Assembly (NCBI RefSeq): GCF_030684315.1
Contig: NC_081391.1
Location: 20,730,629 to 20,794,628 of the forward strand
DNA length: 64,000 nucleotides
Direction: 5' to 3'
DNA from: Stegostoma tigrinum
Lineage: Eukaryota
This document shows, piece by piece, positions 1 to 64,000 of this stretch (its first letter is position 1; each line of letters begins with the position of its first letter). The position numbers and the translations under genes were made by a program. The notes beneath the pieces were generated by a model. The model searched no databases, was not told the origin of the DNA, and worked only from the letters and a program-made list of their open reading frames with translations.

Positions 1-654
1 GCCTCCTGCCCTGCAATGTCATTGGCCTGGGAGTGTTTGACAGCAGGGGCCTAACCGGCTTTTCCTCTTGCTAAAAGACAGCATTTTCACCCTTTTCTAG
101 TTCTGTGATCTAGCTCAATGATGTTTCCAAATGACATATCAGACCATAAGACTGAGCAGAAGTAAGGCCATTCGGCCCATCAAGTCCACTCAGCCATTTA
201 AACCATGGCTGATGGGCATTTCAACACCACTTCCCTGCAGCCCTTTATTCCTTTTGAGATCAAGAATTTGTCAATCTCTGCTGCACAGTGTTGAACTAGG
301 TCATGATTGTAAATACATGCCGTTGAAATGGAAGAAGTCCCTTAATGCAGTAAACGGAGTAGCCAATTTTCATCCTGCATTCTCAACCCAACACCAAAAG
401 CCTCATGCAGCTCAACTGTAGCCTGGAGAGGTAGCCTAGCACTGGATAACATTTAGGGAGCCAGAAGGAATGCCAATATTAAAGTTTACCCACCATCAGT
501 TCAAACAGCTAGCAATCTTTTGTCTGGATTGCTGTGCATGGAATGAGCAACACAGCAGCATGTCAGTTTCACTGAAATTTATTTCCATACCCAGAGAGAA
601 AGAAGAACAGGCTTATGTTAGCATTCTACACAAAGTAGAAAACGGTGCCAAAGC

Positions 655-3005
655 TCAGCTGAGTGTGAGCCTGTCAAACAGGTACTCTCCCATGCCATTG
701 TCAGGGGCTCCCAGTCTCTTCAGGTTGGTGATGTGCTCTCCCAGCTTCTTGATCATCCTCACTTGCTCATCCAGGTAGTGCCTCTCCAGGAAGTCACACA
801 GCTGGAGGAAACAAGAGTAATTAGTTCAGACAGACATGTTTGGATTGGCCTTCCTTGGTGTTACTATTATGGATAGCTACAGCAACTGGCGATCTCCAAG
901 AACAGGCTAGAAACAGCCTCCTGAGCTACAGGTGTTACAGAAGGCAGAGCAAAGCTGACTTGTCCACATTTGCCAAGCTAATTCATTTAATTGGCCATAA
1001 TCCCTATAATAGCTTACACACTGAATACTACATCAAATTAGTCACAGACAATTAGCACAAGTGCTTTTTGCACCAAAACAAGCTTGCATGGACATTGGTC
1101 AATATGCAGGGCAGGGCAGATTCCACTATCACCTTCAATACCCTGATGATTGATCATCAGTAACTCACATGAGGGTCCATATGGCCAGAGGAGAGTTTGT
1201 GCAGATCGAGCAGACTCTGGTTCACATCCTTCTCCATCTGCAGAGCTCTCTGCATTGCCTCCAGGCCATTGCCCCACTCATCCTGCTCTGGCTTCTGGAG
1301 GGAGGGAAGAGACAGATGCTTCACTCATGTGAAAAGTGAAGGGAAGTGCAATGCAGTGAGTTGGAAAGGCAACTAGGAACTAATGTGCCATATAGCATTA
1401 TCCCAGTAGAATTCAAGCTTCAAATCCATGTCTAGTTCAGGTCATTACAATGTAGGCGGATAGACCAACCTTGATGTCCTGCAGGAGGACTCGGCCCCCA
1501 CGTTTATTCTGGAATGCCATCAGTTTCTCAGCATGTTCCCATTCCTCTTGGGACTGCTCCTTGAAGAACTCAGCAAAGTGACGCAGGGCAACATCATCCC
1601 GGTCAAAGTAAGAGAACTGTGGGGAGAAGAGGACAAAGCGGCCAAGTCAGCAAAGCTCCAGATCTCATCCAGCCAGAGCTTCAGCAAGAGCTTGTGTAGT
1701 TTTTCTTTTAAAAAGACAAAGAATGAAGCATTCAAATCCTGTCTATACAGACAATATAGGACCATATTAGACTGGGTATACAGAGTGCAGTACTAGAGAC
1801 AAGTGTACGAATGTCTATGTCATTTGACTGACAAGCAGCTTCAATTGCTTGTGCAACTGAAAGATTTGGGTGTTGGGGAAATGTGGAATAGTTAAGGAAG
1901 TGGATATTGAGGCAGAGTTACTGGTTAGCTAGAAGATTACTGTAGAATGTACACCAAATGACCATGATCTTACTACAAATAGTGATCACAGCTACAGGTC
2001 ATGTTTTCTATCACTGTGACCAGAGTTCACTTCTCCTTGGAGAAAAGGTCTTCTCCAGCTATAGACCCACCCATCCCACCACCATTTTAACATGGAAAGT
2101 GATCACAACTGGTCAGACTCACATTCATTGGCATAGGAGCTAATGAGTCAGAACTCAAGCACCTCAACAGCCATTATTTCCCCCAGATCTCAAAAGGACA
2201 GTCAAGAGACCAAACACCCCTTTCAGAAAATTCCTACTTGCATAGGGAGCCTGGGGTTATTTCAGTACTTGATCCAAATGAATCAGACTCTTCCACTAAA
2301 AGCCCAAAAATTAACAATCCACTACTATTAGTTGAGACAAGAAAAAGATCCCTTGACATTGAGGCAATAACATAAGACATCATTTTGGAAGTACCAGTAT
2401 GAAACCAACACATCAGGGTTATACTCCTTCATAGACATGAAGGTGGCTCATACATAGTGACTGCTTCAACAGTGAGTCACCCCATTCACTTTAAAGTGAA
2501 AGTGGAATGGAAATTGATCAGTTTTGTGTCCTGAAAATCATCCAAGAAGCTACAAGGAATCTTGAACCCCAATAAGATACTGAAATAAAACCTAATAGTG
2601 ACATCATGCAAAGCAGTTAGTCCCTTAATGCAAAAGGGACCCCTTAAGTGGATGGGGGGGGGGGAAAGATAAGAGGGTGCGGTTTGGTAGGGGAAAGAAA
2701 CATGAAAACAAACATTTCATTAGCTCTCACCAGACAGTTATAAAAGACAGGCAGCTATAAAACACAGGAGAATAGACAACATTGATATATTACATACACT
2801 TAGTTGCTCCAGGTTGTTGGGAGGTGTACAGAAGGGTGGGGTCAAGCCAGTAAGGGTAACAAGTAAAGGAGAAAGCATGAACTCTCAATACCACAAGCCT
2901 CACCATGGAGAGGTAAACATAGGAGGAATAGAGCTCCAGGTTGATCTGCTTGTTAACAGCATCCTCACAGTCCTTGTGGTAGTTCTGACACACTTGAGAC
3001 GCCAT
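655..3005 (-). CDS. Ferritin heavy-B/middle-subunit-like, copy 1 (intact, 173 aa)
   Basis: Exons 3005-2904, 1616-1470, 1294-1169, 801-655; all GT-AG, phase 0. [34 protein letters not shown] / [32 protein letters not shown]... / [10 protein letters not shown]...GHMDPH / [16 protein letters not shown]...[15 protein letters not shown] at 583-578. Confidence 0.93.
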
Positions 3006-3029
3006 CTTCACTATCACCTCAACAACTCT

Positions 3030-3225
3030 AGAACTGAGTTTCTCTACCACAAGCTCTTGTATTTATATTCCTCGTATCATCCTGCGTTCAACCAGGGAAT
3101 GATGTGACCAATGAAGATTGACAATCACTGATAGCCAATCAGGAATCTCCATGAATTCAGGCACCAGTGAACTCAGGAGAGGGGCCTGTCGGGAATGGAC
3201 TGAGACCCAGAGCCAATCAGAGATT
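3030..3225 (-). promoter_or_regulatory. Proximal promoter of ferritin copy 1
   Basis: TATAAATA at 3067-3060; Inr-like TCAGTT with A at 3035; CCAAT (+ strand) at 3108, 3135, 3213; homologous to the other seven visible promoters. Confidence 0.75.
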
Positions 3226-3414
3226 TGGAAAATAGTGTCCCGTTTGACCGAATTGTCTTGGTGTTGTCACTAGTTTTTTGATTCCATTGACATTCCTCAA
3301 TTCTGAAAATCCCTTGAAGTTTTATTCGCTGGAACTATATCTTACTCTGTTGCTGAAGCAGCTTTTCATAACCTGGTCAAGTTTGATACGTACGAGGAGC
3401 TGTGAAGCTGATAC

Positions 3415-3600
3415 AGTACCTTTTGCAGATCGAGAAAAGCTCAGAAGGTCTGGCAGCAGTTGTGAAGGGAAACCAGAGTTAACGTTTGGGCCCAGTGACC
3501 CTGCCTCAGAACTGTTCTACACATGCAGCCAGACCTGCTGAGCTTTTCTAGCAATTTCTGATTTTGTTTCTGATTTCCAGCATCCGCAGTTATTTTGCTA
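3415..3600. mobile_element. Palindromic (fold-back) interspersed repeat
   Basis: Arms GAAAAGCTCAGAAGGTCTGGCAGCA ... GCAGCCAGACCTGCTGAGCTTTTC are inverted; relatives at ~9895-10125, 13995-14110, 26275-26365. Confidence 0.6.
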
Positions 3601-4124
3601 TTTTTTTTCCTCAGCAAGTCAGATCATCTTGAGGGAATTTGCAAACCAACCACAGGACAGAGAAATGGAAATGTGAGAGCAAGTTAATGCGGCTGAATCT
3701 AATGTCACCCACACACTGGTCTCGACTGCAGAGATTTGAGAACACACTCAGTGGAGCAGCTCATCTTTTCCTGTGGTCAATGTTATTTGTTCAGAGGGTG
3801 ACTTTCAACTTGACTGATGTGACTTGAATCTATTTGAAATGTTTAGACTCGAATATTTTCCAACTCTTTGATTCAGACACAAATGGAGACCATTTAGTAC
3901 CGAAAGTTTGTGCTGGCTCTTTGAAAGAACTTTCAAATTAGTCCCAGTCCTCTGATTTCCCAATAGTGCTGCCATTCATTTCATTGTCGTTATATGTCTC
4001 CAAATCTCTCTTTGAAATCATTGAGGCATCTGCTTCTCTTACCTTGCCCTATCAGTGCGTTCTCAATTGTAACAACTCACTATTTAAAAATAATTTTAGT
4101 CTTTCCCTCTGGCCTTGTTTTGTG

Positions 4125-4470
4125 TCACAACGGCTAGCACTGCTGCCTCACAGCACCAGGGACCTGGGTTCGATCCTGGCATGAGGCGACCATCTGCGTG
4201 GAGTTTACACATTCTCCCCATGTCTGCGTGGGCCTCTTCCAAGTGTTACAGTTTCCTCCTTAAATCTAAAGATGTTGTAGGCGAGGTGGGTTGATTGTGC
4301 CAAATTTCCCCTACTGTCCAGGGATGTGCAGGCAAGTGGGCTAACCATGGAAAATGTGTGGTTGCAGGGACAGGGATGGGAGGCAAATGGTTAGTCTGGG
4401 TGTGGTGCTCTTTGGAGGGTTGGTGCAGACTCAATGGGCTGAATGACCTCTTTCTGGTCTGTTAGGAATC
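4125..4470 (+). mobile_element. tRNA-derived V-SINE (elasmobranch HE1-like)
   Basis: Head TAGCACTGCTGCCTCACAGCACCAGGGACCTGGGTTCGATCC (B box), V-domain GTGGAGTTT..ATTCTCCCC.TGTCTGCGTGGG, CR1-like tail. Confidence 0.75.
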
Positions 4471-6257
4471 CTAGCATCCTCTAAGATCCCAAGCGTTGAT
4501 GTCACAGTTTATTAGAGAAGTGGTTCAATCCTGGAATAGGTGAACATGTGGCTTCCTTGGAGTAAACGCTGGTCTAGATACAAAAACGAGGCTGTCTGAG
4601 ATTCACACTCAGGACCATTGCTGACACTATAGACAAAATCTTCTTGCGAAGAGATACCACTAAATGGGTACAGTTGACTCAGCTGAACAGAAGCTATACC
4701 GGGCACCAAAACCTGTCCTTATTGAAAAGGCTGAGATGCAGGGAATGTTCAGTCCTCATAAAGGGCTTTGTCCAAGCGGATAGACATAATATGGTCACTC
4801 AATAGCCATGCAGATGGACACAGGACACAAGATCCATTGATGGAAGGCCTGCGGTTACAGATTGTTGGTATAACTACTGACAAATCCTTTTCCCAGGAAC
4901 CACAAGACTTCAGTATCTGCCAGCAGGGCGAAGGGATGGTTTGGGTTTGGGTTTGGGTTTGGAAATAAACTCATTCTTTCCATCTGAGATTCAAAGATTG
5001 TGATTCAAGTGACAGACGAATAATTTTCTTGTATCAACCAGACCTCAACTAAGTTCCAAAAATGAACTACCAAACCTCAGAATTGTGGTCATGGCAACAA
5101 GGTTAAACCATTAACGTGAAGGAGATGTAGATGTATAGTGAACAAACAGGATTGGAAATGGGTATTTCCTTCAAATTTAACAACAAGCTGACAAGTTTAA
5201 TGAAGGAGCAGCTTCATTTGAGTTTTATTAACTGATGGATCAGGCCTGAAAGGTTTAAAGCTCAGATTCATAGAACCAGCTTTAATTTATTCTTCAACTT
5301 CAAAAAATAAAAGCATACTTTTGTATTAACCTTCTGTTTGCAAGGAACTGCCAAGAGCTTGTTCAATAAAGAGGAGCTCACAGGTCTCCAGTACTACTTG
5401 TCATTTACAACTTTGTTCAAGTGTTACCAGAAAATGTTAAAAGGGAATATGCGTAAGTTTTAAGTGAGCAAAACTACGCAAGTTAATTTCTCATGGTATC
5501 TGCTTTTGGATTATAAAACAATTGTTTAAACTATTGCAAATAAGGGCTCCATTAGAACAGAGGAGTTTGGAAACAGTGTTTCTACCCACGTATTGAACTA
5601 AGTTCCCACAAGCTACTGTTTTGACCAGCACTCCCCTTTGAGGAGCAGGTCAACTAGGTAGAAACCTAGATGCTAGAGATTCAAAAGAAAATGAAAATGT
5701 TTTAAAAGTAACCAAGTAGGTCCAGCAGGGTTTGTAAAGTGTTTATGGGGTTAACATGGAGTCACACCCTTTGATCTGATGTCCCACTTTTAAGAGGCTG
5801 TCATTTGTTTATAGAGGCTCCTGTGGTAGTGTTCCTTCCTCAGCCCAGAGGCCCTGCTCCTGAAGACTGAGCCCTTGAAAAGATTCAAGAAAGTTTAGTT
5901 CATTCTTGATATTCCTTTGACCCACCTGCTACCCCCACATCAGCTTTAGATGGGCAAGAAAAATATCATACTAAATTCTAACTGTTGTTAGAGCAGCTCT
6001 AAACTCTATAGTGCATTGCATGAAGATCATATAAGACCAGATCTTGTCCTGTGTCATGCCAAAAATGACATGGGAGTGATAATCTCATCAACATCTTGGC
6101 TGGTCTGGTACATGAGACGCCTGATTTCAGGTACATTAACAGACCACGAGGATCTAGCCCATAGGCACTTTATTTAATGTTTTGACAAGCTTGGCCTCAC
6201 TAGTTACAAGTTTCCTAGCTACACAAGTACATTACAAATTCATTCCCTGCTGGCAGT

Positions 6258-9569
<3,312 letters not shown>

Positions 9570-9604
9570 CTTCACTATTCCTGCTCACTATCACCTAGAC
9601 TACT

Positions 9605-9765
9605 CTAGAACTGACTCTTGTTCCTGCATTTATACTCCTGGGAACACCCTGCACTGAAACAGGGAATAACATCACCAATGATGATTGACGATTCCTGACA
9701 ACCAATCAGGAATCATGCATTCAGTCATCAATTAATAAGGATATGACCAGAGCCAATCAGAGGTT
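9605..9765 (-). promoter_or_regulatory. Proximal promoter of ferritin copy 2
   Basis: TATAAAT 9634-9628; CTGGGAA; TGCACTG at 9650; several CCAAT boxes. Confidence 0.7.
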
Positions 9766-9894
9766 TGTGATAGAAACAGTTTTAGGGCCTTATCCTCAAT
9801 GGTGTTACTGCTCTTGGGTTCTTGTTTCAAATCTGAAAGTACCTCAGTATTTAACATTCTTGTTTGAACTTAGTGATAAACACTAAAATAAAAT

Positions 9895-10125
9895 TAAGAA
9901 CTGTGGATGGTGGAAATCTGAGAAAAAGAAACAGAAATCGCTGGAGAAACTCAGCAGATCTGGAAGCATCTGTGAAGAGTTAAACGGAGTTAACCTTTCA
10001 AGTCCAGAGAGCCTTCATCAGAATAGAATATCTGACAAAGGTCACTGGACCCGAAACATTAACTCTCTTTCTCTCCTCGCAGATGCTGCCAGGCCTGTGG
10101 GTTTCTCCAGTTTTCTTTGTTCTTG
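9895..10125. mobile_element. Palindromic repeat with hammerhead-like core motifs (possibly Penelope-derived)
   Basis: Inverted arms (CTGGAGAAACTCAGCAG...AGCATCTG / CAGATGCTG...GTTTCTCCAG); CTGATGA...GAAA on the minus strand at 10021-9996. Confidence 0.55.
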
Positions 10126-10336
10126 TTGTTAGCAATAACGTGTTACTTTTGCTGAAGCAGCTTTTCATAACCTGGCCAAATTTGGTATGATTGAGGAGCT
10201 GCGAAGCTGATATAGTACACAAAACAAATTCAGTCGTTTTGTGGAAATTTTCAAAAACAGCCACTGGACAGAGAAATGGAAATGAGTGAATGAGAGTCAG
10301 TGAATGTAACTGAATTCAGTGTCGCCCACAAACTCA

Positions 10337-10665
10337 GATAACAAGGTGTAGAGCTGGATGAACCCAGCAGGACAAGCAGCATCAGAGGAGCAGGAAGGCT
10401 GACATTTTGGGCCTAGACCCTTCTTCAGAAATGGGGGAGGAGAAGGGAGCTCTGAAATAAATAGGGAGAGAGGGGGAGTCGGATAGAAGATGCATAGAGG
10501 ATAAGATAGGTGGAAGGAGACAGACAGGTCAAAGAGGTGGGGATGGAGCCAGTAAAGGTGGGTGTAAGTGGGGAGGTAGGGAAGAGATAGGTCAGTCCAG
10601 GGAGAACAGACAGGTCAAGGCGGTGGGATGAAGTTAATAGATTCTCCATCATCTGCAGTTCCTAT
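10337..10665. mobile_element. Palindromic-family repeat with purine-rich internal segment
   Basis: AGATAACAAGGTGTAGAGCTGGATGAA...GGCCTAGACCCTTCTTCAGAA; same family at 33235-33645 and 59882-60110. Confidence 0.6.
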
Positions 10666-11214
10666 GATCTCACCCACAAACTCAGCAGCTGTTCCATTGT
10701 GTGGGCCCTCCATTTGTAACAGGGAGTTTCAATCTCCCACTGTCAGAGATCCCCAGTTACCCTTTGACACGGATGGTGGGGCAACATTTCACCATTATCT
10801 TTTAGTGGTGTCGGTCGATTGTCCTTGCTGAGGTGATGCCTGAGAAGTGACATCCCCAGCAGCATCTGACAGTCTCAGTGGGAACTATATATTTGTAAGA
10901 TTTTGTATTCAGGGAGTACTGTTACCTTAGGTAATCACTTAAGGATTTTTTAAGTAGCTTTAAGAAAGTTTATTAAGTTTATTGCCACAGTTTAAATATG
11001 AGACAATTGAGAGTTTTATCGATCCCAGAGCGTGGATAAATGGATGCAGCGAATCTCTACAGCGTGAGATAATAGGACTGACAGTCCTTCAGCATTTGCT
11101 GACAGGAATGATCTTTCTCTTCTTTATTTCTTTCATTCCCAGGTCAGCTGAGACACCAGGAAAGTTCTGTTCCCCTCCCTGGGCAAATTCTTAACTTCTC
11201 TCACCCCTCATCCA

Positions 11215-11520
11215 TAGACAATAGACCACAAAACCATTAGGTCTAGGAGCAGGAGTAGGCCATTTAGCCCCTTCAACCTCCTCCACTATTCTATAGGATC
11301 ATGGCTGAGCCAGCGTTCCTCCCAGCCACCTACTTGCCCCTTCTCTGTAAGTCTTTATTCTCCAACTCATCGGGAATCTGTCTATTTCAGCTTTAAGAAT
11401 TCACAAGGCACCCCACAACTTACTGTAGCAAGGAGTTCCAAAGACTCTCAACCCTCTGAGGGAAGGAATTCCTCCTCATATCAGTCTTTGACTATGGCCC
11501 TTTTATCCTGAGACTGTGCC
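11215..11520 (-). mobile_element. CR1 LINE 3' fragment
   Basis: AGGAGCAGGAGTAGGCCATT...CAACCCTCTGAGGGAAGGAATTCCTCCTCAT is the antisense of a CR1 ORF2 C-terminus and 3' UTR. Confidence 0.6.
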
Positions 11521-12474
11521 ATTGACATGTCCTTCCTTTGCTGGCTGCAATCTATATTCCCTCTGATGTTTCCTGCCACTGCAAGTACCTCTGTGATTCC
11601 AGTTCAGCAGTGATCTGTGGAACCAGCGATCACCATGTCCATACGCTGATTACCACCTCAAGTTAGTCTCAGATATTTTTTCTTATCAACCAGTTTGGAG
11701 GTGCTATGACAGACCTCTGGAGAGGTGAGCCTTGAACCTGGCTCAGAGATAGGGACAGTACCACAGTACCACATAAGACCATGGACCCTTTGGGTGGCTT
11801 ACATCAACCGTCAGTTTGAATCCTTGCACCCAATGAGTATTGGACAGGTACCAAGTTAGTAAAATGGCCATCTCTCCTCCTGCCCATCACTGGAGGTCAG
11901 CTCTTTATTGCCAGGCTAAGGCTGGCCTCTTGACTCTTTCTAGACACTCGTGCAGATAATCGCAAAAACGTAACAGTACCATTTGGGCCATCATGATCGC
12001 ACCAGCTTCCTGAATAACCATTTTGACTTTGCAGCATTCTCCAGCCTTTTCTTTGACTCTGTACCTTATTCCCATTGAAATAACTGAATTCCCTCTTGAA
12101 TAACTCAATTGAATCTTCCTCCACAAAGTTGGTGATCTAGATTTAGTGCATAATATCCTAAATATTGTATTCTCACATCAATGTTAATCTGAATTCAGGG
12201 TCATGGCATATGGGAGGGTGTGGTGTTGGTAATGGGTGTGAGAGCTAAAGTGTCCTTTGCTAACTGGGATGGAGAGGAGCATAAAGTATTTTGCTGAAAG
12301 GATTGGGTGTGTTTGAAATTCCCTCTACTGGAGATGTGCGGTTATGTAGCTGATGGGTGTATGCAAAGCTTGGATGAACAGACGCTTTGGTTACTTGGTA
12401 ATTCAAGGATACAGGAAGGGGTGGGAGAGTTGATTTGAAGCCCAGACACAGCTCACGCACTTAACAAGTGAACA

Positions 12475-13080
12475 GACGTCAGAGGCAGGGAATCCTGCGG
12501 TGAGTAACTCACCTCCTGACTCCCCGAGCCCTGCGTACCATCTATAAGATACAAGTCAGGAGTGCGATGGAACAGTCCCCACTTGCTTGGATGAACATAG
12601 AACATTACAGCACAGTCCAGGCTCTTCGGCCCTCGATGTTGTGTCGACCTGTCATACCGATCTCAAGCCCGTGAGTGCAGCTCCAACAACACTCAAGAAG
12701 CTTGACACTATCCAGGACACTGCAGCCACTTGATGGGCACCACATCCACTCTCTCTACAACAGGCGCAGTCACAGCAGTGCGTACTAGCTGCCAGATGCA
12801 CTGGAGAGATTCACCAAAGCTCCTCAGACAACAACTTCCAAACCCATGACCACTTCATCTGGAAGGACAAGGGCAGCAGATAGATGAGAACACTACCCGT
12901 TACAAGGTCCCCTCCAAACCACTTCCACCAACCTGATTTAGAATTACATGTTGCTAGGTCAAAACTCCTGGAATTCCTTCCCTTTGGGCAATGTGGATGC
13001 ACTCACAGCATTTCACGGTGGCAGCTCACCAACGCCTTCAAGGGCAACAAGGAATGAGTAATAAATGCTGGCCCAGGTAG
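12475..13080 (+). mobile_element. L2-like LINE 3' fragment (with a short CR1 tail inserted at ~12594-12670)
   Basis: Similar to 21780-22570 and to the reverse complement of 13380-13985; ends ...AATAAATGCTGGCCCAG. Confidence 0.65.
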
Positions 13081-13089
13081 TAAATGCAT

Positions 13090-13985
13090 TTCTAGGATGT
13101 GGGTGTCACTGGCTGGGCCCAGTATGTCTTGCCCGTCCCTAGAGAAGGTGTGGGTGAGCCACCTTCTGGACCAGCTGCAGTCCCCCTGCTGTGGGTTGTC
13201 CCACAATGCTAATAAGAAGGGAATTTCAGGATTTTTGGACAAGCATATGGACATACATGGAATAGTGTAGGTTAGATGGGCTTCAGATCGGTATCTCAGG
13301 TTGGCACAATATCGAGGGCTGAAGGGCCTGTACTGTGCTGTAATGTTCTATGTTCTATGTTCTATTTTGAGCCAGCGACAATGAAAGAATGGTGGTATGT
13401 TTCCACGTCAGGTGTTCCCATATGTCTGATGCCCTTGTCCTTCAAGGTGGAAGTGGTTGTGGGTTTGGAAGGTGCTGTCTGAGGATCTTTGGTGAATTTC
13501 TGCAGAGCATCTTGTAGTTAGTACACACTGCTGCTACCGAGCAGCAATGGTGGAAGGAGTAGATGCTGATGGATATGGTCCCAATCAAGCGGTTGCTTTA
13601 TCCTGGATGGTGTCAAGCATCTTGAGTGTTGTTATGTCGACACCCATCCAGGCAAGTGGGGAGTATTCCATCCCACTCCTGACTTGTGCCTTGGAGATGG
13701 TGGACAGGATTTGAGGGGTCAGGGGGTGAGGGACTCGCTGCAGTAATCCCAGCTTCTGGCCTGCTCTTGTATCCATTGTGTTAATGTGGTGAGTCCAACT
13801 CAGTTTCTGGTCAAGGATAACACCCAGGATTTTGATCGTGGGATCTTCAGTGATAGTAACACCATTGACTGCCAAGGGCTGGTGGTTAGATTGTCTCTTA
13901 TTGGTGATGGTCTTAGCCTGGCATTTGCGTGGCGGGAATGTCACTTGCCGCTTGTCAGCACAAGCCTGGATATTGTCCAGATCTT
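13090..13985 (-). mobile_element. L2-like LINE 3' fragment (CR1 tail with GTTCTAT repeats inserted at ~13244-13365)
   Basis: ORF 13585-14034 translates as non-LTR RT C-terminus (ILGVILDQKLSWTHHI...KAQVRSGMEYSPLAWM). Confidence 0.75.
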
Positions 13986-14129
13986 CATAAAAACCTAAAG
14001 AACTGCAGCTGCTGTGAATCAGGAACAAAACCAAAATTGCTGGAAAAGCTCAGCAGGTCTGACAGCATCTGTGGAGGAGAAAACAGAGTTAATGTTTCAG
14101 GTTTGGTGACCCGGCAATTAGCTTTGACT

Positions 14130-16900
14130 CTATAAGTGCTTTTAAAGTGGTGGATTCTCAACACCTCCCAAACTAGCTGGTTGTTTGTAAATGGATATGT
14201 AGTACCCACTCCTCTAGATCTGAAACCTCTGGGTTCTGGTTCCAATGTCTCCACAATATGTTGCTCAGAAAATATCTACAGTGGTATAGGAATGAAGTAA
14301 TTAAAAAATGTTACCTCGAGGGAAGCAACTTTTCCATGATCAGTGCAAATTGACCCCTTTAACTACAACTGCTTCTCTGATATCCCAGGTGTTTCCATCT
14401 GGTTTCATTCTCAAAAGGCTTCAGCCCAGGATTAGGTGATGAGAAGTGTCTCCTTGGATGAAACTCTGGCTCAGATGGGCCAGATGTTTGGGGGGGAGGC
14501 CTGTGATTGACTTTGGGAACCAGCAATTACCTTTCATGCACAATCCTTTTGGGACAGACCCCACCAATGGGCACAGTTGACCTCCCCAACAGAAGATGTA
14601 TTTGGAGCTTGGCACATGTCCTGGTCAAAGTGGAGATGCAGTGTGTGTCCAGTGATACAAAGGACTTTGTCCAAACATCAGCAGTTCTTCTGACGCATAA
14701 AGTAAGACTGATTCTTAATTGAAATAACTGGAGCTCGAACAAAATGTCAATGGTGTTCCAAGCCAAATTTTACTTTCCATTTTTGTGGTCTTTAGCTGGT
14801 ATTGTATCATGATTTTCTATATTTTTGTTGACCTTCCCCCTCTTTTAGTTAGTTGTATGTCACTGCCCTTTTAAGGAGAGCAGCCCTTTGGGCATCCAGG
14901 CCCAAAGAGGGGTAAACATATCATAACGGCTCCTGTTCTTGTTCCCCTCCTTACAACGGGCCTTGGAATGTAGAATGACGCTCAGTAGCAGCCGTGTGTA
15001 CCTTCCAGAGGATGCGCTGCAGGAATTCACCAAAGTGTTTCGATAGCACCTTCCAAACGCACACCCACTAGGACAGCCAACAGATATGCGTGGAACGTCA
15101 ACCCTGGCAAATTCCCCGACAAGTCACTCACCATTCTGACTGGAAATATAGTACCGTTCCTTCAGTGTCGCCGAGTGAAAATCCTGCAATCCCCTCCCGA
15201 ACAGCATTGTGCGTCAACCTACAGAACATCAACTACAACGGATCAAGAATGCAGATCACCACCTTCTGAAGGGCAACTAGGGGTAGCTAATAAATACTGT
15301 CTCAGTCAGCAACATCAACGTCCCACGAGAGATTAAAAATTGTGAAAACCTCTCAGACCCATTACCCCTCAGGTATGGCTGACGATGTACAACCCTGCGC
15401 TCAGTTTGGTCTTTCCAGTGAGAACGATGGGTTCACAAACCGGCTTGGCTGATCTGGACTCTCCTCCTGGCTGCAGACACCTCCTAGACTGTGATCACTC
15501 TAATTCGGCCCAAACACTAACAATCCCCAAAATCCCCAACAGCACGGCTCCATCCTCGGTTGAATACAGGCTTGAGTCAGGCTGACCAATCCTTTCCCAC
15601 TTTCCATCTGCAATGCCAGTTCTTTCTCTTATGATGATCTTCACAGAAATGATATCAGCACATTTACTGAGGCCATTCTGCTGAATGGTCAGTGCTTAGC
15701 AGTCTCTTTGATCTGGACAGACCAGCTCAATGATGTTATTTTATCACCATCCAGCGCTATGAATGGCATTTGTCTGGCATCGCATGGTTCTTCAATGACC
15801 TACTCCTTTCCTTAGTTAGATGCCATGATGCTGGTTATCCTGTGCCACTGTATTGTTGTGATCATATCCCAACTTCCAGCCCTTTTACCATCATCAGTTC
15901 TGATCTGATGTTGGAATGTTTGAGATTTACTGCTCAAATGTAGCATTCCTCTCCATGTTTTGTGTTGAGTCTTGGCTTTTATTCACACTATTCATATCCA
16001 TAAGATTTATTATTTAATTGCACTTTATTCCATAAACCCAGATGGAAGGGACTTCGGTCTCACAACAGAATGTTTCTTTAACGATTTCACAGTTTGGAAG
16101 TAGAAAATGATAGAAATGGCTGACATCTGGACACAGGTAAATCCTTTTTAAATGGGAAAAAAAAGCACATGTTTTGGCGCTTTTAATGCATATTTTCTTC
16201 AAGGAATCCTTTGGGTTGTCTTTTCAGCACCAGTTAAAATTCCATTTCTTGAAATTTAGATTAGCAGCCTCTCACTGTACTTCAGTTTGTGTATCTACAC
16301 AGATTTGCAGGCTAACGGCACTCTCTGCGATTTACCCTATAAACACATTTAGTCTGCTTTCTATATCTATTCCACACAACTGACTGACAAACGTGCGTGT
16401 GATTGACAGCAAAGCAGATATTTTTATACTGGAAAGTCATACATTGTGATATTGTGCAGCTGTCTTACAAGTACAGGACTGCCTGAAAACTCTGCTGTAT
16501 TATAACAGGAACACATGATAGATTTTTTATCCCCCCCAAGGGTAAAATTATTTAACTTCAGTAGCAACACCTGTTAGGATCAGGAATGGTGATAATTAAA
16601 CTCCAAGTGTGAAATGTCTTTTATGATTATTGATTCAATAGCAAATGTGAAAAAGGTGCCTGAAAATTTCTTTCAGATATGCAAGGCATTAACAGCGGAT
16701 AAACAGATTTTGTTCACTTTTGCATTTTCTATCAAATTCCTGAAAACACTGGATAATTACAGCTGCACCATTAACATTTATATCCATTCATGGGGTGGGG
16801 GGGGGGAAAGAGGGGGCAAGGAAGATGCATTCAACAAATGGAAATAGTTTAAGATGTGAAAAAGTCAGTCAACAAATTGGTTTGAATTTTTAAAAAAACC
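14130..16900. repeat. Intergenic segmental duplicate A (paralogous to ~20680-24250)
   Basis: Collinear matches; 14697-14975 is near-identical to 21183-21461; 15330-16550 aligns with 22645-23900. Confidence 0.8.
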
Positions 16901-18158
16901 ACTGTATAATTCAGTAACATACAAACTGATAGGAGCAATCGCTACTGTTTTAAAGTTAGAGAACCATTTTGGCCCAGAGACAGAATGGTAGAAGCGGAAC
17001 TTGATGCCAGCCTTTGAGCTATGTTGTAGAAAAATTCACCCAAGTCCCAGTGGATTGAGGCACAGTTTCCCAGGGATACATCACCCTGACGTGTTAGGAC
17101 TGGGCTCTAAATCAGGAATTAGCAACAAATTTAGAGCACAATGTCTTTGTGGCAGGTGGTGACAGCAAAAACTCCATTTCCCAAACTAGGCTTAAAAATA
17201 AAATCAGCTTTGCTCAAAGTGGGTAACTGCATACTGACCCTGGAAAAAGCATGGCAATCGCTGAAGTGTTGCAGCCTCAGAATTTGACGATGTTCTACGA
17301 TAGCCATTGAGCACACTGTGATCCTGCTACTCACTGAGCCACTGTTGGAGCCCTTAGCACCTGCAAAGGTGTTTCTGTTCGAGAAAAGGGTGGGGTTTTT
17401 ACACAGAATTGAAAACAGACCTATCAGGGATAACCCCATTACTCTTGAATTCTGCTGACTGACTGCCAGACCTGGTAAATAAAAAGTCAATTTAAGAGAT
17501 TTTGGTCAGTCTTCTTGTAAGCATGATTGTCAATGTACAGTCAATAGGGCTCTGTGAGGCTTCACTGATTTGGAAGTAACTTTGAATAGAATTTGGTATA
17601 TGACCCTGAAACCAAAGTCACTGCCACTGCTGTTATCATTGCACCAAATGATGCTGAGTGTTGCGCACAGCAGAAACTCACTGAGGCTCCCTGCCTAGGA
17701 CCATCCAAACCTCTGACCACTTCCACTGAAGAGAAGTCAGTAACAGGAATACCACCACCAAGTTCTGGTTCAAGCCACTTATCTGGGTGGAAATACACTG
17801 GGCCAAAGTATGCCAATTCCTTTGAGAGGAAGGGGAAAGTCTCTGGACCATGGCCCTGGGGTTCAAGGCAGAAGCTCACCACAAAGATGACTTGTTCTAG
17901 GCAATTGTCTGGGCCAGACAGTGAAACCCACAGCCTAGTAGGGAGAGAGTGTTCTCATCAGCAAGAGCAGAGCCAAACAGGATCAAGCTACAGCTCACAG
18001 CAAGGATTAACCAAGAAAGGGAGGCAAGACATGGTCCCATGTGATCAGTTTATTTACACTTGGTGCAGGACAATGAGCTGCTTCTACAAAACGAGAAGTC
18101 TCTACAGGTCTCCTGTTCAGACAGGTGTCAACAAACCTGCTCCCTGCAGTCAGTTCAG

Positions 18159-20408
18159 TCACTCTTCCCCCAGAGTGAGCCTGTTAAACAGGTACTCTCC
18201 CACGCCATTGTCAGGGGCTCCCAGTCTCTTCAGGTTGGTGATGTGATCTCCCAGCTTCTTGATCATCTTCACTTGCTCATCCAAGTAGTGCCTCTCCAGG
18301 AAGTCACACAGCTGCAAAGGCAATAGAAGGGAATTAAGTTGAGACAGTAAAAGAAAGCCACAGTTTGCCGCAACAGGGAAAGTTTTAATCTTCCTCCAAC
18401 TGGAAGAAGGGCAGAATGTTGCTCCAAGTGTCCCTGCCAGAGAATTGCTACTCATGGCCTGAATATACCAGCACTGGCATATTACTTGCTGGAATTCAGT
18501 TGCCAGAGCAACAGATATAAACAAGACTTTTACTCCAAAAGGAAAAGAGCAGAGGCAAACCATCAAATAAGCTCAAGGTGCCACCATACAACTTCACCAA
18601 AAGCCCATATCAGTAACTCACATGAGGGTCTGTGTGGCCAGAGGCAAGTTTGTGCAGATCCAGCAGACTCTGGTTCACATCCTTCTCCATCCGCAGAGCT
18701 CTCTGCATTGCCACCAGACCATTACCCCACTCATCCTGCTCTGGCTTCTGGAGGGAGGGAAGAGAAATGTTTCAGAGATTGGACAAGAGTGTAAGAAAAA
18801 CAGGCTTTTTTTTACACAAGGATGAACTAATGTGCCAAAAATGGTTAATGCATTGGTTCAATGGGCCAACATCATTTAAGTCAAACATTTAGTTTGAGTC
18901 AAGCTGGTTGGGGTACAAATTAAACCCAACCTTGATGTCCTGCAGGAGGACTCGGCCTCCACGTTTATTCTGGAATGCCAACAGTTTCTCAGCGTGTTCC
19001 CGTTCCTCATGAGACTGCTCCTCGAAGAAGTCAGCAAAGTGACGCAGGGCAACATCATCCTGGTCAAAGTAAGAACTGTGGGAGAAAGAGCAACATTCAA
19101 TTTCAAATCACAGTTTACAATTTCAGGAGATTCACTTTTGATAAAGCTGATGTTACTGTCAAACCCTAAGGGAGCTCACTGGTTTCATGAGCATAAAAGA
19201 GCACCAACTCAAATTATGCCAGTCAATTCCATTGCCATTCAATATAATATTTGTGGCATACCATAAATTTCCTAGGGCTTGGTTTGGAGTACATTCTCAG
19301 GGTTTAAACTATGCACTCCTAGCTATTTAGGACACAGAATACTCAGCACCATTTCTCGGAACAGACAGGCTCCCAACAACATCCAGGAAAACACCCAGCC
19401 TTCAGGTAACAGGTGGTTATCTGAGTCCTTGCCTAATGGAGAATTAATGCGTTGCAAACACCCTTAAACCCAGAAGGGTCAATTCTTCACAGGGTGGCGG
19501 TGGGGTGGGAGGGGGGGGGGGGCGCAAAGAGACACACAGAGACACACCAACAGTAGCACGTACCATCAATGAAGGTGACCATCCTTACTCACACCATAAC
19601 CTGGAAGAATGTTCTCATTTGAACTGACAAGCAGCAGTTCAGCAATAGCTCGCAACCTCCTTCATAGGAGTGTTACCAAGCACCTCTGGGACAGCTGTTT
19701 ATAACTAGACTGTCAGATGTTGATACCACCATGCACCAGGAGGACTGAGCAGCAAGTTGCAAATCCTACACCAGCTTCGGGAAGGGTGGGACATTAAACA
19801 GGACCTTCCTCTTCTAGAAAAGGAAGGGGCACTACCACTACACCACGAGTCAACCTCCACAGCTGCTTTTGAGCTATTGTCTCATCAGCCCATTTAGAGA
19901 TGGTACATCCAACTCAAGCAAGTGGGACAAACCTTCACCTTCTCAGGAGATAGAAGCCAGCTTTTTGTGTAACACAAGCTAAGAGCCTTCAGCCCATTAG
20001 CAAGTTAGGCTAGTTGTTTAAAACTAGTTATGTACTACCATTAAGTCACCAGGCAGTTACTTTCCTATTTCCCAATCAGCTTGTAGGGCTCACTTCAGGA
20101 ACAGGAACAGCTCAAGCCATGTCAAACATCAATTGTTATCAACTGTTACAACACATTCCATTCACTCCACAAGTGGAGCCACAAATGGAATTAACAAATT
20201 TCCCACACAGGGTCTACCTTCTACCAGTAAGGCAAAAAAAACACAATTTAATTTAGGCCAACTCAAAAGCTAACAAAAAATCCAACTTTTTCGGAACAAG
20301 TCTCACCATGGAGAGGTAAACATAGGAGGAATAGAGCTCCAGGTTGATCTGCTTGTTAATAGCATCCTCACAGTCCTTGTGGTAGATCTGACACACTTGG
20401 GAAGCCAT
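18159..20408 (-). pseudogene. Ferritin copy 3, probable pseudogene
   Basis: Exons 20408-20307, 19075-18931 (145 bp instead of 147; a 2-bp deletion gives TTC TTA CTT TGA), 18747-18622, 18311-18159; also N8I, E95V, Q102R, D168N. Confidence 0.82.
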
Positions 20409-20444
20409 CTTCACTACTCCTGCTCACTACCACTAGGCCAACTC

Positions 20445-20640
20445 TAGAACTGTATCACACCCCCAAGCTCTTGTATTTATACTCCTGGGAATATCCGGCA
20501 CTGAAACAAGGACCAAGGTCACCAATGATGATTGATAGCCCCTGATAGCCAATCAGGAATCTTCTATCAATGCAGGCATCAATGAAAAAAAGAGAGGGCA
20601 CTGTGGGGATAGGGCTGAGACCCAGGGCCAATCAGAGATT
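20445..20640 (-). promoter_or_regulatory. Proximal promoter of ferritin copy 3
   Basis: TATAAATA 20481-20474, CTGGGAA, CCAAT boxes. Confidence 0.65.
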
Positions 20641-20679
20641 TGGTATACAGAGAGGTTTGGGAAAGAGTCTTGATTGTGC

Positions 20680-23600
20680 AAGTGCTTTTGGAGTAATAGG
20701 TCCTCAACAGATCCCAAACTAGTGGGTTACTTATAGTGTCCATACCCTTAATTCTGAAGGACAGCACGTTCAGATCCCCCTGGCTGCTCAGAAAACATCT
20801 ACAATTAGATAGGAACAAAGTAATTTAAAAAATGTTACCTCTGGGTAATCATCTAATGAAATTTTGGTTCTTTTGTATCAACTGTTCTCTGATACACCAA
20901 GTGTTTCCATCTGCTTTCATTCTCAAAGTGTTTCAGTCTTGAATTAGGTGATGAGATGTGTTAGTTCGTCGTATGTCACTGCCCTTTTAAGACTGGCAGC
21001 CTTGTAGGTGCAGGGTCTTTTTTACCGTAGAGGGTATCCAGGCCCAGAAAGGGGTAAATATATCATAACAGCTCCTGTTCTTGTTTCCCCCCCCTTACAA
21101 TGGTCCTTGGAATGTCGAATTTCACAAAGAACACTGTCACACAGACAGAGCATTTGGTTCAACCACAAACTTGTTTGTTAGAATAAAGTAAGACTGATTC
21201 TTAATTAAAGTAACTGGAGCTCTAACAAAATATCAATGGTATGCCAAGCTAAATTTTACTTTCCATTTTTGTGGTCTTTAGCTGGTATTGTATCATGATT
21301 TTCTATATTTTTGTTTACCCATTCCCTCTTTTAGTTAGTTGTATGTCACTGCCCTTTTAAGGAGAGCAGCCCTTTGGGCATCCAGGCCCAGAAAGGGGTA
21401 AACATATCCTAACGGCTTCTGTTCTTGGTCCCCTCCTTACAGCGGGCCTTGGAATGTAGAATTTCATAAAGAACACTATCACACAGACACAGCGTTTGGA
21501 CCAACCACAAATTTGCTTGATAGAATAAGCCTCCTGGTGCCCTGACACAACGCCTCTCAGCTGGTCTAAATGATACAACACCTGTCCAATTTAAATCTCA
21601 CCCTGATTTAACACTGACACTCACCCAAAACCGGCACCAGGCAGCATGATGTATTTAAATAAAACCAAAATTCCACTTGCAAAACCTTATGTTTCTGTCT
21701 GAATCAAACTCAATTCAAACACAAAATGCCTGGTTTTAGTCATTACTCTTAAACTACTTTCCGTTTGTCTCCGTCATAAGGTCAGAAGCGAGGCTGCTTG
21801 CCGGTGATTGCATAACGTTCAGCACCGTTCACCACTCCTCAGATACTGCAACATTTCACATGTAAATGCAACAAGAGCTGGACCATATCCAGTCTTGGGT
21901 TGAGAAGTGGCGAGGAAAGTTTACACCACACAAATGCCAGGCAATGACCATCAGTAATAAAATCTAACCACTGTGCCTTGACATTCAATGTCCATACAGT
22001 CACTGAATACCCTGCTGTCGACATCCTGGGAGTTATCATTGACCAGAAACTTGGCTGGACTCACCACTTAAACACAATGTTTAGCAGAGCAGGTCAGAGG
22101 CTAGGAATGCTGTGGTGAGTAACCCACCTCCTGAGTCCCCAAAGCCTGTCACCATCTACAAGTCAGGGGTGTGATGGAATACACCCCACTCGCCTGGATG
22201 TGTGCAGCCCCAACAACACTCAAGAAGCTTGGTGTTATCCAGGGCAAAGCAGCCCATTTGATTAGTGCCACTCCACAAATATCCAATCCTTCCACCAATA
22301 ACACTCAACAGCAGCAGTGCGTACTCTCAAGAAGATGCACTGCAAAAGTTTACCAAAGATCCTTTGGAACCCATGGCAACTTAGATTTGGAAGGACGAGG
22401 GCAGCAAGTCCATGGGAACGCCACCAGCTGCCACCAGCTGCCAGTTCCCCTCCAAGCCACTCATTACCCTGACTTGGAAATACCTCACCATTCCTTCAGT
22501 GTCTCTCGTCAAACGCCTGGAGTTTCCTCCCTAATGGCATTATGGGTCTACCTACAGCACATGGGTGGCAGGTCACCCCTAGCTTCTCAACTGCAAAAAG
22601 GGAGTGGCAAAAAATATCAGCTAGTCACACTAATGTCCCCCAAGATAATAAAAAATCTCGTAAAAAGTTCTCAGCCCTCATACCCCTCAGATTCGGCTGA
22701 TGACATACAACCCCGCACTCAGTTTCCAGTGAGAACGATGAGTCCACGAACCAGCTTTACTGATTTGGACCCTTCATCTGCTGCAGACACCTCCCAGACT
22801 GTGATCACTCCAATTCAGCTGGAACACTGACAATCCCCAAAATCCCCAGCACCACGGCTCCATCCTCTGTTGAATGCAGGCTTCAGTCAGGCCGACCAAT
22901 GCTGTCCCATCTTCCATCTGCAGTGCCAGTTTTTTCTCTTGTGATGATCTTCACGGGAATAACATCAGCACAGTTACTGAGGCCATTCTGCTGAATGGTC
23001 AATGCTGAGCAGCCTCTTTGATCCAGACAGAACAACACAATGCTGTTATTTCCCACTATCCAGTGCTACGAATGGCATTGTCTCGCACCACTTGGTCCTT
23101 CAATGGCCTCTTCCACGCTTCAAATATCATGATAGTCGTTATTCTGTGTCATTGTTATCATCATATCCCAACTTCCAGCCTTTTTAATATCATCAGTTGT
23201 ATCCTGACATTGGAATGTCTGAAATTAACCCCTCAAATAGCACATATTTCAGTGTTTTATGTTAAGGCTTGGCTTTTATTCACAGCATACACATCCACAA
23301 GGTTTGGTATTTCATCTGACCGTATTGCATTAAGCGCAGTCAGAGGGGATTCCGATCTCACAGCAGCATGAGGGTATTGTTTTAAAATTATCCCATCAAT
23401 TTGGAAATAGGTAATGATAAATGGCTGACATTTAGACACAGGTAATTTTTTTTTCAAATTAGAAACCAAATTTTTTAATGTTTTTAAGATATATTTTCTT
23501 CAAGGAGTTCTTTGAACTGTCCTTTCAGGACCATTTAAAATTCTATTTCTTGGAATGTAGATAGGCAGCCTCTCATATGGACTCTCACTGTACTTCAGTT

Positions 23601-24250
23601 TGTGTATCTACACTGGTTTGCAGGCTAACAGCATTCTCTGTGTCAATGTTTGTGGGATGCTCCCATGATTCAATTTGTAGTTTACACAATGAACACATTT
23701 AGTCTGGTTTGTGTGCCTTAATGTAACTGTCTATTTCACACAACAGACTGACTAAACGGCCTGAGAGAGAAAACATGAGAGCGACAGCAGGATAGTCACA
23801 CGATATCATGCAGCTTCTTACAAGTACAGGACTGTCTGGACACTGCTCCATAGCAACAGAAACAAACGATAGATGTTTACACAGGGATGATTTGAACTCA
23901 GTATCAGTACCTGCGAGAGTCAGGGATGGTGACAATTCAACGCCAGTTGAAGTGATGTAATTTAACGAATGCCGATTCAATAGCAAAAGTAAAAGGTAAC
24001 TGAAACCCTTTTTTTTGGGAGGGGTCAGGGGGGTGGAAGATGCAAAGGCATTAACATTGAACGAAGACTGAAATCTCATTAAACTTGTCGCATTCCTCAA
24101 AACTCTTAAGACACAGGACGCTTGCAGCAGAAACATTAACATTTGAAGCCCTCCAATTGCATTAATGGAACAAATAAAGATAAAGGATGTCGGAAGTTTC
24201 ATTGCCAATTCAATTAAAAAGACTACAACTGGGTAACTCACCCATACAAA
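20680..24250. repeat. Intergenic segmental duplicate B (paralogous to ~14130-16900), with internal duplication ~20960-21185 / 21330-21530
   Basis: Direct collinear sequence similarity. Confidence 0.8.
21780..22570 (+). mobile_element. L2-like LINE 3' fragment
   Basis: ORF 22171 begins MMEYTPLAWMCAAPTTLKKL; same family as 13585-14034. Confidence 0.7.
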
Positions 24251-25239
24251 TTGTTCGGTGAGCAGTTACCTCTCGTGAAACTGATTGAAAAAGCAGGTTT
24301 AAAAGTGGAGCCACCTATCCCAATCTTTCAGTTACACATTCCCTTATCCTGAGGGATTCCTGCCCTCAGCCACCTATAGACTAATCCTCCCTCCAATTGT
24401 GGAAGGAGGCCCGACTTGGAGAATGTTGCATTACGAACTGGGGAGGGAGAGGGGGGGAACAAAATATTGATTCCTCCTTAAATCAAGTGGCAGCAATCAT
24501 GGCTTGATTTTAAGCCAAAGTCAAAGTCAGTATCTTTGACATGAGGGAACCTCCCACGGTGCACTGTTGGAGACATCAATCTCTTGCCTAGTTCGTTGGT
24601 GGACTGTGGTGTAGGCTTTTTAAAAATGGTCAAGTGACAGACATGGACTAGGCTTGATCCTACAAGGAAACAGGCCAATGCTGGAGTTTAAAAAAAACAC
24701 CACTTCCCCAGTGACGCCGATAGCACTTTGCTTTTGGTTCGAACAGAGGGATGGGAGCAAGAGAATTTAAGTGTAGACATGGCTAAGGAACAGTGGTATT
24801 TGTCCTCCTCATGGGCACCCAAGCAGCTAAACCACACCCCACATGAAAACCAACATGGACTAGGGCAAAACAAAGTCTGAAATTTATGGGAAAACTGCTC
24901 TCAACAGTTGTGGCCATAGATTTTCCCACGAGCTAGACATCATGGAGTTTTGAAACAACCCAAGTCCATTTTCTCATAACAATCTCAGACTTGCAGGATG
25001 TGCTGCTAAGACAATCTATTTTCACAGAATTTTATAAGTGGGCCCTGAACTGTTGGATTGAGGAGCAATCTTACTCCATACTTGGAAGATTGATCAAGTT
25101 GTGCAATTAAACAAGTGAGGCAAAAATTAGTCCATGAACAGTTTAGTCATTTAATAAATTACAATGCAGCCAAGGGCTGTAATGTATTTGAAGCCACAGT
25201 CCCTGCAGATTGTGCACAAGCTCGCTCCCTGCAGTCAGT

Positions 25240-27975
<2,736 letters not shown>

Positions 27976-29796
27976 TGGGAATATAAAGATTTGGGAGATT
28001 AGTCTTGATGAGGTCACTGCTTTCAGATTAATAAATCTCAACAAGCTTGCACCCAGCTGGTTGGTTGCAGGTGGATTAAAAATGAAATGTTTTTTTAAAT
28101 ACTTTTGAAGAGCTTTTCTATAATCTGATCTGGTTATTTTGCTTCAAGTGACTATCACGGAGACACCATGTTTTGCCATCGAGTTTCATTACAGAAGAGT
28201 GTGGTCCCTTGGATTAGCTTTTGATTCAGATGCACTAGGCAGACTGACAGTGATTCACATCTGGAACTGCTGGTTATTTGACAGGCAAAAGCTTTTAAGG
28301 AGAGATACCACCAACAGACACAGTTGATCCACACAAACTGAAAATGCATTCAGATATCAACACCTGATCTAGTTGAAAAAAAATTTGAAGCTGTCGTAAA
28401 TGTTCAGTGGTCACAACAAGCTTTGACCAAACTGACAGATACACATGGTCACTCCATGGACCCTACAAACTTTGGTGAAGACCTGTGGCTGTACTGGCTC
28501 GAGGGCTAACTACTGATCGGAAGCAGCTCCTGTGGGAAGGGTCAATCAGCACATACTTGTGAGAGTGGATTATAAAATAAAATCAAAGTGGTAAGAAGCA
28601 TAAATTCTGAATGATGAATTTAGATACAATGGCAAAGATGAAATACAACTGCAGACTTAAAAAGAATGCAGGGACTTGAAATGTCATTTTGCTGATTGCA
28701 GTTCTCCAGAAGAACATAGAAAGGGCATAACTTATGCTATGAAAAGTAGATCCTTGGAGAGTGTTGTAGAACAAGATTGAGGGCTTAGGATACATAATGC
28801 TTAGAAGTTTGTGTCAGCCATAGCTGTTCATGCATGTAGCTTGCATGCCCTCATTGCTCAGTCCTTTCAGTGTAGGAGTTGGAACATCCCATTGAGGTTG
28901 TATATGAGATGGGAGAGGCCTCTCCTGGAGGAATGAGCCACCAAAGGTCAGAGGGGTGTAGATTAAGTGAGCAGCGTGTAGGTTAAGTGAGCGGCAGGTA
29001 CCCTCTCCATAGGTAGGGGAGAAAATTAAGACATGGTGGGGTGGGGCATTTTGTTATAATAAGATTAAGACAAGTTTGTTCATTCAAAAAAAAATCCATG
29101 TGCTGTCTGAACTGTCCCTGGAAGTGATGGACACAGGTACAAATGTTTAAAGAGATGTTTGGGTAATTTCCTGAGGCCTATGGGCCAAGCCCAGGGAAAG
29201 TGTGGTTATGGTCAGCATTGACATTGCCTATGCTGTGGCAAGTGTTGTCCTGGTAACAGGAGGCATATCCCAGATGTCTGTTGATGAGGATGAAATGGGC
29301 CATTTTAGGAGATAAGAACATTGGCAGTTGCCTAGTAAAATTCACAGATTTCCCCTGTCACTGAAATTGTTGAGGCTGTAATCACTACCCCTTGGAGGAA
29401 AGTTTTTACCAGGAAACTGAAAAAAAATGAAAGAAAGTCAAATGGGATGATCAGCTATCCTTTTGTTAAAATCTTAGAGGCCAAAGTGACACTTCCACCC
29501 ACCCCAGACTACAAAAAGATTTTACTATATCAAGGCAGCTCACAGAAAAGGCCTGTTTCAACTCATGCTCTTCCCTTGTACCTAGCCCCTCCCCAGAAGG
29601 GATTGAAACTAGGCCTTCACTTGTGACCCTGAGGCAGCAGATTGAGACCACTATGTTAATCAGAAAAAAAGTTTTAGCAGCAGTGTTGCATACTCCAAAT
29701 TGAAGGCCAGAATCCAGTCAACATTAAGCATTTTATTACAGTCATACTTGTCAAATCCTACAGATTATTTTGCCAATTGAGATTAAGGCAGTTCAG

Positions 29797-31493
29797 TCAT
29801 TCTTCCCCTAGGGTGAGCCTGTCAAACAGGTACTCTCCCATGCCATTGTCAGGGACTCCCAGTCTCTTCAGGTTGGTGATGTGATCTCCCAGCTTCTTGA
29901 TCATCTTCACTTGCTCATCCAAGAAGTGCCTCTCCAGGAAGTCACACAGCTGTGAAAGGGAAGTAATTGAAACATTTGTCCAAAATAAGCCTCAGGGCTG
30001 TATACAGAGTCTGCAGTGGGGATTGCTACTATATTTCAGCATCACTAGGCTATTTGCCACACAGAGGAAAACCCTCACTTCAGCCAAAGTAAGAGCCGAG
30101 GCCTTCAGACTAGGCTGATATTTCAGGAATTACACTGGTAGGGAGCAGTGAAGGAAGAGAACTCACATGAGGGTCTGTGTGGCCAGAGGCCAGTTTGTGC
30201 AGGTCCAGCAGACTCTGGTTCACATCCTTCTCCATCTGCAGAGCTCTCTGCATTGCCTCCAGACCATTGCCCCACTCATCCTGCTCTGGCTTCTGGAGGT
30301 TTGGGGTGGGTGGTGGGAAAAGAGGCAGATTGTGAATTAAAGAAAACAAGTGCACTAATCTAGCAAAGTTAGACACTAAAAAACCAACCTTGATGTCCTG
30401 CAGGAGGACTCTACCACCACGTTTATTCTGGAATGTGATCAGTTTCTCAGCATGTTCCTGTTCCTCATGGGACTGCTCCTTGAAGAACTCAGCAAAGTGA
30501 TGCAGAGCAACATCATCCCGGTCAAAGTAAGAGAACTATGGGAAGAGCAGAACACCTTAGGTCACTTAGTCTCAATAGAAAAGGATGTCACTCACAAATT
30601 GCATCAGGAGTGAGACAAATTTATTAGTTTTTCTAGGCCCAAAAGCCAGCTTGTGCTCATCCAGCTCCACACTGACTCAGATTCACCAGCATCTGCAGTT
30701 CCATTAGTTGGGTGTTTCCTGGTTGAAACCAGCAGCAGCCCTGGTGGTGTCAGCCAGTTGACACATTCAATATGTGTCAAATGAATTAACAAAGCCTGGC
30801 ATCTACTTTCATGAAGACCACTATTGCACCCATCTGTCCTGGAGACAAGCTTTAATTGCACTGAAGTATGGACAATTTTCTTGCCAAGGAAAAAACACCC
30901 ATACTTCAGGAATCACAAGATGGTGATCATTTCACTTGGCAGGAAGTTAGTTTGGAATGTGCTAGCCAATTTGTACAATGCATTGATGCACTTGAGGGAA
31001 GCATTAAGTGTTAGAGACAACCATAGACAGACACTGAAGTACACCAGTTTCACATTGGTGAAAACAAGGACTCAGTAGCAACATTCTCAGCAGGACCTCC
31101 TAAAAAAAGGAAGATCAGGAAGGAGTTGCACACCAGGCACAGCCCCCTATTGAGTAACATTGCCCAATAAGGAAATTCTATGCAGAAGCTAAAGCTTTTA
31201 AAGTATGAAGCTTCTCAATTACAGCACAGCTGCAACAAAGTATAGTCCATTCAATCCAGTGAAATTTTCTAGGAAGTGAAAAACCTCTCACTCCACAAAC
31301 ATTCAGAGCTCCAAGGGGCAAAAACCAGGCCAAAACCATTTTCTTGGTGTGAAAAAGCACAAAAAAAACACAACAACACCACCAGCCTCACCATGGAGAG
31401 GTAAACATAGGAGGAATAGAGCTCCAGGTTGATCTGCTTGTTAACAGCATCCTCACAGTCCTTGTGGTAGTTCTGGCACACTTGGGAGGCCAT
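29797..31493 (-). CDS. Ferritin heavy-B/middle-subunit-like, copy 5 (intact, 175 aa)
   Basis: Exons 31493-31392, 30535-30389, 30292-30167, 29949-29797; ends ...[20 protein letters not shown]; Y134F. AATAAA 29737-29732. Confidence 0.93.
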
Positions 31494-31529
31494 CTTCACT
31501 TTTTCTATTCAGTATTAGCTAGACAACTC

Positions 31530-31725
31530 TGGAACAGACCCTTTTTCTCATAAGGTCTTGCATTTATACTCCTGGGAACAATCTGCACTCAATCAGAGAA
31601 TGACATCATCAATGACAATTGACAATCTCTGACAGCCAATCAGGAATCTCCATGAATCCAGGCACCAATGAACAAAGGAGAAGGGGCCGTGGGGTGGAGC
31701 TGAGACCCAGAGCCATTCAGAGATT
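31530..31725 (-). promoter_or_regulatory. Proximal promoter of ferritin copy 5
   Basis: TATAAAT 31568-31562; CTGGGAA; TGCACTC 31584-31590; TGACATCA 31601-31608; CCAAT boxes; GGAATCTCC; AACAAAG. Confidence 0.75.
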
Positions 31726-31859
31726 TGGAACAAAGAGACATTTTGGCATAATTGATCCTGTACATGCCCTAAACTAGCTGTTCTTTTTTTGCTTTTAGAT
31801 AGAGAGATAGGAATGATTAGAGCGAAAAAAAAATTATTCCAATGACACTGTTTTTTCCT

Positions 31860-33135
31860 AATTTGACCTAATTTGGTTCTTTTGCCTCATGTGGCTGTGA
31901 CCTCTCTGAGCCCATAGATCAAAGTCAAAGTGGTTAAGTCCTGGATGAGCTGATGCAATTTGTCCCCTTGCATCAAAGTTCTGTTTGTTGGTTGGATGCA
32001 GCTGTACTCAATCTTTGGGCAAACAATATTGGACGATATGTGGTCAGTTTACAGCCATTGTCCGATGTGAGGCTTGATCCTGGCAAAGTGTTTTACCTGA
32101 TGTAGCAATGCTTATGGTATGTCCTAACATAGAACATAGAACATTACAGCACAGTACAGGCCCTTCGGCCCTCGATGTTGTGCCGACCTGTCGTACCAAT
32201 CTGAAGACCACCTAACCTACACTATTCCATGTACGTCCATATGCTTGTCCATCCTGTAACAGAATGACCTCAACGCAGTTGTTGTGGTATTAAGTAAATC
32301 CAACAGCTCGCTATTTTATGTAAACATGACATTTAGAAGCACAGAAGTATCTGGGCTACATAGCACAGAATTGCTTCAAGTAGAGCGTCATGCTTGAGGT
32401 GATCCTCAGTAAGCTGGACTCTGAGACCTTTATACCCTCGGGTCATGTTCCATGATACAATGGTGACGTCTTAAGCATGTCTCTTCAAGGTGTACTGACT
32501 GTGAGCCATGACACAACAGTATGCTCCATTTAGGTTGGTATCGAATCTTTGTCTAGTGTTGTGGTGGAACATCACCGGAAGGCTAATGAGAAGATCCTCA
32601 TTTTAAATAAGAAGAGTTTTAAATAAGATGTAGCTTATTGCATAACAACAAAAATTGTTTCAGTGAAGAAGACAAGGCTGTCCCCTTCACGATACAGGAC
32701 TGTTCAGCCATTCCCCGCACAAATCCTGTGACATCGTTAGATTAGATAGAGCTTAATGTGGGGTTCAGCATTTAATCTTTCAGAACCATTACTGTCTACA
32801 ACATCTCCTTCCAAGATTTTATCCCATAACGTACCGTTATGCATTCTCAAATATAATAACAATGAACATGACTCCATCTCTTCTCAATATCTCTCTTCAC
32901 AAACCCAGGCAATCTGGAACTTTCATTTAGCTTTCAGAAAGCAATCTCCTCCAATGTGGAGGATGAGCAGGACTTTGGCTTGAGGACTGCTGACCTTGAT
33001 TCTGATCATGGCCCTGAATGGTGCCTGCGGTCTCCTTCCACCGAGGACCTTTTTATCCCTTTGCAGATTTTTGTCATCTAAACTATCTTTAGTGTTGATA
33101 GGATTGGAAAACATTGCTGCTAAGATGCTGCTGTG
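31860..33135 (-). mobile_element. Possible highly degenerate Penelope-like retroelement relic (short CR1 tail inserted at ~32127-32250)
   Basis: Only a weak, frameshifted HIGQ..GCKL motif near 32045-32070 resembling GIY-YIG 'YIGQTGRKL'; boundaries approximate. Confidence 0.25.
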
Positions 33136-33828
33136 GCTTTAACTGGTGTGTTTTGTCCTGGTTCCTCTTAAAGAGACATTGGGGAACAGGGGATGAGCAG
33201 TCTATGAGTAGATAAACAACTCTTGAAGTTTTAGGTAACGCAATGTGGAGCTGGAGGAGCACAGCAGGCCAGGCAGCATCAGAGGAGCAGGAAAGTCAAC
33301 ATTTTGGGCCAGGACCCTTCGTCTGAAATGGGGAGGAAGGGAGCTGGAAACAAATAGAGAGAGAGGAGGGATGGGGCAGGGGAAGGAAGGTGGGATGGTG
33401 ATAGGTGAGCATAGTTAGGGAGTGGTGGGGATTGGTCAGTGAGGTGGGAGGAGCAGATAGGTTGGAGAAAAGGTGGACAGGTTGTGTCAGGTCAAGGAGG
33501 CGGGGATGAGAGGGAGGATTGGTCATGGAATTAGGGAGGGGGTGAGGAGATTTTGAAACTGGCACAGTCCTTTTGGTAAACTGGTAAAGTGCTCCTCCAG
33601 CTGTGTTATCACTGACTCCAGCATCAGCAGTTCTTACTCTCTCTCTGTGAAGCTTTAAGTGTTTGTTTTAAAGTTGAAACAATAGAACAACTGAACAGAT
33701 ATGGTCAAGCTCTTGCCCAAAGGACCAGGGATTTTTGCAGCAGTTGCTGTAACAGGCTCATCAAGGTGAGAAACAGTAAGCATTGTGAAAAGCTGTCACA
33801 TCTCTCTTTGCAGCAGTTAAACACTGGA

Positions 33829-33829
<1 letters not shown>

Positions 33830-33896
<67 letters not shown>
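33830..33896. repeat. (CT)n microsatellite
   Basis: About 33 perfect TC units. Confidence 0.97.
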
Positions 33897-33898
<2 letters not shown>

Positions 33899-34056
33899 AA
33901 TTGTCTTTTGATGTTCTTTCCTCATGGATCGGAGAACTGCATGTGAGACAATCAAGGTCATGAATTTTCCTTTTGCCAAGTGTGTGTTTATGGGATGTTG
34001 CTATATTGGATAGGGTTATTTAATAATAGTAACTATATCTATTATTTTCTGAAGCA

Positions 34057-35305
34057 TTTGTGAGGGGTAGGTCATGCCTTACAAACCTTATCGAGTTTTT
34101 TAAGGATGTGACTAGAAAAGTTGATGAGGGTCGAGCTGTGGATGTGGTGTATATGGACTTCAGTAAGGCATTTGATAAGGTTCCCCATGGTAGGCTCATT
34201 CAGAAGGTCAGGAGGAATGGGATACAGGGGAACTTAGCTGCTTGGATACAGAATTGGCTGGCCAACAGAAGACAGCGAGTGGTAGTAGAAGGAAAATATT
34301 CTGCCTGGAAGTCAGTGGTGAGTGGAGTTCCACAGGGCTCTGTCCTTGGGCCTCTACTGTTTGTAATTTTTATTAATGACTTGGACGAGGGAATTGAAGG
34401 ATGGGTCAGCAAGTTTGCAGACGACACAAAGGTCGGAGGTGTCGTTGACAGTGTAGAGGGCTGTTGTAGGCTGCAGCGGGACATTGACAGGATGCAGAGA
34501 TGGGCTGAGAGGTGGCAGATGGAGTTCAACCTGGATAAATGCGAGGTGATGCATTTTGGAAGGTCGAATTTGAAAGCTGAGTACAGGATTAAGGATAGGA
34601 TTCTTGGCAGCGTGGAGGAACAGAGGGATCTTGGTGTGCAGATACATAGATCCCTTAAAATGGCCACCCAAGTGGACAGGGTTGTTAAGAAAGCATATGG
34701 TGTTTTGGCTTTCATTAACAGGGGGATTGAGTTTAAGAGTCGTGAGATCTTGTTGCAGCTCTATAAAACTTTGGTTAGACCGCACTTGGAATACTGCGTC
34801 CAGTTCTGGGCGCCCTATTATAGGAAAGATGTGGATGCTTTGGAGAGGGTTCAGAGGAGGTTTACCAGGATGCTGCCTGGACTGGAGGGCTTATCTTATG
34901 AAGAGAGGTTGACTGAGCTCGGTCTCTTTTCATTGGAGAAAAGGAGGAGGAGAGGGGACCTAATTGAGGTATACAAGATAATGAGAGGCATAGATAGAGT
35001 TGATAGCCAGAGACTATTTCCCAGGGCAGAAATGGCTAGCACGAGGGGTCATAGTTTTAAGCAGGTTGGTGGAAAGTATAGAGGGGATGTCAGAGGCAGG
35101 TTCTTTACGCAGAGAGTTGTGAGAGCATGGAATGCGTTGCCAGCAGCAGTTGTGGAAGCAAGGTCATTGGGGTCATTTAAGAGACTGCTGGACATGTATA
35201 TGGTCACAGAAATTTGAGGGTGCATACATGAGGATCAATGGTCGGCACAACATTGTGGGCTGAAGGGCCTGTTCTGTGCTGTACTGTTCTATGTTCTATG
35301 TTCTA
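34057..35305 (+). mobile_element. Young 5'-truncated CR1 LINE; open RT C-terminal frame 34060-35217
   Basis: VDVVYMDFSKAFDKVPH, GVPQGSVLGPLLF, SKFADDTK, LYKTLVRPHLEYC motifs; 3' tail of GTTCTAT repeats. Confidence 0.95.
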
Positions 35306-37869
35306 TTCTAACAGAGTTTGATCAAAGCTAGTTCTCTTCTTCATTTTTTTCTTTTGTTTTATTTTAACTACATTGTATGAATAAACTGTTTTGCTTAACA
35401 TCAAGTAGTTTGGCCAAACAAATTACATTTGAAACACAGCAACTGACATTTACCTTTACAATCAGAAAAAGTTAGGGCTGAGACTACTTTCTAAAAGCAT
35501 TTTGATGGGTCTGGTCTGGTCCATAATACTGCGAATGCGACATAGTCACAAATCCCTATCGTAGTGACAGTATGAAACAATTCTCTGATAATTAACCTTA
35601 TTAATCCCAGTAGTTTCTCTATTTTTGGAATTCCGTAATGAGCCCAGAAAGCTGAATGACTTCTTGTACTGGATGTCCAGCAGTTTCTTATTCAATGATT
35701 AACATTTCCTTGACCTGAGATTCCATAACAGGCTGCTCCTTGATCTGTTGTAGCCTTTCTTCAAAGATGCTTGGCATAATTGACTGTCATTCAATCTGTT
35801 CACTATCAATTGCAATTCCTTTACTATTTGAGTAATGTTTAAGTCAAGACCTTCATTCACAGTAAAGAGTGAGAATTCAATTGTGAAATGTGTGTACATT
35901 TTCTTCTTTATTTCTTTTACAGAGTTGCCCTTCAACTTAAGTGGTATGCCTCCTGGACCAAGTAGGTGCACTGTTGCAGGTTGCAAATACTATTTTTCAC
36001 CCATAGTATATGATCTGATAATCCCGATCTTAACATTAACTCTGATATGGTCACACTTGCTGGCTTATCCATTGAAATGAATTGCCACTCACCAAAATGT
36101 ATTGGTTGGATCATCAATTCCAACTGGGAATGTATTGGATGTTTCTTCAATTGCTAGTTGCTGTGGACTGTAGGTCATGAAATATCTTTGACCTTTGCTG
36201 CTGTGTATCTAATGATGCTGTACATCTTCTGGAAATAACTATCGTTTTACAGGCATATGTTTTTTTATTTAAATAGCTGGTCACTACTTGTGCCCATGAG
36301 GTTTCTTACCTTCACAACAATAACAAACTCTTAGTATCTGCTATGTAAACTATTCTTTGAAATGTCTTCTCACGTGTATCTTCTACCTTGAGTGCATAGA
36401 TTCTGCAAATCTCATAACATAAGTTGATCTCCTCCCCCTTGTGGTGTTCTGGGATTATGCCCCACTCATCACCTGAATGGCTTTCCCCAATATCAAATTT
36501 TTGGACTGTAATAAGTCCGACAAAGGTTAATCAGTAATTCCAATAAAAATTCTGCCACTTGTAAATGGAAATTTAACTTTTCAATTCATGTGTCGGGATC
36601 AATAATGAGATTATCTATGGATTCGCCAAACGTTGATCTCATCTGTTCAATTTTCTTCTTTGAAGACTTTCTAAACTAGTTTTAAGGTGAAGGTCAATAC
36701 TGAAATCTCATAGAATTTCACCAGAAATCTGTCCTCACAGATTACAGCCCAACAGAATAATGTAGGCCAATGAATGTAAATGAGAATTTATTTTTCAGCT
36801 TTTGATTTAGTATCTAGCTTGGAAGTTTGAATTCTATATTCGATTTGGCCTATCAAACTTAAAACTTTCTCGTAATATTATTTTTGCTCTTTGCTATAAG
36901 TAGGTTCTTTCTAGCCTCTGCATTTCTTTTAGCAGGTCTGAAGTGCTTTAACATTAAGTGTAGATTTCCTCCCTCTTGAAATTTGCCCTGAATTGACAGC
37001 TTGAACCAATACTTCACACAATTTGGATTGGCAAGACTGGGGACATGTCATTATATCTTGAGTCAATTAACCTAGATATGATGCTGTGAGGAGAGATACC
37101 ACCACTATGTATAGTTGACCCACTTGAACAGAAAGTGTACTGTTTAATTTTACTTGATCTGATTGAAAAGGACAACGTGCAGTGAATGTCCAGTGGTCAT
37201 AAGTGACTGTCCAAACTGAAAGACACCGGACTGGAGTTGGGAAACTTATTGATTATCCTTTACACTGGTTGAATTCTGTAACTTCTTGCACAGAAAAAAA
37301 AATGGTGATAGATGTTTAAAACCACAAGCTAGTAAGAAGCATCTTTCTCCCACAAAAGTTTTTAATCCTACGATGAAATCAAAAGGTCTTGAACCCCGGA
37401 ACCTTACTTCAGAAGTGTAAACACTTTGTGACATATGGCTAAAGGCAGATTGAGAAATTCTGCAGGTTTAACCAAGTCCTAAATGATCTCAGGCACTGGC
37501 TAGTTACAGCTGTAACCCCAACTTTTGCATCGAGAGGATGGAATGAAATAAATGGATACAAATAAAAAAATGGCATGGAAAAAGAGCGATTCTCATCTTG
37601 GTAAAGTTATCCAGTCATAAAGTGTGCCCACGGCAAACAGTTGCTGCTACTGCCTTGTTTAAAGACTGATTTTACAGAATGTGTTTAGGGTAAGGCAAGG
37701 TAAAATATTTAACGGAGTTATTTCCTATGGACTTTACAGAAAACAATCCACCTTGTCAAGGAATGGTACCAGCCTGCAGTTCCACAGGCACTCCAAGATA
37801 AGTGGAGGTCAGAAGGGCTCTGAAACACCTCACTGCTTCGATAAGACTACTTCTAAATGAAGAATCCTT

Positions 37870-38130
37870 ACAGTCAGGAGACAGGCTATTCAGCTCACTG
37901 CATCCTCACCAACCATCCAAGGAGCATCCCACCCAGTACACCATCCCTATATTTCCCACCTTAGATACTTAGGGCAATTTAACCCGGCCAATGCGCCTCA
38001 CCTGCATGTCTTTGGACTGTGGGAGGAAACCCACACAAAGGAAGAATGTGTCTGTGTGTAGTTTGCACAGTCGCTTGAGGTTGGAATCAAACTCAGGTCC
38101 CTGGGGCTGTGAAGCAGCTACGCTAACCAT
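37870..38130 (-). mobile_element. V-SINE (HE1-like)
   Basis: TAGGGCAATTTA...GTCTTTGGACTGTGGGAGGAAACC...CAGGTCCCTGGGGCTGTGAAGCAGC..GCTAACCA is the reverse complement of the 4125-4470 family. Confidence 0.7.
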
Positions 38131-38795
38131 GGAGGGAGTTAAGTTTCTTTCATGAGGGCGGTAGAATTTCTTCCTGGTCAACGAGGGATTGCATTCTAGC
38201 AGCTGGGACTCTGAACAAGTCAGATTGGTGGGGTGGGGGGGTAGTGGGGGGGGAAGAACAAGAAAAAAAAAACAGACCTATTTAGTGACTAGAAGTTAAC
38301 TTTCTAAGGGGACCTGGGAAGGAGCATGGAAAGTATGCTTTAAAATAAACAGAGTAAGTGGTGAATCAGCATTGTTAACAATTTGTATCCACACGAGGCC
38401 AACCTGCTTATTCTAGGCTTGGCAGTCTTCCATGAGATTCTGTAACTGTTTGTGCTGTGTCCCTTTTATGCCATACAGCGCAGTTTGTGAAGCCAAGGCT
38501 AGTGAGCAACAATAACTGTTCACATCCAAGGGAATGGATTCAAACTGGGAATTGACATTGAATGTCAAGATCTGGGAGATATGCTGTTACACTAACTTGT
38601 GCCTCAATGTTGGTGCACAGATCCAATGCTCATGTTATGGCGTACAAATGAAGTCAAACAGGGAGGCCAAACCTTGTCCAATATTGAGTTTATTTACATT
38701 GTGTGATTAAAATCACAATACTATCCAGATCTGATACGCAAGGATATTGTCTCCATGTTGCACACAACAGCAGTTTGCTCCCTGTAGTCAGTTCA

Positions 38796-39122
<327 letters not shown>

Positions 39123-39933
39123 TCAAACAGGAATTCAATTTAAAAGACTACTGTCTGATCTCAAACAAGAACTCACATGAGGGTCCGTGTGGCCAGAGGC
39201 GAGTTTGTGCAGATCCAGCAGACTCTGGTTCACATCCTTCTCCATCTGCAGAGCTGTCTGCATTGCCTCCAGACCATTGCCCTACTCATCCTGCTCTGGC
39301 TTCTGGAAGGAGGGAAGTTCATTAACACATGGATTAAAATAAAACCATGTGAGGATTTTAAAAAGGAAAAATGAGGCATATTAATGTCCAGGGCTAGGGG
39401 AAAAAAAGCTAAGATCACCAAGTTAAACCTATTTCAAAATCCTTAAAAGGATAAGAGGAAAGCAAAAGGAACCGAGGCAGAAAGGCCACTCATTCCATTG
39501 AGCCCAACCTTGATGTCCTGCAGCAGGACCCGGCCTCCACGTTTATTCTGGAATGCCATCAGTTTCTCAGCATGTTCCCGTTCCTCATGGGACTGCTCCT
39601 TGAAGAACTCAGCAAAGTGACGCAGGGCAACGTCATCCCGGTCAAAGTAGAAGGACTGTGGGAAGAGAATTGAAGTGATGAGCCTGTATGTATTTGTAGA
39701 TTGTATTTACCCCCACGTAGCAAATTCATCGAAATACAAAAAGTTAACTGTCAAACAACATTGACATTCATTCCTACCCTTCATTGCAAGTCCAAATCTA
39801 GACTGGGATTATGCCACGTGCCTAGAATGTGCACTTGCAAAAGCTCCTAGACGCCATCACTTTGGTGTTCGTTTATCTGTCCATTCAAGCAAATTGAAAG
39901 TTAGCAAATAGGAGCTTCTTTGCATGGCCCTGA

Positions 39934-40108
39934 TAAGTTTAAAACCAGTGTGACTGAAAGTCACTGGGAACATGTCTGCGTCAGTTTAAAATCAGTGTGA
40001 CTGAAAGTCATTGGGAACATGTCTGCGTAAGTTTAAAATCAGTGTGGCTGAAAGTCATTGGGAACATGTCTGCGTAAGTTTAAAATCAGTGTGACTGAAA
40101 GTCACTGG
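39934..40108. repeat. 47-bp minisatellite, ~3.7 units
   Basis: Unit TAAGTTTAAAATCAGTGTGACTGAAAGTCATTGGGAACATGTCTGCG starting at 39934, 39981, 40028, 40075. Confidence 0.95.
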
Positions 40109-40391
40109 ATTACAGCATCATCATACAGACCATAGTACAGACAAATTAGGGTCTGAAACTCAGGCATAATTGGATATTAACCCAACACAAAGCAATTTGT
40201 TCCACAAAGCACTTTCAGATATTCCAATATAGTGGAGGTGGATTCCTTTTGTGCTTTTAAAGCCAGCATTGGTCAGAACTGAGAACAGAGTGGAGTTAGA
40301 CAGAAGGAATAAGGTAACAGCAATCTGCCAACATTTCACTTCAGCACCCCACTGAGAAGTTTCTAATCCCAATAGAGAAAGTTAGAACATA

Positions 40392-40612
40392 GACCATCCC
40401 ACCCAGACCCATCTCCCACCCTATAACCCTGCATGTTGCATGGACAATCCACCTCATCTGAACATCTTTGGAGAGCAGGAGGAAATCCACAGACATGAAG
40501 GCAGGTATGGGAGTAATATACAAAAAATACACAGACACCAAACTCAGAATCAAACTCAGGCACCTGGGTCTGAGAGACAACAATGCTAACCCCTGAGCCA
40601 CCGTATCACCCC
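40392..40612 (-). mobile_element. V-SINE (HE1-like) in intron 1 of copy 6
   Basis: CAATCCACCT..TCTGAACATCTTTGGAG..CAGGAGGAAA...GCTAACCCCTGAGCCACCGT. Confidence 0.65.
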
Positions 40613-40999
40613 AATTAGGGGCAAATTGGGAGGGGGGGGGCGGGAGATCCAGATGATATACAAGTGGTTTTTTTCCATTATGCCTCAACAGAAGACAGCT
40701 GCTGCCAGGTACAGTTTATTTACTATTACCCTGTATTTCACTCTAGAAACACTCCATAAAGACTTGCCCTTACACCCCATCCCAAGAAACAGCGTCAAGA
40801 GAACTTCAATCCATTGAAATCACAACATTTCAGAAAGCAGCAAAGATCACCACACTCATCATGGAGAGGTAAACATAGGAGGAATAGAGCTCCAGGTTGA
40901 TCTGCTTGTTAACAGCATCCTCACAGTCCTTGTGGTAGTTCTGACACACTTGGGAGGCCATCTTCACTATTCCTGCTCACTATCACCAAGACAACTCTA

Positions 41000-41190
41000 A
41001 AACTGAGCCTCTCTCCCACAAGCTCTTGTATTTATACTCCTGGGGCCATCCTTCACCCAACCAGGGAATGAAAACAGCCACGATGACTGACAATCCCTGA
41101 TAGCCAATGAGGAATCTCCATCAATCTAGTCACCAATGAATAAAGGAGAGTCCAAAATGGCTGTGGAGATGGGACTGGGAGCCAGAGATT
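41000..41190 (-). promoter_or_regulatory. Proximal promoter of ferritin copy 6
   Basis: TATAAATA 41036-41029; Inr A at 41004; CCAAT, GGAATCTCC. Confidence 0.6.
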
Positions 41191-41499
41191 AAGAATACAG
41201 TGAGATTTGGGAGTTTAATCTCAGTCATAACCGCTAATTTAGCTCAATGGAACATATTGAGATTCAAAAGTATCTAAGATTCTGGAACCATAACTTTGAA
41301 TTTTGACATTTGGTTCATGTTGAATTTATTTTTCAGAGTCTGTAAGTGTCTCCCTGTTTAACCCTGCCAAACCACATCTTTGAATTTCTGGACAACTTGT
41401 TACTTTTGCTGGAGCAGCTTTCATAACCTGATCAGGTTTGTCACTTCTGAGGAGCTTTGGACATGCTACAAAACTCTAAGGAACGAAGTTGTCTTGAAT

Positions 41500-42014
41500 C
41501 CAATTTAAATAATAGAAGCAGCCTGAATGGGTGGGGTCAAGCTCCCCAGAACAAGGGTTTTTAGTTTCTGATTTTTTTTCCATGGCAGTTGCTGCTGGGG
41601 TCTTGAGCTTAATGTGGAAGCTGTTTTTCCTCTCTTTGTTGCAGCTAAAAGCTGAGGTTTCACTTCCTGCTGCTAGAGGTACCTGTGAAACAATCTATTT
41701 CACTGGATTAGTCTTTGCCAAGGATGTGTTTACAGGATTTTACTATATGGAAACAGTTACTGTTTCTAAACAGTTAAATAATCTATTCTTTCTGTTAAGT
41801 TTTCCAGTAGAGCTAAGTTATTCCAATTTCTTCTTTCTTTTGTTGTATTTTAAATATAGTATATTGATAAAGTGTTTTGCTTCAAGACTAGTAGCATTAC
41901 GGATAAAATTGCAGCTGGAATGCATTGCCGGGCATTTGCTGTTAAAATAAGAAATATTAGTGTTTAGGCCATTGTCTTAACATATTTCAAGGGGGTTTGG
42001 CCTGGTCCATACTA
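41500..42014 (+). mobile_element. Partial solo-LTR-like repeat
   Basis: Aligns with 48490-48950 plus 49600-49644. Confidence 0.5.
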
Positions 42015-42549
42015 TGTACATGTCCAACATATACCTGAAAGTCACTATTTAATCTGGTTCTGCTGTTGGTTCAGGTTGTGAGCTCTAGAACTTAACAACT
42101 TGCCTCGACCTGTGGTTCTTGTGTATCAGCACTGTTCCTCATGAATCTCCCATGTTAATGTCTGGATTAATCGTAGCAGTTCAATTCCTGGATGAGGGGA
42201 TGAGAACTGTTCCCTTGAGGTTAAACTCTGGGTTCAGTGGGATGCAACAAAGAGGGGCGTCTGAGTGACCAATCCTCATCCAGGCACTGGCCTCTTGGGA
42301 GAGATACCACCTACTGACCCACCAAACAGAAAATATATCGCGGAATTTATAACCATCCCTGTCAAAGGGCAGTCCACACATTTAGACTCCTGGGGCACAT
42401 TATGTTCAAGGACTGGCAGAGCTTGGATGTTAAAAAGGACAACAAAAGTTTGGCCAGTGCCAACCAGCCATGCAGAAGGAATGCTGGAAAAAATTGAGAA
42501 ACCAAAGATTGACCAGGCTCTGATGGCTTTTTTTCCAGCAGAAGGCAGC

Positions 42550-43220
42550 GCCATGGAGCCATACAGCACAGAAACAGACCCTTCGGCTTAACTTGGCAAA
42601 GTGTTCCAAACTAAAGTAATCCCATTTGTCTGCGTGTGGCCCATGTCCCTTTAAACCTTTTCTACGTATGACCCTGTCCAAATGTCTTTGGAATATCTCA
42701 ACTGTACCTGCATCTGCCACTCCCTCTGGCAGTTCATTCCACACACACGAAACAGCCCCTCTGTGAAACAATTGCCCCTCCGATCCCTTTTAAATCTTTC
42801 TCCTCCCACCTTAAAAATATACCTTTTATTTTTGAGCTTGCCTGCCCTGGGGCCAGGGGTGGGGGGGGGTAAAAAACCTTTGTTATTACCTTATTCATGA
42901 CCCTCATGATTTTATGAGCTTCCCCTACTCCAGTGAAAAAAAGGCCCAACCTATCATAACTCAGACCTTCCAGTCCCAGCAAGTCTTTTCTGAACACTTT
43001 CCAGTTTAATAATATCCTTCCACTCTCAGTGCGACCAGAACGGTTAAGGGTACTCCAAGACCCCCTCACCAATGCACCAACTCCTATACTCAGTTGATCT
43101 GAGCAACGAAGGCAAGTGTGCTGACTGCTTTCTTAAATATGCCATCGACCTGTGACACAGCTTTCACTGAATTACGTACCTGAAACCATGGCCTCTGTTT
43201 AACTACATGACCCAGGGCAT
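42550..43220 (-). mobile_element. Degenerate CR1 LINE 3' fragment
   Basis: Minus ORF contains VWNELPEGVADAGT..FQRHLD (CR1 ORF2 C-terminus); shared by descent with the insertion at ~50540. Confidence 0.7.
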
Positions 43221-44669
43221 CCTATAACAGATATTTCTGCTAGGGAACCAGCATGCTAGCAAAAGCTCCTAGATAGAGTTTTAGTTATTCTCTAGTGGAA
43301 GCTTTGAGAAGAACACCAGTCCCTAAGTGAAACTTTCCAACAGAAAGACTTTCCTTTGAAATAAGAATTGAGGAAGATCCTCAGTCCTGCGTGCCTGTAG
43401 ATGACTCATAATCCAAGGATTGAATGAAAGGCTTGCAACCATCTGTCAAAACTGCTTAAACAGACTGATTGACTAACTCTCCAATGTATCCCTCAGATAT
43501 ATCTAAGCATGTGAATTACGATCAAAGATTGGTCTTTAGTTAGAGAGATTGCAATATTTAGCTTTACTCTGCTAAAATTAAACTTACCAATTTAAAATTT
43601 AAGTTAATCTAATTATCTGATTTTCTTTTAACCAGGTTTTACAAACTTTTTTTAAAGCCAAATATTTGGACAAATGAGGATCTTAGAATGTTTTCATTTT
43701 ATTGGTTGAGTCCAGGTTTAGGGAGGCTGATTTGGTTTGACCTATTATTCCAACCCCCCAAAATAACAATGCTCACCCACATTGAAGGTATGGGTTACTG
43801 GCTTTTTTGGGGGGGGGGGGGGGGGGGGGGGCGGGGGGGAAGAAGAAGAAAGAAACCAAACATCTACTGCTTGACCTTTCCCCAAGGGTGAAAAAAAAGC
43901 TTTACTCTACTGGACCAGATCAGGGAATTGGACTGGAGAATTGTCCTTTCACTGAGGATGTTAATAATATCTGTTGTTTTGGAGGTGCAAAAATCAGTTC
44001 TTACCATGACTGGACAGGGTTGGTATGTTATGCTTTGGCAGCATCTTAGCTAAGCTCCTAAATCTAGACAGCAGCTGATTTCCATGTACAGACCAGATAT
44101 GTGGGGTTGGGGTGGGTGAGGTGGAGAAGGAGAAAGGGGGCATTGTTCTCAGGACACAGGTTCACTGCCAATCATTTACCACTGGGAGCTTACCAGAATT
44201 CCAAAAAGGAGTTAAGAAGCCATTCAGGTTGAGTGATGTCTCCTTGTCAGTATACATTTCCATTTAGCATGGTAGAAAATTCATCCATCAAATCACCACC
44301 CATTTTTAAACTTGAAAACTATCCTCTAGTGCAACAAACTGCTTAGAGGCAGAGGTTAAGAAGCCAATGTTTGTCCAAATTGGACATAGTGTCACCTCCC
44401 TGCACTGTTCAGGCAGCTAGGCTCCAACAGCTCCCTCCTTGTCTAGGGCTGCCATTTAAGAGGTGCAGTGACATGACCATTTGGACAAACCAATCAGCTT
44501 TGGGGAGGAGTTTAGGTCACATACAATGCATGGAGGGTAGTAGAAAAACACTTGCTTCAGAGCCATACCAGAACATTGCACCATTGTCACATTTTGGTGA
44601 TCATTGCATGGTACAGTCAAGCTTTGGGTTCAATTAAGTACAAAACATCTAAAAAGCTTGTAAGTATTG

Positions 44670-44970
44670 AATCAGAATCCCTACACAGTGTAGAAACAGG
44701 CCTTTTGACTCCAAGTCCACACCACCCTGTGTATCCCACCCAGACACCATCCCCTATAACCCAACTATTCAGCACATCCTTGGACACAGTTGGGCAGTTT
44801 ACCAGCCTAGACAGGACATCTTTAGACTGTGGGAGGTAACCAAGAGCACCTGCAAGGAAATCTAAACAGACATGGAGAGTGTGTGGGCAAAGTCCACATT
44901 GACAGTTACCAAGCATGGAATTAAGCCAGCCCCTGGCACTGAGGCAGTAGTGCTAAGCACTGAGCCACCA
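44670..44970 (-). mobile_element. V-SINE (HE1-like)
   Basis: CATCTTTAGACTGTGGGAGG.AACC...GCACTGAGGCAGTAGTGCTAAGCACTGAGCCACC. Confidence 0.65.
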
Positions 44971-45155
44971 TGCTTCGATCAGAAAGTAGTAATTGAACCA
45001 GGAGACAGAATCCAGTCCAATATGGAGCAGATTTATTATTGCACATTTTTACAATAGAACCAGGTGTCACTATGCACATCACAAGCCACACTCCATATAC
45101 CTCAGTTACACATTTCACGGTAATAAACACAAGCAGCTTGCTCCCTGCTGGCAGT

Positions 45156-47468
<2,313 letters not shown>

Positions 47469-47489
47469 CTTCACTATAACCAAGACCAC

Positions 47490-47690
47490 TCCAAAACTGA
47501 GCTTTCAGGCCATGAGCTCTTGTATTTATACTTCTGGGAACATGCTGCACTCAACAGGGAATGACATCACCAATGATGATTGACAATCTCTGACAGCCAC
47601 TGAGGAATCGCCATCAATCTAGGCACCAATGAACAAAGGAGAGTCTGAAGGGGCTGGGGGAAGGGACTGAGCTTGAGAGCCAATCAGAGA
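47490..47690 (-). promoter_or_regulatory. Proximal promoter of ferritin copy 7
   Basis: TATAAATA 47530-47523; TTCTGGGAA 47532-47540; TGCACTC 47546-47552; TGACATCA 47562-47569; CCAAT boxes; AACAAAG. Confidence 0.75.
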
Positions 47691-48365
47691 TTCAGAATAC
47701 AGAGAGGTTTCAAAGTTTAATCCCAATCATGTCATTGAATTTGGCCCAATTGATTGTATTGAGATTTAAAAGTGTCTCAGATTCTGGAACCCCAACTTTG
47801 AATTTTGACACCTCATTCATTTTGAAGGAGTTTCAGAATCTGCAAGTGTTTAATCATCAGGAACCACATCTTTGAATTTGGTGATAATTTGTTACTTTTG
47901 CTGGAGCAGCTTTACATAACCTGGTCAAGTTTGTTTCTCCTGAGGAGATTTGGAGCTGATACAACACTCAAAGGAATGAAGTTGTCTTGAATTCAAGCTG
48001 AATTTGCAAACCAGCCATTGGATAGAGAAATGAAAATGTGAGAATGGGAGTGAGTGAACGCGACTGAATCCTGTGTCATTCAGACACTCATCTCCCATTG
48101 GCTGAAGCTGGTCTTTTCCTGCCATCAATGTTGGTTTTTTTTAATTAGTCCTTCACTGGTGAACTTTCAACATTGCTGAGGAATGTTTGAGTCTGATTGG
48201 AAAGGATGCAAATTTTCTCAAGCTGTTTGACTCAACATTGATTCATAGACTCAGATAAGGCCATTTATCCCATGTGCCTGTGCCAGCTGTGAATTAACTC
48301 GGCAGTTTCAATCCATTTGCCCACTTCTACCATATTTCCTTTCGTGTATGTGACAATTGTACATC

Positions 48366-49644
48366 TGTAAGTAATGTATTTTTGTCCTGGGTTTATGTTT
48401 TAAAGAGAAATGTTAAGGCAGAGGTACTGAGTAATCTATTTGTGTTCAATAAAGTAAACAGCTTGTGAGGTAATGGTTTTCTTTTTAAATTGGAACAATA
48501 GACGCAGCCTGAACGGGTGGACTCAAGCTGCCCCAGAGCCAACGTTTTTAAGTTAGTAAGTTTTCAGTGGCAGTTGCTGCTGGGGTCTTGAAGCCAGATG
48601 TGGAAGCTGCTTTTCCTCTCTCTGTTACAGCTACAAGCTGGGAGTTCTCCTCTGGCCGTTAGAATTGCATGTGAGACAATCTATTCACTGAATCTGCCAT
48701 TGCCAAGGGCGTGTTTATGGGCTATTATATACTGGAACAGTTAATTATTAACAATTAAATACTCTATTATTCTGATAAGTTTCCCAACAGGTAAGCTTTC
48801 CAACTTCTTCTTTCTTTTGTTGTATTTTAACTACAGTTTATGAATAAAGTGTGTTTTACATCAAGCCTGGTATTTTGACTAATCAAATTGCATCTGGCAC
48901 GCAATGTCTGGAATTTGCCATTAATATGAGAAAATGCTAGAGTCCAGGCTATCATAGAAACATTGAAAGTAGATGCAATGTGATCCTGGCTGATCATGCA
49001 ATCTCAGTATCCTGTTCCCATTTTCTCTCCATACCCCTTGATCCCTTTAGCCTTAAGGGCCCTGTCCAGCTCCCTTTTGAAGAAATCTAACAAACTGAAC
49101 CCAACTGCTTTCTGTGGGGGTGAATTCCACAGGTTCACAACTCTGAGAGAGGAAATTCTTCCTCATTTTACTCCTGAGTGACCTTTCCTTTATTCTTAGA
49201 CTGTAAACCCTCGTTCTTGACCTCTCAAACATTGGGAACATTCTTCCTGCATCTACCCTGTCCAGTGTCAACAGGATTTTATATGTTTCAATGAAATCCC
49301 CCTCAGTCTTCTAAATCCCAGTGAGTACAAGCCCATTCCTCATATGTCAGTCCTGCCTACCCAGGAAACAGACTGGAGAATCTTTGTTGGATTCCTTCAA
49401 GAGTAAGAACTTCCTTCCTCAGACCAGGAAACCAAAACTGCACACAGTACTCAAGGTGTGGCCCCACTAAGGCCCTGTGTGACTGCAGCAAGTCACCCTT
49501 GTTCCGATATTCAAATCCTCTTGCTGTGAAGGCTGGCATGCCATTGGCTTTCCTCATTGCCTGCTGTACCTGCATGCCAACCTTCGGTGACTGTTCCACC
49601 ATTCTCTTTGTATATGTTAAGGGGGTTTGGTCTGATCCATAACG
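48366..49644 (+). mobile_element. Solo-LTR-like repeat with nested antisense CR1 fragment (~48952-49600)
   Basis: Starts TGTAAG, AATAAA near 48843, ends GATCCATAACG; nested minus ORF has ALVGPHLEYCVQFW. Confidence 0.55.
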
Positions 49645-50539
49645 TGTGCATATCTGACATCTTCATGAAAGCTACTATTTAATCTGCTTCTGCCATTGTC
49701 TCAGATTATGAACTCTAGAACTTAACAACCTGGCTCTCCCTGTGGTTCTTTTGCATCAATACTGTTCCTCATGAAAATCTCCCATGTTAACATCTGGATT
49801 AATCAGAGACATTCAGTTCCTGGATGTGGGGATGCAAACTGTTGCCTTGGGGTTAATCTCTGCGATCAGTGGGAAGTGACAGAGAGGGGTGCCTGGAGCT
49901 ACCAATCCCCATTCAGGCACTGGCCTCTTGGGAGAGATGCCACTAATTGACCCACCTAAACAGAAAATATATCCATAAATTTCCCCCATCCCTGTCAAAA
50001 ATGAGCCGAAAGACACAGAATGCCCTGTCGTCATAGAAGGCTATGTTCGCAATACTGGACATCACGTAGTCACTCAGTGCTGTTGGATTGGTCACTGTTT
50101 TTAATGTTTCTCATCTTGGGGTGAAACTGTGAGTTGAAGTTAAGAATTAAACAGCAGACTTTGAGTATCAGCTTGTTTTAATAAACAAATAGGAAAGAAA
50201 AGATAAACTGATATGTCTTTATGGTAAGTAGCCTCGAAAGTTGATTGCTGTTTGAAGATTGGTCAAAGATTTGGGCTTCAGATCAAAATGACAGGTCGGC
50301 ACAACATCGAGGGCCGAAGGGCCTGTACTGTGCCGTAATGTTCTATGTTCTATGTTCTATGTAAAGAGCAGTCTGGATGGTGACACACTTGGGGCACAAG
50401 GCCTGGCAGCTGCTTGGATGTTGAAAAAGGCAATCGAAGGGGGAGACAGTGTTGACTGCTCAAGCAGAGAGAACTTTGGGGAAAGGAGAAAGCAAAAATT
50501 GATCAGGGTCTGACTGGCTTTTGTTTGGCAGAAGGCAGC

Positions 50540-51930
50540 GTCATGGAGTCGTACAGCTCAGAAACAGACCCTTCGGTCTAACTCGTCCATGCTGATCAAG
50601 TTTCACAAAACTAAACTGGCCCCATTTGCCTGCTCTTAGCCCAAATCCCTCAAACTTTTCTATTGACGTACTTGTCCAAATGTCTATTAAATTTTGTAAC
50701 TGTACATGGATCTACAATTTTCTGGCAGTTCATTCCACATGCGAACCACTCTCTGTATGAAAAGGTCACCCCTTTTAAATCTTTCTCCTCTCACTTAAGA
50801 ATATGTTGTCTGGTGTTGAACTCGCCCTCCAACCCCCTTGTCGGGAAAGGACCTGTGCTATTCACTTTATCTATGTCCTACAGGATTTTATTAATGTCTA
50901 TTAGGCCACCCCTCAACCTCCTACACTCCTGTGAAAGAAGTCACAGCTTCTCTAGACCCCTTTCCAATTTAATAATATCCTTCCTATAACACGGTGACCA
51001 GAACTGGACAGAGTATGCCAAAACTAGTCGTATCAACGCCCTCTCGAATCACATCATGGCTTCCCAACTCGTACACTCACTGGTCTGAGGAATGAATGTG
51101 CTTGTACTAAATGCTGTCTTTACCACCCTGTCTACATGTGGTGCTGCTTTCAATGAACTGTGTACCTGAAACTGGGGCCTCTCTCGCCAGCGACATTTCC
51201 CAGGACACTATCTATCATTGACAGGATAGGTTCTGCCCTTGTTTGTCTGACCAAAATGCAACACCTCACATTTGTTTAAATTAAACTCCACCAGTCCAAG
51301 TGATCGAGATCCCTTTGCAGTCTTAGGCAACCTTCTTCACTATGTAATATACCACCAATTTTGCAATCACCTGCAAACTTGCTGACCATGCTTCTTAAAT
51401 TCTAATCCGAATTGTTTTATATAAATGACAATCAACAGTGAACCCAGCACCGAGCCCTATGGAACATCACTGATCACAGGCATCCAGTATGAAAACATTC
51501 CTTTACCACCACCCGCTCTCAGTCTTACCGTCAAACAAAGTTTGTAACCAATTGGCAAGCTCTCCTTGACATGTAACTTTACTAATCAGTCTATCACAGG
51601 CAACCATGTCAAATGCTTCACAAACGTCATGTAGACAATATATACCACCCTACCCTCATCTCTCTCTTTGGTCATGTCCTTAAAAAGGACCATCAAGTTT
51701 GAGAGACATGGTATCTCACACACAAAGCTTTGCCGACCATACACAATCTCTTCTTGCATCTTCAAATGCACATAAAACCTCTCTCAAACCCCTCCAACAA
51801 CCTCTCCATCACTAGCACCAAACCAACGCATCTATATTTGTCAGGCTCCTCCTTACAGCCTTTATACTAATAAAGGCAAACGTTAGCCACTCTCCAGTCC
51901 TCTCGTTCCTCACTCATGGTTGTACATGAT
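50540..51930 (-). mobile_element. Degenerate CR1 LINE fragment
   Basis: Minus ORF 51586-51771 (CLSNLMVLFKDMTKERDEGRVVYIVYM) matches the CR1 RT. Confidence 0.75.
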
Positions 51931-52614
51931 CCAGGTATCTGTTAGTGGCCAGTGAAAGCTAGAGGGTGGAGCTTTAGTTACTTTCTAGATTACACCCAGT
52001 TATCAAATTATTGGAAGCTCTGAGAAGAAGAGCCCCAGTCTATCAGACACGTAGTAAAAGTCTCCAACAGAATCTTTTTGCATTGGCTGCAGAATTCAAG
52101 CAAGGTACATCTGGCGAATGATTCATTAGTCAAGATTACATGAAGGTTTTGCACCAAGCTTTTAAAACTGCCGAAGTTAACTGACCAGTTGATCAACTTA
52201 ACTGTTTCTGTTCATGAAAGAATAGGTTAGGACTCAAGATTGGTTTAAATCAGAGACATTAAATCACTGTCCTTAGCTTTGCTCGGCTATTACAATATTA
52301 ATGAAGTAACTTGCTTAAGCCTTAGATTTGGTACCTGATTTACTTCTAACCAGGCTTTAAGACATAACATCTGGGCAACAAGGGTGGTAGAATGTTTGAG
52401 TTTTATATATCATGACATAGGGAAGCTGATTTGGTTTGACTTACTATCCCAACGTCACCCACATCAGAGACCTCTGGTTAAAATTGTATCAGAGATAATG
52501 GGAACAAAAACACTTTTGTGCTCCTAAGATGCTGCTTGACCTGCTGTGTTCATCCAGCTCCATGCCTGGTGATTTCAAAAGCCTCTGGTCACTGGCTCTG
52601 CAGAAAAATAAATC

Positions 52615-54990
52615 GTAAATGGAGCAGTTTTTGTAAGGTGTGTTCAGGAGGGTTTCCTAACGCAGTACGTTGACAGGCCGACGAGGGGAGAGGCCATTCT
52701 AGACTTGGTGCTCGGAAACGAGCCGGGGCAGGTATCAGATCTTGTGGTGGGAGAGCATTTTGGTGATAGTGACCATAACTGCCTCACATTCTACATAGCT
52801 ATGGAGAAGGAGAGGATTAGGCAAAATGGGAGGATATTTAATTGGGGAAGAGGAAACTATGACGCGATTAGACATGAGTTAGGAAGCATGGACTGGGAGC
52901 AATTGTTTCATGGTAAGGGAGCTATAGACATGTGGAGACTGTTTAAGGAACAGTTGTTGTGAGTGATGAGTAAATATGTCCCTCTGAGACAGGCAAGAAG
53001 GGGTAAGATAAAGGAACCTTGGATGACGAGAGCGGTGGAGCTTCTCGTCAAAAGGAAGAAGGTAGCTTCCATAAGGTGGAGGAAGCTAGGGTCAAGCTCA
53101 GCTCTAGAGGATTACAGGCAGGCGAGGAAAGAGCTCAAAAATGGTCTGAGGAGAGCCAGGAAGGGGCACGAGAAAGGCTTGGCAGAAGGAATCCGGGAAA
53201 ACACAAAGGCATTTTACACTTATGTGAGGAATAAGAGAATGGTCAAAGAAAGAGTCGGGCCGATCAGGGATAGCATAGGGAACTTGTGTGTGGAGTCTGA
53301 GGAGGTAGGGGAAGCCCTAAATGAGTTTTTTGCTTCTGTCTTTACGAATCAAACAAAGTTTGTAGTGAATGAAACCTTTGAAGAGCAGGTGTGCATGCTG
53401 GAATGGATAGAGATGGAGGAAGCTGATGTGCTGAAAATTCTGTCAAACATTAAAATTGACAAGTCGCCAGGCCCGGACCAGATTTGTCCTCGGCTGCTTT
53501 GGGAAGCGAGAAATGTAATTGCTTCGCCACTTGCGAAGATCTTTGCATCCTCGCTCTTCACTGGAGTCGTACCTGAGGACTGGAGAGAGGCAAATGTAAT
53601 TCCTCTCTTCAAGAAAGGAAATAGGGAAATCCCCGGCAATTAAAGACCAGTAAGTCTCACGTCTGTTGTCTGCAAGGTGTTAGAAAGAATTCTGAGGGAT
53701 AGGATTTATGACCATATGGAAGAGCATGGCTTGATCAAATACAGTCAACACGGCTTTGTGAGGGGTAGGTCATGCCTCACAAACCTTATTGAGTTCTTTG
53801 AGGATGTGACTAGTAAGGTTGATGAGGGTCGAGCTGTGGATGTGGTGTATATGGACTTCAGTAAGGCATTTGATAAGGTTCCCCATGGTAGGCTCATTCA
53901 GAAGGTCAGGAGGAATGGGATACAAGGGAACTTAGCTGCTTGGATACAGAATTGGCTGGCCAACAGAAGACAGCGAGTGGTAGTAGAAGGAAAATATTCT
54001 GCCTGGAAGTCAGTGGTGAGTGGGGTTCCACAGGGCTCTGTCCTTGGGCCTCTACTGTTTGTAATTTTTATTAATGACTTGGATGAGGGGATTGAAGGAT
54101 GGGTCAGCAAGTTTGCAGACGACACAAAGGTCGGAGGTGTCGTTGACAGTATAGACGGCTGTTGTAGGCTGCAGCGGGACATTGACAGGATGCAGAGATG
54201 GGCTGAGAGGTGGCAGATGGAGTTCAACCTGGATAAATGCGAGGTGATGCATTTTGGAAGGTCGAAATTGAAAGCTGAGTACAGGATTAAGGATAGGATT
54301 CTTGGCAGTGTGGAGGAGCAGAGGGATCTTGGTGTGCAGATACATAGATCCTTTAAAATGGCCACCCAAGTGGACAGGGTTGTTAAGAAAGCATATGGTG
54401 TTTTGGCTTTCATTAACAGGGGGATTGAGTTTAAGAGTCGTGAGATCTTGTTGCAGCTCTATAAAACTTTGGTTTGACCGCACTTGGAATACTGCATCCA
54501 GTTCTGGGCGCCGTATTATAGGAAAGATGTGGATGCTTTGGAGAGGGTTCAGAGGAGGTTTACCAGGATGCTGCCTGGACTGGAGGGCTTATCTTATGAA
54601 GAGAGGTTGACTGAGCTCGGTCTCTTTTCATTGGAGAAAAGGAGGAGGAGAGGGGACCTAATTGAGGTATACAAGATAATGAGAGGCATAGATAGAGTTG
54701 ATAGCCAGAGACTATTTCCCAGGGCAGAAATGGCTAGCACGAGGGGTCATAGTTTTAAGCTGGTCGGTGGAAAGTAGAGAGGGGATGTCAGAGGAAGGTT
54801 CTTTACACAGAGAGTTGTGAGCGCATGGAATGCGTTGCCAGCAGCAGTTGTGGAAGCAAGGTCATTGGGGTCATTTAAGAGACTGCTGGACATGCATACG
54901 GTCACAGAAACTTGAGGGTGCATACATGAGGATCAATGGTCGGCACAACATTGTGGGCTGAAGGGCCTGTTCTGTGCTCTACTGTTCTAT
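52615..54990 (+). mobile_element. Young 5'-truncated CR1 LINE; ORF2 in a single frame with four premature stops
   Basis: Endonuclease C-terminus (GEHFGDSDHN), KSPGPD, VPEDWREANVIPLFKKG, FADD motif; stops at 52960, 53641, 54475, 54775; near-identical to 34057-35305. Confidence 0.95.
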
Positions 54991-56144
54991 ATCTATCAAT
55001 TGTCCCTTTCAACGAGGAAGTGGAAAATGGAAAACTGTCCACTCGTGAGGAGAATCGTCCTTTAGGCATGAGGACTTTGCTTTTAGCACCTCCAAAAATA
55101 TTTATATGCCTCGGTGAGAGGACTGCAACACTGTGCATTTGCAGTATCTTGACTAAACTCCTACATCTAAAGATCAGCTGATTGAAGCTTGCTGCTGAAA
55201 TTGCAAATCAAGATGACCCACAGCCACCTAATAGTATTGCCAGAACAATTCCGTTTGAGCATAAGGATGCAACAGACTCAAGGGGTTTTTTTTTGATGAG
55301 GGTGCTTCTTAGTTTGTGTTTCAGTGTCAATGGAACATGACTGTGGGTAAAGAAAAAGTTAACTTGTGTAGACCAGTAAAAACAAACCCCGCCCCCCCCC
55401 CTCAATACTCTGAAGGCCTTGCTGAAATGGATGATTTCCTGCAACTGCTGCCCCCTTTTGAGAGGATTCATAGTGGGGCAGAATATCAGAACAGAACAGA
55501 ACCAAGCCCCACACAAGGCAAGGGGCAAGACAGCCCCAGGGAGAAGTTAGAGCAGCACCCAGAGGTAGGGGGAAACACGCACACGTCTCTACATCCAAAA
55601 ATGGCTCCAGCCAGTTCATAAAAGGAGTTAGTTTGTGTTTGAGGAGAGTTTTAAAAACTAAAAAAAACCCACACATTCCCCACCCGAGAGAAATTAGTCA
55701 CTCGTGGCAACAGGGCTCTTCCTTGCTGGGTCCGTCGCAATCGAGGACTGCCATCCAAGATCAGCAGCATCTGGCCAAGGAGGATTAAGGTCAGGGTACT
55801 GTGTAGGGAGGGGATTAGTAACAACACTTGCTCAGGGGCACAAACCAGGCAGTTACACCATCTTCTTATGTTGGCCATCATTGCACGTTACAGGTTTCAG
55901 ATTAACTACACAGCATCGATCACTCGGCAAAGCATTCTGGCAAGTCAGCAGTCCAGATTGGAAAGCAATAAATGGAGACCACCCAGAGAAAGAAAGAATC
56001 CAGTCCAATATGGAGCAGATTTATTATTGCACATTTGACAATAGAACCAGGTGTCACACGATGCACATCACAAACCACACTCCCTATACCTCAGTTACAC
56101 ATTTCACAGTAATAAACACAAGCAGCTTGCTCCCTGCAGTCAGT

Positions 56145-58372
56145 TCAGTCACTCTCCCCCAGGGTGAGCCTGTCAAACAGGTACTCTCCCATGCCATTGT
56201 CAAGGGCTCCCAGTCTCTTCAGGTTGGTGATGTGATCTCCCAGCTTCTTAATCATCTTCACTTGCTCATCCAAGTAGTGCCTCTCCAGGAAGTCACACAG
56301 CTAGAATAAAAAAAAAACAAACAAGTGAATTTCTCCCGAAACATTTGGAGATTCGCATCCTTTGGAAATGGAGATTTAGTGGTATCGAGATGGTTTAATA
56401 GAGAGAAAAACCAATGAGAAAATAATGTGGTGTTGATGGAAGACAAAGCACTGGTGAATCACCTTTTGTAATACTGTGTGCAGTTCCAGTCACCCAGAGA
56501 GACAGTGGATATTAAGCTGCAGGGGGCTCAGGAGAGATTTACTGGGATGTTGTCTGGTATAGAAGGTGGAGTTAAGAAAGGCTGGAACGTTTTTCCAACT
56601 GGAGCATAGGTGGTTGAGGGGTGACAAGATCATGAGTATAGATAGGGTTAAATGGCAAGTGTCTTTTCTCTAGGATTAGGTGGCAATTTAAGGAGCCAGA
56701 AATAAAGGACATAAGCATCTTTTTGATGAGTGGTTTGCATGTGGAAGGAACAGCAACCAAGTCGTTTTATACATTGTAAAACTACAATGAATAGGGGCAG
56801 TTGGTAGGGAAGTGGGCCAAGTACAGGCAGGTGGGACTAGCTTAGTTTGGGCTTACATGCAGCATGTACTGAAGGGTCCGTTTCTGTGCTGTCTGTCTGA
56901 CTTCAGACCACAGCCAAGCATTTTTGACTCACATGAGGGTCCACGCGATCAGAGGAGAGTTTGTGCAGATTCAGCAGACTCTGGTTCACATCCTTCTCCA
57001 TCTGCAGAGCTCTCTGCACTGCCTCCAAGCCATTGCCCCACTCATCCTGCTCTGGCTTCTGGAGGGAGGGAAGAGACAGATGTTTCAGTGAAAAATGAAG
57101 GGGAAGTGCAAAGCAATGAGATTGAAAAAAGGTATCTAGGAATAGCGTGGGCCATTTAACATTACCCCAGCAGAATTCAAGCTTCAAATCCATATCTAGT
57201 TCAGGTCATTACAATGTAGGAGGATACACCAACCTTGATGTCCTGCAGGAGGACACGACCTCCACGTTTATTCTGGAATGCCATCAGTTTCTCAGCGTGT
57301 TCCTGTTCCTCTTGGGACTGCTCCTTGAAGAACTCAGCAAAGTTACGCAGGGCAACATCATCCCGGTCAAAGTAAGAGAACTATTGGAAAAGAGAAAGAC
57401 CAATGACAGTACGTTTATTTAATAATTAGATTTGGATTTTTTTTTTGCTTGTTAGAGACTGTTCTTTAAAATCAATAAGAACCAGAAAACAAAGAAATCT
57501 GAAACTTCCTCCAGGTATATAGACAAAAAGCAGCCAAAAGACAGGGATGGTTCAATTTCACTTCTACAATTTCTGAATCTCATTCAGGTCAAGATAGCAG
57601 CTTAAATCTGTGTATTCAGATAACTGAAACTATTATAAGATGAGGACCATCTGCCCATTAGCCTGCAGATTTAATACTTTGCTCAACCATTAAAATGTGG
57701 CCAGGAACTTTAAAGTCAGTGCAAGAGGCTGCTGAACAGCTCAGGCACAGGATCTCACTGGGTTTGGGGGATTTAGAAAGCAGCTTGGTGCATTAAAGCT
57801 CTTTGGGGGAAGTGAAGCACATTCTATGTAAATAGACATAAAAGGAGCAACTTTCAAACAGATTTAACAAGCCCATGGGAATCCCCAACATTTCACCAGT
57901 TACTTGTTGACTAAATGGGTTTGTCTAGGAATTTCAACTTGGTTGCCACTATGTTATATGACCTTAGTTGAATTAGGGCCAGATAAAACTCCCAAACGAG
58001 TGGATCGGAAAGTATTGTTTTTGAGGAACAGGCAGAACTTGAACCCAGGCTTCCTAGCTCAGGAGTAGACAAGAGCCCAGTTAAGGGCTTTGTACATCAG
58101 GTCTTAATGCAGGTCAGGTGCAGTAACCAACAGTTACTTCAACATCATTCCTCACTAAAAGCATGAACGACACAACTAACAACCAGCTCCCAATTCCTAA
58201 CAAAATGGCATCAATTGAAGTGTAACAGAACACAGCCCAAATAAATTTCAGAATGCAGCACCAGGCTCACCATGGAGAGGTAAACATAGGAGGAATAGAG
58301 CTCCAGGTTGATCTGCTTGTTAACAGCATCCTCACAGTCCTTGTGGTAGTTCTGACACACTTGGGAGGACAT
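56145..58372 (-). CDS. Ferritin heavy-B/middle-subunit-like, copy 8 (intact ORF, 176 aa; degenerate TATA)
   Basis: Exons 58372-58271, 57380-57234, 57058-56933, 56300-56145; MSSQVCQ..., [22 protein letters not shown]...LTLGESD*. AATAAA 56025-56020. Confidence 0.88.
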
Positions 58373-58399
58373 CCTCACTATTCCAACTCACTATAACCT

Positions 58400-58595
58400 A
58401 GACTAATCTCAAATTAAACCTCACACCCACAACCTCTGGCATTTGTACTGCTGAGATATCTTGCATTCGACCAGGGAATGGTGTCACCAATTATACTGGC
58501 AGCCAATCAGGGATAGCCCATCCACCCAGGCACCAATGAACAAAGGAGATGGGGATGTGGAGGAGGAGCTGAGATTCAGAGCCAATCAGAGATCT
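58400..58595 (-). promoter_or_regulatory. Proximal promoter of ferritin copy 8 (TATA changed to TACAAAT)
   Basis: TACAAAT at 58447-58441; four CCAAT boxes and AACAAAG retained. Confidence 0.6.
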
Positions 58596-59059
58596 GGGTT
58601 ACAAGGCTGTTTGGGAAATTCATCTCGTTGATCACACTGCTTTCAGGTTCAATGATGCTTTGCAAGTCTGAAGTAGCCTCACCTGATAACACTCTGGAAC
58701 CTTAACTTTGGATTTAATGACAATTCCTCATATTTGCTGAGGAAGAAGTTCATGGTGCCAAACAGATACACTGCTCTGAACAATCTGAGCTGCCTTAAGG
58801 GAATCTGCAAAGCAGCCATTGGACGGAGAAATGGGAATGTGGGAATGAGAGGGAGTGAACATGAATAAATTCAGTGTCACTCACCGACTCGTCTCCCGGT
58901 GGTTGCAGTGAGTTTGGGAACAGCTGGTCTCTTCGTGCCTGTTGATGTTGCTTGTTCGATGGGACCTTTTTTGGTCGACTGGAAATGTGGCCAAGGAAAA
59001 TTTGAATCTGACTGAAATCAATTTAGAGCTACTTCAACACTTTGGCTCATCAGAAGAGT

Positions 59060-59580
59060 ATAAGAAAGAGAAGCAGGATTAGGCCATCTAGCCCATTAAG
59101 CCATTCATGGCCAATAATTTCATGGACTCAGCTCCACTTACCCACCCAATTATCATCACCCTTAGTTCCTTTCCTGTTCAAAAACCTGTCTATCTTTGCC
59201 TTAAAAACATTAAACAAGGTAGCTTCAACTGCTTCACTGGGCAGGGAATTCCACAGACTCACAACCCTTTGGGTGAAGAAGTCCCTCCTCAGCTCAGTCC
59301 TAAATCTGCTCACCTTTAATTTCAGGCTACGCCCCACAGATCTAGTTTCACCAGCCAGTGTAACCAGCTTCCATGCTTCTGTCTTATGTGTTCCTTTCAC
59401 AATTTCACGTGTTTCTACAAGTCCCTGCGTCATTCTTCTAAATTCCAATATGTATGGTCCCAGTCTACTCAAAAACTCCTCATAAAGTAATCCGCTCAAT
59501 TTTGGAATCAACCTAGTGAACCTCCTCTGCACCCCCTCCGTGCCACTGAATGACCAATGAGACCAAAACTGTAGGCAGCT
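59060..59580 (-). mobile_element. CR1 LINE 3' fragment
   Basis: ORF 59128-59586: EGVQRRFTRLIP...RRDFFTQRVVSLWNSLP. Confidence 0.8.
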
Positions 59581-59881
59581 TTTCATGTATTCATTGTCAC
59601 AGAAAGAGGCTATTCAGCCTACCCTACCTGTTACTGTTTTTTTTAAAAAGAACTGGCCAATTTGTCCCAATTCACAGATTCTTTCCCAATGGCCCTACCA
59701 TTTGAGTCATGGTGTCATCCAGCACAGAATCAGACCCTTCTGCCCAACTTGTCCATGCTGGCCAGATTTCCAAAACTAATCTAGACCCATTTACTTACAT
59801 TTGACCCATATTCCTGCAAATCTTTCCTATTCATGTAGCAGTTCAAATGTCTTTGAAAATGTTGTAACTGTACCTGCACTT

Positions 59882-60110
59882 GAGATAACAAGATGTAGAC
59901 CTGGATGAACACAGCAGCCCAAGCAGCATCAAAGGAGCAGGAAGGCTGACGTTTTGGGCCTAGACCCTTCTTCAGAAAGGAGGGTCTCGGCCCGAAGCCG
60001 AAGCCGAAGCCGAAGCCTTCCTGCTCCTCTGATGCTGCTTGGACAGCTGTGTTCCTCCAGGTCTATACCCTGTTATCTCAGATTCTCCAGCATCTGCAGC
60101 TCCTACTATC
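59882..60110. mobile_element. Palindromic repeat with internal (GAAGCC)4
   Basis: Arms AGATAACA...GCAGCATC...GGAGCAGGAAGGCT and AGCCTTCCTGCTCC...GATGCTGC...TGTTATCT form a ~90-bp inverted repeat. Confidence 0.7.
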
Positions 60111-61684
60111 TCTGTACCTGCACTTGTTTCTTTTTGTTATATCCCCAAAACACTTTTTGGAACCGCTGTTCAATCTGGATCCCCCATCCCTTCAGAATCC
60201 TCTCGAGTTAAAATGGGCAAATTTAAACTGTCACCATTTAAACTTTAAATCGTTAGTGGTGTGATGGAGGCCAATGGAAATCCAGAAGGATTTGGAAATG
60301 GAAGATTCCTACTTGATATTGTTGCAAAAGATAACGTACATGAAAGGGTTAATCTATGAGTGAACATGGAATTACACTCTTTCTGCTGTATAGCACAGCC
60401 TTTGGATGAAGCATTGGCTATTTGGTGATTGGAGCAGGTTGGTTCAAATCCCAACACAGCAGATGGTGGGATTTGAATGCAATACAAAAAAAAAACCTGG
60501 AATTACAAATCTACTGACGACTGTGAAACCACTAGCGATTGTCCTTAGAAATCCATTAGGTAATTGATGTGCTTTAGGGAAGGAAGCCCCCTGCCTTACC
60601 TGCAACTCTGACACTTTCCTTTCCAGTTGAAAGCCTGATTAATGGCTCCTTTCACACTTCAAAAGTATTTGATCAAGGAAAGGTATCAATGGATAATGCT
60701 GTTCCACTGACAGGTGAACTGAAACTGGCTCCCATTAAATCACTTCTCATCTAGGGTTGTAACCAGCTAACAATATCCTGCCTGGAATATTGACAGCTAA
60801 GGGACATTTGCCAAGGAACTGGCTGTAACAGATCAGGGGTGGGTAGGGAGGAAAGGAGATGCACAGCTAAAATTGTGACACAGGCCAAGCACAGGAATTA
60901 GGCAAGAAATCAGACAGTTTCTTTGAACAGAATTGTTTTTCTTGAACTTTAAAGAAGAAAACTATTCATCTCCAAAGTGTACAGCATCACATGTTGGAAG
61001 TCAGTGCTTTCCTCGGCTGCAGGGTGGGAGAGAAACTAGTTTCCTGAGTTTAGGGGGTAGTCCTTTGGGACAGTTGACAAGTTTGGGTGAGGCACTCATG
61101 TCTATTAAAGTTAGGTTAGACTATGTTATAAGTGCTGGATTGCTGGTTAATAGGCTAACCTTGATTTTCATAAATCTGAAGTGGTACTAAATTAATAGCA
61201 CACAAACCTCCACTGAAGTGATAATTCCTAATTGAGGTGAAAAACACCAGTTTAAGCTGGTAATACAGAGCAAAGATTGGCCTTTTGTTTCATTGAGGAT
61301 CTTCACCTGGTCTGTAACAACCAGCCTAACCTCCCAGTCACTGCCCATTTAAACTCCAATCCAGACTTGGCCTCCTCTGTTGCACATTTGAAGAACAACC
61401 TTATCTTCTGTCTGGGCACGCTACTGCATGGAGGATTCAGAACATGGACTTCCCCAATTTCACATTCTAGTTTCCACCCATCCCCACCTCCTCCCCTTCC
61501 AGCCACCAACTCAGTTTCTCCATCCCATTGATGGTACTATTCCGAGAAAGCATACAGACTACAGGTAGTGAGCATTTTATTCAGTTCAAAAAGCCCTTTT
61601 CACAATAAAGCCAAGGTCACCACCATGAGAGACATGAGCCATTTGACTGAATAACACCATAAGTACCCATTCCCTGCAGTCAGT

Positions 61685-64000
61685 TCAGTCGCTCTCCCCT
61701 AGTGAGAGAGTGTCAAACAGGTACTCTCCCATGCCATTGTCAGGGGCTCCCAGTCTCTTCAGGTTGGTGATGTGATCTCCCAGCTTCTTGATCATCTTCA
61801 CTTGCTCATCCAAGTAGTGCCTCTCCAGGAAGTCACACAGCTGGAAGACAAAAGTATCCAAAAGGATCAAAAAGAGATGTCTGAAAGTGATCTCCCACAA
61901 CAGATGTGACCATCACCACCATGTGGAGGTGCACTCAGGGTAATGCCTTTGAAGGGCTGTTTTAACAGCCTGCAGGGGGCTGGGAGAAGGTAACTGGATG
62001 TCCAGGTGAGTACACCAGAGCTTTTCCTTCATTTAGAAGTGAAAAAACTCACATGAGGGTCCGTGTGGCCAGAGGCCAGTTTGTGCAGATCCAGCAGACT
62101 CTGGTTCACATCCTTCTCCATCTGCAGAGCTCTCTGCATTGCCTCCAGACCATTGCCCCACTCATCCTGCCCTGGCTTCTGGAGGGAGGGAAGCAGTAAC
62201 AAAGCACAGCTCAGCAGGCAGTTGTATCATTAGTCTATATCTGATCAGTTAGTTGTCTGTCATCATTGTAGGGAGGTACTTCAGACCAACTTTACTTTGG
62301 CATCAAACAACCTCTAGATTTCACACGGTTCTGAAAGAGCAAGTTTAAGCATATCCTACATTGGGAGAATAGGTACCAATGGAAGTAATTCCTTGCTTTG
62401 CTATTCTATGCCTTGGAATTGTTCTGATCACAACAACATTAGAAACATCTAGATAAGCAAGGCTGAAAGCTGCTGCTTTCTTCTCCTAGAAATCTAGTCT
62501 TACCTTCTGTGGCCTCATCTTGTTTACACACTTGCTCACCTTCCAATATTCTGGATCACCTCAATTGCCTACTGTTCTTGGAACATAAAAGAGAAAAAGG
62601 CATTTCCTTCAAAATGAATGTGTATTTTGTTTCAGTGAGCAACCTACCATTCAGAGCATTTACTCAGTCCTACAGGTCAACAGAGATGTACCAGTCAGCT
62701 CACAAAGAGCTGCCAACTTGAAGATCAAGAATCAACCTTGATGTCCTGCAGGAGGACTCAGCCTCGATGTTTATTCTGGAATGCCATCAGTTTCTCAGCG
62801 TGTGCCCGTTCCTCATGGGACTGCTCCTTGAAGAACTCAGCAAAGTGACGCAGGGCAACATCATCCCAGTCAAAGTAACAGAACTGCAAAGTGGGAAGCA
62901 AACGTCAGTCTCAATGGCTCACTTTAACCAATCACTGTTTTTGCTTTCACCAACAGGATGTTGATAGATGGACCAAAAGAGAAAAAAGTTATGTCACATT
63001 GATGTGAGTCCAAAACCAGACATATTCACCCCTCAAAATAGAGGCAGTAAGCACAAGCTGCAGCCTCTGACCTGTGTCAGGGAGAGACATTGCAATGAGT
63101 GAGCTGTGGTGGACTGTGAAGTTCACAGCTGGATACAGCCATTAGACAACCCTGCGCTCATGGTCAGAAACACTTAGGGCTGGAAGCCAGTAAGGTCATG
63201 GTCCTACTGAATAGAGGGACCTGTGCATGTTGACCAGGGTGCCAGGAAATCTCAGCCAGCTCCCCATATCACTCACCTGATTAAACAGTGTCCTACGATC
63301 TACTCTACACCAAACCATGACCAATTTGGTTCTAGATCATTCACATTTCAAGTGAAAGAATGTGCTGCATCACAGTTAGCATCTAATAAAAACACTCAGG
63401 AAAGGTCATTGGGCCAAAACAACATGAACTGATTTCTCACCACAAATCCTGCTAGACCAGCAGAGCCTATCCAGCAGGCTTTGTTTTTGTTTCTTGTTCC
63501 CAGTAGTTATCCCAATTTTAAGTTAGTTGGGACTTTTTAAAAAAACTTCATTAATTGGGCATTTAAATCAAGCTAAGCTTCCACAAGGAACATTTCCAAG
63601 ATAAGGAGCAGTTGAAATCAATAAGGAAGGAGTTGAATTACAAAGCAAAGCCAGCCCATCCCTCTACACCAGAGGATGCTCTGCCGCAAGTGACAACACC
63701 CTGGGGACTCCCAGCCACAGGCCAGTTCTAACTGAAAACTGACTTTAAAATTTCAACACAGGCCTGCTGTGTTCATCCAGCCTCACATTTTATTACAATG
63801 TTAAGTGTGTTTACTTGATTCAGTCAGGGAAGAATAGCAAACAAGATATGTGCAAAAGCTAATTCATTGAGCAAGAAAACACTAAATCACTCAGTACAAT
63901 CATATCAGAGCTCCAATCAGAAATAGAAAATTCAGGATCACAAAGCTCACCATGGAGAGGTAAACATAGGAGGAATAGAGCTCCAGGTTGATCTGCTTGT
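61685..64000 (-). pseudogene. Ferritin copy 9, probable pseudogene (exon 1 truncated by window edge)
   Basis: Exons >64000-63951, 62883-62737, 62178-62053, 61840-61685. R76 CGA>TGA at 62760-62758; also S36C, R40W, E61A, R73H, G74R, E86G. Confidence 0.9.

Follow-up and report, generated by a model that had tools for sequence, protein, structure and literature searches.

The mRNAs of the vertebrate cytosolic ferritins H, L and M normally carry an iron-responsive element (IRE) in the 5' UTR that is bound by IRP1 and IRP2. At low iron the IRPs bind this element and repress ferritin translation (PMC11719527). A window of 64,000 nucleotides in the 3.2-Gb genome of Stegostoma tigrinum (C50:20730629-20794628, contig NC_081391.1), which is the whole stretch of DNA that the first description refers to, contains a series of ferritin genes that a first-pass annotation had described as eight visible copies sharing one kind of promoter and lacking an IRE. 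This raises the question of whether these genes are outside the control of the IRPs and, if so, what sets their output.

We identified nine four-exon ferritin genes in the window, all on the minus strand, and six of the nine are intact (Table 1). The ninth copy is an addition to the eight described before, and copies 3, 6 and 9 are broken.

Table 1. Positions of the ferritin genes and associated elements (numbers without prefix are window positions)
Feature	Location	Strand	Remarks
Copy 1	655..3005	-	exons 2904-3005, 1470-1616, 1169-1294, 655-801; ATG at 3005; intact, 173 aa
Copy 1, predicted 30-nt 5' leader	3006..3035	-	no IRE by pattern scans, Rfam or folds
Copy 1, Inr-like TCAGTT	3032..3037	-	predicted start ~3035, 32 nt from TATA start
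Copy 1, TATA box TATAAAT	3061..3067	-	in the aligned TATA column of 123 intact copies
Copy 1, three inverted CCAAT boxes (ATTGG)	3108..3217, at 3108, 3135, 3213	-	two in CTGATTGG context
Copy 2 with TATA 9628-9634	6258..9634	-	intact, 176 aa; short TATA-Inr spacing
Copy 3 with TATA 20475-20481	18155..20481	-	broken: exon 2 start lacks 2 nt, likely frameshifted
Copy 4 with TATA 27813-27819	25240..27819	-	intact, 176 aa
Copy 5 with TATA 31562-31568	29793..31568	-	intact, 175 aa
Copy 6 with TATA 41030-41036	38793..41036	-	pseudogene: donor GT>AT, TAG in exon 3
Copy 7 with TATA 47524-47530	45156..47530	-	intact, 176 aa
Copy 8 with degenerate TACAAAT box 58441-58447	56145..58447	-	intact, 176 aa
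Copy 9	61685..64000	-	ATG 52 nt past window end; pseudogene: TAA at codon 4, stop in exon 2
M-type edge gene	56 kb past right array end		canonical IRE, RF00037 42.6 bits
M-type edge gene, IRE	extracted piece L013:9424-9459	-	canonical
H-type gene (C20), IRE	extracted piece L001:1501-1537	+	canonical
Divergent single-copy ferritin	C50:21570725-21580354	-	E61K, H65Q; TATA-like box ~125 nt upstream; no IRE
Extended ferritin	C50:21591488-21601909	+	four exons; 56-60-aa N-terminal extension; ferroxidase centre intact; no IRE
L-like ferritin	C50:21659128-21670220	+	ferroxidase centre lost; no IRE

The window is part of an array of approximately 200 tandem ferritin copies that extends over ~1.6 Mb (C50:19,948,751-21,555,583). 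Tiling of C50:19.85-21.68 Mb, which includes an unreadable 33-kb N gap (C50:19953636-19986628), yielded 258 exon chains in the array, 193 with four exons and 65 fragments. A copy was considered intact when its ATG, length and splice sites all passed. This test was failed by 70 of the four-exon copies and passed by the other 123, which encode 105 distinct proteins but fall into 31 promoter types and are not independent of one another. The array contains inversions as well as higher-order repeat units with near-identical copies. Among promoter types, exon identity is 95%, whereas introns and spacers are no more alike than shuffled sequence, and the array proteins cluster by lineage in a protein tree; homogenization therefore appears to be limited to the exons.

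A genome-wide search with exon 1 gave 420 candidates, and the 150 that were scored were all on C50 (20.0-21.55 Mb) or C216, and 120 of 140 exact exon-1 matches fall inside the tiled array. We found one ferritin cluster in this genome, compared with three in a preprint on the Greenland shark. C216 is a 267-kb contig of array copies, from which 14 sampled tiles are 95-99.8% identical to pieces of C50 but not colinear with them. The 11 exon-1 units picked up on it all have TATAAA, and none has an IRE. C216 may be an unplaced piece of the array or an alternative haplotype, and the copy number of the array may accordingly be higher or polymorphic.

The A of the Inr-like word in copy 1 lies 30 nt upstream of the ATG and 32 nt downstream of the start of the TATA box. 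For copies 1 to 8 the distances from TATA box to ATG are 62, 65, 73, 62, 75, 75, 62 and 75 nt, respectively. The arrangement proposed in the first-pass annotation for copies 1, 4 and 7, a TATA box followed by TCAGTT ~32 bp later and a 30-nt leader, is borne out by the 62-nt distance in each. A leader of ~43 nt had been proposed for copies 2, 3, 5, 6 and 8; this agrees with the 73-75 nt found in copies 3, 5, 6 and 8, but in copy 2 the Inr is only ~22 nt past the TATA box and the predicted leader is either 34 or 43 nt. The word TCAGTT itself is exact in five of the eight promoters (copies 1, 2, 4, 6 and 7), with ACAGTT, TCTGTT and TTAATT in copies 3, 5 and 8.

Alignment of the 123 intact array copies places the TATA column 55-81 nt upstream of the ATG, and TATAAAT is exact in 82 of them. 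With a start ~30 nt past the TATA box, array transcripts are predicted to have 5' leaders of ~24-50 nt. The leaders are rich in G and T and poor in C, with an invariant A at -3 and a longest pyrimidine run of 3-7 nt; folding predictions give weak structures that do not resemble an IRE. Over the 230 nt upstream of the ATG the 31 promoter types have an identity of 0.67, compared with 0.48 further upstream, 0.49 in intron 1 and 0.465 for shuffled sequence. The conserved words are the TATA box, the Inr and two to four inverted CCAAT boxes ~30 nt apart. The region contains 218 occurrences of CTGATTGG, and 161 of them fall within array promoters. We take this sequence to be the core of the Y-box, as found in oocyte promoters and in those bound by NF-Y. 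A search of the open-access literature gave no support for the link of the Y-box and NF-Y with oocyte promoters. Control through a cytoplasmic polyadenylation element in the 3' region was also considered for the array genes but is not supported, since the element is not enriched and its consensus is present in just one of the 123 intact copies.

No IRE was found in the window. The sequence CAGTG is absent between TATA box and ATG in all eight promoters, and in copy 5, where a CAGAGT word is preceded by a C at a distance of six bases, three of the five upper-stem pairs fail. The earlier observation that no CAGTGN loop or C-bulged stem is present there was therefore correct. A comparison of the entire window with all Rfam families (E<=10) returned eight matches, none to an IRE. 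The Rfam IRE model that the first-pass annotation had proposed to use, RF00037, was run directly on the window, 70 kb of flanks and controls, and as positive controls recovered the H-type gene on C20 (43.7 bits) and the M-type gene near the array (42.6 bits). A genome-wide Rfam search scored 82 of ~1.5 million candidates and serves as a positive control, not as a census.

Outside its 33-kb N gap the entire readable array is without a sense-strand IRE. A relaxed IRE pattern matched within 400 nt upstream of the ATG in two of 201 exon-1 units, compared with 54 of 4020 shuffles; both matches have a non-canonical CAGGGA loop 241 nt before the ATG, upstream of the TATA box. Seven matches came from a strict scan that covered 1.83 Mb on both strands, namely the IRE of the edge gene and six CAGAGN stems that are all antisense to the nearest gene. 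Among the 123 intact copies no IRE was found in the coding sequence or in 400 nt of the 3' region. A covariance model of our own, built from two near-identical IREs and therefore narrow, recovered only its two training sequences (59.7 and 61.8 bits) from 181 sources totaling 1.85 Mb, with the next match at 17.6 bits. Genome-wide, an IRE pattern that allows two mismatches matched only the two known IREs exactly, and two sites on other contigs with two mismatches.

One further candidate was rejected. The 14 bases at 2461-2474 on the plus strand of the window match the ferritin IRE exactly over its 5' half and loop, and a 12-base match is found at the same place in one paralogue. However, this word lies on the antisense strand within intron 1 of copy 1, and there is no 3' arm to pair with it. 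We also considered whether the array leader is homologous to the start of the IRE leader of the M gene, as expected from a simple deletion of the IRE. This was not supported, as nhmmer gave no hit and the mean z was 0.55 over 44 leader types.

It could still be argued that iron does control the array mRNAs, by way of an IRE in an upstream exon, an IRE of non-canonical form or some other translational switch. The start sites are predicted from sequence, the 33-kb gap is unreadable, and in a generous scan that follows general rules for non-canonical IRE motifs three of 123 leaders pass. However, each of the three passes only by allowing a G-G loop pair together with one mismatch, and neither model nor pattern detects an IRE in 1.85 Mb. 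A non-coding upstream exon with an IRE was a possibility that the first-pass annotation had raised against its own reading, and we looked for one across the 1.6-Mb array. A shared exon of this kind cannot serve genes on both strands over that distance, and the leaders lack a long pyrimidine run for an acceptor. Because the narrow covariance model and the other scans agree, little room is left for such an exon within the array, and from the sequence it appears close to excluded. We regard hidden iron control as most improbable.

This genome has the IRE/IRP system, as shown by canonical IREs in the H and M genes and by two IRP-type genes. The latter are multi-exon genes of AcnA/IRP type on C3 and C47, which probably encode IRP1 and IRP2. 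We found six ferritin types, of which only the H gene on C20 and the M gene at the array edge carry an IRE. The M-type gene has a predicted TATA box at -175, an Inr at -144 and the IRE loop at -115. The two IREs differ in the lower stem by one compensatory and one wobble change. Because H and M share the element, it was likely lost from the array genes rather than ancestrally absent.

Neither pattern scans nor the covariance model identified an IRE in the three further ferritins that flank the array. For the L-like gene, none was found in 1.1 kb upstream or, by the covariance model, in the surrounding tiles, and this shark gene thus differs from mammalian FTL. The N-terminal extension of the extended ferritin contains 10 Arg and 10 Leu with no Asp or Glu, and is kept in six other sharks and one ray. 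This gene is a candidate intron-containing mitochondrial ferritin that would be independent of the intronless mammalian FTMT.

Since three neighboring ferritins also lack it, IRE loss as such is not special to the array. The IRE may have decayed as a by-product of tissue restriction. In that case the protein would serve as an antioxidant, as a structural or amino-acid store, or within follicle cells, and not to pre-load iron. The three other tissue-type ferritins at the locus fit this explanation, as does the germ-cell gene FTHL17, of which mouse has six copies and which is thought to be regulatory and not iron-storing (PMC7760355). We consider this explanation unlikely, and the evidence that weighs against it comes from the proteins.

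All 65 homologues of array exon 2 have the PF00210 domain; 63 of the 65 carry shark names, the closest being from carpet sharks, and one is labeled as bird. Among PDB entries an array-type protein is closest to M subunits, with M and H subunits at E ~1e-84. The array proteins are 173-176 aa long, 100 of 123 ending at residue 173. Their alignment with M ferritin starts at residue 1 and is free of gaps, and they have no signal peptide or N-terminal extension. The residues that we take to form the ferroxidase centre (E27, Y34, E62, H65, E107 and Q141) are all kept in 122 of the 123 intact copies, and the three-fold channel residues D131 and E134 in 123 and 121 of them. Unlike in FTHL17 the ferroxidase centre is thus retained, which argues for iron handling and against IRE decay as a mere by-product. 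Residue 141 of the array proteins is Met in 121 of 123, compared with Ala or Ser in H chains; this could alter ferroxidase kinetics or the four-fold pore.

In fold family and ferroxidase residues the array proteins agree with the ferroxidase ferritins of H/M type, and from their sequence would be cytosolic iron-oxidizing cages. They are 72-74% identical to the IRE-bearing H and M genes of the same genome. A tree of 66 proteins, including 16 array copies sampled from 105, places them in a clade (95/85) with proteins of other galeomorph and squalomorph sharks. Elasmobranch M proteins including the IRE-bearing edge gene (100/98) and H proteins (97/96) form separate clades; these supports apply to the three clades themselves and not to the order among them. 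The array genes are therefore not orthologous to the H or M gene by this tree. Because their clade is shared with other sharks and is apart from M, the array represents an old paralogue that has been homogenized within lineages rather than a recent offshoot of the M gene. They are also distinct from L ferritin, as the ferroxidase centre is not lost.

An array of this size could be mostly a graveyard of silent duplicates, in which a missing IRE would have no consequence. Birth and death are suggested by the number of broken copies and fragments and by the higher-order repeats with near-identical copies, and exon homogenization could mask decay. However, the 123 intact copies still encode 105 distinct proteins, with a dN/dS of 0.30 at a dS of 0.12 among the 31 types. 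At least two ATTGG words are present in 120 of the 123 intact copies but in only 39 of the 70 broken ones, the copies being related and not independent. In addition, the clade is common to many sharks, and spliced contigs occur in relatives. In contigs from eight presumed RNA runs of other organisms, six runs have contigs spliced from array-like exon 1; four of these reach 12, 28, 28 and 41 nt upstream of the ATG, and two stop inside exon 1. One relative's contig is colinear with the array leader for 18 nt, which is a weak hint, as contigs cannot show start sites. For one presumed RNA run the pieces listed included no array-like exon-1 cover.

The Greenland shark preprint describes 155 FTL and 179 FTH1 copies, with ancient clusters common to the white shark, and more than 100 mostly full-length ferritin genes in clusters (10.1101/2024.09.09.611499). 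It states in one sentence that the largest ferritin cluster is ovary-specific, and the terms IRE, UTR and iron do not appear in its text (10.1101/2024.09.09.611499). The Greenland and white shark clusters probably belong to the same ancient expansion as the array, with which squalomorph and galeomorph proteins group, and the Greenland shark cluster is probably orthologous to that of Stegostoma tigrinum. With ovary expression also reported there, we find it very improbable that the array is largely silent.

We therefore favor, as probable though well short of certain, the explanation that the tandem array of approximately 200 IRE-less genes represents an amplified ferritin under transcriptional control, mass-produced in the ovary (oocyte) without iron control. 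Each copy would be transcribed from its conserved proximal promoter of two to four inverted CCAAT boxes, TATA box and Inr-like word, starting ~30 nt past the TATA box to give the predicted short, C-poor and weakly structured leader. With no IRE apparent in leader, coding, 3' or upstream DNA, and one retained in single-copy H and M, the array mRNAs should escape IRP repression; this follows from established IRE/IRP biology, as an mRNA without the element is not repressed in this way. IRP1/2 would be unable to block translation, leaving transcription and copy number to determine the output. The products, with H/M-type ferroxidase residues and no signal peptide in their sequence, would assemble as iron-oxidizing cages in the cytosol, and with them the large yolky egg could stock or buffer iron before it is needed. 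The ovary as the tissue in Stegostoma tigrinum is suggested by analogy with the Greenland shark, and translation independent of iron by the known action of the IRPs.

A broader proposal, for which we would claim somewhat less than an even chance, is that sharks evolved a maternal iron-loading system. It would use one IRE-free, ferroxidase-active cytosolic ferritin encoded by hundreds of copies with a CCAAT/Y-box-TATA promoter, comparable to oocyte histone and 5S genes, as an egg ferritin that arose in convergence with the yolk ferritin of snails. An independent intron-containing mitochondrial ferritin would also have arisen at the array locus.

The expansion of shark ferritins with ovary expression is already known from the preprint, and ferritins without an IRE are known from FTMT and snail yolk. 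In the open-access literature, with subscription papers and preprint supplements outside the scope of the search, we found no report of IRE loss in shark ferritins. What the present analysis adds is that the whole array is a separate IRE-less clade beside H and M genes that keep the element. In print the copies are named FTL and FTH1, with no account of their control; the array of Stegostoma tigrinum forms its own clade apart from the IRE-bearing H and M, and these labels are thus mistaken. The absence of the IRE provides a testable reason for the expansion, namely iron-independent bulk synthesis for the egg. If correct, a cytosolic ferritin that is catalytically intact and present in many copies would escape the IRPs in a vertebrate, and this would bear on the iron supply of embryos with long yolk-fed development. 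It is also a warning not to interpret the ferritin copy number as a trait that counters ageing or ferroptosis in somatic tissue.

Several known ferritins resemble the array genes in part. Vertebrate H and M ferritins likewise have four exons, 173-176 aa and a full ferroxidase centre. However, the array genes differ from them in the missing 5' IRE, a leader of 24-50 nt compared with ~140 nt for the M gene, the multi-CCAAT promoter and the ~200 copies. FTMT and FTHL17 are the tissue-restricted ferritin paralogues to which we liken the array, and FTMT is outside IRE/IRP control (PMC7760355). However, FTMT is intronless and mitochondrial whereas the four-exon array genes have no targeting peptide, and FTHL17 lacks ferroxidase activity whereas the centre is intact in the array. 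The yolk ferritin of the snails Lymnaea and Biomphalaria is egg-related and has a 5' UTR without an IRE (PMC10799875). The array genes share this lack, but snail yolk ferritin carries a signal peptide as well as an insertion of 42 aa, and the shark array proteins have neither and are tandemly amplified. The two are convergent, and not homologous as a subfamily.
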